Source of the DNA: Coraliomargaritaceae bacterium
GTDB taxonomy: Bacteria; Verrucomicrobiota; Verrucomicrobiia; Opitutales; Coraliomargaritaceae
Assembly: GCA_965656495.1 (NCBI GenBank)
Contig: CBFHKU010000001.1
Span: 50,781-114,780 of the forward strand
Direction: 5' to 3'
DNA: 64,000 bases
In this document: positions 1 to 64,000 of the stretch, piece after piece
How the letters are laid out: each line of letters opens with the position of its first letter
Position numbering within the stretch: the stretch's first letter is position 1
Position numbers and translations under genes: made by a program
Notes under the pieces: model-generated
Seen by the model: only the letters and a program-made list of their open reading frames with translations
Told to the model about the DNA's origin: nothing
The model's database searches: none

Positions 1-835
1 ACGCGACGGCAAAAAAGCGATTGAGGAACGCTACGGCAACCTCTTCGAGATGTATCAACGCATCACCGGAGACGATCCCTACAGCACCCCCATGATGATT
101 TTCCCGGCGGTGCACTACACCATGGGCGGACTCTGGGTCGATTATAACCTCGAGAGCACCATCCCCGGCCTCTTCGTCGGCGGTGAGGCAAATTTCTCCG
201 ATCACGGCGCGAACCGCCTCGGTGCCTCCGCCCTCATGCAGGGCCTTGCAGACGGTTACTTCGTCCTGCCCTACACCGTCGGTAACTACCTCAGCGAACA
301 GGGCATTGCCTCCGCCGGAACCGTCACCACCGAGCATCCCGCCTTCGCAGAAGTCGAGGCCGCCGTTCAGGCCCGCGTCGAAAAACTCCTTTCCATCAAC
401 GGTACCCAATCCGCCCGTTCCTTCCATAAACGTCTCGGTAAAATCATCTGGGACGAATGCGGGATGGCACGTTCCCGCGAAGGCCTCGAAGGCGCGATCC
501 AGCAAATCCAGGCCCTCCGCAAGGAATTCTGGAGCGACCTCCGCGTTCCGGGTGACGCCAATGGCATCAACCCCGAACTCGAACGCGCCGGACGCGTCGC
601 CGACTTCATGGAATTCGGCGAACTCATGTGCCGTGACGCTCTCATGCGCGAGGAATCCTGCGGCGGGCATTTCCGCGTCGAGTATCAAACCGACGAAGGC
701 GAGGCGCTCCGCAACGACAGCGACTACACCTTCGTGGGCGTTTGGGAATATCAGGGCGACGACACCGAACCCGCCCTTCACAAGGAACCCCTCATTTACG
801 ACAACGTCGAGCTCGCGACCCGCAGCTACAAATAA
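1..835 (+). CDS. sdhA: Succinate dehydrogenase/fumarate reductase flavoprotein subunit, C-terminal part (5' end outside window)
   Basis: Motifs [17 protein letters not shown] and [10 protein letters not shown]; frame is open from position 2; directly upstream of the Fe-S subunit. Confidence 0.95.
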
Positions 836-865
836 AAAGCAAACTTTAAAACAACCCTACACATC

Positions 866-1627
866 ATGAAATTAAACCTTCGCATTTGGCGTCAAAAAAG
901 CCCCCTCGACAAGGGCCGCTTCGAAGATTACCAACTCGACAACGTCTCCGAGGATTCCTCCTTTCTCGAAATGCTCGACCTCCTCTGTGAGGACCTCGTA
1001 GCACAAGGACAGGAAGCCCTCGCCTTTGATCACGATTGCCGCGAAGGCATCTGCGGGATGTGCGCCCTCACCATCAACGGCATCCCCCACGGTCCCGAGC
1101 AACAGACCACCACCTGCCAGCTCCACATGCGCCATTTCAAAGACGGCGAGACCATCACCATCGAGCCCTGGCGCGCCAAGCCCCTGCCCGTCATCAAAGA
1201 CCTCGTCGTCGATCGCAGTCCCCTCGACCGCATCATCCAGTCCGGCGGCTTCATCACCGCCCGCACCGGTAGCGCCGTCGATGCCAACGCCATTCCCATT
1301 CCAAAACAAACCGCCGACACCGCGATGGATGCCGCCGCCTGTATCGGTTGTGGCGCCTGCGTCGCCGCCTGTCCCAACGCTTCCGCGATGCTCTTTACCG
1401 CCGCCAAAGTCACCCACATGAACAGCCTCCCGCAGGGTAAGGTCGAAAAAGACCGCCGCACCCTCGTGATGGTCAGCACCATGGACGACGAAGGCTTCGG
1501 CGGTTGCACCAACGTCGGCGAATGCGAGGCAGTCTGCCCCAAAGGCATCGCTCTCGATATGATCGCACAACTCAACCGCGACTACACCTCCGCCCAAGTC
1601 AAAAACCTCTTCCAGCCCGTCAATTAG
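866..1627 (+). CDS. sdhB: Succinate dehydrogenase/fumarate reductase iron-sulfur subunit
   Basis: [21 protein letters not shown] and [12 protein letters not shown] clusters; DLVVD motif. Confidence 0.95.
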
Positions 1628-1643
1628 CCGCTTGCTGGATACA

Positions 1644-2012
1644 GTGGAAGCGGCAATCCTGCCGCTTTGCCTGTACGGCTTGGGTTGGAAAGCGACAGGA
1701 GTGTCGCTTCTACGGTATGGGTTGTATCTTGTGGAAGCGGCAATCCTGCCGCTTTGCTTGTACGGCTTGGGTTGGAAAGCGACAAGAGTGTCGCTTCTAC
1801 GGTATAGGCTGTATTTGGTGGAAGCGGCAATCCTGCCGCTTTGGTTGTACGGCTTGGGTTGGAAAGCGACAAGAGTGTCGCTTCTACGGTATGGGTTGTA
1901 GCTTGTGGAAGCGGCAATCCTGCCGCTTTGGCTGTACGGCTTGGGTTGAAAAGCGACAGGAGTGTCGCTTCCACGGCCGGTTGCTCGAAAGCGACAAGAG
2001 TGTCGCTTCCAC
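1644..2012. repeat. Tandem array of inverted REP pairs (BIME/REPIN-like), 87-bp period x4 plus one extra REP
   Basis: GTGGAAGCGGCAATCCTGCCGCTTT at 1644, 1731, 1818 and 1905, each followed by an inverted GT(A/G)GAAGCGACACTC(C/T)TGTCGCTTT; extra inverted copy at 1988-2012. Confidence 0.92.
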
Positions 2013-2139
2013 GGCCGGTGGTTGAACATCGAACGTTGAAGGGGAGTGAGATTAAGATTAGGATTAAGAATAAGATTAAGAGAGGGTGGTTCCAACTAAC
2101 AACTAACAACCACCACCACCAACTAACAACCACCCTCAA
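2013..2139. repeat. Micro-repeat modules (7-bp GAACATC/CAACTAA and 6-bp GATTAA types)
   Basis: 1988-2110 matches 50847-50969 with about 9 mismatches in 123 bp. Confidence 0.9.
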
Positions 2140-4650
2140 TCAACAACCCCCCACCACCCAATCGGGGTCGCCGGTTTCCCAGAGGAGGCCTTGGGGGTCG
2201 GGTTCGTTGCCGAAGGTGTCGCGGAGGTGCCCGGCGATGGATTTGCTTTGGATGGTTCCGGCGGGTTGGATGAGGTAGAGGGCGCGGCGGGCGCGGGTCA
2301 TGCCAACGTAGGCGAGGCAGAGGTTTCCGAAGTCGCGCTGTTGGGCGTCGTTTTCGGGGAGGGCGGCGAGTTGGGGGTCGGCCTGCATGCAGTCGCTCTT
2401 GAAGGGTTCGAGAATCCAGTCGATGCTGCCGTCGCTTTTGCGGTGGGGGGCGATGCGTCCTTCGGTGGGGCCGGCGTGGGATTCGGCGGCGAGGATGACG
2501 GCGTCGTATTCGAGTCCTTTGGAACGGTGGATGGTTTCAATGATAACGTTGCCTCGGGCGTCTTCGTTGGAGCTGCGCTCGGTGAGGAATTCGTGGAAGC
2601 CGTCGAGGTGGCGCTCGTCCTCGTATTGGTAATCGCGGGCGTATTCGCAGAGTCGGTCGAGGCGTTGTTGGTGGCGTTGATCGTCGGTGGGAAGTTTGGT
2701 GCGGATTTGATCGGCGGCCCATTCGGTGGCGCGGGTGTAGCCGTCGAGGTGGAGGCGGTCGCGGAATTCCGGGGCGCGGTCGGCGAGTTTGGCGCCGGGG
2801 GTATGGTGGTCGAGCCACTGGAGGTACCCGCGGGCGAGGGCATCGCCCGGGTGGGCGGCGAGGCGGAGGAATTGGAGGAGGGTCGCGCTGGCGGCGTTGT
2901 CGGTGGCGGGTCGGGTCGCGGATCCGGTCTGGATCGGGAGGCCGGGGATTTCGGCGCGGAGGTAATCGGCGAGGGCGGTAGCGTCTTTGTTTTGACGGAC
3001 GAGGCAACCGACGCTGATTTTGTTTTGGAGGGGTTTGAGGGAAAGGAGGAGATCGCGGGTGCGTTCCCATTCGGTGCAATTTTCGGCCTCGCTGGCTTGG
3101 AGGACGCAGGCGTAACCCTTGAGTTCGGCATTGTCGGGTGCGGCTTGGTGGGTTTCCCATGCCTTCGACCAACGCTCCGCGACGGCGGGTGAGAGACGGG
3201 CGGCGAGGGCGGCGGGGTCGTCAAAGGCGGTGTTGACGGCATGGAGAACGGCGGGGGCGGAACGCCAGGAGGTCGCGAGGCGTTTGCTTTGGATGGCGGG
3301 GTGGTAGTGTTGTTGGATTTCGTGGAAGAGGCGGTCGTCGCCCCCGCGCCAGAGGTAGAGGCATTGCTTGGTGTCGCCCACGTAGAAGAGGGAACGCTGA
3401 CCGGACTCGTCCTGCACGATTTCGTCGATGAGGTTTTGCACGACCGCCCACTGGGGTCGGCTGGTGTCCTGAAATTCGTCGAAGAGCCAATGGTCAAAAC
3501 GGCTGTCGAGACGGAACTCAAGGAGGAGGCGCGCGGCGGGATCGGCGGGGGCGAGGAGGGCGCCTGCTTCGTCGGGGCTGGGGCTGAGGAGGCGGGTGAG
3601 GTCGGCAAAACTGAGGCGCCCCGGGCGGCGGACGATGCGGTCGTAGTTTTGATGGTATGCTTGTAGGATGCGGTGGACGCCTCGGGTGTTTTGGAGGGCG
3701 CGGCGGAGGTGGTGGGCAAAGATCGCCTCGGCGCAGGCGAGGAGGGCGGCGTGGAGGGGGGCGCTCAGTTCCACAAGTTTGGGGCTGCCGAGTTTAACGA
3801 AGCGGTTGCCTTTCCGGCATTCGGGGAGGTCGTTGAGGGTGTTGTTGAGGAGGGTGTTGGTTTTTTCCTTGGCCGGGTATTCCTCGGTGTGGATGGCGGC
3901 TTTGAGGATGAACCCGCGTTGACGCATGGTGAGTGCGCTTTCGTCTTCGGCGGCGTCGCGGAGTTGGGCGGCGAGTTGGGACCAGTCGATTTCGGCCTGC
4001 GGGTCTGCGGTGAGCGGGGATGCGTCGGGGTCTTGCCAGATCGCGCTTTCCTGTCCCCAGAGCGCGGGGTCGGGGGCTTCGAGGTAGAGACCGTAGAGGT
4101 TTTCGATGAATTGGGAGACGGTTGTTTCAACGCTGCGGGTTTGTTGTCCGTGGGTCGCCTGTTTGAAGGCTTGCCAGAATTCGGTGAGTTCCTCGTCGAG
4201 TTCTCCGCGGCGATGGACGAGGGCATCGCAGACCGCGCGGCGGAGGCGGGGTTCGCTGCTGGCATCGAGGAGTTGGAGGTTGCCGGTGAGGCCGAGCTCA
4301 AGGGCGAAGGCGCTGACGATGCGGAAGAAGAAACTGTCAAGGGTCTGGAGGTTGAGGCGGTGCATGGAGCGCACCACGAGTCGCAGGAGGGCGTGGTAGC
4401 GGGCGGCGTCGGCCTCGATGCCGAGTTCGCGGGAGAGTTGCGCGGCGGCATCGGGGGAAGCGGCGGCGTTGCTGAGTTTCCCGATGATGCGGTTGAAGAA
4501 TTCCCCGGCGGCGTTGCGGGTAAAGGTGAGCGCGATGATGCGTTCCGGTTGCTCCGCGAGGTGCAAGAGGGTGATGAAACGGTTCGTGAGCTGGTAGGTT
4601 TTACCGGAGCCCGCGGAGGCCGCGATCGCTATGTTTTGAAGGGATAGCAT
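2140..4650 (-). CDS. addA: AddA/RecB-like UvrD-family helicase lacking the C-terminal nuclease domain
   Basis: Walker A ASAGSGKT, LTFTRNAAGE, DEFQDTS, VGDTKQCLY, TIHRSKGLE, YVGMTRAR; start set at ATG 4650; overlaps the addB-like gene. Confidence 0.8.
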   Translation of the reverse strand: MLSLQNIAIAASAGSGKTYQLTNRFITLLHLAEQPERIIALTFTRNAAGEFFNRIIGKLSNAAASPDAAAQLSRELGIEADAARYHALLRLVVRSMHRLNLQTLDSFFFRIVSAFALELGLTGNLQLLDASSEPRLRRAVCDALVHRRGELDEELTEFWQAFKQATHGQQTRSVETTVSQFIENLYGLYLEAPDPALWGQESAIWQDPDASPLTADPQAEIDWSQLAAQLRDAAEDESALTMRQRGFILKAAIHTEEYPAKEKTNTLLNNTLNDLPECRKGNRFVKLGSPKLVELSAPLHAALLACAEAIFAHHLRRALQNTRGVHRILQAYHQNYDRIVRRPGRLSFADLTRLLSPSPDEAGALLAPADPAARLLLEFRLDSRFDHWLFDEFQDTSRPQWAVVQNLIDEIVQDESGQRSLFYVGDTKQCLYLWRGGDDRLFHEIQQHYHPAIQSKRLATSWRSAPAVLHAVNTAFDDPAALAARLSPAVAERWSKAWETHQAAPDNAELKGYACVLQASEAENCTEWERTRDLLLSLKPLQNKISVGCLVRQNKDATALADYLRAEIPGLPIQTGSATRPATDNAASATLLQFLRLAAHPGDALARGYLQWLDHHTPGAKLADRAPEFRDRLHLDGYTRATEWAADQIRTKLPTDDQRHQQRLDRLCEYARDYQYEDERHLDGFHEFLTERSSNEDARGNVIIETIHRSKGLEYDAVILAAESHAGPTEGRIAPHRKSDGSIDWILEPFKSDCMQADPQLAALPENDAQQRDFGNLCLAYVGMTRARRALYLIQPAGTIQSKSIAGHLRDTFGNEPDPQGLLWETGDPDWVVGGC

Positions 4651-7373
4651 TTGAAAGTTTCGGGATCGACGGTGTTTTCGATACCGTCGGGGAAGAGGGC
4701 GGCGAAATCGTCGTAGGATTCGCGGAGCTTGGCGTTGGGCGGCCAGAAGACTCCCGCTTTGATTTGTTGGATGACCTCCACCGCGCACTCGCGGGCGGAG
4801 TCGAGGTGAGCTTCGGTGAAGTCGTCCCAATAATCGAAGGCGCTTTTATCGAGGGTCTTGGCGAGGTTGATATAAGCGAGGCGGGGGCGCCGGGTTTCGG
4901 GGTATGCCTCGCGGGCGGCGAGGGCGTAGAGCGGGAGTTGGAGGTCGGTCCAACGGTAGGTCTTGCCGTCGAGATCAAAGAAGGCGCCACCGGGCAAATG
5001 CTTGGGGGTGGACGCGGCGGTGGCGGTGGCGAGGTGCGCGGCGGCGGGGGTCTTGGGATTGTCGGCGGTCTTGTAATCGTAGAGGATGAGGCCCGCGTCT
5101 CCCGAGTCGACGCGGTCGATGAAGCCTTTTATTTTAAACCCTTCGAGGATCATTTCAAATCGCTGCTCGGCGGCGCGGACTTCGGTGGCACCGTGGGTTT
5201 CGAGGTCTTCGGCCTGACGGGTCACAAAAGCCTGGAGGCGACCTTCGAGGGCTTCCTGTTGGAGGCGAAGCGCGAAGGAGGGTTGTTTCCCGTAACGCCG
5301 CTCGAGATTTTTCGCGATGCTGGATTTCAGTTCGCGGGCGAGCGCATCGGTGTCGAGAGGATTCTTTAGTTGGCGACCCTCGAGCTCGGCGAGGACATCG
5401 TGGAGGCGGTTGCCGAAATTTGCGGGGGTCAGTTCGCGCGCCGCGAGTTCGGCGGGGCGAAGTCCCATGACATGGCGCAGGAAAAAACGGAAGGGGCATT
5501 GCAGGTAGCTACGGAGACTGCTCGGCGAGAAATGCTCCGGGAGGGAAAGCCCCGGCGGGGGGGCGAGCCGCCAGGGGAGGCTGTGGATCAGGCTGGGCGC
5601 GCGCGCTTCGTCGTCATCCTGAAAGAAGGCTTGGATGCGCTGGAGGAATTCGGCGTTGGGCGCCTGAAAGAGGAGGCGGGAGGGTTTGGCGGGGGTGCCG
5701 TCCGCGAGGGTTTGCGGGACGAGGAACTGGAGGCGCCCGCGGTCTCCGGCGCGGCGGTGGCAGAGCGCCTCGAGGAGGTAGGCGTCGCGCGCGAAGCGTT
5801 GCGCCTCGGTGCGGAGGCCGAGGATTTCGCGGAGGGTTTCAGGGAGGAAGCTGTCGGCGGGGCGGGCTTCCGGAACGATCCCTTCATTGAGGCCGGCGAG
5901 GCTGAGGTGGGGCGCGTCATCCCAGAGCAATTCGAGCCAACCGAGGAGGTCGTGGGCGCCATCGGGGCGCGGGGGGTAGGCTTTGCTTTTGCGGAGGGCT
6001 TGCTTGAAGGCGAGGCGGTGGAAGGCGGGGGGGAGTTTCGCGAAATGCTTGGCGGCCTCGATTCCCGCCGCGAGGCAAGGTTCGAGGTTTTCGTCGAGCT
6101 CGGCGCTTTCGTTGGCGGCGGCGAGCGCCTGCAGGTGGTCGCGCAGGGCTTCGGGGAAATTGGATGCCTGGAGGAGGGCGCGGCGGGTCGCGTCGATTTT
6201 TTTGAGGGCTAGGGAGAGCGGGGCTTCGTAGGCGAATTGAAGGAGGGTTTCGAGGTTCGAGACGAGGTGTTTCTCAAAGATCGTATCGACCGCGATGAGG
6301 AGGTTTTCGGCGGGGGCTCCGGTGTCGAGCCAACGATGGTTGAGGGGGTTTTGCAGGAGGGCGCGGAGGTTTTGCAGGCTGGCCTGTTCGCAGAGATTGC
6401 ACCAGAGCTCCGCGAGGTGACCGCTTCCGCTGAGGTGGAGGGCGCGGCCCTCGGGATCGTAAGCGGGGAGTCCTTTTTGTTGGAGGGCACGTTCCGCATA
6501 GGGCGCGAGGCTGGGATCTGCGAGTCCGAGGCAAGGGGCTTCCGGCGCGGCGGCGACGCTTTCCGCGAGCCTTGCGGCGCATTCGCGGGGATCGCGGCAG
6601 GGAAGAAGTTCCGCGCCCCAGTCCTCGAATTGAAGGGGGCGCTCCGCCCAGAGCTCCGGGAGGGGACGGCCCCAGCTATCAAAACAATCGGCGGGCCCGT
6701 AATGCCAGACTTCGACCGTCACGGATTCCGCCTGCGCGAGGGCGAGGAGGGGGAGTGCTTGCGGGTCGGGGATTGCGAGGAGGAGGATTTGTTCGATTCC
6801 TTCCGGGGGGCGGTAGTTTTCGGCGGCGGCGCGGCGGGCGAGGATGGGGTCTTCCAGTTTGCGGGCGTGCAGGGTTTCGAGGTAGTGGCTTTCGAGGCGG
6901 GCGAGTTGCCGCCAACGATCGCTTTCCAGTCCCGCCTCGGCGGCTTTTTCGGCAGCGGTTGCGAGGGTTAGGCCGGCTTCTCCGAGTTCGCGGCGGAGTT
7001 GCAGGAGGCTTTGCGCCATGGAGAGGAACCAGGCGGTGGTGGCGGGGGGTTCCTTCGGGAAGACCGCGGGGTAGTCCGAAAATTTCACGGCATTCAGGCT
7101 CGCAAACCATGCGGCGAGCAGGGCGCCCTCGCCCACCGGCGGGGTGGGGAGGCTTGCCGCGAGAAAGGCATCGGGGGTCTGGATGGCGGGGAGTTTTAAA
7201 TCGGCTTGCTGCGCGAGGAGGCTCTGGCGGAGACGGCGCCCCGCTTGCCGGGTCGGGACCAGCGCAAGGAGGTGGCTGAGGTCCTTGCCTTCATTGGTGG
7301 CCCGCTCGAGGAGTCCCGCGGTGACGGCGGGCAGGAGCGGGGCGTTCCAGTCGAGGCGGTGGTGCTGCAGCAT
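4629..7373 (-). CDS. addB: AddB-like protein with C-terminal PD-(D/E)XK nuclease
   Basis: FSPSSLRSYLQCPFRFF, KGFIDRVD, YDYKT, LQLPLY; start set at MLQHH (7373). Confidence 0.78.
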   Translation of the reverse strand: MLQHHRLDWNAPLLPAVTAGLLERATNEGKDLSHLLALVPTRQAGRRLRQSLLAQQADLKLPAIQTPDAFLAASLPTPPVGEGALLAAWFASLNAVKFSDYPAVFPKEPPATTAWFLSMAQSLLQLRRELGEAGLTLATAAEKAAEAGLESDRWRQLARLESHYLETLHARKLEDPILARRAAAENYRPPEGIEQILLLAIPDPQALPLLALAQAESVTVEVWHYGPADCFDSWGRPLPELWAERPLQFEDWGAELLPCRDPRECAARLAESVAAAPEAPCLGLADPSLAPYAERALQQKGLPAYDPEGRALHLSGSGHLAELWCNLCEQASLQNLRALLQNPLNHRWLDTGAPAENLLIAVDTIFEKHLVSNLETLLQFAYEAPLSLALKKIDATRRALLQASNFPEALRDHLQALAAANESAELDENLEPCLAAGIEAAKHFAKLPPAFHRLAFKQALRKSKAYPPRPDGAHDLLGWLELLWDDAPHLSLAGLNEGIVPEARPADSFLPETLREILGLRTEAQRFARDAYLLEALCHRRAGDRGRLQFLVPQTLADGTPAKPSRLLFQAPNAEFLQRIQAFFQDDDEARAPSLIHSLPWRLAPPPGLSLPEHFSPSSLRSYLQCPFRFFLRHVMGLRPAELAARELTPANFGNRLHDVLAELEGRQLKNPLDTDALARELKSSIAKNLERRYGKQPSFALRLQQEALEGRLQAFVTRQAEDLETHGATEVRAAEQRFEMILEGFKIKGFIDRVDSGDAGLILYDYKTADNPKTPAAAHLATATAASTPKHLPGGAFFDLDGKTYRWTDLQLPLYALAAREAYPETRRPRLAYINLAKTLDKSAFDYWDDFTEAHLDSARECAVEVIQQIKAGVFWPPNAKLRESYDDFAALFPDGIENTVDPETFKCYPFKT

Positions 7374-7507
7374 ATTATTGAAAAATCTAGAGCAGTGCGG
7401 GGCAGGTTGAAAGTAAAACTGCGATGAATTTTCAACGGGGAGATGCGGGGCAGTTTGGAATTTCAAAGAGGCTCGCATTTTGAGCCAGTTCAACTAGTTT
7501 TTTACAA

Positions 7508-7792
7508 ATGAAGAGCTTACAGGAAAGAGAAGTGGGTGCCTTCGAGGCGAGGAAGAAATTTTCGTCCTTGTTGGATGCGGCTTCGCGCGGACAGCGCATC
7601 TGGATCACAAAGCACGGCAAGCGCGTGGCGCTACTCTGCTCGGGTCTGGGCACCGTCGATACCGAAACAGAGAATTTGGTAGAGCTTGCTCAAAAAATCC
7701 GTGCCTCGGCCAAACCCGGCAAGGAAACACTCAAGGAGCTGATTGAGGAGGGCCGCGGAACCTCAGGCGAGGTCGGCGAGGAGTTGTTGTAG
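7508..7792 (+). CDS. Phd/YefM (prevent-host-death) family antitoxin, no cognate toxin adjacent
   Basis: EVGAFEARKKFSSLLDAASRGQRIWITKHGKRVALL is the typical Phd N-terminal pattern. Confidence 0.85.
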   Translation: MKSLQEREVGAFEARKKFSSLLDAASRGQRIWITKHGKRVALLCSGLGTVDTETENLVELAQKIRASAKPGKETLKELIEEGRGTSGEVGEELL

Positions 7793-8071
7793 CTCGGCGG
7801 CGGGTTCGCGGTGGTCCTGCGCGATGGCGAGTTGGAGGGCGTTTTCGAGGATCGGTTTGGCGGTGGCGGCTTGTCCGTCCTGAAGGAGGGCCTTGCCGAG
7901 GAGGATGCGGGGGAGCATCCAATCGTCACGGGATTGCACGCAGCGTTCGAGGTGGGGAATGGCGGCGAGGGCTTCGCCTTCTTCAGTGAGGGCCTGGGCG
8001 AGGCTGAAGCGGAAAAGTATATTGTCGGGCTGGGCTTCGACCTTCGGAATAAAGAGTTCGGATTTTTTCAT
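7763..8071 (-). CDS. Small tetratricopeptide-repeat protein
   Basis: TPR-like helices FSLAQAL...AIPHLERC and ILLGKALL...AKPILENA. Confidence 0.7.
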   Translation of the reverse strand: MKKSELFIPKVEAQPDNILFRFSLAQALTEEGEALAAIPHLERCVQSRDDWMLPRILLGKALLQDGQAATAKPILENALQLAIAQDHREPAAELQQLLADLA

Positions 8072-8105
8072 GGGAATCGGGTGTGGGTTTTATAGGAAGG
8101 ATGCT

Positions 8106-10184
8106 TCAGGTAAAAGCGGATTCGTCAAAGACCGCTTCGCGATTTTGAAGGCTGAAGCGTTCGTAGTTCCGCATTGGGAGGGCTTCGAGGAAATGCCGAC
8201 CGTAGGGCTTGGTGAGGATGCGGGAATCGAGGACCACGATGTTGCCCCGGTCGCTCTCGCGGCGGATGAGTCGCCCGACGCCCTGACGGAACCGCACCAC
8301 TGCATCGGGGATGGCGATATCGGCAAAGGGGTTGCCGCCCTGCATGCGGCAATGTTCGCTGCGTGCCTCGCTGACGGGATGTCCGGGGTGTTCAAAGGGG
8401 AGGCGGGTGATGATGACTTGGGAGAGGGCGGGGCCGGGGACGTCGACCCCCGTCCAGAAACTATCGGTGCCGAAGAGGACGCCGTTGCCTGCTTCGGCGA
8501 AGCGGCGGGTGAGCTCTGAGCGTCCGTGGTCGAGGCCCTGTGCGAAAAGGGGGCGGTTGATTTTTTTAAAGAAATCGGCGTTGCGTTCGCGGACCTTGCG
8601 AAGGTCGAGATGACTGGTGAAAAGGACGAGGGTGCCGCCCGTAACGCGACGGCTGCACCAAGCGATCATATTGGCGAGGTAATCGAGGTCGAGGCGACCA
8701 GCGCCGGGTTGCGGCAGGGGCGCGTCTTTCGCGATCAAGAGGCGGGTATGGTTGGGGTAATCAAAGGGGGAGGATTCCATTTGTGCCTCGGCGGCTTCCG
8801 CGCCGACTTTGCTTTGAAAACGGTCGAGATGGTTTCCGTCTGAAAGGGTGGCACTGGTGAGGACGGCGGCGGTGTGGCGGCTGAAGAGGGTCTCGCGCAG
8901 GGCGGGCGCGACGTCGAGGGGGGCGCTGCGCAGGGAGACGATTTGCCCTTTCTTCCCGCCGCGTTCGAGCCAATGGACATGGCCTTCTTCGGCAAGGGCG
9001 ATGAATCCGCTGACCGCATCGCAATACCCGAGGAGGCGTTTTCGGTGGTCGCGGAGTTCGTCCTGTTGGCGTTCGTCGTCGGTTTTTTGGATGCGGGCGG
9101 CGAGGCGTTCGGTGACGGCTTTGAGGGGACCGCTCAGGATGTTCTCGCAAAACTCCGGTTCGTGAATGCGGCGGATGGGATCTTTGGTGAGGAAGGTGTC
9201 GTGCAGGTAGCTGAAGAATTCGTGATTGGCGGCGAGGGCTTCCTCAATCGCGATGAAGTCGTAATAATCGCCTTCTTTTTTGAGGGCGCCGCGATTGTTG
9301 CGGGGATTGTAGAGACGTTTGAGGGCGCGATCGACGGCGTAGTTGCTGAGATGGATGCCGAAGTGATCGGTGGCGATGGCGGGGATGCGGTGGGCTTCGT
9401 CGAGGATGACAAAATCGTCGGGCAGTAGGACGCCGGGTTGTTCGCCGCCCGGTGGCATACCGGCGTTGATAAGGGCGAAGAGGAGGCTGTGGTTTACAAT
9501 GACGCAGTTCGCCTCTTGGACCTGTTGGCGGGCGCGCTGATAGAAACAGGCGGCGGGGTCGCAGTTTTTGCGGGAACAGGTGGAACTGTCGGCATTGACG
9601 GCGTCCCAGACGTTTGGGAGGGGCGGGGGCGAAAGTTCCTGCACGACCCCGTTGCCGCTTTCGGCGGACCATTTCGCGAGGCGGATGAGGTCGTTTTTTT
9701 CGTCGTTCGGGAACAGGTCGGCCTGTCCGCTCTGGGCGTCCTTGAGGGCATTTTTGAGACGGGTGGTGCAGCAATAATTGCCGCGACCGACCATGAGGGC
9801 GGTTTTGAATGCAGCGAAGGGTTTGAGTTCCGGGACCGCCCTGAAAAGTTCGCGGCAGATTTTGAGGTCCTTGCTACGGATTTGTTCCTGGAGGGAGATG
9901 GTATGGCTGGAAATGACGCAGGGGCGCTCGGTGCTGACGGCGTGGATGAGGCCCGGGATGAGGTAGGCGAGGCTTTTGCCGACTCCGGTGCCCGCTTCGA
10001 AGAGGAGGGGTTTGCCGGATTCGAGGGAATCGGCCACCGCGAGCGCCATGGCGCATTGTTGGGGTCGATGATCGAGTTGAAGCACGGTCTGGAGGTGGCC
10101 GCCTTCCTTGAAGATGGCCTCGACAAGCGGCATGAGGTAACCCGCCACGGGGGCGCTGCCGCTGTTTTCGATGAGTCCGATCAT
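8106..10184 (-). CDS. DinG/YoaA family ATP-dependent DNA helicase with Fe-S cluster
   Basis: EAGTGVGKS, GRGNYCC, CSRKNC...CFY, DEAH, TSATL, FWTGVDVPG, QGVGRLIR; start uncertain. Confidence 0.9.
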   Translation of the reverse strand: MIGLIENSGSAPVAGYLMPLVEAIFKEGGHLQTVLQLDHRPQQCAMALAVADSLESGKPLLFEAGTGVGKSLAYLIPGLIHAVSTERPCVISSHTISLQEQIRSKDLKICRELFRAVPELKPFAAFKTALMVGRGNYCCTTRLKNALKDAQSGQADLFPNDEKNDLIRLAKWSAESGNGVVQELSPPPLPNVWDAVNADSSTCSRKNCDPAACFYQRARQQVQEANCVIVNHSLLFALINAGMPPGGEQPGVLLPDDFVILDEAHRIPAIATDHFGIHLSNYAVDRALKRLYNPRNNRGALKKEGDYYDFIAIEEALAANHEFFSYLHDTFLTKDPIRRIHEPEFCENILSGPLKAVTERLAARIQKTDDERQQDELRDHRKRLLGYCDAVSGFIALAEEGHVHWLERGGKKGQIVSLRSAPLDVAPALRETLFSRHTAAVLTSATLSDGNHLDRFQSKVGAEAAEAQMESSPFDYPNHTRLLIAKDAPLPQPGAGRLDLDYLANMIAWCSRRVTGGTLVLFTSHLDLRKVRERNADFFKKINRPLFAQGLDHGRSELTRRFAEAGNGVLFGTDSFWTGVDVPGPALSQVIITRLPFEHPGHPVSEARSEHCRMQGGNPFADIAIPDAVVRFRQGVGRLIRRESDRGNIVVLDSRILTKPYGRHFLEALPMRNYERFSLQNREAVFDESAFT

Positions 10185-10289
10185 AGCTCTACAGAGGAAC
10201 ACTAAATGCGGGCTTTGGAAAGCGCAGAGGGAATTCTTTTTATTTCATCCTTGGGGTTTGGGCGCGTAAAGATACAGTAATCAGGCAAG

Positions 10290-12275
10290 ATGAGCGTTTA
10301 TACGGAGCAGAATAGCGCGGGCTCTTGGAAGGAGCGGATCTGTAATTTTTTGCAGGGGCGCAAGGTGCATGCGCATCAGCACGCGACGGAGGACTGGCGA
10401 GTCCTTGGCTCTTTGGCGTTGATTTGTGGTTTGCTGGGTCTGGTGGCTTGGTTGCTGGAGGCGCAGAGCGATTTACCGGGCACCTGGGTGGTGGCGTTGT
10501 ATGTGCTTGCAATGCTGGCGGGCGGCTGGGACGCGCTGGTGGATGTGAAGGCGGGTTTACCGAAGGGGGAATTGGACATTCATTTTTTGATGGTTGCGGT
10601 CGCGCTGGGGGCGGCCTCGATTGGAGCGTGGAATGAGGGCGTCCTTTTGCTGTTTCTTTTTTCGCTTTCGGGCGCCTTGGAGGCCTTTGCCTCGGATCGT
10701 ACCCGCAAGGAAATTGACAGCTTGTTCAAGGACGCGCCGAAGGTGGCATGGGTGCGGGATGCCGCCGGTAATTTTACGGAAATACCGGTCGAGGCGGTGG
10801 CGCCCGGGGCGGTCATTCAGGTAAAGCCTGGGGCGGTTTTTCCGGTGGATGCGGAAGTCCTCACGGGGCAAAGCGCGGTGGATGAATCGACTTTGACGGG
10901 GGAGGCGAATCCGGTTTCGAAGGCGGCGGGGGATGCGGTTTACAGTGGCACTTTGAATTTATGGGGAACGGTGGAGGCAAGGGTGGTGCGGCGGGTCAAT
11001 GAGAGCGCCCTGCAAAAAGTGATTCATTTGATCCACAAGGCGCAGCATTTGAAGGCTTCCAGTCAGCGCTTCACGGATCGCTTTGGGACGGGTTACACCC
11101 TGCTGGTGTTGGTGGTGACGGGTCTGATGTTTTTTGTATGGTGGTTGGGATTCGGGATTCCCGCCTTTGAAAATACGGCGGGGACGCGTTCGGCGTTTTA
11201 CCGCGCCATGACTTTGTTGGTGGTGGCGAGTCCCTGTGCGCTGGTGCTTTCGATTCCGTCTGCGATTCTGGCGGCGATTGCCTGGGGGGCGCGGCACGGG
11301 ATCCTGTTCCGGGGCGGGGTTGCGATTGAAAAATTGGTGGAGGTCGATCTGGTGTGTTTTGACAAGACCGGGACGCTCACAACTGGTGAGATGTCGGTGG
11401 AACGGATTGAGAGTTTTCCGGCGGGTCGGGAACGAGAAGCGGCGGAGTTGGCGTATTCATTGGAATCACAGGGTTCGCACCCGATCGGGCGGGCGATACA
11501 ACGCTACGGGAAGGAGCAGGGTTTGAGTGCGCAGGCTATTGAGGGTTTTCGAGCGATGAGCGGGATGGGGGTCGAGGGTCGTGACGGGGAAGCGCTTTGT
11601 GTGCTCGGGCGGCGGGAAATGTTACTGGAGGGGCCGATGGCGGCGCGGGTGCGGGAAGTTCCGGAACCACCGGCGGAATTTGTGGAGAATTGGATTTGCC
11701 GGGGCGATTTGGTGGCGCGGATTTTATTGCGTGACACGGTCCGGGATGAATCGCGGGGGATATTGGAGCGTTTGCGGGATTTGGGAATACGCACCGTGAT
11801 GCTGACCGGGGATCGTCGGGAGACCGCAGAAGCGGTGGGTGCGAAGCTCGGAATCGAGGAAGTGCAGGCCGAATTAAAGCCGGAGGACAAAGTGGCGTTG
11901 GTGGTAGCGTATTCAAAGAAAGGATACAAAGTGGCGATGCTGGGTGATGGGGTGAATGACGCGCCGAGTTTGGCGGCGGCGTATGTCTCGGTGGCGATGG
12001 GGATGCGCGGGAGTGATGCCGCCCTTGAACAGAGCGAGGTGGTTTTGATGCGCGACCGCATCGATAATTTTCTGGCGGCGCGTTACCTGAGTGAGCGCGC
12101 CAGTTCCGTGATTCGACAGAACGTGACGATTGCGCTGGGGACGGTGCTGTTGATGACCCTCGCGGCGGTGCTTGGATGGATTCCGCTGAGTGTGGGGGTG
12201 GTGGCGCATGAGGGCAGTTCTGCGGTGGTGTGCCTGAACAGTTTAAGGCTGTTGTTTCTGAAGTCCGGGCAGTGA
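10290..12275 (+). CDS. Heavy-metal P1B-type ATPase, P1B-4 subclass signature
   Basis: LTGE, SPC in TM6, DKTGTLT, HP, GDGVNDAP, HEGSS. Confidence 0.9.
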   Translation: MSVYTEQNSAGSWKERICNFLQGRKVHAHQHATEDWRVLGSLALICGLLGLVAWLLEAQSDLPGTWVVALYVLAMLAGGWDALVDVKAGLPKGELDIHFLMVAVALGAASIGAWNEGVLLLFLFSLSGALEAFASDRTRKEIDSLFKDAPKVAWVRDAAGNFTEIPVEAVAPGAVIQVKPGAVFPVDAEVLTGQSAVDESTLTGEANPVSKAAGDAVYSGTLNLWGTVEARVVRRVNESALQKVIHLIHKAQHLKASSQRFTDRFGTGYTLLVLVVTGLMFFVWWLGFGIPAFENTAGTRSAFYRAMTLLVVASPCALVLSIPSAILAAIAWGARHGILFRGGVAIEKLVEVDLVCFDKTGTLTTGEMSVERIESFPAGREREAAELAYSLESQGSHPIGRAIQRYGKEQGLSAQAIEGFRAMSGMGVEGRDGEALCVLGRREMLLEGPMAARVREVPEPPAEFVENWICRGDLVARILLRDTVRDESRGILERLRDLGIRTVMLTGDRRETAEAVGAKLGIEEVQAELKPEDKVALVVAYSKKGYKVAMLGDGVNDAPSLAAAYVSVAMGMRGSDAALEQSEVVLMRDRIDNFLAARYLSERASSVIRQNVTIALGTVLLMTLAAVLGWIPLSVGVVAHEGSSAVVCLNSLRLLFLKSGQ

Positions 12276-12342
12276 TGCGGCGGCGGGCGGACTTTTTGCG
12301 TTTGCCATTCTGCGCCTCTGCGGCAAAGACCTTTGTGAATAC

Positions 12343-13860
12343 ATGACACAGGAGAATAACCAACACGAAGGCACGCACGATCTTTTCGCAGTGCGGATGC
12401 AGAAGCTGGAGCAGTTGCAGTCGGAGGGGCGCAATCCCTTTGCGGCGAATTGCGAACAGAGCCACACCACCGAGGCGGCGCTCGCTGCCTATCAGGAAGG
12501 CGCGGACGATGCCGAACAACCCCTCGTGAAAGTAGCGGGTCGCATCGTGGTTTTCCGCGTGATGGGCAAAGCCAGTTTTATCAAGATTCAGGATCGCGCC
12601 GGGCAGATTCAGGCCTACGTGACGCGGGATGAATTACCGGAAGGGGAATACAATACTTATTTCAAGAAGCTCGACCTCGGAGACATCATCGGGGTGGAGG
12701 GTCGGCTCTTCAAAACCAAGACCGGGGAAATCACGGTGCGGGCGACCGCCTATACGCTGGTCTCCAAGGCGCTGCGACCCTTGCCGGAAAAATGGGCGGG
12801 GCTTTCGGACGACGAGAAAATTTATCGCCAGCGTTATCTCGATTTGATCGTAAACCCCGACTCGCGGCAACGCTTCAAGCAACGTGCCGGCATCATCAAG
12901 GCGATGCGGGAATACCTTTGGGAGCGGGATTTCACGGAGGTGGAAACACCGGTCCTGCAGGGCGTGGCGGGCGGCGCGGCGGCGCGGCCCTTTGAGACGC
13001 ATTTCAACGCGCTCGATTGCACCTTTTATATGCGCATTGCGCTGGAGCTGTATTTGAAACGGCTCCTGGTGGGCGGCGAGGAACGGGTTTTTGAAATCGG
13101 GCGGGTCTTCCGCAATGAGGGCTTGTCGCGCCGGCACAACCCCGAGTTCACGATGCTCGAACTCTATGAGGCCTACACGGATTTTCGCGGCATGATGACC
13201 CTCACGCAGGGCCTGATCCAGCACGTCGCGCAAAGCGTGATTGGGAGCCTGGAGATTCCGCGCCCCGACGGTACCGTGATCAACCTCGCTGGTGAATGGC
13301 GCGAGGCGAAGTATAAGGATTTGATCGTGGAGGCGACCGGGGATCCGGAGTGGTTCAGCCACAGCCGCGAGGTGAAACTCGAAAAAGCCCGTGCCATGGA
13401 AATTGAAGTGGACGGAGCTTTGGAGGATTACGAAATCACCAATAATGTCTTTGAAAAACTCATTGAGCCGACCTTGATCCAGCCCACCTTCGTGACGCAC
13501 ATACCGAGGGAGTTGTGTCCGCTCGCCAAGATCACGGAGGATGACCCCAGCACGATTGACGTCTTTGAGTTGTGCATCAACGGGCAGGAAATCGCACCGG
13601 CTTACTCCGAGCAAAACGACCCGGTCATTCAAAAGCAGATGTTCCTCGAACAAGTGGGCGAGGAAGTGCAGGACATGGATATGGATTTCATCACCGCGCT
13701 GGAACACGGCATGCCGCCCGCGGGGGGAATGGGGCTCGGGATCGACCGCCTTGTGATTCTCCTGACCGGTGCGGAAAGTATTCGGGACACGATTCTTTTC
13801 CCGAGCCTGCGTCCTTTGAAACAGGGTGCCGGGGAGTCCGGTCCCGAGACGGAATCCTAG
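12343..13860 (+). CDS. lysS: Lysyl-tRNA synthetase, class II
   Basis: YRQRYLDL, GGAAARPF, FRNEG...HNPEF, GMPPAGGMGLGIDRL. Confidence 0.97.
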   Translation: MTQENNQHEGTHDLFAVRMQKLEQLQSEGRNPFAANCEQSHTTEAALAAYQEGADDAEQPLVKVAGRIVVFRVMGKASFIKIQDRAGQIQAYVTRDELPEGEYNTYFKKLDLGDIIGVEGRLFKTKTGEITVRATAYTLVSKALRPLPEKWAGLSDDEKIYRQRYLDLIVNPDSRQRFKQRAGIIKAMREYLWERDFTEVETPVLQGVAGGAAARPFETHFNALDCTFYMRIALELYLKRLLVGGEERVFEIGRVFRNEGLSRRHNPEFTMLELYEAYTDFRGMMTLTQGLIQHVAQSVIGSLEIPRPDGTVINLAGEWREAKYKDLIVEATGDPEWFSHSREVKLEKARAMEIEVDGALEDYEITNNVFEKLIEPTLIQPTFVTHIPRELCPLAKITEDDPSTIDVFELCINGQEIAPAYSEQNDPVIQKQMFLEQVGEEVQDMDMDFITALEHGMPPAGGMGLGIDRLVILLTGAESIRDTILFPSLRPLKQGAGESGPETES

Positions 13861-14474
13861 AGGAGGTTGGTCGGGAGGTTTTCCGATTCGCCTGCTTCAA
13901 CGGTTTCCGTTGCGGCAGCGGTGGTGCTTTGGAGTCCGGCAGCGGCACGTTCGAGGCCGTGGGTATTGAAGGCTTCGCCGCCGAGTTCCGCTTCGAGGAG
14001 GAGCGCTGCGAGAGAGAGGGCGGTTTGCCAGGCACGCCGGGAATCGTAGTCGTAGCTCTGTCCGGCAGTGATGCCACGGGCGATGTCCTCCCAGAGCGCC
14101 TTCCAGTCGGAATCAAAGCGTTGGGTGAGGGGATTATCGACGGCTTTGCGCCAGTGAAGGAGGGCTTTGCTGGCGGGTCGTTCCGCGAAGGTCTGCCGCA
14201 GCGTTTGCAAAATATCGTTGAGGGCTTCGAGGGGTTCGCGTTCGGAATGAGGGAGGTAGGTGGCGGCCTCCGGGAGCCATTCGATTTCGCGGGCGACGGT
14301 TTCGAGGAGTCCCTCAAAGCTGGAGAAATAACGATAGATGAGGACCTTGTCGGCGCCGGCGCGTTTTGCGATGGTATTGACGCCGAGCTCGTCGCAACCC
14401 TTCTCGCTCAAATGGGCGACCACGGCATCGACGAATTTATTTTCAGTACGGGAGCGGGAACGGGTTTGTGGCAT
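13857..14474 (-). CDS. TetR/AcrR family transcriptional regulator
   Basis: N-terminal HTH LGVNTIAKRAGADKVLIYRYF. Confidence 0.85.
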   Translation of the reverse strand: MPQTRSRSRTENKFVDAVVAHLSEKGCDELGVNTIAKRAGADKVLIYRYFSSFEGLLETVAREIEWLPEAATYLPHSEREPLEALNDILQTLRQTFAERPASKALLHWRKAVDNPLTQRFDSDWKALWEDIARGITAGQSYDYDSRRAWQTALSLAALLLEAELGGEAFNTHGLERAAAGLQSTTAAATETVEAGESENLPTNLL

Positions 14475-14492
14475 GTAGCGGAGGGTGCGTCG

Positions 14493-14954
14493 CTAACGGG
14501 CGATATCGTTTTGCCCGATGACTTTGATTTGATGCCGTTGAAGGGTTTCGGCGGCGAGTTCGTTGTCTTCGAGGCTGAGGGCGAGGGCGTAGCGACCGCG
14601 TGGCCGCACGAGGAAGGGGTAAACGTAGTGGATGTTGATCTCCGCCTGTACGAGGGCACTGGTGACGGTCTTGAGCAGGGATTCGTCCTCGATCTCCACT
14701 GCGATGAGCCCGCTTTGAACATAGGAAAAATTGTGTTCGACGAGCAGGTTCTGCGCTTCTTCGGGATAGTCCACAATGAGGCGAATGATGGAGCTGTCGG
14801 TGGTATCAAGAATCGAGAGCGCCATGATATGCACTTCGCGCACCGCAAACAGGCTGATGAGTTCATTCAAGCGTCCGACTTTGTTATCGGCATGAATGGA
14901 AAATTGGACAACGGGCCGGTAGGGGTTGGGTTCCTGTAGCACTTCAGCGCTCAT
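14493..14954 (-). CDS. ACT-domain protein (two ACT-like repeats)
   Basis: [13 protein letters not shown] and second repeat [12 protein letters not shown]. Confidence 0.75.
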
Positions 14955-15018
14955 AATTTAAGACTATGAGCCATTCGCGCGCATCTTGCACTATTTTTTT
15001 GCGCGGGCCTTAGGCGGA

Positions 15019-15906
15019 CTACTCGACGTTTTGCACTTGTTCCCGAATGCGCTCCAGGATGTTTTTGCCCTCCAGAACGGCGCGGGTGATCTCAATGGAG
15101 CTGGATTTGCTGCCGGTGGTGTTGAGCTCACGATTGATCTCCTGACAGAGGAAATCCATTTTGCGCCCGTGGGCATCCTTGGAATCGACAAAGCTGCGGA
15201 ATTGGTCGAGGTGGGCGTCGAGGCGGGTGAGCTCTTCGCTGATGTCGGAACGGTCCGCAAAAAGGGCGAGTTCCTTGAGGAGGCGTTCGTCGTGGAGGTC
15301 GATTTCAAGGCCGAGTTTCTGGAGGCGCTGGAGGAGGTTGTCGCGTTGTTGCGCGGCGGCAGATTGGGCATCTTGAGCGATTCCCCGGCATTGCGCCTCG
15401 AGATCCTTCAATTGCTGGAGGATATCCTTGGCGAGGGCGGCGCCCTCGGTTTGGCGCATGGCGTTCAGGTCATCAAGGGCAGTTTGAAACGCGGTCTTGA
15501 GGGTGGGCTCCAGGTCGCGCCAATCGGGTAAAGCGGAATCCTCCTTGAGGGTTTTGGCGAGGTTGAGGAGCAATTCGCTGCTGACTTCGAAAGGGAAATC
15601 GTTCTTTTCGGCATACTGGCGGAGGCGTTCAACGCTGGCATCGAGGCTCGCCTCATCCCAGTGCAATCCGTTTTTGGAGGCGCTGTCTTTCGCCGCTTCG
15701 ATTTTTAGATGCACATTGATGCGCCCGCGCTGGACGCCCTCGCGCAACCAGCCTTGGCAGGTCTGCTCGAACCCGTTCCATTCACGCGGGGCGTGGACAT
15801 GGGCGTCCAATGATTTGCGGTTCACGGCTGACAATTCGAATGTCGCGGTGAGACCCAGTTTGGGATCGGTGGCCGTTCCGCGGCCGTAACCTGTCATACT
15901 GCGCAT
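15019..15906 (-). CDS. yicC: YicC/YloC family endoribonuclease
   Basis: MRSMTGYG start, DISEELTRL, GRKMDFLCQEINRELNT, IREQVQNVE. Confidence 0.92.
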   Translation of the reverse strand: MRSMTGYGRGTATDPKLGLTATFELSAVNRKSLDAHVHAPREWNGFEQTCQGWLREGVQRGRINVHLKIEAAKDSASKNGLHWDEASLDASVERLRQYAEKNDFPFEVSSELLLNLAKTLKEDSALPDWRDLEPTLKTAFQTALDDLNAMRQTEGAALAKDILQQLKDLEAQCRGIAQDAQSAAAQQRDNLLQRLQKLGLEIDLHDERLLKELALFADRSDISEELTRLDAHLDQFRSFVDSKDAHGRKMDFLCQEINRELNTTGSKSSSIEITRAVLEGKNILERIREQVQNVE

Positions 15907-15950
15907 GTGAGCTATCATTCAAAAGGGCCTCGCTATTGCAATCCCAAGCT

Positions 15951-16838
15951 TTAGGGCAATGGCACGACCTCGGAATTACTGGCGAGGAGGATAAAGGTAA
16001 GGCTAAAGGCGTTAAAGAGGGCGTGAAAGCAGATTGCCATGCGGAGGCTGCCTTCCTTTTCGTAAATATGCGCGAGGAGGATGCCTACCACGATGAGCGG
16101 GCCAAAGGAAGCGAGATTGCCGTGAATGATGGCAAAGATCACCCCGCTGATGAATTGCGCGAAAGGGATGAGGGTCTTGCTTTTAAAGAAGCGATAGATG
16201 CAACCCCGGAAGAGGATCTCCTCGACATAGGGCGCGAGGAGGACTGCGGAAAGGGCGAGGAGAGTGATCAGGACCGGGCTTCCGCCACTGCTGAAAAGTT
16301 CGACGATTTCCTGCGGCGGGGTGGCATCGACAATACCGATGGACCGCAAACCGGAGAGGACCACATTCCAGAGGATGCTCGCGAGCCAGATGAGGGGCAG
16401 GTAGCGGAGGAAAAAGGGCAGGGTTTGGCGCAGCGCTTGCAGCCAGGGGTAGAGCTTGTTTTCAAAGGCTCCGGAAAATTGATTTGGGTAATAATTGCGC
16501 AGGCCGAGGATGATGAAGAGCGCGGGAAATTGTAGTAGTAAAATGGATACGAGCGCGTATTTTGGCGTCAGTTTTTCCGGTATTTCGGATTCGATTATTC
16601 CGGTGGCGCTCAGGACGCTGAAGCCGAGGATTTGGCACAGGTAGATTCCCACGACGAGGGCGCAAAGAAAGATGCCGAAGTTGATCCAGCCGATGGGCCA
16701 TGCGGCGAGGGGTTCGTGTTCCTGAATGGCTTGCTTGGGGGCGAGCCAGCGGGCGAACCAGAGCGCGAGACTGCCGCCTAGGACGCCGAGAAAGAGAAGC
16801 GTCAGGAGGATCGCGGGAAGATCGGGAGCGGGGGGCAT
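15951..16838 (-). CDS. CPBP (CAAX/Abi) family intramembrane metalloprotease
   Basis: APYVEEILFRG, FAIIH, HALFN; multiple TM segments. Confidence 0.9.
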   Translation of the reverse strand: MPPAPDLPAILLTLLFLGVLGGSLALWFARWLAPKQAIQEHEPLAAWPIGWINFGIFLCALVVGIYLCQILGFSVLSATGIIESEIPEKLTPKYALVSILLLQFPALFIILGLRNYYPNQFSGAFENKLYPWLQALRQTLPFFLRYLPLIWLASILWNVVLSGLRSIGIVDATPPQEIVELFSSGGSPVLITLLALSAVLLAPYVEEILFRGCIYRFFKSKTLIPFAQFISGVIFAIIHGNLASFGPLIVVGILLAHIYEKEGSLRMAICFHALFNAFSLTFILLASNSEVVPLP

Positions 16839-16841
16839 GAA

Positions 16842-18146
16842 TTAGGCGGTAATGGCGTTTCCGTCAAAAACCTGACGACCCCCAACATAGGTGCCTTTGA
16901 CACGACCCCGCAGGCTGCGTCCGTTCCAGGGGCAGTTGCGCGAGCGGCTGAAGCATTGTTCCGGGTCCACGGTCCAGGCTTCGTCGGGGTCAAGGATGCA
17001 GATATCGGCGGGTGCGCCGGCGCTGAGGGTACCGGCGTTCAGTTTGCAGAGTTCCGCGCCCTTGTGGGTCATGAGGGCAATGACATGAGAGAGTGAGCAA
17101 CGCCCGCTGTGGTAGAGGGTTTCGAGGGTAGCGGCGAGGGCGTTCTCGAGGCCAATGATGCCGAAGGGGGCGTAATCAAATTCCTGATCTTTCTCGGTGG
17201 GGCTGTGGGGGGCGTGGTCGGTGGCGATACAGGCGAGGGTTCCGTCGCACAGGCCTTCGATAAGGGCTTCGCGGTCGGCCTCGGTGCGCAGGGGCGGATT
17301 CATTTTATAGAGGGTATCATAATCCTCGAGGCAGGCGTCGGTAAATTCGATATGGTGGGGGCTCGCCTCGCCGCTGACCGGAATACCGCGCGCGATCGCC
17401 CGGCGCAGGATGTCGACCGAGGCGGCGGAGCTCACGTGTTGCATATGGATGTGGGCTCCGGTGAGTTCCGCGAGGATGACGTTGCGGGCGACGATGATAT
17501 CCTCGGCGGCTTTGGGCCAACCGCGCAGGCCGAGCTTGAGGGACCACTCGCCCTCATTCATGACGGCGCCTTCGGTGAGACTGGCGTCCTGGCAATGATC
17601 CATCACGGGGAGGTCAAACATGTGGGCGTATTCCACCGCGCGGCGCATGATTTCGTTGCTTTGCACGCATTTGCCGTCGTCCGTGACCGCCACGATGCCG
17701 GCTTCCTTGAGTTGTCCGGTAGGCGCGAGTTGTTCGCCATTCATGCCGATTGTGAGGCAACCGGTGGTGTAAACGCGGATCACGGCGCTGCGGCGAACCG
17801 TGTCGACAATGCGTTGGATCGTACCGGCGTTGTCGCAGACCGGATTGGTGTTGGGCATGCAGACCACCGAGGTGTAACCGCCTGCGGCGGCGGCCTCACT
17901 GCCACTTTGGATGCTTTCCTTGTGGGTTTGACCCGGATCGCGGAAATGCACGTGGATGTCGACCAGACCCGGCGCGACCACCTGACCGGTTGCGTCCACT
18001 TTGTGGGCGGCGGTCTTTTGCGTATCGCTCAAGGCATCGACGAGGATGCCGTCGACCGCGAAGAGGTCGGCGGATTCGTCGCGTTTATTGGCGGGGTCGA
18101 TGACGCGCCCGCCGTGGATCCAGAGAATGTTTTGGGTTTCGCTCAT
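16842..18146 (-). CDS. pyrC: Dihydroorotase
   Basis: DIHVHFRDPG, MPNT, KMNPPLR, ATDHAPH; 4-bp overlap with pyrB. Confidence 0.93.
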   Translation of the reverse strand: MSETQNILWIHGGRVIDPANKRDESADLFAVDGILVDALSDTQKTAAHKVDATGQVVAPGLVDIHVHFRDPGQTHKESIQSGSEAAAAGGYTSVVCMPNTNPVCDNAGTIQRIVDTVRRSAVIRVYTTGCLTIGMNGEQLAPTGQLKEAGIVAVTDDGKCVQSNEIMRRAVEYAHMFDLPVMDHCQDASLTEGAVMNEGEWSLKLGLRGWPKAAEDIIVARNVILAELTGAHIHMQHVSSAASVDILRRAIARGIPVSGEASPHHIEFTDACLEDYDTLYKMNPPLRTEADREALIEGLCDGTLACIATDHAPHSPTEKDQEFDYAPFGIIGLENALAATLETLYHSGRCSLSHVIALMTHKGAELCKLNAGTLSAGAPADICILDPDEAWTVDPEQCFSRSRNCPWNGRSLRGRVKGTYVGGRQVFDGNAITA

Positions 18147-19102
18147 GCGGGCAGTTTGATTTTCAGGCCTCGGTGATGGCAGTGGCAGAGGTGGAGCACC
18201 GCCATTCGGACGAGGATGCCGTTGGTGACTTGTTCGAGGATGACAGATTGGGCGGAGTCTGCGAGTTCGGAGTCGATTTCGACCCCCCGGTTAATGGGGC
18301 CGGGGTGCATAATGAGGGCGCCCGGTTTGAGCCATTTGGCGCGGGCTTTGTTGAGGCCAAAGATGCGAGTGTATTCCCCGATGGAGGGGAAGTGGGTGGA
18401 AGTCTGGCGTTCGTGCTGGATGCGGAGGAGCATCACGGCGTCCGCGTCTTCGAGGGCGGGTTGCAAGTCGTGGCACACGCGGACGCCCATCGCGCGGAAA
18501 CCTTCCGGGACGAGGGTGCTGGGACCTGCGATGGTGACTTCTGCGCCGAGTTTCTGGAGGCAGATGATATTGGAACGGGCGACGCGGCTGAAGAGGATGT
18601 CGCCGAGGATCGTGACTTTTTTACCGTCGAGGGGCCCCAGTTTATCGATGAGGGTGAAGGCGTCGAGGAGGGCTTGGGTGGGGTGGGCATGGGAACCGTC
18701 ACCGGCGTTGATGACGGGGATGTCGATGACTTTGCTCAGGTAGTTGGGCGCGCCGGAGGCGGAGTGGCGCATGATAATGATGTCGGCCTGCAGGGCTTTG
18801 AGGTTGGCGGCGGTATCGCGGAGGCTTTCGCCTTTGGTGAGGCTACTGGCGGCGGCTGAGACCGAGATCGTATCGGCGGAAAGGTTTTGGGCGGCGGCTT
18901 CGAAGGCGAGGCGGGTGCGGGTGCTCGGCTCAAGGAAGAGGTTAACGACGGTGCGCCCCTCCAGGTAGGCTTGTTTCTTGTCCTTTTTTTGGAGCGCTTT
19001 TTTAAAGGCGCCGGCGGCCTGAAAAATAGTTTCAATTTCCGCCCGGCTGAGCGGTTTTAAGTCGATGAGGTCCTTGCGGTTCCAATCTAAATTTTGACTC
19101 AT
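18143..19102 (-). CDS. pyrB: Aspartate carbamoyltransferase catalytic subunit
   Basis: FLEPSTRT, INAGDG, HPTQALLD, LRIQHER, MHPGPINRG. Confidence 0.96.
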   Translation of the reverse strand: MSQNLDWNRKDLIDLKPLSRAEIETIFQAAGAFKKALQKKDKKQAYLEGRTVVNLFLEPSTRTRLAFEAAAQNLSADTISVSAAASSLTKGESLRDTAANLKALQADIIIMRHSASGAPNYLSKVIDIPVINAGDGSHAHPTQALLDAFTLIDKLGPLDGKKVTILGDILFSRVARSNIICLQKLGAEVTIAGPSTLVPEGFRAMGVRVCHDLQPALEDADAVMLLRIQHERQTSTHFPSIGEYTRIFGLNKARAKWLKPGALIMHPGPINRGVEIDSELADSAQSVILEQVTNGILVRMAVLHLCHCHHRGLKIKLPA

Positions 19103-19167
19103 GTAATAGGATGTCCCTGTAAAAGGTTTTCTTTAGATGGCGGTTTGTGGGGCGAAGGGCAATGAAA

Positions 19168-21522
19168 TTATTCAGCGGCCCCCGGAGCCGGTTCTGCGAG
19201 CCAATCAAAGAGCTGCGCCTCGTTTTCAATGCGGGTGGTGCTTTGGTATTCCGGGGCGAGGGCTTCTTGGTAGGGCGCTTCGGCGAAGCGGCGGCCCTGC
19301 AGGAGGATGGTGGCGCGATGACCCGGCGCACGAACGAGGCGCCCAAGGGCTTGGTGGATGCGCCGCATCCCGGGGAGACGGTAGCATTCGTGAAAAGCGG
19401 TCTCGCGGTCATGGGAGGGGTGCGCGGTGACGCGGGCTTCACGGACGCAATTGACCTCTGGGAGGGCGGGACCGACCACGATGGCGGTATGGACGCGCCC
19501 CCCGAGGGCGTCGATGCTTTCGGCATAACTGGAGCCAAGGATAAGGAAGAGGGCGTCCTCTGTAAGGAGAGCGGATTGGATGAAGGCCTCCTGTTCAGCG
19601 AGTTCAAGGCCGCGTGGTTGAATCGCGGCACGCGCCTGGGGTTCAAGGGTTTCAAGGTAGGCGCGGACGTTTTCGGCGTATTGATAGGAACTGAAAAAGA
19701 CCGCAACGGGAATACCCGGACTGCGCGCGATGCAGGCCGCCACCGAGCGGGCGGTGGTTTCAAAATGGAGGTGGCGGTTTTTGAGTCGGGTATCGACGCG
19801 GGTATCGACCGCGACGCGGTAGGCGTCCTCGCGCCAGGGGGTGTAACCTTCCACCACTTGTAGGGACTCGGCATCAAGCCCGCAACGCGCCATGAACTCG
19901 GGGTAGGGGGCGAGGGTGGCAGACATGAGGATTTGTCGGGCGAAGGGGCGCAGGCATTCCCGGATCCAGGGGGCGGGTTGAAGGCATTCGGCGCGGAGGG
20001 TTCCGGGGTTGGGAATCCATGCGAGGTATTCCTTTTGGGGTCGGGCGAGGGCCTCCGCGAGGTCGTGGATGCGGTGGGCGAGGTCGAGGGCAAAGGGCGG
20101 GGTGGCGGCGTAATCGAGGCGCGCCTCCCGAAAACTGCGGCTGAAATCTTCGCAGAGGTCGAGGGCTTCGTATTGTTTATTGGCGGGCAAGGGGTTCCCC
20201 GGTTTTTGGCGGTCGATCCAATGCGCGAGGGCGCGGCCCACCGCGAGGACTTGGCGTTTCGCTCCGGCGGACTCGAGGGCTTCGAGGGCAAAGAGCCACT
20301 CGGTGGCGCGGAGGGTATGACTGAGGGCATCGGCGGCACGGCGCGGGAGGTTGTGCGCCTCGTCCACTACGAGGCAGGTGCGCGCCGGGTCAAAGCCGTA
20401 GCTCTGTTCAAATACGTTTCGGCTCGCGGGGTTGAAGCAGTAATTGAGGTCCCCGATCCAGACCTCCGCATAGGGCAGGCAACTTTTGGTCAGGGCGTAG
20501 GGACAGATTCCGGTCTCGCGACCGAGGGATTTTGCCGCTTCCAATTCAAAGGTCCCGGCTTGGAAAAAATGTTCAGGGCGAAGGTCGGCCTCGTGCCAAC
20601 GGGTGGCGAGTTCCGCTTCGCAACGGGTATCACCGGTGCAGGTATGGGCGGCGCTTTCGATGCGGTGCTCGCGGCGGTTGCGCATCTGGATGGAGCGCAG
20701 GCCGGTGCCGAGCATCGCCTCAAGCTGCACGCGGGTCTGGACTTGTCCGGTCGATTGGCTGCTGAGAAAGATGAGGCGTTCATGGACGCCATCGAGGAGG
20801 GATTGGAGGGCGTGCTCGAGGACCAGCCCGGTCTTGCCGAATCCGGTGGGGGCTTGCAGGAGGAGGGTTGGGGCTTCGAGGGCGGCGGCTTGCAGGGCGG
20901 TTCGGAATTCGGCCTGCCCCTCGCGGAGGGTTTCGAAGGGCGGTTTGAGTTCGGCGTCCAGTAGGCGCCCGCGGGCGCTGCGGCGGTCCTCGAGAAAAGG
21001 GATGAGGGCGTCGAGCTGTTGGGTGAAGCGCGCCTCGTCGGCAGCTCCGAGGGCTTGGATTTGGACGGTGCCGGTATCGATATCGATCCAGGCGAGTTCG
21101 GCGCGGAGGGTGGCGGTTTGGAATTCAGGGAGGACGCGGGCGAGGGCGAGATAGGTGGCGGCCTGGGCGAGGTGTTGCGGGTAGCGGGCGGCGAGTTCCT
21201 CGGCGGGGGCGGGGAGGGTGGCGCGGATGGTTTTGACCTCGCGCAGGGTGAGGCTGTCGTGGGGGGCGGGAATGATTTGGTCGATGCGGCCCTGAATACG
21301 GAAGGTCCAGTCGCGGTGTCGCCAGATCGCCTCAAGGGGGACTTCGAAACGCGCTTCCGGAAATTGTTGGCGGGTTTGTTCGGCGGCGGTTTGATGCCAT
21401 TCCTGTCCGAGGGCGGCGCGCCAGGATCCCCCGCCGGGACGCGGGGCGGGCGGGGCATTGCGGAAGCTCGCCAGTTCGCCGACGCTGAGCTGTATGGAAC
21501 GCTCGAGGGGATCAATCTGCAT
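19168..21522 (-). CDS. XPD/DinG-family helicase with N-terminal PD-(D/E)XK (RecB/Cas4-like) nuclease domain
   Basis: N-terminal QGRIDQI...REVKT...QAATY; APTGFGKT; CPY; VVDEAHNL; MSATL; QALGRLVR. Confidence 0.82.
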   Translation of the reverse strand: MQIDPLERSIQLSVGELASFRNAPPAPRPGGGSWRAALGQEWHQTAAEQTRQQFPEARFEVPLEAIWRHRDWTFRIQGRIDQIIPAPHDSLTLREVKTIRATLPAPAEELAARYPQHLAQAATYLALARVLPEFQTATLRAELAWIDIDTGTVQIQALGAADEARFTQQLDALIPFLEDRRSARGRLLDAELKPPFETLREGQAEFRTALQAAALEAPTLLLQAPTGFGKTGLVLEHALQSLLDGVHERLIFLSSQSTGQVQTRVQLEAMLGTGLRSIQMRNRREHRIESAAHTCTGDTRCEAELATRWHEADLRPEHFFQAGTFELEAAKSLGRETGICPYALTKSCLPYAEVWIGDLNYCFNPASRNVFEQSYGFDPARTCLVVDEAHNLPRRAADALSHTLRATEWLFALEALESAGAKRQVLAVGRALAHWIDRQKPGNPLPANKQYEALDLCEDFSRSFREARLDYAATPPFALDLAHRIHDLAEALARPQKEYLAWIPNPGTLRAECLQPAPWIRECLRPFARQILMSATLAPYPEFMARCGLDAESLQVVEGYTPWREDAYRVAVDTRVDTRLKNRHLHFETTARSVAACIARSPGIPVAVFFSSYQYAENVRAYLETLEPQARAAIQPRGLELAEQEAFIQSALLTEDALFLILGSSYAESIDALGGRVHTAIVVGPALPEVNCVREARVTAHPSHDRETAFHECYRLPGMRRIHQALGRLVRAPGHRATILLQGRRFAEAPYQEALAPEYQSTTRIENEAQLFDWLAEPAPGAAE

Positions 21523-21525
21523 GGC

Positions 21526-22728
21526 CTAGGTGGTGAGGCGGGCGTGACCGCGCAGGGTTTGAAAGAGGAGCATCGCGGCGACAATGAGGGCGAGCCCGAC
21601 CCATGCCACCAGCGCGGGGCTGGAGCTCGCCAGAATCCAATACCCGAGGAAGGGGGCGAGGGTTCCTCGGAATCCGGTGAGCGCCATGTGAATGCTCATA
21701 TAGGCGGAGGCTTTTTCCGGCGGGGCGATCTTGGTGACCCAGAGCCCCCAGAAGATTTTACCGCCGCCCATCGCAATTCCCTGAAAGGCCATCGCGATGG
21801 CGAGCAGCCAGACATGGGTGGTAAAGAAGAAGAGCGCGATGCTCAGCAAGAAGCAAAGATTGAGGCTGTTGCGGGTCGTGACAAAATGGAGCTGGTCGAA
21901 GCGGCGGCCCCAGAATTTGGTGGAAGCGAGGCGCGCCAGAGCGGGGACCACCACGAGGAGGAGGGCGATGGTGGCATTGTTGGCATTGATTCCATAGGCG
22001 GGGTTGGCGAGGTATTCGACCCGGATCGGGATCGTGATGAGGTTGCCGAGACCGAGGAGCATCCACGCGCTGAGGATGAATCCAAAGAGGCGGTCTTTCC
22101 AGATGAGGCTGAAGCTTTGCCAGGGATTGCCGACGTGTTCGGTGGATAGCGGCGCACTGGGAACACCCCGCACCGCGAGGGCGCAGGCAAGAGCACAGAG
22201 CGCCATGAATCCAAAAAGGTATTTGTAGTTGAGGAGATCGAGGTCGAGGATTTCCCCGCCGAGCCAGGCGAAGCCCACCGAGAAACCGGCGGTGAGCATG
22301 AGGGGTGTGGTGACGCGGCGCCCGCGTTCATGCGCAGCGTAATTCATGGTATAGACCTGCACCATGAGGGGACCGTGTTGCACCATCGCCATCTGGCTCG
22401 CGATGATACAAAGGGTAAAGAGCAGGAGGTTGATCGCGAGGATCGCCCCCAGAATGAGGGCGGCGCTCATCACAAAAACAACCGCGCAGGCATAACTCGG
22501 ACGTGCCGCGAATCGTGCCGCCAGAAAAAGGGTGAGGGGGGTGAGCAAAAAACCCACCGGCCCCGCGCCCGCGATGAACGCCTTCACGGTCTCCGGCGCT
22601 TCAAAATACCGGATCGCGATGAGGAGCGGAAAGGCCTGCCAGCCCGCCTCCAGGATTCCCTGAAAAGGCGCGCGCCAGTTGTCGCGGCGGTAGGTTGCTT
22701 CGGCGTCGTTTCGCTCGGGTGTGCTCAT
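21526..22728 (-). CDS. MFS transporter
   Basis: About 12 hydrophobic segments, ERGR loop, WGRRFD motif-A-like; start set at MSTPE. Confidence 0.75.
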   Translation of the reverse strand: MSTPERNDAEATYRRDNWRAPFQGILEAGWQAFPLLIAIRYFEAPETVKAFIAGAGPVGFLLTPLTLFLAARFAARPSYACAVVFVMSAALILGAILAINLLLFTLCIIASQMAMVQHGPLMVQVYTMNYAAHERGRRVTTPLMLTAGFSVGFAWLGGEILDLDLLNYKYLFGFMALCALACALAVRGVPSAPLSTEHVGNPWQSFSLIWKDRLFGFILSAWMLLGLGNLITIPIRVEYLANPAYGINANNATIALLLVVVPALARLASTKFWGRRFDQLHFVTTRNSLNLCFLLSIALFFFTTHVWLLAIAMAFQGIAMGGGKIFWGLWVTKIAPPEKASAYMSIHMALTGFRGTLAPFLGYWILASSSPALVAWVGLALIVAAMLLFQTLRGHARLTT

Positions 22729-22802
22729 GCGGGTTGTGAAAACCCTAAACCTCGCCCATCGCGGGCAAACTGACAACCCCGGAAGCGAATTCGATCCGCA
22801 CT

Positions 22803-23708
22803 TTATTGCAGCCAGCCCAAATCCACCAGAAAGGCGTCCAGTTGCTTGGTGGTTTGGCTGAAATACGGCTCGCGGTTAAAGAAGCCGTGGCCCGCGTCCT
22901 TGTAAGTCTTGAGATCGACCGGCACGCCCTTCGCCTTCAAATGCATCTGAAAAAGCACCGCCGTTCCGTAGGGGACGGTCTTGTCGTTCGTGCCGTGAAA
23001 AATAATGGCGGGCGGGGTCGTTTTTACGACATGGTGAAAGGGGGAGAGCTCGACGGGTTCGACTCCCAGCCGGGCGCGCAGTTCGCCTTTCCTTGACCCC
23101 ATCTTCGCTTTGATCGCTTCGATGATTTCGCCAGACCGCGGCGCTTGGATGAAGTCGGAGGCAATCGGCGCCAAGACCGTGGCGGGATTAAACAATGCCA
23201 TCGCTTTCGGGGCGGCGGGATCGTCGGCATGAATCGTGCCGAGGCAGGCGGCGAGGTGACCCCCCGCGCTCCCGCCCCCAACTCCGATCCGGTCGCGGTC
23301 AATCCCCAGTTTTTCGGCATGTGCCGTCACGTAACGCAAGGCATCGAGGGCATCCTCCACACAACTCACCGCCTGCACCCCCTGACGCGACTTCACGCGG
23401 TAGTCCGCCACGATTCCGACCATCCCGCGCTGTTTCAAATACTCACAATATTTCACGAATTGCGACGGGGAACCGCCATTCCAACCCCCGCCAAAGAAAA
23501 ACAACATCGCCGGGGCAGCGGGCTCCGTTACCCCCTGCGGGCTGAATACCCAGATCTTCAAATCATAACCGTCCACGCTTTTATAGACGTAATTCGAGTC
23601 ACCCCCAATCTCCCGATGATAGGACTGCGCCCCATGGGTATGGAGAGCATTAAAAAGGAGCGCGAGGATCAGGAGGAGGCGAGAGGGGAGGCGTTGGATT
23701 GGTAGCAT
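22803..23708 (-). CDS. Secreted alpha/beta hydrolase (esterase/lipase)
   Basis: Signal-like N-terminus, FFGGGW, GGSAGGHL nucleophile elbow, HGTND, GHGFF. Confidence 0.88.
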   Translation of the reverse strand: MLPIQRLPSRLLLILALLFNALHTHGAQSYHREIGGDSNYVYKSVDGYDLKIWVFSPQGVTEPAAPAMLFFFGGGWNGGSPSQFVKYCEYLKQRGMVGIVADYRVKSRQGVQAVSCVEDALDALRYVTAHAEKLGIDRDRIGVGGGSAGGHLAACLGTIHADDPAAPKAMALFNPATVLAPIASDFIQAPRSGEIIEAIKAKMGSRKGELRARLGVEPVELSPFHHVVKTTPPAIIFHGTNDKTVPYGTAVLFQMHLKAKGVPVDLKTYKDAGHGFFNREPYFSQTTKQLDAFLVDLGWLQ

Positions 23709-23723
23709 GGGGAGGGGGTTATA

Positions 23724-24851
23724 TGGTGGGAAAGTATGAAGGTGGGAAAGTGGGAAGGTGGGGGAACGTCGAACATTGAACATCGAACAACTGCGTAGTC
23801 TCTGTGGTGAATTTGGCTTTCCAACTAACAACTTTCAACCCCATAGCTCTGCCGGAATATTCACCACGGAGGCGGGGAGAGCACGGAGTGAAGCTTGGAC
23901 GTTGAATCTTTAATGAAAATCTCTGTGCACTTGGTGCCTTTGTGGTGAGTTCAAAAGGAGTTATTAGTTGAAGGTTGTTAGTCGGGATTAGTCTTACTCA
24001 TACTCTTAATCTCAATAAGAAAAGTATTGTATATCGTGGAAGCGGCAATCCTGCCGCTTATTTAGTGATTGGAACCACGAATGGAGTTTAGGTGGGAAAG
24101 TATGAAGGTGAAAAGGTGGAAAGGTGATGGGCGTTGTTGGTTGATCGCTGAAAAATCGAACTTGTTTCACTATACTGTGTTCTTTGTGGTGAATAATAAA
24201 CCACGAATGGAGTTCAAGGTGTGAAAGCGGGAAGGTTGGGAACTACGACAGAGGCTGGATACCGTGGAAGCGGCAATCCTGCCGCTTTGCCTGTGCTTGG
24301 AACCACAAAAGACACGAAAAGCACGAATGGGGAGGTTGGCGAACTTCCAACGTTCAATGAACAACTTACAATCCCATAACTCTGCCTTGAGGCCAGCTTA
24401 GCTGGCGACCGCTGATGGGCGCTTATTTTCGCTAATCTTAATAAGAAAAGGGTTGTATTACGTGGAAGCGGCAATCGTGCCGCTTTGGAATCAAGGTTTT
24501 GTTTTCACCACCGAGGCGCGGAGAACACGAAGAATAAATGGTGGGAAGGTTGGGGAACATCGAACATTGAACATCGAACGTTGAAGGGGAACCACGAATA
24601 GACACGAATGGACGCGAATGGGGAAGGTTGGGGAACATCGAACATCGAACGTTGAAGGGGGATTAATTGGTGGGAAAGTGGGAAAGTATGAAGGTGGGAA
24701 GGTTGGGGAACATCGAACATTGAACATCGAACATCGAACTTTGAAATGTTCAGCTTAACGACTCCGTGCTCTTGGTGCCTCGGTGGTGAATTTGGATTTC
24801 CAACCAACAACATTCAACTAACAACTTTCAACTGCGTAGCTTCTGTGGTGA
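23724..24851. repeat. Intergenic mosaic of REP and micro-repeat modules (cluster B)
   Basis: REPs at 24036, 24264 and 24462; GTGGGAAA/GTATGAAG 8-mers; GAACATC 7-mers; TCACCACGGAG-type and AACCACGAAT-type triplets; CTTAAT 6-mers. Confidence 0.9.
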
Positions 24852-24911
24852 GTTTGAAGGGTGCTGCGATGCTTGCAATTCCTAGGAATTGGGACATATT
24901 TATAGCTCTTA

Positions 24912-26330
24912 ATGCGTCATCTTTGTTTAGTTTTATCTTTGGTTTTGGGTGTGGGTCTGGCTTGGGCCTCGGAGGATTCCAGTGCTGCGCCTGAAGCGCC
25001 TGAGGCGGGGGTAGCGCGAGTCTCGGTTTATGTGATTCCGGTGACGGAGGCGATTGATTCCCCGAATCTTTTTATTTTGCGGCGGGGTTTGAAGGAGGCG
25101 ATTGTGAATGAGGTGGATCTGGTGGTGCTGGACATGGACACGCCGGGGGGTCGGGTGGACATCTGCCTGGAGATGATGGAAATGCTGGATCGTTTCGAGG
25201 GGATGACCGCGACCTATGTGAATGAGGATGCGATTTCGGCGGGTTCTTTTATCGCGGCGGCGACGGAGTCGATTTATTTTTCTCCGCGTGGGAAGATGGG
25301 GGCGTCGGCGGTGATTCAGGGGACGGGTCAGGATGTACCGGAAACGGCGCGGCAGAAGATCGAGAGTTATTTGCGGGCGAATATCCGGGTGATGAGTGCG
25401 GCTTATCCGTATCGGGCGGAGGTGATTCGTGCGATGCTGGACGCTGACTATGAATTGAAGATCGGGGAGGAGGTGATCAAGCCGGCGGGGGAATTGTTGA
25501 CGCTGACGGCGGCGGAGGCGGTGAAGCCTTATGGGGATCCGCCGGAGCCGTTGCTGGGTGCGGGTATTTATGAATCGGTGGAGGCCTTGCTGGAGGATCG
25601 TTTTGGGGCGGAGGGATATACGATTGAATCGTTTGAGGTGACGTATTCGGAGGTCTGGGCGAAGTGGATGCAGGGTTTCGCGCCGGCGCTGATGGGCTTG
25701 GGGATGCTTTTGTTGTTCATTGAATTCAAGACGCCGGGATGGGGGATTTTCGGGATCGGGGGGATTGCGCTGATTGTGCTGTTCTTCGTTAGTCAAAACA
25801 TTGCGGGGTTGGCGGGGAACGAGGTGATTGCGCTGTTTTTGCTGGGGTTGTTGTTGGTACTGGTGGAGCTTTTGCTCCTGCCCGGAATTTTGGTGGCGGG
25901 TTTGGTGGGGTCTTTGTTGATGGTGGGGTCGCTGTTGTGGGCGATGGTGGATTATTGGCCGGGTGGTCAGACGGATTTCAGCTTTGATTTGTTTGTGTCA
26001 CCCTTGATGAATTTGATTTACGCGATGGCGATTGCATTGGCGGGCGGCTTGTTGCTCTCGCGGTTTTTGAAGGGGAGTTTTGTGGAGCGGGCCTTGGTGC
26101 TCGGGGACGCGGTAAACGGGGCGACCCGGGGTGAAGTGCGCAGCAAGGCGGCGGAAGTGGTCGGCGCGATCGGGGTGGTCTGTAAACCGCTGCATCCGGT
26201 GGGCGTGATTGAAATCGAGGGGGAGCGTTATGCGGCGCGTTGTGAAGTGGGCAGCCTCGATGCCGGCGCGAAGGTGCGGGTTTTGGAAGTTTCGGATTTT
26301 AATGTGATCGTGGAGGCGATGGAGGGATGA
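24912..26330 (+). CDS. nfeD: Long NfeD-family protein (ClpP-like periplasmic domain, TM region, C-terminal OB fold)
   Basis: DMDTPGG, AISAG, LLTLTA, IEFKTPG, C-terminal LHPVGVIEIEG. Confidence 0.85.
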   Translation: MRHLCLVLSLVLGVGLAWASEDSSAAPEAPEAGVARVSVYVIPVTEAIDSPNLFILRRGLKEAIVNEVDLVVLDMDTPGGRVDICLEMMEMLDRFEGMTATYVNEDAISAGSFIAAATESIYFSPRGKMGASAVIQGTGQDVPETARQKIESYLRANIRVMSAAYPYRAEVIRAMLDADYELKIGEEVIKPAGELLTLTAAEAVKPYGDPPEPLLGAGIYESVEALLEDRFGAEGYTIESFEVTYSEVWAKWMQGFAPALMGLGMLLLFIEFKTPGWGIFGIGGIALIVLFFVSQNIAGLAGNEVIALFLLGLLLVLVELLLLPGILVAGLVGSLLMVGSLLWAMVDYWPGGQTDFSFDLFVSPLMNLIYAMAIALAGGLLLSRFLKGSFVERALVLGDAVNGATRGEVRSKAAEVVGAIGVVCKPLHPVGVIEIEGERYAARCEVGSLDAGAKVRVLEVSDFNVIVEAMEG

Positions 26331-26791
26331 GCTGGATCATTGGATTTTTAGTGGTGGCCTCGGTGTTGATCTTCCTGGAGGTCTTGTTGCCGGGAGGGAT
26401 TCTTGGTTTGCTGGCGGCGGCTTGCCTGCTCGGGGCAACGGTGCAGACCGGGCTGGTCTATGACTGGGCGACCGCGAGTCTGGTCTTTATGGGGTCGATT
26501 CTCGCGGCTCTCTTGCTGGTGGTAGTGGAGTTTAAAATCTTTGCCAACACTCGCTTCGGGAAGCGGTTTTTTCTGAGTCGTGTGGTTGAGGGTCGAACGG
26601 CGCGCGCCTTTACCTCAGAAGATATGCGTGGAAAAGAAGGCCTGGCATTGACCCGCCTCAATCCGTCCGGCAGGGTGGAGATCGAGGGTCAAACTTTTGA
26701 AGCGCAGACCCGCGACGGCTACCTCGAAGCCGGAACCGCCATCACCGTAATTTCACAAGACAATTTTAAACTCATTATCAAGCAATCATGA
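26327..26791 (+). CDS. Short NfeD-family protein
   Basis: [11 protein letters not shown] and [20 protein letters not shown]. Confidence 0.85.
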
Positions 26792-27819
26792 ATATACTGA
26801 CACCACTCCTCATGGCCTCCGGCCTGCAACTTGCGATCTTCGGGATTCTCGGCCTTGCCGTGCTCGTCTTCTTGCTGGTTTTCATTTCCTACATTGGTCT
26901 TTTTGTGAAGTCCCTACTCGCGGGAGCGACGGTGGGATTCCCGACGCTGGTGGCGATGCGCCTGCGGGGGGTGCCCGCTTCGCTGATTGTGGATGCTCGC
27001 ATCACTGCGGTGAAGGCTGGTATTCAATTAAATTCCAACGATCTCGAGGCGCACTACCTCGCGGAGGGTAATGTCATCCAGACGGTGCAGGCCCTGATCG
27101 CGGCAGACAAAGCCAATATCCAGCTCGACTGGCAACGCGCCTGTGCGATCGACCTCGCCACCAAGGGCACCGGCAAGTCCGTCCTCGAGGCGGTTCGCAC
27201 TTCCATCAATCCCAAGGTCATCGAATGCCCCAATCCGCAGAGCGGACGCTCCACGATCGACGGCGTCGCGAAGGATGGTATTCAGGTGAAGGCGCGGGCG
27301 CGGGTCACGGTGCGTTCCAATCTCGACAACTACGTGGGCAGTGCCCTTGAGGAAACCGTTATCGCCCGGGTGGGTGAGGGCATTGTGACCACGATTGGTT
27401 CCTCGGATTCGTATAAGACCGTGCTGGAATCACCCGATACGATTTCGCGGGTGGTGCTTGACCGCGGCCTCGACGTGGGAACCGCATTTGAAATTCTTTC
27501 GATTGATATCGCGGACGTGGACGTGGGTGAAAACATCGGCGCCAAGCTCCAGGAATCGCAGGCAGAGGCGGATAAAAACGTCGCGCAGGCGAAGGCGGAA
27601 ATGCGTCGGGCCGCGGCGGTCGCGCTCGAGCAGGAGATGAAGGCGAAGGTGGAGGAAATGAATGCGAAGGTGGTCGAGGCGGAGGCACAGGTGCCGCTCG
27701 CGCTCGCGGAAGCCTTCCGTTCCGGCAACCTTGGGGTGATGGATTACTATCGCCTGAACAACATCAAGGCCGACACCGACATGCGTGATTCGATCTCGAA
27801 GGGCGAAGAAAATAGTTAA
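26788..27819 (+). CDS. floA: Flotillin-like protein FloA (YqfA)
   Basis: [46 protein letters not shown]. Confidence 0.93.
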
Positions 27820-27840
27820 GCGGCTCCCGCGTTCTCCGTC

Positions 27841-28500
27841 ATGGAAGACTTGTTCGATATCCTCATTCCGCTCGTGATTGCGGGGGTCTATTTCTTCGGG
27901 AATATGCTCTCGAAGAAATCCGGGGATGATTTGGAGGACGGCTTCCCGATGCCGCGCAAGCGGGAACGGGAGGTCGATCCGGAACAGGCGGAACGCCAAC
28001 GCCAGGTCCGGGAGGAGATTCGCCGCAAGATCGAGGAACGCCGTGGCGGGGCCCCTGCGACGCCGAACCCGCCGCCGGTGGTGGCCGCTCCGCCGGAACC
28101 CGCGCGCAGCGTTCGCGAACGCACGAAGCGTACCGATGAACGGGTCCACGAAACCCGCGCCCCTGCTCCGGTTCCCGAGTCGGTCGAAACAAAACCGGAG
28201 TTTACCTGGGATGCTTCGGACGATATTTACGAAAACACGATGCAGGCGCAGTTGGCGCAAATTGAGGCGACGCGGAAGAAAGCGGCGGCTTTAAAGGCGC
28301 AAAGTACCGCCGCGACGCAAAAGCTGGGGCGCCGGGATCGCAGGTCTTCCAAAGCGGGCAGGGGTCTTTTGAAAGGACCGGTCCGGGCGGCGTTGCGCAC
28401 GCCCGACGCGGCGCGTACCGCCTTTATCTACGGGGAGGTCCTCGGTAAACCGGTGGGTATGCGTCCGCACGCTTGCGGCGCCCACAAAGTGGCGGAATAA
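27841..28500 (+). CDS. Hypothetical membrane-anchored protein downstream of floA (YqfB-like position)
   Basis: N-terminal TM helix; C-terminal RTAFIYGEVLGKP motif; operon position. Confidence 0.65.
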   Translation: MEDLFDILIPLVIAGVYFFGNMLSKKSGDDLEDGFPMPRKREREVDPEQAERQRQVREEIRRKIEERRGGAPATPNPPPVVAAPPEPARSVRERTKRTDERVHETRAPAPVPESVETKPEFTWDASDDIYENTMQAQLAQIEATRKKAAALKAQSTAATQKLGRRDRRSSKAGRGLLKGPVRAALRTPDAARTAFIYGEVLGKPVGMRPHACGAHKVAE

Positions 28501-28602
28501 GCCTTTTTTATTGGTATTTAAGGCCTGAAGAATGCTCTGGAAAAGTGCGGGTTTTTCCGCATGCTTGCTTCGAAACCTTTTTCTCTATCAACAACTTCGG
28601 TT

Positions 28603-29949
28603 ATGAAGATCATCATTGTGGGCGCCGGCGAAGTCGGCCACAACCTAACCGCTACACTGGCTGCAGCGGGCCATGATGTGTGCCTGATTGAGCAATCCAT
28701 GGAGCTGTGCGAACGCCTCGACGAGGAACACAATGCCCGGATTGTTCGGGGTAACGGCAGCTCGGCGCGGCAGTTGTTGGAGGTCGATGTCGCGAAGTGC
28801 GACGCCTTCCTTGCGATGACAAGCGACGACCGCACCAACATCATTTCCTGTTCCCTCGCGAAGGGTCTCGGTGCGAAGCAAACCATCGCCCGCATTCACG
28901 ACGGCACTTACAGCGACAACTCCGTCATCAATTACCAGCTCCATTTCGGGATCGATCTCCTCGTCAACCCAGAGGCGATTTGCGCGGTGGAACTCGCCAA
29001 GACCATCCGCAACGCCGGGCGTCTCGCGGTCGAGAATTTCGCGCGCGGGCAAATTGAAGTTCAACAACAAAAGGTGGCGAAGGAATGCCGCCTCATCGGA
29101 CGTAAACTCAGCGATTTAAAAATGGATCCTCAAATCCGGATCGGCTACATTCAGCGGGAGGGAAAGAGCGAGGTCGCGAACGCAGAATCCATGCTTTTTG
29201 AGGGCGACAAAGTCACGCTGTTTGGTCACCCGGAGGCAGTGCTGGCGGCGCGGGAAAAACTGGACCCGAAGCACAAGGTGAAGCATGTGCGGGTCGTCCT
29301 CTACGGCGGCAGCGAAACTGCCATCAGTCTCATTCGCCTCCTGAGCAACCCGCGTTTCCGGATTCGCGTGATTGAGAAAGATCCGCAGAAATGCCGCGAA
29401 CTGGCAGAATCTTTCCCGGAGGTGACCGTGATTCATGGGGACGCCACCTCGCTTCGCCTCCTGGAGGAGGAGCAAATCGGGGACGCCGATTATTTCGTGG
29501 GCTGCACGAAGGATGACGAGGACAATATTTTGACCTGTCTGCAGGCAGCGAAGCTTGGCGCGGATCATGTCCAGTTGGTCATCAACAAGGGGGACTACGA
29601 TCAACTGCTGGGGATTTTGAAGACGATGCTCGGGATCGAGGTGGTGGTTTCACCGCGCAAGGCGACCGCTGATTTCATGGAACGCACTCTATCCCTTGAG
29701 TCCGTGCACGAGTTGGCGCGATTCCCGGACGGGGGCCGTATTCTACAAATGCGCATCGGGCATGAAAGCAGCGCGGTGGGTCGCAAACTGCGGGAAATCG
29801 CCCTGCCGGGGAATTGTTTGGTGGTGGCGCTCCAGCACAAATTTCAAGCAAAGGTACCGACGGCGGACGACACCATTCTGGCGGGCGACCGTGTATTGGT
29901 ATTGGTGGAGGCTTCTCAGGAAGCGGCTTTGCGGGAATGCCTTCTCTAG
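28603..29949 (+). CDS. trkA: Trk potassium uptake system NAD-binding subunit
   Basis: [12 protein letters not shown]; two RCK_N/RCK_C pairs; HGDAT...LLEEE. Confidence 0.93.
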
Positions 29950-29970
29950 ACCAGAGCTAATTTTCGGACA

Positions 29971-31443
29971 ATGAACACGGCCATCATCTATCGCCTGCTC
30001 ACCATGGTGTTTCTCGCGCTTGCGGGAGGTTTCCTGCTTTGCGGTGGGGTGGGCTTGCTGATGGGCGAAGCGCTCGGTTCGGCGGCACCGCGCGCATTTG
30101 GCGTCGCGATCGCGGTGAGCCTTGTCCTGGCGCTATTGGCGCATTGGATCGGGCGGCAGGGAACGCCCAAGCTCTTTCGCCGGGAAGCCTTGTGCGCGAT
30201 TGGGATGTCCTGGATTTTTGCGACCCTGATCGGTTCGATTCCCTACGTATTGATCGTGGAAAATTGCGAATTTGCAGATGCCGTTTTTGAAAGTTGCTCG
30301 GGGCTCACCACCACGGGGGCGACCGCCTTCTCCAATTTTCATGAATTCCCGAAGAGCTTGCTCTTGTGGCGCTCACTGAGCCAATGGGCGGGTGGCCTCG
30401 GGGTGGTGGTTTTCTTCGTGGCGATCCTCTCCTCTCTCGGGGCGGGGGCGAAAATTCTCTTTAGTAATGAATCCTCCGGGGCGTCCTCCGATTTTGAGCA
30501 GGGTCGCGTCCAGCGCGGGGCGTTTCATTTGTTGCTCTATTATCTTGGGCTGACGGCGGCCTGCTTGCTGTCCTACCGCTTTGGTGGGATGGATTGGTTT
30601 CAGGCGGTGAACCACGCCATGACCACCGTTGCGACGGGGGGCTTCAGTACCGAGGCGACGAGCTTCGAGCATTTCAACAGTCCCATGCTGGAATGGATCG
30701 CGATTGTCTTCATGATTTTGAGCGCGACCACTTTTATTTTGGTGATTCGCGTGATGCGCACCCGCGCCTTCAAACTGCATAATTTCCATGAAGTCATCTG
30801 GTTTTACAGCCTTCTGCTGATCAGTGTCGGGCTGTTCACGGTCTACCTCGTGGAACTGGACGGTACCTTGCCAGATCACGAGATGATTCGCACTGCCGCA
30901 TTTCAGGCGACCTCGATTATGACCACGACCGGTTATGCCTCGGCAGATTTTGATACCTGGTTGCCACCGGCAAAGATGTTGCTGATCATTCTGATGTTTG
31001 TGGGGGGCTGTTCCGGGTCCACCGCCGGAGGAATAAAAATTGTACGGGTGATCATTGCTCTGCGGGCAGTTACCCAAAGTATCATCCATTCCTTCCGTTC
31101 AAACATAACGCTGCCCGTGCGGATGGGCGGGCGACTCCTCGGCGAGCGCGCCATTCAAAGTGTGGTGGTCTTCCTGCTGCTGATGGTTTCCCTGCAGATC
31201 ATTTCGATGCTCTTTGTCTCGGCGAGTGAACCGCACCTCAGTTTTATCGGGGTCTTTTCCAGCGTGCAATCGACCCTCTTTAATATCGGACCGGGATTTG
31301 ATGCGGTGGGCCCCACCGAGAACTTCCACTTTTTGCGGGGCATCACAAAGTTCTACCTCTGTCTCCTGATGATTCTCGGGCGTTTGGAACTCTACGCGGT
31401 GCTGGTGCTCTTTGCGCCCAGCGTTTGGAAACGTTATTCCTAG
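29971..31443 (+). CDS. trkH: Trk potassium uptake permease
   Basis: [45 protein letters not shown]. Confidence 0.95.
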
Positions 31444-32435
31444 GCGAGGCCGCGCTGGCGCAGGTCGGCGACGGTTTGTTCGAGCGCCTCTGTCATTCCG
31501 GTTTGCGGATCATAGCCGAGGTCTTCCCGCGCCGCGCTGATATCGAAGTAATGATCCTTCGCCAATTCGACCGCGACAAAGCGGGACATCGGCGGGTCGT
31601 CGCTGCGGCGCAGGATTTTCCAGAGGGCTTCGCAAATCCCGCCCACGCCATATACGAGGGGGAGGGGCAGCTTTCGCGTGACCGGTTTGATTTCCAGAGC
31701 GCGGAGGAGGTCATTGATCCAGGGCCAAAGGGCGACCGGTTCGCCCTGAGAAATAAAATATGCCTTGCCGGCGGCACGGCCTGCCGCGAGGGCGTCGAGG
31801 GCGTTCAAGTGCGCGTCTGCAACATTGCCCACGTAGCTCACATCGACCCGCGATTCTCCATCGCCCACGATGCGGAGGCGTCCGGCGCGCGCTTTTTCCA
31901 CGACGCGGGGGAGGAGGTGCGGATCGCCGGGGCCAAAGACGAGGTGGGGACGCAGGGCGACCACCTGCAGGTCGGGGCGGTTGGCGGCGAGGGTTTCTTT
32001 TTCCGCAATCGCTTTGGTGTGGGCGTAATGACAGAGCCAACGGGAACCGTAGGGGAGGGATTCATCTGCGCCGGAAAATGCTTGCCGATTAAAGACCACG
32101 CTGGGGGTGCTGGTATACACCAAACGCCCGATGCCGTGCTTGCGGCAGGCCGCCACCACGTGCCGCGCGCCCAGAACGTTGGGTTGATAAAAACTGTTCC
32201 AGTTGCCCCAGATGCCCGCTTTGGCAGCGACGTGAAAGACCGCGTCCATGCCCGCGCAGGCGGTCGCGACCGCTGCGGCGTCGGCGAGGTCGCCGGTATG
32301 GCATGCAACGCCCAGCGCTTCCAGTTCCGGCTGGGGGCTGCGTCCAAAACTCCGCACCGTGTAACCGCGCGCCAAGAGGCGGTCGATCAAATGCCGCCCG
32401 ACGAATCCGCCCCCTCCGGTTACGAGGACTTTCAT
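31440..32435 (-). CDS. oleD: OleD-like NAD(P)-dependent reductase (3-beta-HSD/SDR family)
   Basis: [45 protein letters not shown]; 4-bp overlap with oleC-like gene. Confidence 0.75.
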
Positions 32436-34045
32436 GCGCCGCCCTCCTGTTTGTTGTTCCATTTGCGGCGGAGGCTGAGGCGGTGAATTTTGGCATTGTG
32501 CCGCACGTCCACCGGGAATTTTTCCTGAAAGAAGAATGTATCAATGCTCGCGGTCATGGAGTTTTCCTCACAGAGGGTGCGCAGTTCGTTTTCAAAGGCA
32601 AGGCGCTGGTCGGAGTTTCGGGGCAAGGCGCCCGATTCCGGTTCGATGACGACTGCGGCTTGATCGCCAAATTGAATGAGGGCCGAGCGAAAGACGCGGG
32701 GGTGTTGATTCACGATCGCCTCGCAACAATCGGGGTAAAGCATTCCGGCGGCGGTCTCAACTTTTTCGGCCTGACGCCCGCAGAACCAGAGACGACCCTC
32801 CCCATCGAGGTAACCGAGGTCGCCCATGCGGTGCCAAAAGCCGAGCCCGTCCTGAATCTTGGCGCGGGTGGTGGCGTCGGGTAATTGATCGTAGCGGCGG
32901 GTGGCGGTGGGACTGCGGGCGATGATTTCACCGACCGTTCCGGTGGGGCAGGGACGGGTGGCGCCGAGTTCCGCGATGGGGCCGTCGGTCGCTTCAATGA
33001 TGCGGATCTCGACTCCGGGGAGGGCTTTCCCGACGCAGGAACCCGCGCCGGTGCGGGTGCGCTCGGCGGTCTCGTTGAGGATTTCGCGCGCCTCGATGGA
33101 ACAGAGCGGGAGGGCTTCAGTCGCGCCATAGGGGGTATGGAGTTCCGCGCCCGGGAAGACGGTTTGCATTTCGGCGAGGAGGTCGGGCGGGACGGAAGCC
33201 CCGGCGAGGAGGATACGCTTCATGCCGGGCAGGGTGATTGACTGGGCTCGGCAATGGCGGGTGATCTTTGCCCAGAGCGCGGGTGAACCGAAACTATTAG
33301 TGACTTGGTTTTGCCGGATCGCCTGCACAATTTTTCCGGGATCGACGCTCGCGGGTCGACTGGGGTTCATCTCAGGAACGACCGTGCACATTCCGAGGGC
33401 GGGATTAAAAAGCGCAAAGACCGGCAGCATTGGGAGGTCGACTTCGCCCGGCGCGATGCCGTAACCACTGCGGATCGCCTCCACTTGGGCGGCAAACATC
33501 CCGTGTTCGTAGCAGACCCCTTTGGCGGGACCGGTGGAACCGGAGGTGAAGAGGATTGCGGCGAGTTCATCCGGCGCGGAATCGACTACGGGGAAAGCGG
33601 TGCGGGGGGCGTTCGGCGGGAGCTTGGGCGCGAGGCGGATGCGGACTCCGGAAAAACTGCGGCGGGCGAGGATCGCGACCAGGCGGGCGGCGGGGATCCC
33701 GATGAGGGCTTCCGGTTGGGAATGCCGCACGCAATTCAGGAAACGGCGAAGCCCCATCCCGGGGTCAATCACGATGGGAACCGCGCCCATTTTAAAGAGG
33801 GCAAAGACGGTGCGGATGAGGTCGAGCCCGGGGCGCACCATGAGGAGGACCCGGGTGCCGCGTTGGATGCCGCGCTCTTGAAAGTGGTGGGCGAGGGCGG
33901 CGGCCTCCGTTTCCAGTTCCGCGAAGCTGCGCTCGAGGTAGCGGATCACCCCTGCGGGGTTGCGTCCGGAGGGCGCGCGCACCGCGGCCTGCCCGGGGTG
34001 AAGGCGGGCTTGCTCGGCGAGGAAGTGGGCGACGTTGTGTGGCAT
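32432..34045 (-). CDS. oleC: OleC-like AMP-dependent ligase (olefin beta-lactone synthetase family)
   Basis: IDPGMG, ILFTSGSTGPAKGV, NSFGSPALW, TPYGATEALP, WHRMGD, FPVDVRHNAKI. Confidence 0.8.
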   Translation of the reverse strand: MPHNVAHFLAEQARLHPGQAAVRAPSGRNPAGVIRYLERSFAELETEAAALAHHFQERGIQRGTRVLLMVRPGLDLIRTVFALFKMGAVPIVIDPGMGLRRFLNCVRHSQPEALIGIPAARLVAILARRSFSGVRIRLAPKLPPNAPRTAFPVVDSAPDELAAILFTSGSTGPAKGVCYEHGMFAAQVEAIRSGYGIAPGEVDLPMLPVFALFNPALGMCTVVPEMNPSRPASVDPGKIVQAIRQNQVTNSFGSPALWAKITRHCRAQSITLPGMKRILLAGASVPPDLLAEMQTVFPGAELHTPYGATEALPLCSIEAREILNETAERTRTGAGSCVGKALPGVEIRIIEATDGPIAELGATRPCPTGTVGEIIARSPTATRRYDQLPDATTRAKIQDGLGFWHRMGDLGYLDGEGRLWFCGRQAEKVETAAGMLYPDCCEAIVNQHPRVFRSALIQFGDQAAVVIEPESGALPRNSDQRLAFENELRTLCEENSMTASIDTFFFQEKFPVDVRHNAKIHRLSLRRKWNNKQEGGA

Positions 34046-34119
34046 GGCAACGCTCCCTATGACGAAGCGCGGAGCCGCTCCTGCCAAGCTCAAAGCGTGC
34101 CTTGCCGCACCGGCGGAAC

Positions 34120-36024
34120 TTAGAATTTCAAGCGCGCCCCGAGGTAAGCGGCGCAACCGGAGTTACTGAATCCCCGAGTATAGGTGAAGTGCTGGTCGAA
34201 TAGATTTTCCACTCTGCCATAGAGCGTGAATGCGCTGTTCAGTTGCCAATCACCGTAGAGACGGAAAAGTTCGTAATCTTCATGTCGGGTTCCTGCAGGT
34301 TCTTCCCGGTCGATCGCAGCTTGAAAGCCGAGGCCGAGACGAATGCTTTGGCTGGCTTCCCAATCGAGGTTGGCCGCGATGCTGTGCTTGGGGCGGCGAA
34401 TCAGGCGCGCTCCGGGGCCATCGGCGTAAAAATAGGTGCCTGCACTGACCTCGGCTTGTAGGTAGGTGTAGGCGAGGCGACTGGAAACGGTCTTTGTAAT
34501 TTGCCAAGTGAGTTCCGATTCCACGCCGTCTTGCTCTGTATCGACCACTTCATAATTGGTAACTGGATAGCCGCTGTCGTCATCAACAAGGTTTTTTATC
34601 CGTGAGTTGAAATAAATCATGCCGAGGTTTAACCGTGCATCGTTGAACGACTGCTTGAAGCCGATTTCCCATGACTGGCTCTCTTCGGGTTCAAGCTTAC
34701 CTGCGAGTCGGGCGATGTCATTTGCCTCGGCGGGAGCCATACCGGTGCCGTATTTCAGGAAGAGCCGAGTGTCGCTACTTGGAAAGTAGTAGCTAAATTC
34801 AGCGTTGCCAGTGGTGAAATTTTTAAAGCGGTCGAAGCGGTCATAACGCATTGAACCGATGAAGCGCAGTGAGTCGGAGATGTCGCAGATCGCCTGAGCG
34901 AAAGCAGCCTGATTGCGGTAGCTGTATTGAAAAGGACGGGTTGAGGGTGAGCCATCATTATCTTTTGGTGCACGATCATAATTGAGTTCCAGATAGTTGA
35001 ATCCCGCAGTGATTAAAAAAGGCAGATCATCCGGCATGAAATGGGTCATGGCCTGAACCTCATTGACGCTTTCTTTGAAAGTAAAATTACCGTTACCCCA
35101 AAAGTTGTAGTAGGGCGATTCACTAGCCTCGAAGCTATTGCGGGAAAAAGAATATAAGAGACTTGCGCTGAGGACTTCACTGGCACTGAAGCTGAGGCCT
35201 GGGGAGAGGAGAAAACTCTCGGTCTTATTTATTTCCTCGGCGGGATAGATTGAGGAACTTTCACTGCCCGGAACACCGAGTTTGCTGTCATAATAGAGTC
35301 CCTGAAAATCAAACTTAAGTTTCGGGTTGATTGCATAGCTCGCATAGAGGTTCCCAGCGGTTCGCTCGTAATCACTGTTGGGACGGTCGTTTTCGGTCTC
35401 AAAATAACTTACGCCCGCCGAGACGCTGAAATTTTCACCACCGATCAAGGTTTCATACTTCCCAAGCAAACTATTAAAAGAGCCATACTCCGCCGTTAAA
35501 ACCGTGCTCTCTTCGTTGGGGCTCGCCTCACGACTTCTCAAGTCAATGACCCCTCCGATTGCATCCGATCCATAAAGGCTCGAAGAGGGTCCGCGTACAA
35601 ACTCCACCGAGCTTAAATTTTCAATTCCCAGAGAACTCAAGTCATATTGTCCAAAGGTCCCTGCAGGGAGGCGGCGACCGTTCAAAAAAATAGCGGTATG
35701 GTTGGATTCGGTGCCACGGGTAAATAGACTCGCGAGCGCTCCTGTGTGTCCATTCTGAACGACTGTGGTGCCCGGAAGCTCTTTGAGCACGTCGGGAAGG
35801 CTGAAGTACTGCCGTTGCTCGAGAGTTGCGGCATCGATGAAACTGGTCGAAATACTCAGTTTTCCCAGTTCAACCGGCGTGCGGGTCGCCACCACCACGT
35901 AGGGATTCAGCTCATGCTCCATTTCCGGTCCCTTTTCGGTGGGAGCGGCGAGTAATGCCGAGCCAATGAATAATCCACTGCAGAAGAGCGCTGCGGTGCT
36001 TTTATGAGTTTTTTCCGATGTCAT
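34120..36024 (-). CDS. TonB-dependent outer-membrane receptor (BtuB-like architecture, ligand unknown)
   Basis: TonB box YVVVATR, plug RGTESNHT...RGPSSSLYGSDAIGGVI, VENLFD, C-terminal F; visibly lower GC than neighbours. Confidence 0.9.
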   Translation of the reverse strand: MTSEKTHKSTAALFCSGLFIGSALLAAPTEKGPEMEHELNPYVVVATRTPVELGKLSISTSFIDAATLEQRQYFSLPDVLKELPGTTVVQNGHTGALASLFTRGTESNHTAIFLNGRRLPAGTFGQYDLSSLGIENLSSVEFVRGPSSSLYGSDAIGGVIDLRSREASPNEESTVLTAEYGSFNSLLGKYETLIGGENFSVSAGVSYFETENDRPNSDYERTAGNLYASYAINPKLKFDFQGLYYDSKLGVPGSESSSIYPAEEINKTESFLLSPGLSFSASEVLSASLLYSFSRNSFEASESPYYNFWGNGNFTFKESVNEVQAMTHFMPDDLPFLITAGFNYLELNYDRAPKDNDGSPSTRPFQYSYRNQAAFAQAICDISDSLRFIGSMRYDRFDRFKNFTTGNAEFSYYFPSSDTRLFLKYGTGMAPAEANDIARLAGKLEPEESQSWEIGFKQSFNDARLNLGMIYFNSRIKNLVDDDSGYPVTNYEVVDTEQDGVESELTWQITKTVSSRLAYTYLQAEVSAGTYFYADGPGARLIRRPKHSIAANLDWEASQSIRLGLGFQAAIDREEPAGTRHEDYELFRLYGDWQLNSAFTLYGRVENLFDQHFTYTRGFSNSGCAAYLGARLKF

Positions 36025-36045
36025 GCATGGGGTATATTCCGCCTT

Positions 36046-36091
36046 GATAATGAGAATCAAGGATAATTAATCTATGAGAATCAATCTCATA
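36046..36091. promoter_or_regulatory. Two Fur-box-like sites upstream of the TonB receptor
   Basis: GATAATGAGAATCA at 36046-36059 and near-palindrome TATGAGAATCAATCTCATA at 36073-36091. Confidence 0.6.
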
Positions 36092-36222
36092 AAAACTCAG
36101 TCTGCTCCGATGGGACAGAGCGAGCGTGATGCTGGCTTAAAAAGCGGGATGGGCGGGATGCGCGCGGTATTTTGAGACAAATTCTCAGCCAAACAAAATT
36201 TTTACGCTTGGGGTGTGGATTG

Positions 36223-37041
36223 CTAGTTATTTGCTGCTGGTTGGCGTTGTCGACGCGCTTCGTAGAGGCAGACTGCGGCGGTGGCGGCGACATTGAGGGA
36301 ATCGGCCTGCCCTGTCATCGGGATGAGGATGGTCTGAGCGGCGGACTGAATCCAGTAATCGGAGAGGCCGGAGTGTTCACTGCCGAGGATGAGGGCGGAG
36401 GCTTGGGTGAAGTCACAGTCCCAGTGGAGGGTGCTGGCGGCGGGGGTGGTGGCGCAGGTTTGGATCTGGTGCTTGGTGAGCCATTGGGCGAGGGCGTCGC
36501 GCTCGGCGGTGACAAGGGGAAGGGCAAAGAGGAGACCCTGCGAGGAGCGAATGGCGTTGGGATTGTAGGGGTCGAGGACGCAGTCGACGAGGATGACGGC
36601 ATCGGCGCCGGCGCCATCGGCAGAGCGAAGGATTGCGCCGAGGTTGCCGGGTTTTTCAATGCCCTCGAGGATGAGGAGGAGGGGGTTCTCGGGGAGCTGG
36701 AGTGCTTCGAGGGCGTGGCTTTGTTGATGACCGACCGCGATGATACCATCGGGGCCTTCGCGCTGGGTGGCTTTGTCGAAGGCCTCGGGGCTGAGGCGGA
36801 CTAGGGCGGGCTGTTCGGAGGCGCGGCGGGTACGGATAAATTCGGAATGCGCCTCGGTGGGGAAATGCTCGGGGCAATAGTAGATGGTTTCAATGGCATA
36901 GCCCGCTTGGAGGGCGTGACTGAGTTCGCGAAGCCCTTCCACCAGGAAACGTTCCTGTCGGTCGCGGTATTTGCGCTCGCGCAGCTTCACGAGGTTTTTG
37001 ATCTGCTCGTTGTGGCGGCTCTGGATGTAGGCGTCTTCCAT
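36223..37041 (-). CDS. TrmH/SpoU family RNA 2'-O-methyltransferase
   Basis: EKPGNLGAILRSA, LGSEHSG, IPMTGQADSLNVA. Confidence 0.92.
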   Translation of the reverse strand: MEDAYIQSRHNEQIKNLVKLRERKYRDRQERFLVEGLRELSHALQAGYAIETIYYCPEHFPTEAHSEFIRTRRASEQPALVRLSPEAFDKATQREGPDGIIAVGHQQSHALEALQLPENPLLLILEGIEKPGNLGAILRSADGAGADAVILVDCVLDPYNPNAIRSSQGLLFALPLVTAERDALAQWLTKHQIQTCATTPAASTLHWDCDFTQASALILGSEHSGLSDYWIQSAAQTILIPMTGQADSLNVAATAAVCLYEARRQRQPAANN

Positions 37042-37131
37042 CTTGTCATAGGAGGTTGTTCGAAGGAGGGGCGGCTGTGAAGTTAGAATTCTAATCTTTT
37101 CCTGCGCCCAAAATATGTCCAGTAGTGAAGG

Positions 37132-38355
37132 ATGCCGAGTGACGTGCCCAAAAATTTTATACCTGAACCCTTCGCCTATCATGAAGAGGTCTGCTTTGAA
37201 GTAGAGCGCCTCACCAATCTTGGAATGGGAGTGGGTCGGGTGAACGGCTGGGTGGTGATGGTTCCGTTTGTGATACCCGGTGAACGGGTGCGGGCTCGCA
37301 TCTTCCGGAATTTCTCGAATTATTCCGACGCCGATTTATTGGGGGTGCAGGAGGCCTCGCCCGATCGGGTGGAGCCCGGCTGTCCGCTATTTCAAAAATG
37401 CGGGGGCTGCCAGTATCAACATATTGAATACAAGCGGCAGTTGGGGGCGAAGCGCGAACAGGTGGTGGAGTTAATGGAGCGACTCGGTGGTATCACGCAT
37501 CCGGTGGAGCGGCCCATTGGTTCCCCGCAGCTTTATGGCTACCGCTCAAAGCTAACTCCGCATTATAATCGTCCCGCCGCAGATGGTTCCCAACCGATTG
37601 GGTTTCTGCGATATGGTCGGCGGCGGGAGATTGTGGACGCCCCGCAATGCCCGATTGCGACGGAGGCGATCAATGCCGCTTTGCCGGAAGCCCGGGCAGA
37701 GGCGCAGCGAGCGGGAGGGAAGAAACGGCGCCAACGGGGCGGCACTTTGCTGTTGCGCGATGTTTTGGAAGGGGTCGTCAGTGATCCACAGGCGGTGGTT
37801 TCCGAGCGGGTCGGGGAGGTAACCTTCCAATACAAGGCAGGGGAGTTCTTCCAAAACAATCCCTTTATCCTCCCTGAATTGGTTCGCTATGTCGCGGCGG
37901 AAGCGCAGTCGGAGGGCGCGCGATATTTGGTGGATGCCTATTGCGGGGTCGGGCTTTTTGCCTTGTCGCTGGCGCGGGATTTTGAATCGGTCGTTGGGGT
38001 CGAGATCAGTCAGGCCTCGGTTTTATGGGCGCAGGCGAATGCGCGCATCAGCGGGATTGATAACGCGCGTTTCTTGATCGGAAAAGCGGAGGCGATTTTC
38101 AAGGGGCTGGACTTTCCGGCAGAAGAGACCGCCCTTGTAATTGACCCGCCGCGCAAGGGTTGCGACCCGGACTTCCGGGAGCAACTGCTAGCCTTTAGGC
38201 CCGCCCGCTTGGTTTATGTCTCGTGTGACCCCGCCACGCAGGCGCGTGATTTAGAGGTATTTACCGCCGGCGGTTACCGCATCACCCGGATTCAGCCCTT
38301 CGATCTTTTCCCGCACACCCGCCATATCGAAAATGTGGTGAGTCTTGCCCTCTAG
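37132..38355 (+). CDS. rlmD: RlmD/TrmA family RNA m5U methyltransferase with TRAM domain
   Basis: CPLFQKCGGC, FFQNN, DAYCGVG, DPPRKG, YVSCDPATQARD, FDLFPHTRHIE. Confidence 0.82.
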   Translation: MPSDVPKNFIPEPFAYHEEVCFEVERLTNLGMGVGRVNGWVVMVPFVIPGERVRARIFRNFSNYSDADLLGVQEASPDRVEPGCPLFQKCGGCQYQHIEYKRQLGAKREQVVELMERLGGITHPVERPIGSPQLYGYRSKLTPHYNRPAADGSQPIGFLRYGRRREIVDAPQCPIATEAINAALPEARAEAQRAGGKKRRQRGGTLLLRDVLEGVVSDPQAVVSERVGEVTFQYKAGEFFQNNPFILPELVRYVAAEAQSEGARYLVDAYCGVGLFALSLARDFESVVGVEISQASVLWAQANARISGIDNARFLIGKAEAIFKGLDFPAEETALVIDPPRKGCDPDFREQLLAFRPARLVYVSCDPATQARDLEVFTAGGYRITRIQPFDLFPHTRHIENVVSLAL

Positions 38356-38446
38356 GGCGTTTTTCAGGAGGTCTTTAAATAGGATTGACTCGGCGCGCCT
38401 GGATCCTTTTATTGGTGGGCTTTTTCACTTAATAGGAGAATTATTT

Positions 38447-38647
38447 ATGTCATTAGATGTCCAAGTCCGCAAAGGAGAACCGATGGAGCGCGCCCTGCGT
38501 CGCCTCAAGAAACGCCTCGACCGTGAGGGCGTGATTCGCGACGTGCGCGCGAAGCGTTATTTTGAAAAGCCTTCACAGGCGAAGCGTCGCAAGAACAAGG
38601 AGCTCGATTTCAACAACATGCTCCGTGTTCGCTATTCCAAAATGTAG
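38447..38647 (+). CDS. rpsU: 30S ribosomal protein S21
   Basis: ERALRRLKK...RYFEKPS. Confidence 0.93.
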   Translation: MSLDVQVRKGEPMERALRRLKKRLDREGVIRDVRAKRYFEKPSQAKRRKNKELDFNNMLRVRYSKM

Positions 38648-38690
38648 CGCCTGAAGGCTGAGGTTTTAACTAGCTTCAATGATTTTTTTC

Positions 38691-38728
38691 GACCCCGGTG
38701 ATGCTCTCTAGGCACTCGGGGTCTTTTT
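38691..38728 (+). terminator. Intrinsic terminator after rpsU
   Basis: GACCCCG...CGGGGTC stem followed by TTTTT. Confidence 0.7.
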
Positions 38729-38738
38729 ATTTAATACA

Positions 38739-39773
38739 ATGAGTTCACTTTCTGATCGCCTCGCTCTGTCATCCTGTTGGTGCTCTGCCCGACACGAGGA
38801 CGGTTACGCGATGGTTGAGGAAATGGTGGAGCTGGGCTTCAAGCGGATTGAGTTGAGCCACGGGATTCGCATCGCCTTGGTGCCGGGTATTTTGAAGGCG
38901 GTCGAGGAAAAGCTGGTGGAAGTAGGCTCGGTGCACAATTTTTGCCCTTTGCCGCCGAGTGCCTGGCAAGCGGCCCCCAATCTTTTTGAGCCGGCTTCAG
39001 CCGACAAACGGGAGCGGGCTCTCTGGCAACGCTACACTGAGCAAACCCTTGATTTCGCGGTCAAAGTCGGGGCGCCCAAGGTTGTTATGCATTCCGGGAG
39101 CGCTTGGTTTTTCTTCAGCTCAGCGGAGGCAAAATTCGAGCGTTGGCTCTCTGCGCAGAAACGCGAGCGTATCGAAGCGGAGCGCGCCAAATTGAAGGGC
39201 GAGGATGCCGATGCCAGCGAATTGGTGGAGGTCAATGAATTTGAATTGGAAACGGAACTCTACGCCAGCGCCGCCTTCAAGCGCCGACGTGACCGCGCCC
39301 TGCGCCGTATCAAACGCGCCTCCAAGAAAAACCTGCGATTCCTGAATGAGAGCTATGCCACCATCTTGCCCTACGCCAAGGAACGCGGTCTGCACCTGGG
39401 CCTTGAAAATCGCGAGGGGTTGGAGGAATTACCGCTGGATGCCGCCTTCCCTGATTTTCTGGAAGCACTGGAAGACACCAGCACTTTTGGTTATTGGCAT
39501 GACACCGGACACGCCCAGTTGAAGCACCGCCTCGGTTTGCTCGATCACCGCGCCCACCTCGAAGCGATGGCACCGCGTTTGATTGGCTTCCATTTGCACG
39601 ATGTCTCAGAGGGCGGGCGCGATCACCGCGTGCCCGGCACCGGGACGATTGATTTTAAGATGGTCTCGGAATTTATCCGCCCCGAGCACGCGCTCGTCCT
39701 GGAACTGAGCCCCTCCCTCAGTCGCGATCAGGTGCGCGCCTCGCGGGACTACTTGCTCGAAACCCTCACATAA
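38739..39773 (+). CDS. Sugar phosphate isomerase/epimerase family TIM-barrel protein
   Basis: SVHNFCP, LGLENRE, WHDTGH, FHLHDV, DHRVPGTG. Confidence 0.8.
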   Translation: MSSLSDRLALSSCWCSARHEDGYAMVEEMVELGFKRIELSHGIRIALVPGILKAVEEKLVEVGSVHNFCPLPPSAWQAAPNLFEPASADKRERALWQRYTEQTLDFAVKVGAPKVVMHSGSAWFFFSSAEAKFERWLSAQKRERIEAERAKLKGEDADASELVEVNEFELETELYASAAFKRRRDRALRRIKRASKKNLRFLNESYATILPYAKERGLHLGLENREGLEELPLDAAFPDFLEALEDTSTFGYWHDTGHAQLKHRLGLLDHRAHLEAMAPRLIGFHLHDVSEGGRDHRVPGTGTIDFKMVSEFIRPEHALVLELSPSLSRDQVRASRDYLLETLT

Positions 39774-39939
39774 AATTCGATTATAGCGGTCTTTGGGCTT
39801 GCTTCCGCAGGGACTTTTAACCACTTTGATGCGCTTGTTTCGGGTGTTTTGCCTTGGAACAAGTACAAATCAACAACAACCAACCAACAAAAGAAATTAT
39901 CATTTCTCCCGGGGTTCACGCTCCGGGCTTTGAACGATC

Positions 39940-40761
39940 ATGATCAATACAACTCCACAAGACCTGCTCGATGCAGGCGTCCATTTCGGTCACCAGCTTC
40001 GCCGCTGGAATCCGAAGTCCAAGCCCTACGTTTACGATAACCGTAACGGCATCTCCATCATCGACCTCGCGCAGACCCACGCCCTCTTGGGGAAAGCCTG
40101 TGAATTTGTCGAAAGCACCATTGCCTCCGGTAAGGATATTCTTTTCGTCGGCACCAAGAAGCAGGCGCAGGAAATCATGCGCGAGGCAGCGACCGCCAGC
40201 CAGATGCCATTCTGTGTGAATCGCTGGATGGGTGGAGGACTCACCAATTTTGCCACTATTAAGACCTCGCTCGCGAAATACCGCAAGTTCCTCAAAATGG
40301 AACAGGACGGCGAGCTCGAAAAACTCCCCGGTAAGGAAGAAGCCGCGATCCGTCGGCAAATGTCCCGTATGAATCGGAATTTTGAAGGAATCCTCGAGAT
40401 TAAGGAATTACCGGCTGCTCTTTTCGTGGTCGATACCCTCAACGAGGAAATCGCAGTCGCAGAAGCCAACCGTCTCGGCATCCCCGTTATCGGATTGGTC
40501 GATACCAATTCCGACCCCAGCGTGATCGACTACCCCATCCCGGGGAACGATGACGCCGTGAAGTCAATCCGCATCATTGTGGAAGCCATCATGGAGGCGG
40601 CTCAAAACGGACTTGCCCAGCGCGAAAGCAAGAGCGTCCAAAAAGACGTAACCCCGCTCCCCCGCGAACAGGTCTTTGAGCAGGAAGACGTTGAAGTCAC
40701 CCTCCCTGCAGGTTACGGCGAAGAAGAGGAAAACGCCGAAGCAAATAATGCGGAGCAGTAA
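39940..40761 (+). CDS. rpsB: 30S ribosomal protein S2
   Basis: LLDAGVHFGH, FVGTKKQA, RWMGG, DTNSDP, PGNDDA. Confidence 0.97.
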   Translation: MINTTPQDLLDAGVHFGHQLRRWNPKSKPYVYDNRNGISIIDLAQTHALLGKACEFVESTIASGKDILFVGTKKQAQEIMREAATASQMPFCVNRWMGGGLTNFATIKTSLAKYRKFLKMEQDGELEKLPGKEEAAIRRQMSRMNRNFEGILEIKELPAALFVVDTLNEEIAVAEANRLGIPVIGLVDTNSDPSVIDYPIPGNDDAVKSIRIIVEAIMEAAQNGLAQRESKSVQKDVTPLPREQVFEQEDVEVTLPAGYGEEEENAEANNAEQ

Positions 40762-40806
40762 ACTGTTCGCCGCGAAATCTTAACATAACTTCGATAGAAT
40801 CGTATC

Positions 40807-41400
40807 ATGAGTGTACAAATTAATGCTAAAATGGTCGGCGAGCTGCGCGAGAGCACAGGCGCTGGATTGATGGACTGCAAAAAAGCCCTGGTTGAATGCG
40901 AGGGCGATTTTGAAAAAGCCGGAGAATGGCTCCGCAAAAAGGGAATCGCTTCCGCCGCCAAAAAAGCGGGTCGCGATGCCAGCGAGGGCTTGATCGACAC
41001 CTACATCCACCTCGGTGGCAAGGTCGGCGTGCTCTGTGAAATTAACTGCGAAAGCGATTTCGTCGCCAAGACCGACGACTTCAAGCAATTCGTTCGCGAC
41101 ATCGCCATGCACATTGCGGCTGCCAGCCCGGTCTGCGTGTCCCGCGATGACATCGATCCTGCGCTGCTTGAAAAAGAGCGCGAAGTCGCACGCGGTCAGG
41201 CCGAGGGCAAGCCCGCTCAGGCGGTTGAGAAAATCGTGGAGGGCAAGGTCAACAAATACCTCAGCGAGAATTGCCTCCTCGAGCAGGCGTACGTCAAGGA
41301 TCCCGATCAAACCGTGCAACAGGTTTTGACCGCCATGATCGCCAAGATGGGTGAGAACATGATGATCAAGCGTTTTGCCCGTTTCCAGATCGGCGCTTAA
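40807..41400 (+). CDS. tsf: Elongation factor Ts (short form)
   Basis: LRESTGAGLMDCKKAL, NCESDFVA, LLEQAYVKD. Confidence 0.97.
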   Translation: MSVQINAKMVGELRESTGAGLMDCKKALVECEGDFEKAGEWLRKKGIASAAKKAGRDASEGLIDTYIHLGGKVGVLCEINCESDFVAKTDDFKQFVRDIAMHIAAASPVCVSRDDIDPALLEKEREVARGQAEGKPAQAVEKIVEGKVNKYLSENCLLEQAYVKDPDQTVQQVLTAMIAKMGENMMIKRFARFQIGA

Positions 41401-41424
41401 AATCCGCAACAAACAAGTTTCAAG

Positions 41425-41454
41425 AAACCAGCCCCGCAAGCGGCTGGTTTTTTT
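41425..41454 (+). terminator. Intrinsic terminator after tsf
   Basis: AAACCAGCC-loop-GGCTGGTTT plus T run. Confidence 0.8.
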
Positions 41455-41531
41455 GGCTTCCGATTCTTCGCGCAGCCCGTCCAATCAAAGATCACGCTTG
41501 CCTTTATCGGCATCCTTAAGAGCCTTTGCGC

Positions 41532-42626
41532 ATGGGGAAAAAACGTTATGTTGTCATCATGGCAGGTGGGCGCGGGGAGCGTTTTTGGCCGGAGAGTCGC
41601 CTCGCGCAACCGAAGCAATTGCTGCCGATCGTAGGGGAGAAGGCGATGCTCGCGCAGACAATCGACCGGTTGGAGGGCCTCGTTGCAACGGAGGATATTT
41701 TTGTCATTACCAATGCGGAGCAACGCGAGGCGGTCCTAAAGGTTTGCCCGGAGCTTGACCCCGCGAATGTGATCGGGGAACCGGTCGGTCGTGATACCGC
41801 CGCCGCGGTGGGTCTCGCGACGATTTTGGTGAGGCGATTGGATGCGGAGGCGAGTTTCGCGATGTTGCCCGCCGATGCCGTCATTCATGATGCGGCGGGT
41901 TTGCGTGCGAGTCTGCTGGCGGCATTTGAAGCAGCGGAGGCGGACCCGGTCCTCGCAACGATTGGAATCACCGCGACCCATCCCGCCACCGGTTACGGCT
42001 ATATTCAACAGGGCAAAGCGCGGGGGGAATACGCCGGCAGCACGGTTTACAAGGTGGCGCGTTTTGTTGAAAAACCCGATGCCGCGACTGCGCAGGCATA
42101 CCTGGACGCCGGCGATTATTTTTGGAATGCCGGCATGTTTATATGGTCCGTTAATGCCATCGCGACCGAACTGGAACGGAATACCCCCGGGCTTTGGGCG
42201 GCGCTACAGGCGATTGCCGCGGGATTGGATGCAGGTGAAAATCTCGATGCCCTCCTCGCGGAACATTATCCCGCTTTGGAAAAAATTTCGGTCGATTACG
42301 CCATCATCGAGAAGGCTGCGGAGGTCGTCATGCTGGAGAGCCGTTTCGATTGGGATGACGTCGGCGAATGGCCGGCGGTGGCGCGTCATTACCCGGCGGA
42401 CGAGCAGGGCAATGTCATTCGTGGAACCGCGCATCTCGAGGAATCCAAGGGGAATATTGTTTTTAGCCGTGACCCCGATCACTTGGTCGCGCTCCTGGGG
42501 GTCGAGGATTTGATTGTGGTGAAGACTGATGATGCCACCCTGGTTTGCCATAAGGATCAGGCACAGGCCATCAAGCATATGGTGAAGGCGATTGGTGCGC
42601 AGGCCGCCCTCAAGCATCTGATGTAA
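41532..42626 (+). CDS. manC: Mannose-1-phosphate guanylyltransferase (monofunctional, no cupin domain)
   Basis: IMAGGRGERFWP, PKQLL, EPVGRDTA, TGYGYI, FVEKP, WNAGMF, WDDVG. Confidence 0.9.
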   Translation: MGKKRYVVIMAGGRGERFWPESRLAQPKQLLPIVGEKAMLAQTIDRLEGLVATEDIFVITNAEQREAVLKVCPELDPANVIGEPVGRDTAAAVGLATILVRRLDAEASFAMLPADAVIHDAAGLRASLLAAFEAAEADPVLATIGITATHPATGYGYIQQGKARGEYAGSTVYKVARFVEKPDAATAQAYLDAGDYFWNAGMFIWSVNAIATELERNTPGLWAALQAIAAGLDAGENLDALLAEHYPALEKISVDYAIIEKAAEVVMLESRFDWDDVGEWPAVARHYPADEQGNVIRGTAHLEESKGNIVFSRDPDHLVALLGVEDLIVVKTDDATLVCHKDQAQAIKHMVKAIGAQAALKHLM

Positions 42627-42634
42627 ATGCCGCA

Positions 42635-43087
42635 ATGAATTATTTGGGAATCGATTGGGGTGAAAAACGGATCGGGTTGGCGTTTGCGGATTCTCTGGGC
42701 ATCGCGGTGCCTTTGCCCGCCGCGGTGGCCAGTACCAAGCAAGCGCGGATGCAGCAGATCGAAGCCGCCATCACCGAGCGGAAGGTCGATGCCCTCGTGG
42801 TCGGTTACCCCTTGAATATGGACGGCAGCGTCGGCTTTAAAGCCAAGGAAGTGGACGCCTTTATTGCAGTCTTGGAAGGCCGCTTCAAATTACCCGTACA
42901 TCGCCTCGACGAACGTTTGTCGAGTCATTCAGTGGAGCAGCATCTGAAGGGATCAAAGAAAAAACCCGACCGCAAGAGCGGGGCGATCGATTCCAGCGCT
43001 GCCGCGCTCATCCTGCAGGATTTTATCGAAGAGCAGCGTTTCCGGAGCGGCTTTGATGAAGAAGACGAGGGGAACTTTGAACATTGA
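42635..43087 (+). CDS. ruvX: RuvX/YqgF family nuclease (pre-16S rRNA processing)
   Basis: LGIDWGEKRIGLA, VVGYPLNMDG, DERLSS, DSSAAALIL. Confidence 0.93.
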   Translation: MNYLGIDWGEKRIGLAFADSLGIAVPLPAAVASTKQARMQQIEAAITERKVDALVVGYPLNMDGSVGFKAKEVDAFIAVLEGRFKLPVHRLDERLSSHSVEQHLKGSKKKPDRKSGAIDSSAAALILQDFIEEQRFRSGFDEEDEGNFEH

Positions 43088-44062
43088 ATATTGAACGTTG
43101 AAGAGGTTGTTCGTTGATGGTTGTTAGTTGGGATTACTCTTAATCTTATTCTTAATCCTAATCTTACTCTTAGGGACGTTGAACCGCGTATTTTTAACCA
43201 CGAATGGACACGAATGGGCACGAATGGGAGGTGGGAGAACTTCCAACATTCAACTAACAACATATAACTCCACACTCCTAATCTTACTCTTAATAAGAAA
43301 AGTGTTGTATTACGTGGAAGCGGCAATCCTGCCGCTTTGGAATCAAGGTTTTGTTTTCACCACCGTGGCGCGGAGAACACGGAGATTAAATGGTGGGAAA
43401 GTGGGAAGGTTGAAGAACTTCGAACATTGAACATCGAACATCGAACGTTGAAGGGAATTTGGTGGTGGGAAAGTATGAAGGTGGGAAGGTATGAAAGTTG
43501 AAGTTCGGCGTTCGAGGTTCGATGTTCAGTGTTCGATGTTGGACGTTTATCCGGTGCTCTGCCCTGAGGCCAGCTTAGCTGGCGACCGCTGATGGGCGCT
43601 TATTTTCGCTAATCCTTAAAATGGAACTATTAGTGTTTATAAGCTAGAATGGGGTTGGCGTTGTAGGTTGTTAGATGGGATCAGTCTTAATCTTAATCTT
43701 ATTCTTACTCTTAGGAACGTTGAACCGCGTATTTTTAACCACGAATGGACACGAATGGGCACGAATGGGAGGTGGGAGAACTTCCAACATTCAACTAACA
43801 ACATATAACTCCACACTCCTAATCTTACTCTTAATAAGAAAAGTGTTGTATTACGTGGAAGCGGCAATCCTGCCGCTTTGGAATCAAGGTTTTGTTTTCA
43901 CCACCGTGGCGCGGAGAACACGGAGATTAAATGGTGGGAAAGTGGGAAGGTTGGAAAGTAGGAATGTTTGAAATATTCAACTTAACCACTTTGTGTCCTT
44001 TGTGCCTCAGTGGTGAGTTCGAAGGGGAGTAAGATTAAGATTAGGATTAAGAGTAAGATTAA
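43072..44062. repeat. Intergenic mosaic (cluster C) containing an exact 237-bp direct repeat
   Basis: 43176-43412 identical to 43717-43953; REPs at 43314 and 43855; same micro-repeat modules as clusters A, B and D. Confidence 0.92.
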
Positions 44063-44080
44063 AAGGAGGGAGGGGTGCTG

Positions 44081-45898
44081 CTAATCGCGTTCGCCCTGTT
44101 TGAGTTGGTCGCGGACGGGATCAATATAAATCGAGACGTTGGCTTCTTCGTGCCCGAGTTGTTCTTTGGCGCGTTTGAGGGCCTTGGCAGTTGAAAGGGT
44201 GGGGTTGTGGGGTTCGTCCTCAAAGATGTTGCGGTGCTCGATGTAATCATAGAGACGGGCGTTTTTCAGGACGCGAATGAGGTCGGCCTTCGCTTCGCTG
44301 AGAATGAGGTAACGTCCCTTCTCGTTCATGTAGTGCATGAGTTCTTCGAGTGCCATGACGCCGGAGGCGTCCATGTGATGGGCGTTGCGCATTTTAAGGA
44401 TGACAATCTTGAGGTTGGGGTCTTCGCAGATGCGGCGCATTTGGTCGCGGAAGAGATCGGCGGCGCCAAAGAAAAGTTCGCCCTCGACGTGCACGATGGA
44501 GACTTCGGGGGTATTGCGTTCTTCGGGCTTTGCCATCTCGGCGAGTTGACCGCTGTCGTTGAAGGTGTACTCGACCATTTCCGGGCGGGCGGCTTTTTTG
44601 AGGAAGAGCATGATGGAAATCGCGACGCCGGAATAGATGGCGGTGTCGAGGGGGAGGAGGAGGCCGCTGAGGAAGGTCACCCCAAAGACGATGGCATCGG
44701 AACGGGTTGCGTGCGTGACGATGCGGATGCTCTTTGTGTTGATGAGTGCAATGCCGATCGTGATGACGAGGACCGCGAGCACGCATTGCGGGATATAACC
44801 GGTGAGGGGGCCGATGAGAAAAGCTCCGACCAGAACGATGACGCCGCTGATGAGACTGGCGATGGGGGTGCGGCCCTTGCTGGCTTCGCTGAGGGTGGAA
44901 CGGGTGAGGGAACCCGAGGCGGGCATCCCGGAGGCAAAGGCACAGGCGATGTTGGACATCCCGATGGAGAACATGGCCTGATTGGCGTTGAGGCGTGCGC
45001 CGGTTTTGGCGGCGAGGGATTTCCCGATGGAGAGGCCTTCCAGGACGCAGAGGAGGGCGATTGCGAGGGCGGGGCTGACCAGCATGCTGAGGGATTCGCC
45101 ATTGATGGTGGGCAACCCGAGTTGCCAGGAGCTGGCATCAATGGCGTTGAGGTGCTGGATTCCGGTCGCGGACTCGGGGCCGATTAAGAGGGCATTGAGG
45201 GCACTGACGACCACGAGGCAAATCGCGACATTGGGCAGGAATCGAAGCCGCCAGTTCAGGAGCAGGTAAATGATGGCGGTGATGCAACTGACCGCGATGG
45301 TCAACCAATGGACGGAGTCGACCGAAGCAGCCATGAGGCTGATCGATTCAAAAAAAGTCGCGCCCTTCGCCTCCATTTCAAGGCCGAGGGTCTTGGGGAT
45401 TTGATTGGTGATAATCAAGAGCGCGGCGGCGGTGATATAACCGGTGATAACGGAACGGGAAATATATTGCACCAGGTTGGCGACTTTGAAGTAGGCACCC
45501 ACCGCAATGAAGCAACCGGTCAGGAGAATGAGCAGCGGGACGTAGGTAATTTTTTCAGCCCCGGTAATCCCCATGCTGGCAAACGCGGAGAACAGCATGA
45601 CCGCAGTCGCGTTAGTCGGGCCCAGCGTAATGAATCGGCTCTTTGAAAAGATCGGTGAAATAAGGCACGCCACCGCAGAACCGTAGATGCCGTATTGGAT
45701 CGGGAGGCCTGCGATAAGGGCGTATGCCATGCCCTGAGGGAAGGCGAGGAGGGCAACGTTGATTCCGGCGCGAAGATCACCGGAAAAGTCGCTGCTTTGG
45801 TAGCCCCCTATAGTGTGGCGCAGCGGGAAGAATTGAAGCGCGTTATAGCGTCGCGCTGCTTGCAGGGAACTCTTAAAAAACTCGATAATCGCGGCCAC
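44081..45898 (-). CDS. SulP family anion transporter with STAS domain
   Basis: DLRAG...PQGMAYA, GPT, SGSLTRS, C-terminal GELFFGAA...MDASG. Confidence 0.92.
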   Translation of the reverse strand: MAAIIEFFKSSLQAARRYNALQFFPLRHTIGGYQSSDFSGDLRAGINVALLAFPQGMAYALIAGLPIQYGIYGSAVACLISPIFSKSRFITLGPTNATAVMLFSAFASMGITGAEKITYVPLLILLTGCFIAVGAYFKVANLVQYISRSVITGYITAAALLIITNQIPKTLGLEMEAKGATFFESISLMAASVDSVHWLTIAVSCITAIIYLLLNWRLRFLPNVAICLVVVSALNALLIGPESATGIQHLNAIDASSWQLGLPTINGESLSMLVSPALAIALLCVLEGLSIGKSLAAKTGARLNANQAMFSIGMSNIACAFASGMPASGSLTRSTLSEASKGRTPIASLISGVIVLVGAFLIGPLTGYIPQCVLAVLVITIGIALINTKSIRIVTHATRSDAIVFGVTFLSGLLLPLDTAIYSGVAISIMLFLKKAARPEMVEYTFNDSGQLAEMAKPEERNTPEVSIVHVEGELFFGAADLFRDQMRRICEDPNLKIVILKMRNAHHMDASGVMALEELMHYMNEKGRYLILSEAKADLIRVLKNARLYDYIEHRNIFEDEPHNPTLSTAKALKRAKEQLGHEEANVSIYIDPVRDQLKQGERD

Positions 45899-45991
45899 AA
45901 TTGAAGCAATGACGGAAGCAAAGTTAAAGCGAGCTTCGCTTTGTTGTTAGAACCCCATAATTCTTCATCCAGACCCGCCGTTTGGCAACGT

Positions 45992-46777
45992 TTAATCGCC
46001 CGGATAAAGGCTTGCCATGACCTGCGCGTGAAGGGCGGGTTTCGCGGCAATGATGCAACGTTCGTCAAAGGCATCGCCGCCTTTCCAACCGGTTGCCTTA
46101 AAGCCCGCGCCCTCGAGGCAGGGCAGGATCGCGGCGCAATCCCAGATCTCCATGAGGGGATCGCACATGATATCGATGAAGCCCGAGCACAAGAGGATGT
46201 AGCCCCCCGCGTCGCCCCAGGAGCGGTAGAGCGCGGTCTTGGGCGGGAGTTCGTCCCAACGCGCTTCGTTTTGCCAGAGCGTTGGGCGGATCGGATCGGT
46301 AGTGCAAAGAGTCGCCTCCGCAAGGCTCGCGGTTTCCCGTCCCTGCACCGGTTTGCCGTTCAGGGTGGTGACCTTGCCGTCCCCTAGGATGAGTTGTTCC
46401 GTGACCGGTTGATTGATCGCTCCGATTACGGGGCGACCCTTATAAAGGAGCGCGATGAGCGTCGCAAAAAGCGGCACCCCGGAAATAAAGGATTTCGTGC
46501 CGTCCACCGGATCCAGAACCCAGACAAATTCGGCGTCCTCGCGCACGCGGCCATATTCCTCCCCGATGATCCCGTGTTCGGGATAGCGCGCCTCGATGAT
46601 TTCGCGGATGCGTTTTTCGGCATTGCGGTCGGCGAGCGTTACCGGGGTGGCATCGGACTTGCGCTCGATTTCGACCTCGGGCCCGTAGTGCGGGAGGATC
46701 TCTTTGGCGGCTTCGTGGCAGAGTTCCACCGCAAAGGCTTTGAAGGTTTCGTTTTGTTCAGAGCTGAGTTCAGACAT
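45992..46777 (-). CDS. hisN: Inositol-monophosphatase-family histidinol-phosphatase
   Basis: TPVTLADRNAE, GEEYG, WVLDPVDGTKSF, IWDCAA; HisN versus generic IMPase assignment is inferred. Confidence 0.7.
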   Translation of the reverse strand: MSELSSEQNETFKAFAVELCHEAAKEILPHYGPEVEIERKSDATPVTLADRNAEKRIREIIEARYPEHGIIGEEYGRVREDAEFVWVLDPVDGTKSFISGVPLFATLIALLYKGRPVIGAINQPVTEQLILGDGKVTTLNGKPVQGRETASLAEATLCTTDPIRPTLWQNEARWDELPPKTALYRSWGDAGGYILLCSGFIDIMCDPLMEIWDCAAILPCLEGAGFKATGWKGGDAFDERCIIAAKPALHAQVMASLYPGD

Positions 46778-46895
46778 GACAATTCATTCGTTCTTGATGG
46801 AACTTGTGCTTTCTCCCCTGCGGAAGCAATCGCAGAAGTTTGAAAAAACGCACTCGGGGTTCGACCTGCGGGAAAGGATTGTCAAGCTGGGCGGT

Positions 46896-47576
46896 ATGTT
46901 GGGAATTCCGATCCACGTCATTGACTTTGAGGGGAGCCGCCGGAGCGGCATCGTGGAGTATGGGGTGGTCACCCTCGAAGGGGCGGCAATCACCGCAGCG
47001 CAGACTCGTTTGTGCGCGCCGATTGGTGCGATGCAGGCGCGGGAAATCCAGCAACACGGCATCGGGGAGAAGCTGCTGGCGGGAGCCAAACCTTTCAGTG
47101 AGGACTGGGATTACTTTGCGGGCCTGCGTGCTACCGGGCCGCTCTGTGCCCACAACGCCGGCTATGAGGCCGCCCTTTTAACGGACGTCTGGGCGTGCCC
47201 GCGCCGTTCGCCCGACTTCGCGCGGCCCGATTCGGATGCCGGTATCGCGGACTGGGGCCCTTGGCTCGATACCCTGCAACTATACCGTCGGCTCTATCCC
47301 GATCTCGAACGACACAACCTCGGCGACCTGATCGGGTTCTTCGATTTGAGCCAAAGCCTTGAATCCTTGGCGGCGGAATATTGCCCGGAAAATCGCCGCC
47401 GGTATCACTCCGCCCTTTACGATGCCCTTGCCTCGGCTTGCCTGCTCTTGCATTTATTCAAAGAACCCGCCTTAAAGGAAATAAGCCTTGTCTGGTTGCT
47501 CCAACAAAGCGCCCCCTCCGGAGCGGCCCGCGAAGCCCTCAGCCAAACTGAATTCCCTGACGATGCCGGATGCTAA
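46896..47576 (+). CDS. DEDDh 3'-5' exonuclease (DnaQ-like)
   Basis: VIDFEG, AHN, WLDTL, HSALYDA. Confidence 0.85.
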   Translation: MLGIPIHVIDFEGSRRSGIVEYGVVTLEGAAITAAQTRLCAPIGAMQAREIQQHGIGEKLLAGAKPFSEDWDYFAGLRATGPLCAHNAGYEAALLTDVWACPRRSPDFARPDSDAGIADWGPWLDTLQLYRRLYPDLERHNLGDLIGFFDLSQSLESLAAEYCPENRRRYHSALYDALASACLLLHLFKEPALKEISLVWLLQQSAPSGAAREALSQTEFPDDAGC

Positions 47577-48543
47577 ACTTATCTTTTTTGGATCGGACGC
47601 GATTTGCCTACCGGTCTTGAACTACCTGCACGGGATCGCGGGACAGGGCGCGGTTTTGCGGGCGGTGGTTTCGCAACCCGATCGCCCGCGGGGGCGGGGC
47701 AAGCAATTACAAGCCAACCCCGCCGCGGCATGGGCGCGGGAAAAGGGGGTGGAATTGCTGCAACCCGCGCAACCCGATTCCGACTTGGCGGATTGGATTC
47801 AGGCGGAGGGGATTCAAGCCTCCCTCGTGATGGCATACGGGCATTTTTTACCGCGGATAGTGCGCGAGGCGAGCCCCGGCGGGATGGTGAATTTTCACGG
47901 CTCCCTGCTCCCCGCATACCGGGGCGCTTCGCCGGTTGAGACGGCCCTTGCGGAGGGTGACGCCGAGACCGGGGTCTGTCTCATGGCGGTGGGCAAGGAA
48001 ATGGATGCCGGCGGGGTCGCGGATGTGGAACGTGTTTGTATCGAGGAAACGGATACAGCCGTCAGCCTGCGCGCCCGCATCGGGGAAGCGGTGGTGCCCT
48101 TGCTCGAACGCAATTTGTCCGACCTGCTGGAAGGTCGGCTCCGCTTTGCGCCGCAGGATCCCGCTGCGGCGACTTATTGCCGCAAAATTCAAAAGAGCGA
48201 CGGGATCCTGGATTTCGATTTGAGTGCGGCGCGTTTGGATTGCCGTCTGCGCGCCTTTACTCCCTGGCCGGGTGGTTCCTTTGAGTATGCGGAAATGACG
48301 ATCAAGGTCGGGCGGGCGGAAGCGATCCCGCGCGGCAGCGAGGCGGCACCCGGTACGGTTTTGTCGGCGGATGCCAATGGTCTGGTGGTGGCGACCGGTT
48401 CGGGGATGCTGTGTCTTTATGAATTGCAACGCCCCGGCGGGCGTATGTTGGCGGTGGGGGAATTTCTGCGCGGGTTTCCCATTGCGGTGGGCGAACGGCT
48501 TACGGGCGCGTGCGCTGCGCCACTGGTGCGCGAAACCCTTTAA
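47563..48543 (+). CDS. fmt: Methionyl-tRNA formyltransferase
   Basis: SQPDRPRGRG, AYG, NFHGSLLPAYRGASP, MDAG, RAFTPWPG. Confidence 0.93.
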   Translation: MPDAKLIFFGSDAICLPVLNYLHGIAGQGAVLRAVVSQPDRPRGRGKQLQANPAAAWAREKGVELLQPAQPDSDLADWIQAEGIQASLVMAYGHFLPRIVREASPGGMVNFHGSLLPAYRGASPVETALAEGDAETGVCLMAVGKEMDAGGVADVERVCIEETDTAVSLRARIGEAVVPLLERNLSDLLEGRLRFAPQDPAAATYCRKIQKSDGILDFDLSAARLDCRLRAFTPWPGGSFEYAEMTIKVGRAEAIPRGSEAAPGTVLSADANGLVVATGSGMLCLYELQRPGGRMLAVGEFLRGFPIAVGERLTGACAAPLVRETL

Positions 48544-49595
48544 CTCGCGCAACAGCTCCCCTGTTTGGGGCGGCGGTTTCGGAGCCAGGCGCCCAGCAGG
48601 AGCGCGACCAGCAATGCCCCGGCAAAATGTTGCCATATTTGCAACGAGGTCTCGTGGACATGTGAATGCTCCGAAAAATCCCAGTTACCGGAGAGCGCGT
48701 CGAACGCTGCACCCGCGACCCACGCCACCAATAACAGACCCGCGAGGTAGAGCAGGGTGGCGCGTTGCCCGAGCATTTTCCAAGCGGCAATCACAGTGGT
48801 GGTATTGGTCGCCGGTCCCACGATGAGAAAGACCAACGCCGCCCCGGGGCTGAGTCCCGCCATCAAGAGGGCATAGGCGAGCGGAATGGAAGCGGTGGCA
48901 CAGACATAGAGCGGCAGGCTCAAAAGCGTCGCGAGGGTGTAGGCGGCGATGGGGCTGTTGATTTGCGCCCCCAGCCATTGCTCCGGCAGGAGCACCGTCA
49001 GGAGACCCGCGAGTAGGAGGCCCAAGCCCAGCGCGGGGGCGAGGTCGGCGGGGAGGGTTAGGAGCCCGTGCCGTAAACCCGCCTGCAGATTCGGGGATTC
49101 CGGCTTCGCGCAACAAGGGGCGGGGGCTTCCTTGAGCGGGGTGAAAATCGGGGCGCTGACCGGTTTGAAGGTCGGCGTTTCCCGCGCAAAGCGATCAATC
49201 AAAGCGCCGCTCAAAAACCCGCTGATAAAAGCCACTCCGACCCGGATGAGGGCAAAGGGGCCACCCATGAGGGCATAGGTCGCGAGCATACTGTCGATTC
49301 CGGTCTGGGGGGTGGAACTGAGAAAGGCGGCGGTGGCGGCGCGGTTCGCACCGTTTTTGCGCAGGGATCCCGCCACCGGAATGACCGAGCAGGAACAAAG
49401 CGGGAGGGGCACGCCGAGGAGGGCGGCCTTCACCACGCCCGCAAATCCGGGTTTGCCAAGTTGTGCTTGAATGTAGCTTGGGCGAATCAACCAATGCAGC
49501 AGGCCCGCCGCGAGAAAGCCAAAGAGGAGATAGGGCGCCATCGCTGCAATCAATTGCCAGGTCGTTATCAAAAAGAACTGCACTTGGGATGCCAT
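48540..49595 (-). CDS. SO_0444/DUF318-type metal permease
   Basis: GVPLPLCSCSVIP, STPQTGIDS, PLYVCATASIP, GPATN; His-rich HSHVH and terminal CC. Confidence 0.82.
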   Translation of the reverse strand: MASQVQFFLITTWQLIAAMAPYLLFGFLAAGLLHWLIRPSYIQAQLGKPGFAGVVKAALLGVPLPLCSCSVIPVAGSLRKNGANRAATAAFLSSTPQTGIDSMLATYALMGGPFALIRVGVAFISGFLSGALIDRFARETPTFKPVSAPIFTPLKEAPAPCCAKPESPNLQAGLRHGLLTLPADLAPALGLGLLLAGLLTVLLPEQWLGAQINSPIAAYTLATLLSLPLYVCATASIPLAYALLMAGLSPGAALVFLIVGPATNTTTVIAAWKMLGQRATLLYLAGLLLVAWVAGAAFDALSGNWDFSEHSHVHETSLQIWQHFAGALLVALLLGAWLRNRRPKQGSCCAS

Positions 49596-49686
49596 GTGCA
49601 GAGCTTACGCGAGATGCGCCACCCGAGACAACACGGATTTAAAAATTGGACTTGGCGCGGCGGCGGGATGAATGAATGTTGTTGGG

Positions 49687-50361
49687 ATGCCCAGCTCGAC
49701 GGTCGAGGACTACATTAAACACATCTACGCGCTCGCGGAAGCTTCCGAGAGCGGGGAAGCCCCGATGGGTCGCGTCGCGGAGGCGCTGGGGGTGGTCCCC
49801 GGAACTGCGACCACCATGGTGAAGGCCCTCGCGGAGGCAGGTCTGGCAAGTTATTCCCCGCGCGTCGGCGTGCAACTCACCCCGCAGGGACGCGCCCTCG
49901 CGCTGCACGTCCTGCGCCGCCACCGCCTCATTGAACAATTCCTCGTCGAGGTGCTCGGTTTCGACTGGTCGGAGGTCCATGAAGAGGCGGAATTACTGGA
50001 GCACGTTATTTCCGACCGCCTCCTCGAGCGCATTGATCAACGACTCGGTCACCCCACTGAGGATCCGCACGGGGATCCCATCCCCAGCGCCGAGGGTGAA
50101 TTGCCGCAAGATTCGCTCCAAACCCTTGCGGATTGTGACTTCGGGGTTCCCTACGAAGTGGCGCGGGTTTCCGATCAGGATAATGCCTTCCTCAATTATT
50201 TGACCGAAGTAGGATTGAATCCCGGGGCACGTATTATGGTAACGGCGCGTTCCGCCGGTGCCGATTCCGTGACCCTCGTCGTGGGGGATCCTTCCCGGGA
50301 ACTGACACTCGGGCTCAGCGCCGCCGGAAAACTTTTGGTGCGGGAGGTTACGGAGGTTTGA
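49687..50361 (+). CDS. DtxR/MntR family metal-dependent repressor with FeoA-like domain
   Basis: VEDYIKHIY, RRHRLIEQFL, VHEEAELLEH, DPHGDPIP. Confidence 0.92.
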   Translation: MPSSTVEDYIKHIYALAEASESGEAPMGRVAEALGVVPGTATTMVKALAEAGLASYSPRVGVQLTPQGRALALHVLRRHRLIEQFLVEVLGFDWSEVHEEAELLEHVISDRLLERIDQRLGHPTEDPHGDPIPSAEGELPQDSLQTLADCDFGVPYEVARVSDQDNAFLNYLTEVGLNPGARIMVTARSAGADSVTLVVGDPSRELTLGLSAAGKLLVREVTEV

Positions 50362-50366
50362 GGGGA

Positions 50367-50990
50367 GTTGTTCGTTGAAGGTTGTTAGTTGTTCGTTGGG
50401 ATTACTTCTACTCTTAATCTTATTCTTAATCCTAATCTTACTCTTAATAAGAGGTAATATTCACCACGGAGGCGCGGAGAGCACGGAGATTAAATGGTGG
50501 GAAAGTATGAAGGTTGGGATCAGTCTTAATCATAATCTTGCTCTTAATATCGTGGAAGCGACACTCTTGTCGCTTTGCTTGGGCGGCTTGTGAAGGAACC
50601 ACGAAAAGTAAGAAAAGGGTGTTGGGGTCACTGACTTGTTACCATGGGCCCGGCATAGCCGGGAACCACTAATCTTCACTAATAGACACTAATGGGGAAG
50701 GGGTAATGGTGGGAAAGTGGGAAGGCGTATAGGTGGGAAGGTATGAAAGTGGGAAAGTGGGAAGGTTGGGATCAGTCTTACTCTTATTCTTAATCATAAT
50801 CTTAATCACGTGGAAGCGACAATCCTGTCGCTTTGCTTGTTGCTGGAAAGCGACAGGATTGTCGCTTCCACGGCCGGTGGTTGAAGGTCGAACGTTGAGG
50901 GGGAGTAAGATTAAGATTAGGATTAAGAATAAGATTAAGAGATGGTGGTTCCAACGAACAACGAACAACGTTCAACTAACAACCACTAAC
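50367..50990. repeat. Intergenic mosaic (cluster D) bounded by about 80-bp imperfect inverted ends
   Basis: 50367-50443 is reverse-complementary to 50903-50983 (30-bp perfect core); REP at 50552; perfect inverted REP pair at 50810-50871. Confidence 0.92.
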
Positions 50991-51024
50991 CCCATACTTC
51001 TGTTCCTCTGCTGCTTTGCGTTAC

Positions 51025-51055
51025 AAAAAGGCCGCAGCGGTGAAGCTGCGGCCTT
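51025..51055 (-). terminator. Intrinsic terminator after pnp
   Basis: 11-bp perfect stem AAGGCCGCAGC/GCTGCGGCCTT with T run on the minus strand. Confidence 0.85.
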
Positions 51056-51082
51056 GTGTGAATGGATGGGTTGCGTGGCGGT

Positions 51083-53248
<2,166 letters not shown>

Positions 53249-53374
53249 ACTGTTGTTTTTGTTTTGGTATCAATCCACGGCAGTTTGGGGGTAGGACCCT
53301 CGGTGCCGCGGCCGCCCGAGATAAGGTGGACGGCCTGCGAAAAATTGTTTTTTCAGCGAATGCTCAAAAATGAT

Positions 53375-53406
53375 AAAAGCCGGACCTGCATTGCAGGACC
53401 CGGCTG
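53375..53406 (-). terminator. Probable rpsO terminator
   Basis: Minus strand AGCCGGGTCCTGC-AAT-GCAGGTCCGGCT followed by TTT. Confidence 0.6.
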
Positions 53407-53418
53407 AAAGGGGTGTTT

Positions 53419-53691
53419 TTACCGGCGCAGTTTGAGCTTCTCGAGGATCGCGGAGTAGCGATTGAAGTCGGTGCGCTTGAGGTAGTCGAGGAGTTTGCGA
53501 CGGCGCGCGGTCATGGCGATCAAACCCCGGCGGGAGTGAAAGTCCTTGCGGTGGGTGCGCAAATGCTCGGTTAGGTGTTTGACGCGTGCGGTGAGCAGCG
53601 CGATTTGAACTTCACAGGAACCGGTGTCATTTTCATTTTCACCGAATTCCTTGATGATGGCTTCTTTATTTACAGTTGTATCTTCTGACAT
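53419..53691 (-). CDS. rpsO: 30S ribosomal protein S15
   Basis: [30 protein letters not shown]. Confidence 0.97.
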
Positions 53692-53711
53692 GTTTTTTGG
53701 ATGTGATTTCA

Positions 53712-53824
53712 CAACTTTGGAACCCGAGTTTTCGGGGTCGAACCGGTCGCCCCAAGGCCACCGGAACCGTTGAACCCGCCGCATGGCGGGAAGTTGAGGA
53801 GTGAGCGCTTCGCAACGCGCACTC
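53712..53824 (-). promoter_or_regulatory. Structured rpsO 5' leader (candidate S15 autoregulatory RNA)
   Basis: 5' hairpin GAGTG...CACTC, then a CAACTT/AAGTTG helix enclosing three GC-rich hairpins. Confidence 0.5.
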
Positions 53825-53884
53825 TAACGCTAAGTGGAAGAAAGAAGCGTAAGCGGGGCGAGGGGGCAAGTAAAAAAGGGTTGT

Positions 53885-54014
53885 TTATTTAAACGCAGAG
53901 GATGGGAGGGTAGGTTATATTTAAACACGGAGGATGGGAGGATTTATGTTCAAACACGGAGGATCGGAGGATGGGAGGATTTATGTTCAAACACGGAGGA
54001 TCGGAGGATGGGAG
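53885..54014. repeat. Short tandem repeat, 4 degenerate units
   Basis: TTTATGTTCAAACACGGAGGATCGGAGGATGGGAG twice at 37-bp period (53943, 53980) plus two shorter variants. Confidence 0.88.
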
Positions 54015-54026
54015 AGTGGCTATGTT

Positions 54027-55652
54027 TTAGGGTGAGCGGAGGAGCCAGCGTGCACAGAGAGCTTCGGGTTGATCGGGTGGGCCGTGCTGGGCGGCGATTT
54101 TGAGGAGTTCGCGGGTGGCGGGTGGATCGGCCTGGGCGAGGGGGCTGTGTGCCATGAAGAAGGCGATGGCGGCGATTTGTTGACGGGCGGCGGCGGGGGT
54201 GGGGGCTTTGCCGGCGGCATCGAGGAGGGCTTTGCGGGAGATTTTGCCCTCGCAGTAGCGGGTGAAATCGCTGGGGGCGGCGGTGGTGGGCTGGAGGTTG
54301 AGGAGGTAGGCGAGTTGGTGGGCGGTGGCGGGGGCGGCGGCCCCGGCTGCGGTTTGTTGGGCGAAGTAGTGTTGGAGGGATTGGCGTGCTTCGGGGCGTT
54401 GTTGGGTGGTGAATTGGAGGAGGGCGGTGAGGAGGGTGATTTCGTTTTGTTGGGGGAGTTGTTGGGCGGCGGCTTGAAGTTGGGCGGCGGCGGCGGGGAT
54501 TTGTTCGAGTTGGAGGAGGGTGAGTCCGCGGGCGTAGTGGAGGGCGGGGTTATGGGGGTCGAGTTGGTGGGCTTTTTCGTAGCCGGCAAGGGCGCCGTGG
54601 AGGTCGCGGATTTGCCTTAGGAGTCCGGCGCGAAGGGCGAGGGTGGGTGCCTGATCGGGTTGGAGGCGGAGGGATTGGTTGAAGGCGCTGAGGGCGAGGG
54701 CGGTGGCGTTGTTGAGCCGGTGGGCGCGTCCGAGGAGGTTCCATGCTTCGGTGCTGTTGTTGAGTTGGTTGAGGGTAAGGGCTTCGAGGAGGGTGATGGC
54801 GCGGGTAGCTTCGTCGTGCCGGAGGAGGGCGCGGGCGGCGGTGAGTGCTTCGTTGGTGCTTTCGGGGCGGAAGTCGGTATCGAAGGCTTTGAGGAGATCG
54901 GCGCGGGCTTCAGCGGGGCGGTTGAGGGCGTCGAGGCATTGACTGCGGTAGAAATAAAGGGAGGGGCTGAGGCGGTTGGCGCGGTTGGGTTGGGTTTCAA
55001 GGGCGGCTTCGAATTTTGCGCGGGCGCGGCCGATGCGACCGCGTGCGAAGGCGGTGCGTCCTTCGAGGTAGAGGGCGAGGTCGATGAGGGCGGGTTGTTG
55101 TGCGAGGGCGGGGATGAGTTGTTGGACGGACTGCCAGCGGTTGGCGGCGGCGTAAAGGGCGACGAGGGTGAGGGTGGCTTCGAGGTGGTGGGGGTGTTGA
55201 CTGGTGAGGGATTGGAGTTCGCGGATTGCGGCCTCGGTATCGCCAGAGCGGGCGAGGAGTTTGGCGTGGGCGAGGCGGAGGTCGGTATTAGCGGGGGCAT
55301 TGGGGTGGTTGTTGCTTTGGGCGAGGCTTTGTTGAATGGCTTGCAGGGTGCGATCTTTGGAGTGCTCCGGTTCTTGAAGGCTGGGCTTGAGGAGGATCTC
55401 GGCCTGCAAGGCGAGTGCTTGGGGATGGTGAGCATCGAGGCGAAGGATTTGATCGAGGGCGACTTGGGCAGCGCGGTGGTTTCCGGTGAGGAGGTGACCC
55501 TGTGCGAGTCCGAGGTACATTTGAATGCGGCTTTTTTGGGGTTCGGTATTGGCGGAGGCGGGGACGGGTGAGAGGCTCAAGAGGGTCGCAGCGAGGCATA
55601 AGCGTGCGATGCTTATGGGAGCGAGGCGGTGCCTGAAAGGGAGCGAGGGCAT
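54027..55652 (-). CDS. Secreted tetratricopeptide-repeat protein
   Basis: Signal-like N-terminus ending ASA; TPR units such as EAWNLLGRAH...ALSAFNQSLRLQP and YEKAHQLDP. Confidence 0.78.
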   Translation of the reverse strand: MPSLPFRHRLAPISIARLCLAATLLSLSPVPASANTEPQKSRIQMYLGLAQGHLLTGNHRAAQVALDQILRLDAHHPQALALQAEILLKPSLQEPEHSKDRTLQAIQQSLAQSNNHPNAPANTDLRLAHAKLLARSGDTEAAIRELQSLTSQHPHHLEATLTLVALYAAANRWQSVQQLIPALAQQPALIDLALYLEGRTAFARGRIGRARAKFEAALETQPNRANRLSPSLYFYRSQCLDALNRPAEARADLLKAFDTDFRPESTNEALTAARALLRHDEATRAITLLEALTLNQLNNSTEAWNLLGRAHRLNNATALALSAFNQSLRLQPDQAPTLALRAGLLRQIRDLHGALAGYEKAHQLDPHNPALHYARGLTLLQLEQIPAAAAQLQAAAQQLPQQNEITLLTALLQFTTQQRPEARQSLQHYFAQQTAAGAAAPATAHQLAYLLNLQPTTAAPSDFTRYCEGKISRKALLDAAGKAPTPAAARQQIAAIAFFMAHSPLAQADPPATRELLKIAAQHGPPDQPEALCARWLLRSP

Positions 55653-55780
55653 GATTTCGATGAGTGTGCAGGATTTTTGAGGGTGCTCTAGATAAAAAGA
55701 GGCGATGGGTATGAATCATTTTAGGGCTTGTATTTAAACAAAGTAGTGTATATTTGTTTTGTATATAACTTTAAAACATC

Positions 55781-58700
55781 ATGCGTAAAAAACACAAAAA
55801 GGGAATAATTTGGTTTATTAGTTTTATTTTTTATCAGGCTGTACAGGGGGTACCGGTTGGGCATGCGGACATTGCGCTGACAGTGACAAACACTGCGGTA
55901 GCAATACCGGTATTATTGAATGATGAGGGCAGTTCGGGCGGGGTTTTGGAGTTGGCAGCGATTGAGACGGACCCGCAGCACGGCACGCTTAGCTTTGATA
56001 GTGATGGGGTGGTTTATACGCCGAACGATGGTTTTGAGGGAATCGATCGCTTTAGTTACACTTTGGTGGAGGTGGTGCAAGGGGTGGAGAGTGAGGGTGT
56101 TGCAGTGGCGGTGGAGGTGGCGGTGAATGAGGCCTTGGATGTGGAGGCGACGCGGGATGCTTTGCTGGATGGGGTGAATGGTATCTATAGTGGGGGTTTG
56201 CCGACTCCGATTTATTCCTATGGGCCGAGTTCACTGGTAGTGACGCGTTATGGCGCGGAGTTGGATTCGGGTGCGATGGTGGTGGCTTCGACGTTGGGGG
56301 CAGGCCGGGTGGTAGCGGTTCCGTATGGGATGCCGGATATTGAATGGCACAAGGATAAGGCGGAGAGTGAAGTATTTTTTAAAAATATGCTGAAGTGGTT
56401 GCAGGGTGGGAGTGTGGATAAATCGGTGCGCATAAAAACGCGTATTGGACAGATACGGGATTGGTTAGTGAGGGAAGGGTATACAAATGTTACGCATATC
56501 AATGGAAATTTTACGGCTGCGTTGGTGGAAGATACGGATTTAATTTTAGGGCATATCGGTACTGGGGTTAGTGCGAGTGGGGTGGCTGCAATTGTGGAGG
56601 CGTTGTCGAATGGAATGGGTTTATACGTAGCAGAGTTTGGATTGGGTTATGACTGGTGGTGGAGCCGAGAGTTGTGGGAAGTGCCGATCAATCAAGTTTT
56701 GGAGTATAGTGGGGTGATTTATGCGAAGGATTGGTATAAAGCGGAAAAAATTTATGCGATTGAACGCCCGAGTGAGAATACGGGGTACTTGTCTTTTGAG
56801 TCGCAGTTGGCGGTTGTCGAGGATTCGGCGAGCGCAACGGTTGAGGACAAGGCGCATACGATGGATTGTATGCCGGTGTTGTTGCGTGGGTTGGATTTGA
56901 ATTCATTGATGCGTGCTCGGTTGATCGCTTCGTCAAAAGCGGGTTATCAGAGTTTGATGCCGAGTCGTACGAATCCGATTGATGATGCTTTTGATAAGTT
57001 TTTGCTGGAGATGGAATCGGATGTTTTGCAACGCGAGGGGATCGATGAAATCGAGAAGCATCGGATGGCGGATACGTGGTATGGCGCGGTTCCGGATGAT
57101 GCGGATCGTAGTCATAAAGTGGTGGAGTTGGATTTGGAACGGGCGCGTTGGCGTCCGCTGGGGATGTATGCGCCTCCGGGTGAGGTGGTGACTCTGGAGT
57201 TTCCGGCGGAGTTGGTGGGTCGGGGGTATCGGGTTTTGGTGAGTCCGCATGCGGATGATATAACGCGGCGTGCGGTGTGGTACCGGATTCCGGAGGTGCA
57301 ACGTAGTTATGCGATGGATACAAGCACGCTGGAAGTGGGTTCTGCTTTTGGAGGTAGTTTATTTGTGGATTTGGGTGAAACGATTCCGGGAGGAGGAACG
57401 GTTCAAGTAGGAGTGAGCGGAGCGGTGGAGCAGGCGTATTTTATTTTAGGGAAGCATCGGAATTCGGACTGGAACACGGAATTAAAGCATCGACCTGCGC
57501 CGTATGGGATTATTGAAGGGCCGAGTTTCATATTGCATGATCGGATGGATCTGGATCCGTATGCGAAGGGTAAGGATTTGGTGGATGCGGAACATTTGGC
57601 GGGTTTTTGGAACCGTATGGTGGAGATGGAGGATTGGTTGAATACCAAATTTGAGAATGGGCGGACGTATGCGGAGTTGATGAACCGGGACTACCAAATT
57701 TCGGCGGGGTATGCGCATGCGGGTTATCCGTATCAGGTGGAATGGAATTGGGTGCCGGATCCCTTTGATGTGGAGTTTCTTCGTAAACGGGGTGCGTGGG
57801 GAGACTTCCACGAGGTGGGTCATAATCATCAAGATGGTTGGTGGACGCGAACGATGGAAACAGAGGTGACGGTGAATGTTTTTTCAAATTATATTATGGA
57901 AGCTTTAGTGACGGATTCAACGGAGTGGTCGGTTGTGCCGGCACAAGTCTGGAGTCGAGCGTTGGGGGCCCATGAAGCCGGGGAAAGTTATGAGGCGATG
58001 GATGTGTGGGAGCGTCTCTGTTTTTATCTAATCCTGGCGGACCAATTTGGCTGGGAGGCGTTTCATGAATTTTATGGGAGTTATCGAGCGGACAATAAGG
58101 ATAATCCCGATGCCCTGCCGAGTGGGGATGCGGAGGAGCTGGATCAGGTTTTGACGCGGTTCTCAAGGATTGTTGGGCGCGACATTTCTCCGTTTATGAA
58201 TGATTATGGTATGTTTCCATCAACTGCGGCGAAGGATGCGGTGAGTGATTTAGAGGGATGGAACCCGTTCGATTTATATGTGGTGCCGGATGCCTTGAAT
58301 CCAGAAATTGGGAGTACGATTCAGGTGCATGTGTATGTCCCTGAAGCGACTACAAGCGTAAGTTTAGAAGTGGATGGGGTTCCTGTAGCGCTCAATGCAG
58401 TTTCGTCAAAACACTATAGTTGTGATTTGGTTTGCGATACCTTGGGTGCGGTGATGTTGGAGGCGGTTTTGGATAACGGACTTAAGGAAACGCAAACCGT
58501 GACGGTGGTTGCGGTGGATGTGGATGTGGATGACGATGGGATGACGGATACCTGGGAAGCGGCGCATGATTTGAATACTCTATGGGATGATACCGCGTTG
58601 GATTGGGATAAGGACGGGCTCAGTAATCTTGAGGAATTTATTGCAGGGAGTGATCCGCAAGACTTGGGTTCTTTTTTTAAGACGACCCTTGAAAATATGG

Positions 58701-58894
58701 ACGGAACAACACTCTCGTTGAGTTGCCCAAGCATTGCAGGACGCTCGTATCAATTATACCGCAGTGATGATTTGATAGATTGGGTGCCGTATGGGGCTGC
58801 GCAAAATTCAAACCCCCCAAAGAATAGCTTTGCGATACCGATGGATCCCTCCGAGGGAGATAAGTTTTTTTACCGCATTGAGGTGAGTCAGTGA
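55781..58894 (+). CDS. Secreted M60-family (enhancin-like) metallopeptidase with N-terminal Ig-like domain and C-terminal DxDxDG repeats
   Basis: Signal peptide; VLLND...PQHG...YTPNDGFEGIDRFSY; GMYAPPGE; FHEVGHN plus EVTVN; DVDDDGMTDTWE, DWDKDGLSNLEE. Confidence 0.85.
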   Translation: MRKKHKKGIIWFISFIFYQAVQGVPVGHADIALTVTNTAVAIPVLLNDEGSSGGVLELAAIETDPQHGTLSFDSDGVVYTPNDGFEGIDRFSYTLVEVVQGVESEGVAVAVEVAVNEALDVEATRDALLDGVNGIYSGGLPTPIYSYGPSSLVVTRYGAELDSGAMVVASTLGAGRVVAVPYGMPDIEWHKDKAESEVFFKNMLKWLQGGSVDKSVRIKTRIGQIRDWLVREGYTNVTHINGNFTAALVEDTDLILGHIGTGVSASGVAAIVEALSNGMGLYVAEFGLGYDWWWSRELWEVPINQVLEYSGVIYAKDWYKAEKIYAIERPSENTGYLSFESQLAVVEDSASATVEDKAHTMDCMPVLLRGLDLNSLMRARLIASSKAGYQSLMPSRTNPIDDAFDKFLLEMESDVLQREGIDEIEKHRMADTWYGAVPDDADRSHKVVELDLERARWRPLGMYAPPGEVVTLEFPAELVGRGYRVLVSPHADDITRRAVWYRIPEVQRSYAMDTSTLEVGSAFGGSLFVDLGETIPGGGTVQVGVSGAVEQAYFILGKHRNSDWNTELKHRPAPYGIIEGPSFILHDRMDLDPYAKGKDLVDAEHLAGFWNRMVEMEDWLNTKFENGRTYAELMNRDYQISAGYAHAGYPYQVEWNWVPDPFDVEFLRKRGAWGDFHEVGHNHQDGWWTRTMETEVTVNVFSNYIMEALVTDSTEWSVVPAQVWSRALGAHEAGESYEAMDVWERLCFYLILADQFGWEAFHEFYGSYRADNKDNPDALPSGDAEELDQVLTRFSRIVGRDISPFMNDYGMFPSTAAKDAVSDLEGWNPFDLYVVPDALNPEIGSTIQVHVYVPEATTSVSLEVDGVPVALNAVSSKHYSCDLVCDTLGAVMLEAVLDNGLKETQTVTVVAVDVDVDDDGMTDTWEAAHDLNTLWDDTALDWDKDGLSNLEEFIAGSDPQDLGSFFKTTLENMDGTTLSLSCPSIAGRSYQLYRSDDLIDWVPYGAAQNSNPPKNSFAIPMDPSEGDKFFYRIEVSQ

Positions 58895-58907
58895 GGGTAG
58901 CTTGAAT

Positions 58908-59067
58908 TGCGTTCTCATCCCGCGCCTTCGGGGTAGAGTGTTTTGACTGCGTCAAAAATGGCGGAGAAGGCGGGATTGCTGCGCCCTCTTCAGTCGCGTT
59001 GCTCCTTGCGTCGAACTGCGTTCTCATCCCGCGCCTTCGGGGTAGAGTGTTTTGACTGCGTCAAAAA

Positions 59068-59086
<19 letters not shown>
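58908..59086. repeat. 70-bp exact direct repeat containing the 3' 19 nt of tRNA-Ser
   Basis: 58908-58977 = 59017-59086. Confidence 0.92.
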
Positions 59087-59396
<310 letters not shown>

Positions 59397-59464
59397 AGGC
59401 TTCGCTTGAAGAAGGATTCCTCCTTTCTGCTTTACGCGGGTGCGGGCAGGGCTAGTTTCGGGGC

Positions 59465-60250
59465 ATGTCTGCTACTGTATTTACGATTGCGAATCAAAAA
59501 GGGGGGGTGGGGAAGACCACCACCGCGATCAATTTGTGTTATGCGCTTGCGGAGCGTGGTGTGCGGACGGTGCTGGTGGATCTGGATCCACAGGCGAACG
59601 CCACGAGTGGGCTGGGTCTTGAAAAATATGAAGGGGCGAGTCTTTACGGGCCGCTGTGTGGTGAGGGGACTGCGCTGGAGAAAGTGCAACCGGTCGGTGC
59701 GAGCGGGAATTTGTTTTTGATTCCTTCGGAGGTCGATATGGCGGCGATCGAAATTGAATTGGTGCAACGTGAAAATTATTTGCTGCAGTTGCGGGAAGTG
59801 CTGGCGCCGCTGCGCGCTTCGGGTGATTTCGATGCGGTGGTGCTGGATTGTCCACCGGCTTTGGGGATGCTCTCGATGAACAGCCTCGCGGCGGCGGATT
59901 ATTTGTTGATTGCGTTGCAGTGCGAATACCTCGCGATGGAGGGCTTGGGGCAGATTTTGAAAGTGGTTGAGAAGTTGCGCGATGCCGGGGTGAATGACGG
60001 GATTGAGCTGGGTGGAATCCTGATGACGATGTTTGATCAACGCACCAATCTGGCGCACCAGGTGGTGGGCGAGGTGCGGAACCATTTTGATGAGTTGGTC
60101 TTCCGCAGTATGATTCCACGGTCGATTCGCTTGAGCGAGGCGCCGAGTTTCGGGCAGTCGATTTTTGAATATGACCCGAATTGCAACGGGGCACATGCCT
60201 ACGGTTATTTTGCGGATGAGGTGATCGAGCGGTTTAAACTCCGGGATTAG
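59465..60250 (+). CDS. parA: ParA/Soj family ATPase
   Basis: NQKGGVGKTTT, VDLDPQANAT, LDCPPALG, QCEYLAMEGL, IRLSEAPSFG. Confidence 0.92.
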   Translation: MSATVFTIANQKGGVGKTTTAINLCYALAERGVRTVLVDLDPQANATSGLGLEKYEGASLYGPLCGEGTALEKVQPVGASGNLFLIPSEVDMAAIEIELVQRENYLLQLREVLAPLRASGDFDAVVLDCPPALGMLSMNSLAAADYLLIALQCEYLAMEGLGQILKVVEKLRDAGVNDGIELGGILMTMFDQRTNLAHQVVGEVRNHFDELVFRSMIPRSIRLSEAPSFGQSIFEYDPNCNGAHAYGYFADEVIERFKLRD

Positions 60251-60427
60251 GGGCGCGTTTAATTGGTGATACCGAGGGTATTGGTCGCAAGGCAGGCGGC
60301 AGTGAGGTCTAGGTTTCTGGAATTTATTTGCTTTTTATATGATATGGGTAAATAGTTTACTTTGTAAATATAACCAGAGGAACCAATTATGAATATAAGT
60401 AAAGCGGTGTTAGTGGTGGATTGTGGC

Positions 60428-61006
60428 TTAACACTTAAAGACGAGCTGGTGGTAGGCTGCACCGATGGGGATCGACAGCTTCCCGACAGTTTGGACTATC
60501 CCCTTTTCTCGGGCTTCTTGGGCAGTGAGGAACGAGGCTTCCAGAAAGAGTGCAAGGAGTTCCTTGGTCTCAATCTTACTGCGTTCGGCGATGATATTTG
60601 CGATGAGGGTTTGGTCACTGCGTATGCTTTTTAGAGCCTCGTTCAGGTCTTTTTCCTCAACTCTTCTTCCGGCGGCGACCTGCTGTCCAACGCCATGAAA
60701 CATGAACCTTGAGTGCGGACAGGCGTAGCGGTGATCCCCTGCAAGGTAGATTACGTTTCCAATGGAATCAACATTGCTGGTGTTATAGGTGCTGACGGTG
60801 ATTGGCAGTGCGCGAAGGGTGTTGTAAATGTTGATGCCGCAGGAAACTTGCCCACCCGGACTCGAAATGAGCAAATGAATATGCTTTGTCCCGCGTTGAA
60901 CAAAGTTGCCGATAGTCGATAAGAGACCTTGCGTGGTGTTTGGATTTACATCGGATGAAAATGAAAGATAGACCTCTTCAGGAGTCGCTTGTTTAATTGG
61001 GTTCAT
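60428..61006 (-). CDS. ClpP-like (S14) serine protease
   Basis: IHLLISSPGG, IYNTLR, VDSIG (catalytic Ser), SRFMFH (His), FLTAQEAREKGIV. Confidence 0.82.
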   Translation of the reverse strand: MNPIKQATPEEVYLSFSSDVNPNTTQGLLSTIGNFVQRGTKHIHLLISSPGGQVSCGINIYNTLRALPITVSTYNTSNVDSIGNVIYLAGDHRYACPHSRFMFHGVGQQVAAGRRVEEKDLNEALKSIRSDQTLIANIIAERSKIETKELLALFLEASFLTAQEAREKGIVQTVGKLSIPIGAAYHQLVFKC

Positions 61007-61014
61007 TGATTTAC

Positions 61015-61044
61015 GATATAGGCTATAAGCCTTCTATTTGTCAA
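61015..61044 (-). promoter_or_regulatory. Possible sigma70 promoter for the ClpP-like gene (near-leaderless)
   Basis: TTGACA-18 bp-TATATC ending 8 nt before the ATG. Confidence 0.4.
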
Positions 61045-61247
61045 ATAAACCTTTCGCTTTGGAGAACGCGCAAGCGATTAGTTGACAGTCCTTAAGTGTA
61101 CCTATTGCTTCTTTTTGATGTGGAAGGAACCGGTGAGTTTTGGGGTTTTAGTGCTTAAGAACCATTGTGGTGCATGGTTTGAGACTTACGCTATAAGGGC
61201 GGATGCGGTGATCGAGCGGTTTAAACTCCGGGGCTAGGAGCGCGTTT

Positions 61248-62171
61248 ATGGCAGATACAAATGCGGCGGAACATCCCGATTTGGTGGGATTTTGTGCGCA
61301 TTTAAAATTGGAGCGGCGGGTCTCGGATTACACTTTGCGGAATTACCGTCAGGCGGGGGAACGCTTCGTGGAGTGGCTCGGTGGGCAGGAGGCGTGGACG
61401 GGGGATTTTGCGGTGGTGAACGCGCGGCAGGCGCGTTCGTATTTGGTGGAATTGCGGCGCGATTTGGGGCGGCGAACGATTCATAATCACGTCTCGGGTT
61501 TGCGAGGGCTGTATCGTTTCCTGCGGGAACAGGGCAAGGCGGATTCGAATCCCTTTGACGGGGTGAATTTGCCGAAGCTGGAAAAACCGCTCCCGAAGTT
61601 TTTAACGGAGACCCAGATGCGGGCCTTACTGGAAGCACCGGCGAAGTTGTATCAGGCGGGCGAGATGGATGATTTCACGGCCTTGCGTGACAGTGTGATT
61701 TTAGAGCTGCTCTACGGCGGCGGTTTGCGGGTCAGTGAATTGTGTGAGTTGAATCTCGGGCAGATCGACCTGGAACAGGGGGTGGCGCGGGTGCTGGGCA
61801 AGGGCGGGAAGGAACGATTGTGTCCGCTGGGCCGGGTGGCCTTGGAATGTTTGCGGCGGTTTTTGGACTTGAGCGGCGCGTCGATGGATGCGGCGGCACC
61901 GGCGGTTTTCACAGGAAAAGGCAAACGTCTGAAGCCCGCGCAGGTGCAGCGTCTCCTGAAGACGCACCTCAAAGCGGCGGGGCTTCCGCTCGATATGACC
62001 CCGCACAAATTGCGGCATAGTTTCGCGACGCATTTGCTCGACCACGGTGCCGATCTGCGCTCCGTGCAAGAACTCCTCGGTCACGCCAGTCTTTCAACCA
62101 CGCAGGTCTACACCCACGTTTCGGTCGCCCGCTTAAAAGAAGCGCACCGCCAGGCGCATCCAAGGGCTTAG
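61248..62171 (+). CDS. xerC: XerC-type tyrosine recombinase
   Basis: ELLYGGGLRVSEL, VLGKGGKER, TPHKLRHSFATHLL, VQELLGHASLSTTQVYTH, HPRA C-terminus. Confidence 0.88.
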   Translation: MADTNAAEHPDLVGFCAHLKLERRVSDYTLRNYRQAGERFVEWLGGQEAWTGDFAVVNARQARSYLVELRRDLGRRTIHNHVSGLRGLYRFLREQGKADSNPFDGVNLPKLEKPLPKFLTETQMRALLEAPAKLYQAGEMDDFTALRDSVILELLYGGGLRVSELCELNLGQIDLEQGVARVLGKGGKERLCPLGRVALECLRRFLDLSGASMDAAAPAVFTGKGKRLKPAQVQRLLKTHLKAAGLPLDMTPHKLRHSFATHLLDHGADLRSVQELLGHASLSTTQVYTHVSVARLKEAHRQAHPRA

Positions 62172-64000
62172 CTTTTTGCCTGAGCAAACTGGCTGCGCCA
62201 AAATTTGAAGGGCAGGAGGGCGAGGGCGATGCAGAGGAGTTGGCTGAGGGCGAAGGCGCACATCCAGAGGAAGCCGCTGTCGGTGAAGCCGTAGGAGTGG
62301 AGTCCGACTCCGAGGAGGTTGGTGCCGAACCAGGACCAGGCGGTGATGATGTTGCCGAGGATGGCGAGTGCCATGATGCCGCGTTCGCGTACCAGTCCGC
62401 CCCAGCGGGCGTGGAGGGTGATGGCGCACATGATGACGATCATGAGGGCGCCGTTTTCTTTGGGGTCCCAACCCCAGAAGCGGCCCCAGCTTTGGTCGGC
62501 CCAGATGCCGCCGAGGATGGTACCGACGAGGCTGAAGAGGGCGGCAAAACAGGTGATGCCGTAAACCATCCCGGCGAGGGAACGGGCGGCGGGTTTGTCA
62601 AAGCCGCGCCGGAGGATTCCGAGGAAGGTGAAGGCGATGGCAAGGGCTCCGGCGAAGAACATGGCGGAGTAGCCGAGGGTGATGATGACGACGTGGGTCG
62701 CGAGCCAGAAGTTGGAGTCGAGGACGGCGCGCATCATCTCAAGGGTGTCGCCGGTCATAGCGAGGTGGTGGGCAATGATGAGGGTGGCGAATCCGACGAG
62801 GGCGGCCATGGCGGCACCGACGCCGTTGCGATTGAAGCGTTCGAGGAAGGCGCCGAGGAGGACGGCGCCCCAACCGACGAAGACGGCGGAGGAGTAGAGG
62901 TTGGTGACGGGTGGGCGGTCCTGAATATACATGCGTGCCGCGAGTCCAAAGGTGTGGAGGGCAAAGGCGAGGCAGAGGGTCCAGAAAGCGGCGTTGCCGA
63001 GGGCCTGGGGCCAGCGGAGCCAGGAGATGCAAACAAAGAGGAAGACGAGGATGTAAAGCTCGATGGCGATGGCGAAGGGTTTGTAGCCGTTGAAGACGCG
63101 TTCGAAATGGACGCGTCCGATATCGTCGGGGAAATCGGCAGTGACGCGTTCTTTAACTTGGGTGAGGGTCTTATTGAAGGTCTCAGCGTCGCCGGCGCGG
63201 TATGCCATGATGAGGCTGGCGTAGCTCATGGCGTAGGGGCTGAGTTGTCCGGTCTGGATGACGTTGAGGAGTTCGTCGCCAAGGTTCAGCCAATCATCCA
63301 TGGGATCGACGGGGGCGGGTGGTGGGATGACGCGGAGGTGGGCGGTCTGGGAAAGGCGGAGGTAGTCCTCGCCGTAGCCGAGGAAGTTTTTGACGAGGGC
63401 GGCATTGTATTCTTCGCCGGCCTGTTGTTTGCGGAGTTCCGCCATGGCGGGCTGGAGGAGGCTGAGGTAGCTGCGGTATTCATCGGCGAGTTGGTCCAAG
63501 CGCTGGGGGTCTCCGATGGGATGGAGGGAATGCATGACGCGGTGGTAGAGGCTGAGCCCGTTATTGAGCTCGGCGATCTGGCGTTGGTAGGCGTCGCGTT
63601 TTTTCGGCTCGGGGTCGATCTCGCGGAACTGTTGATTGATGGTCTCGAAGTGGGGGCGGAGGTCGTTGAAGGAGTAGTGGCGCTTGCCCGGTTGGGCGAG
63701 GCCTTCGAGTCCGAGGTCATCGGGGAATTCAATTTTAAAGACGGGGTGGGTGTCGGCGTGCTCGGGTCGCATGGTGAGGTCGAGGAACCATTCGATCGGG
63801 CTGAGGGTTTGACCGTCGAGGGTTTCAACTTTTTGTCGGGCGGCGAGGACGAGGAGGGTATTGCGTGCGACGGAATCGAGGGGTTTGATGCGCCCGCCGA
63901 CCTGCACGGGGAGTTCCGCAAAACCCGCGAGGTCATAGCCCGAGTCCTGTGCGGCGGGGCGCAGGTAACGACCGAGGACTAAAAGGACGAGGAGCGCGGC
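62168..64000 (-). CDS. ccsA: Cytochrome c biogenesis protein CcsA/ResC with large N-terminal periplasmic region (5' end outside window)
   Basis: WADQSWGRFWGWDPKE (WWD domain), GLHSYG, GRIKPLDS; frame is open to the window end. Confidence 0.88.
   Translation of the reverse strand, partial: AALLVLLVLGRYLRPAAQDSGYDLAGFAELPVQVGGRIKPLDSVARNTLLVLAARQKVETLDGQTLSPIEWFLDLTMRPEHADTHPVFKIEFPDDLGLEGLAQPGKRHYSFNDLRPHFETINQQFREIDPEPKKRDAYQRQIAELNNGLSLYHRVMHSLHPIGDPQRLDQLADEYRSYLSLLQPAMAELRKQQAGEEYNAALVKNFLGYGEDYLRLSQTAHLRVIPPPAPVDPMDDWLNLGDELLNVIQTGQLSPYAMSYASLIMAYRAGDAETFNKTLTQVKERVTADFPDDIGRVHFERVFNGYKPFAIAIELYILVFLFVCISWLRWPQALGNAAFWTLCLAFALHTFGLAARMYIQDRPPVTNLYSSAVFVGWGAVLLGAFLERFNRNGVGAAMAALVGFATLIIAHHLAMTGDTLEMMRAVLDSNFWLATHVVIITLGYSAMFFAGALAIAFTFLGILRRGFDKPAARSLAGMVYGITCFAALFSLVGTILGGIWADQSWGRFWGWDPKENGALMIVIMCAITLHARWGGLVRERGIMALAILGNIITAWSWFGTNLLGVGLHSYGFTDSGFLWMCAFALSQLLCIALALLPFKFWRSQFAQAKS

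What the first reader, a model, noticed from the sequence alone, without database searches (positions are those of the whole stretch)
23709..24911. Intergenic mosaics assembled from a shared vocabulary of different micro-repeat modules (best candidate for an undescribed system)
Seen: this 1.2 kb non-coding tract, and those at 1628-2139, 43088-44080 and 50362-51000, are not one repeat family. They are strings of about 20-35 bp modules, each with its own period: (a) REP palindrome GTGGAAGCG(G/A)CA-N4-TG(C/T)CGCTT; (b) 6-mers CTTAAT/CTTACT; (c) 7-mers GAACATC/GAACATT and CAACTAA; (d) 8-mers GTGGGAAA/GTATGAAG; (e) TCACCACGGAGGCGCGGAGAGCACGGAG-type triplets (23861, 24505, 43357, 43898, 50461; inverted at 23921, 24762, 43989); (f) AACCACGAATGGACACGAAT-type 10-mer triplets (24590, 43196, 43737) with variants at 24407, 43584 and 50664. 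The modules recur in shuffled order and are joined by short linkers. Inference: these are non-autonomous sites of several trans-acting factors that pile up at the same hotspots, or a modular array of protein-binding sites. From memory (unverified), similar short tandem tracts flank small four-helix-bundle and GxxExxY genes in PVC and Bacteroidota genomes. No such gene, and no RAYT, is in this window.
Basis: partly seen in the sequence, partly recalled or inferred. Interest (0 to 1): 0.85.

Follow-up and report, generated by a model that had tools for sequence, protein, structure and literature searches.

The report
Stacked relic arms of gene cassettes
The patchwork DNA between these genes is built from gene-less copies of the short repeats that elsewhere bracket three kinds of small genes (a four-helix-bundle protein, a predicted nuclease called GxxExxY, and a REP transposase), stacked in a preferred order and mostly pointing along the inferred direction of chromosome replication; it is likely selfish DNA, and it gives a testable handle on two widespread gene families of unknown function.

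Summary
The mosaics are real and genome-wide: 553 modules, 41 tracts with three or more types. The order is not shuffled; it follows a strong, partly nested grammar. Almost every module is decoded. The 6-, 7- and 8-mers are inverted end-arms of four-helix-bundle (PF05635) gene cassettes. The 9- and 10-mers are arms of GxxExxY (PF13366) cassettes. The palindrome is the REP of a RAYT gene. These genes lie elsewhere in this genome or, for the GAACATC 7-mer, in a close relative. The CAACTAA 7-mer is assigned only by likeness. One site (leuB-alaS) shows an intact cassette, deleted forms, an empty hairpin, a single arm and a swap between families across eight relatives. Orthologous gaps are empty or carry other strings. 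Left arms face the inferred leading strand in 32 of 36 untied tracts and ignore gene direction. Mobility, protein binding and the cause of the polarity are inferred, not shown. This scan has reported both cassette types on other DNA many times. I found them in no paper. The new points here are the full decoding, the decay series and the replication polarity.

The parts
23709..24911 (.). Focal mosaic tract between divergent esterase and nfeD genes; 19 called modules
23726..23758 (+). 8-mer left arm (four-helix-bundle cassette type of G000:C3:150245); further copies at 24092, 24219, 24670
23769..23791 (+). GAACATC-type 7-mer left arm (brackets a PF05635 gene in relative G006); further copies at 24553, 24631, 24706
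23821..23833 (-). CAACTAA-type 7-mer arm; opposite orientation at 23973; cognate gene assigned only by likeness to the 7-mer arms of G000:C1:370544
23861..23948 (+). Empty 9-mer cassette: left arm, short spacer, inverted right arm; folds as one hairpin (z -6.1); GxxExxY arm type of G000:C8:4745
23993..24016 (+). 6-mer left arm (four-helix-bundle clade of G000:C3:105065), followed by a REP
24036..24060 (+). REP with GTGG foot (RAYT of G000:C9:69018); further copies at 24264 and 24462
24392..24434 (+). Additional module: short palindrome plus 10-mer variant triplet; 18 copies in the genome, second window copy near 43568
24505..24532 (+). 9-mer left arm; inverted right arm at 24762-24789
24590..24619 (+). 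10-mer left arm of the GxxExxY cassette (in intact cassettes it holds the start codon); one-unit stubs at 24073 and 24199
1628..2139 (.). REP doublet array (9 REPs) plus shared tail block, between convergent sdhB and a UvrD-type helicase gene
43088..44080 (.). Mosaic tract between convergent ruvX and sulP; holds a 269-bp direct repeat at 98.5% identity; the two genes abut in G001 and G002
50362..51000 (.). Mosaic tract between convergent mntR-like gene and pnp
50770..50945 (+). Nested unit: 6-mer arms enclosing a REP doublet; folds at -90 kcal/mol against -43 for shuffles; 7 tracts in the genome hold such a nest

Best explanation
The tracts are pile-ups of gene-less end-arms from three kinds of small gene cassettes, which are likely selfish elements: 6-, 7- and 8-base arms that bracket four-helix-bundle (PF05635) genes, 9- and 10-base arms that bracket GxxExxY genes with a predicted PD-(D/E)xK nuclease fold, and REP palindromes that bracket a RAYT gene. 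Step 1 (shown by comparison): a cassette of left arm, gene and inverted right arm sits between the stop and start codons of host genes, and it decays to an empty hairpin or a single arm. Step 2 (inferred): empty cassettes and REPs keep landing in or beside one another, because such gaps are neutral and already hairpin-rich; this gives nested units such as 7-mer [6-mer [REP doublet]]. Step 3 (block sharing shown, process inferred): multi-module blocks of 100-400 bp are then duplicated and exchanged between gaps, with switches inside or at the ends of shared modules. Step 4 (pattern shown, cause inferred): this copying is tied to the replication fork, most likely as single-strand cut-and-join on the lagging-strand template by the resident RAYT, carrying neighbouring arms as passengers. 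That would explain why single arms face one way. The tracts probably do little for the host beyond incidental RNA hairpins between genes.
For: Cognate genes in the own genome: 4 PF05635, 5 PF13366, 2 PF01797, with the window's modules as inverted arms on their flanks. Class sample, best 30 loci per family: inverted arms in 27 of 30 GxxExxY and 26 of 30 four-helix loci, against 1 of 100 ordinary genes. Periods were 8-10 in 36 of 38 periodic GxxExxY flanks (none 7), and 7 in 50 of 52 four-helix flanks. All 20 loci with 6-base arms lie in one 100/100 clade of 29 proteins; none among the 61 outside it. The 10-mer clade in 79 named genome loci of many phyla has a left arm in 68, a right arm in 68 and both in 61. 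Its 74 upstream neighbours fall into 42 clusters, 68 on the same strand. Catalytic D75 and K87 are invariant in 120 homologues; the nearest fold is Cas4 Sso0001, Z 8.0, rmsd 3.1, 98 aligned. leuB-alaS junction: intact in G005; intact plus two deleted copies in G000; internally deleted in G003; empty hairpin in G004; right arm only in G001; decayed stub in G002; no arm in G010; replaced by a GAACATC-armed PF05635 gene in G006. In G009 the closest RAYT homologue (55%) is flanked by the same REP. Stand-alone empty 6-mer hairpins occur in G012, which lacks this REP. Nesting runs left-then-right in 9 of 9 tracts for the 6-mer and 6 of 7 for the 8-mer. Polarity: 32 against 4 tracts, 4 ties, 1 dropped as unclear. 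9 of 10 tandem gaps whose genes lie on the lagging strand follow the leading strand rather than the genes. An extra module not used to set the rule follows it 18 of 18 times. 35 of 41 tracts hold a REP. Lagging-strand coupling of IS200/IS605-type HUH enzymes, and RAYT cleavage 5' and 3' of REPs including distant sites, are in PMC6006769 and PMC8266576 (passages).
Against: No movement was observed; there is no binding, cleavage or RNA evidence, and the reads were DNA contigs only. REPs themselves (14:11 tracts) and 9-mers (5:6) show no polarity, and 6 of 41 tracts lack a REP. No close RAYT was found in G003, G005 or G006, although they hold 13-29 REPs; these assemblies are fragmented. The leading strand is inferred from GC skew on an unclosed genome. 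Tracts share blocks, so they are not independent and the p-values (2e-6, 1.6e-5) overstate. Only 6 of 9 intact cassette genes are on the leading strand. The 8-mer link is weak beyond close kin: among 30 homologues, periods were 7 in 15, 8 in 6, 9 in 3, 12 in 1 and none in 5. The CAACTAA 7-mer has no exact cognate gene. G000:C3:59905 has only a poor right arm. Called modules cover only 40-61% of the window tracts. Loci were chosen by best score and kin share arms by descent.
Confidence: 0.62

Rival explanations
1. Same origin of the vocabulary, but the arms are passive debris. Mosaics grow only by host recombination, gene conversion and slippage between shared micro-repeats. The polarity comes from orientation-dependent loss (hairpin or G-rich tracts deleted on one template) or from spread of one or two founder blocks.
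For: Branch points lie inside or at the ends of modules, at short shared words. There is a 269-bp 98.5% repeat within 43088-44080. Relative to G003, G000 has an extra block between two copies of a 16-bp piece of the 6-mer array (by eye). Tract GC skew is +0.14 against +0.09 in other gaps. Single-orientation arms dominate (10-mer 34:3, 8-mer 38:7).
Against: The polar 6-mer and 10-mer left arms are C-rich, against the skew. New tracts appear in gaps that are empty in congeners, which needs a seeding step without prior homology. Stand-alone empty hairpins are dispersed in G012.
Confidence: 0.22
2. The tracts are modular arrays of binding sites with a host role, such as transcript stability, termination or nucleoid organisation along the replichore.
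For: Strong hairpins; enrichment in convergent gaps, 13 of 181 against 17 of 1083 tandem gaps; replichore polarity recalls KOPS and Chi (recalled, not tested).
Against: Orthologous gaps are empty or differ in close relatives. Orientation ignores gene direction. Tracts are absent from long parts of the genome. Enrichment between convergent genes is also what neutral insertions give.
Confidence: 0.08
3. The arrays are written anew by a polymerase, for example a reverse transcriptase helped by the Avd-like four-helix protein, jumping between short templates.
For: PF05635 is homologous to the DGR accessory protein Avd (PMC10053308, passages). The strings look like one-directional paths through shared words.
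Against: The only PF00078 match lies in an island beside a resolvase, on a contig with no cassette gene. Polarity follows the replichore and not transcription. Linkers are shared between sites, as expected from copying.
Confidence: 0.05
4. Decayed copies of one IS or MITE.
For: One nested unit recurs in 7 tracts; 46 alignments of 150 bp or more exist among and within tracts.
Against: No tract is covered 80% or more by another (median 24%, maximum 68%). Each module exists alone with its own gene.
Confidence: 0.03

Closest known systems
REP / REPIN / BIME with RAYT (TnpA-REP) (PMC3733652, PMC8266576, PMC6006769; passages read)
   Same: Module (a) is a GTGG/GTAG-footed REP forming doublets, with a RAYT gene flanked by the same REPs; GTGG-footed REPs are reported for Opitutus terrae; one gene serves many gene-less copies.
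   Different: Most of the mosaic is non-REP tandem arms of period 6-10 that belong to unrelated gene families without an HUH motif. Single arms are polar to the inferred replichore.
ORF-bearing 23S rRNA intervening sequences with S23p / PF05635 (PMC4990558; passages read)
   Same: A four-helix-bundle gene inside an inverted-repeat stem, with sporadic distribution and unknown mobility.
   Different: Here the cassettes sit between protein-coding genes, have tandem-unit arms and leave many gene-less relics; RNase III excision is untested.
Intergenic heptamer repeats: TAACTGA of Beggiatoaceae (PMC4679880), GGGAATC of Xanthomonas and Nostoc (PMC4692102); passages read
   Same: Short tandem 7-mers between genes, sometimes as inverted pairs, origin unexplained.
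   Different: In the passages I read no cognate gene is named; Xanthomonas repeats show no leading/lagging preference; here 6-, 8-, 9- and 10-mers are also present and tied to gene clades.
Neisseria mosaic intergenic regions and MITEs (one passage in PMC3733652; otherwise recalled)
   Same: Several repeat families interleaved in large gaps.
   Different: No single terminal-repeat element or target duplication defines these tracts; the parts trace to PF05635 and PF13366 cassettes.

Membership tests
REP/REPIN-RAYT (module a only) | 20-40 bp palindrome with GTAG-type foot, many extragenic copies | tested here: met
   25-bp unit, 166 exact pattern copies, 0 for the reversed control; 178 of 186 model hits intergenic
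REP/REPIN-RAYT (module a only) | Inverted doublets forming hairpins | tested here: met
   60 head-to-head pairs against 22.6 expected; fold z -10.7
REP/REPIN-RAYT (module a only) | Y1/HUH gene flanked by the same REP | tested here: met
   G000:C9:69018; G009:C34 homologue with four copies around it
REP/REPIN-RAYT (module a only) | Passes the NCBIfam RAYT cut-off | tested here: inconclusive
   A 92-aa piece scored 47 bits against a cut-off of 80, with RAYT the best match; full length not scanned
REP/REPIN-RAYT (module a only) | REP-dependent single-strand cleavage | not testable with these tools
   needs purified protein
BIME (whole tract) | Mosaic made of REPs and REP-specific linkers | tested here: not met
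   367 of 553 modules are non-REP arms; 6 of 41 tracts have no REP
Single IS/MITE | Copies align end to end with common termini | tested here: not met
   0 of 41 tracts covered 80% or more by another
23S rRNA IVS with S23p | PF05635 ORF inside an inverted-repeat stem | tested here: met
   cognate genes outside the window
23S rRNA IVS with S23p | Located in a 23S rRNA helix | tested here: not met
   the four G000 genes lie among protein-coding genes; Rfam finds only a tRNA in the window
23S rRNA IVS with S23p | Excised from RNA by RNase III | not testable with these tools
   no raw RNA reads
Diversity-generating retroelement | Avd gene beside a reverse transcriptase and template repeat | tested here: not met
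   single RT match on C13; PF05635 genes on C1 and C3
PD-(D/E)xK nuclease (GxxExxY protein) | Fold and catalytic PD...(D/E)xK residues | tested here: met
   P74, D75, K87 in 120 of 120, D85 in 118 of 120; model pLDDT 93, best match Cas4 Z 8.0
PD-(D/E)xK nuclease (GxxExxY protein) | Nuclease activity | not testable with these tools
   needs an assay

The most novel reading that the evidence does not exclude
Four-helix-bundle and GxxExxY genes are the engines of an undescribed class of tiny mobile cassettes in which each protein clade reads its own repeat period (6, 7-8 or 8-10 bases) in the arms. Their gene-less arms and REPs form composite elements that are assembled and spread at the replication fork. 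This would explain the long-noted excess of bacterial heptamer repeats and add non-transposase mobilisers alongside RAYT.
Probability: 0.35. Interest if true: 0.88.

Novelty: new variant of a known kind. Interest (0 to 1): 0.62.

Why it matters
It ties unexplained intergenic micro-repeats to two very common gene families of unknown function: PF13366 in 90 of 151 and PF05635 in 112 of 151 genomes of this class. It gives matched protein and DNA pairs for direct binding, cleavage and mobility tests. The replication polarity, if it holds in a closed genome, points to a fork-linked mechanism. In practice these tracts break short-read assemblies (relatives' contigs end in them) and change quickly between close relatives.

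Tried and rejected
First module scan had thresholds too low for the REP and 9-mer models; redone, and only one search counts are used. Gene calls are from my own dicodon model, so 'intergenic' is approximate. Gene-linked polarity was tested and not found (for example 10-mer 10:13, 8-mer 12:13 in tandem gaps). A reverse-transcriptase link was not supported. ORFs overlapping the tracts have no Pfam match (5 of 5). Rfam finds nothing in the tracts. Reads: 4 of 24 listed runs were laid, all DNA contigs. Their joints and a 7-base and a 3-base insertion in the tract may come from other mosaic sites, so they are not used as evidence. Fold search shows only a general PD-(D/E)xK fold; absence of other families is not evidence. 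The branch-point scan gave no single cut motif. Replichore pattern in G012 was only looked at by eye. One four-helix locus (L141) was dropped as too short; loci under 3 kb were left out of the specificity count. output was cut in the middle; its totals were visible. Eight paper searches found no description of repeat-armed PF05635 or PF13366 cassettes; subscription journals are mostly not covered, and I read no supplements. No complex prediction was run.

Full report
Setting. The window is G000:C1:50781-114780 of a 2.06-Mb, 31-contig genome. It is probably a marine Opitutales (Coraliomargaritaceae-like) bacterium; this is inferred from labels of the closest homologues and from marine metagenome runs. 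The focal tract lies between divergent esterase and nfeD genes. The other three lie between convergent housekeeping genes.

Observation. Seven weight-matrix models find 553 modules, 519 outside called genes, in 94 tracts. 41 tracts with three or more types hold 429 modules, against a mean of 79 under random placement. 27 tracts hold five or more types, against 0.6. The tracts are not copies of one element: best coverage by another tract has a median of 24% and a maximum of 68%. They do share multi-module blocks of 100-400 bp at about 82-98% identity. The order is not random: 6-mer then REP 36 times against 8.9, CAACTAA-type 7-mer then 6-mer 19 against 5.4, 7-mer then 10-mer 12 against 3.4, 10-mer then 6-mer 12 against 3.6, 8-mer then 6-mer 13 against 4.7; none of 1000 shuffles reached these. 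Where both orientations of a type occur in a tract they are nested left-then-right (6-mer 9 of 9, 8-mer 6 of 7, 9-mer 8 of 9 untied). Seven tracts hold 6-mer arms around REPs.

Decoding the vocabulary. The genome has 4 PF05635, 5 PF13366 and 2 PF01797 genes, none in the window. Their flanks carry the modules as inverted arms: the 8-mer at C3:150269, the 6-mer at C3:105086, a related 7-mer at C1:370544, the 10-mer at C4:75196, the 9-mer at C8:4745 and the REP at C9:69024. The GAACATC 7-mer brackets a PF05635 gene in relative G006. In a class-wide sample (best 30 loci each, one of them from G000), inverted arms were found at 27 of 30 GxxExxY and 26 of 30 four-helix genes, against 1 of 100 control genes. 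Periods separate the families: 36 of 38 periodic GxxExxY flanks had period 8-10 and none 7; 50 of 52 four-helix flanks had period 7. Homologues of the 6-mer gene form a 100/100 clade of 29 with all 20 period-6 loci, and none of 61 other loci has period 6; kin share arms, so this is clustering and not proof of co-evolution. The 8-mer is a local dialect (6 of 30 homologues). The 10-mer clade spans many phyla at 61-85% identity; 61 of 79 loci have both arms, the start codon sits at a fixed place inside the left arm in most, and neighbours are diverse. The protein is predicted as a PD-(D/E)xK nuclease nearest to Cas4, with catalytic residues intact. Pfam lists its function as unknown with many transfers (PMC3424549, one table row). 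The REP occurs in 6 of 31 genomes; G009, of another genus, has it around its RAYT.

Decay and turnover. At leuB-alaS, eight genomes show an intact GxxExxY cassette (G005), an intact plus two deleted copies (G000), an internal deletion (G003), an empty hairpin (G004), a right arm alone (G001), a decayed stub (G002), no arm (G010) and replacement by a four-helix cassette with an internal stop (G006). The 993-bp ruvX-sulP gap is absent in G001 and G002, about 380 bp with another string in G005, and starts with another string in G003. Three further gaps hold different strings or different REP numbers in G006, one more differs in G003, G005 and G001, and G001 has 57-67 bp without modules at two of them. 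For the focal gap, G001 has 371 bp with one 9-mer-like module; contigs of the two closest relatives end inside or near it. In G012, which lacks this REP, 6-mer arms occur as stand-alone hairpins in most of 10 fetched places.

Polarity. Taking the leading strand from strand-balanced third-position GC skew, left arms face it in 32 tracts against 4, with 4 ties and 1 unclear. By type: 6-mer 23:3, 10-mer 21:4, 8-mer 22:4, CAACTAA-type 20:5, GAACATC-type 26:8 once its left arm is defined by G006; the 9-mer (5:6) and REP (14:11), which mostly occur as pairs, show none. All 9 tracts on negative-skew DNA flip, and 9 of 10 tandem gaps with lagging-strand genes follow the fork and not the genes. An extra module found later follows the rule 18 of 18 times. 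The 6-mer and 10-mer left arms are C-rich, so mutational skew alone does not explain it. Caveats: the genome is unclosed, tracts share blocks, and intact cassettes show no clear bias (6 of 9).

Mechanism. Shown: arm-gene pairing, decay to empty arms, nesting, block sharing, fast turnover and polarity. Inferred: that the cassettes move with help of their own proteins, that relics attract further insertions, and that RAYT carries neighbouring arms during single-strand transfer at the fork. HUH enzymes of the IS200/IS605 type use the lagging-strand template (PMC6006769, passages), and RAYT cuts on both sides of a REP, also at distant sites (PMC8266576, passages). Against this step: REPs are not polar, 6 of 41 tracts lack one, and no close RAYT was found in three REP-bearing congeners. 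Host recombination with orientation-biased loss is the main rival.

Comparison and novelty. Module (a) is an ordinary REP-RAYT system; GTGG-footed REPs are reported for Opitutus terrae (PMC3733652, passages). The four-helix cassettes resemble ORF-bearing 23S intervening sequences (PMC4990558, passages) but are not in rRNA. Heptamer repeats of unknown origin are described in PMC4679880 and PMC4692102 (passages); the latter reports no strand preference in Xanthomonas. Eight searches found no paper on repeat-armed PF05635 or PF13366 cassettes; the one GxxExxY passage I read (bioRxiv 2021.01.26.428298) is unrelated. I read no full text and no supplements. Earlier notes of this scan describe both cassette types on other DNA; they are unchecked notes and I tested the links here myself. 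A look-up for replication polarity returned nothing. Verdict: a real feature, a new variant of the REP-RAYT and BIME kind whose cassette parts seem undescribed in print; interest 0.62.

Noticed in passing
G000:C3:54925-55010 (L111) and C3:84397-84510: Empty 8-mer arm pairs lie inside called open reading frames, one in an rfbB-like gene, apparently in frame; recalls Rickettsia palindromic elements (recalled). The first folds weakly (z -1.1).
   Followed up: partly
G000:C4:74840-75890 (L105): Three tandem units of leuB end, GxxExxY cassette and alaS start; only the middle gene is whole, and the units are joined through a short hairpin-like linker.
   Followed up: partly
G000:C3:59400-60400 (L108): A four-helix gene interrupts an rfbA-like gene and is followed by a second, degenerate copy of that gene's start.
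   Followed up: no
window 1628-2139, 23709-24911, 50362-51000: These tracts lie at gene-order breaks relative to some congeners: in G005 sdhB is next to nfeD across a different mosaic; neighbours of mntR and pnp also differ. No control for rearrangement rate was run.
   Followed up: partly
G000 contigs C7, C10, C14, C15 and long parts of C2, C3, C6: Mosaic tracts are nearly absent there and dense on C1, C4 and C5; position on the chromosome is unknown.
   Followed up: no
G000:C15:9121-9630: A second RAYT-like gene with its own, different palindrome family on both sides.
   Followed up: no
G000:C8:28165, C8:35181, C1:149172: Three more GxxExxY genes with other arm dialects; C8:28165 has arrays mainly upstream.
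   Followed up: no
G000:C13:30877-35515 (L107): Island with a resolvase, a 475-aa reverse transcriptase-like gene and a polymerase-like ORF; possibly a defence or prophage remnant.
   Followed up: no
genome-wide 14-mer count: Another abundant palindrome beginning TCCCCACGCG (34 counts over both strands), which looks like a CRISPR repeat (recalled); not located.
   Followed up: no
window 59071-59158 and 55781-58894: A tRNA gene next to an M60-like peptidase gene with Ig-like domains.
   Followed up: no
L306 (G012:C1:299300-299800): In another genus, 6-mer arms also enclose other palindromes and a 9-mer-like arm, so nesting is not confined to this lineage.
   Followed up: partly
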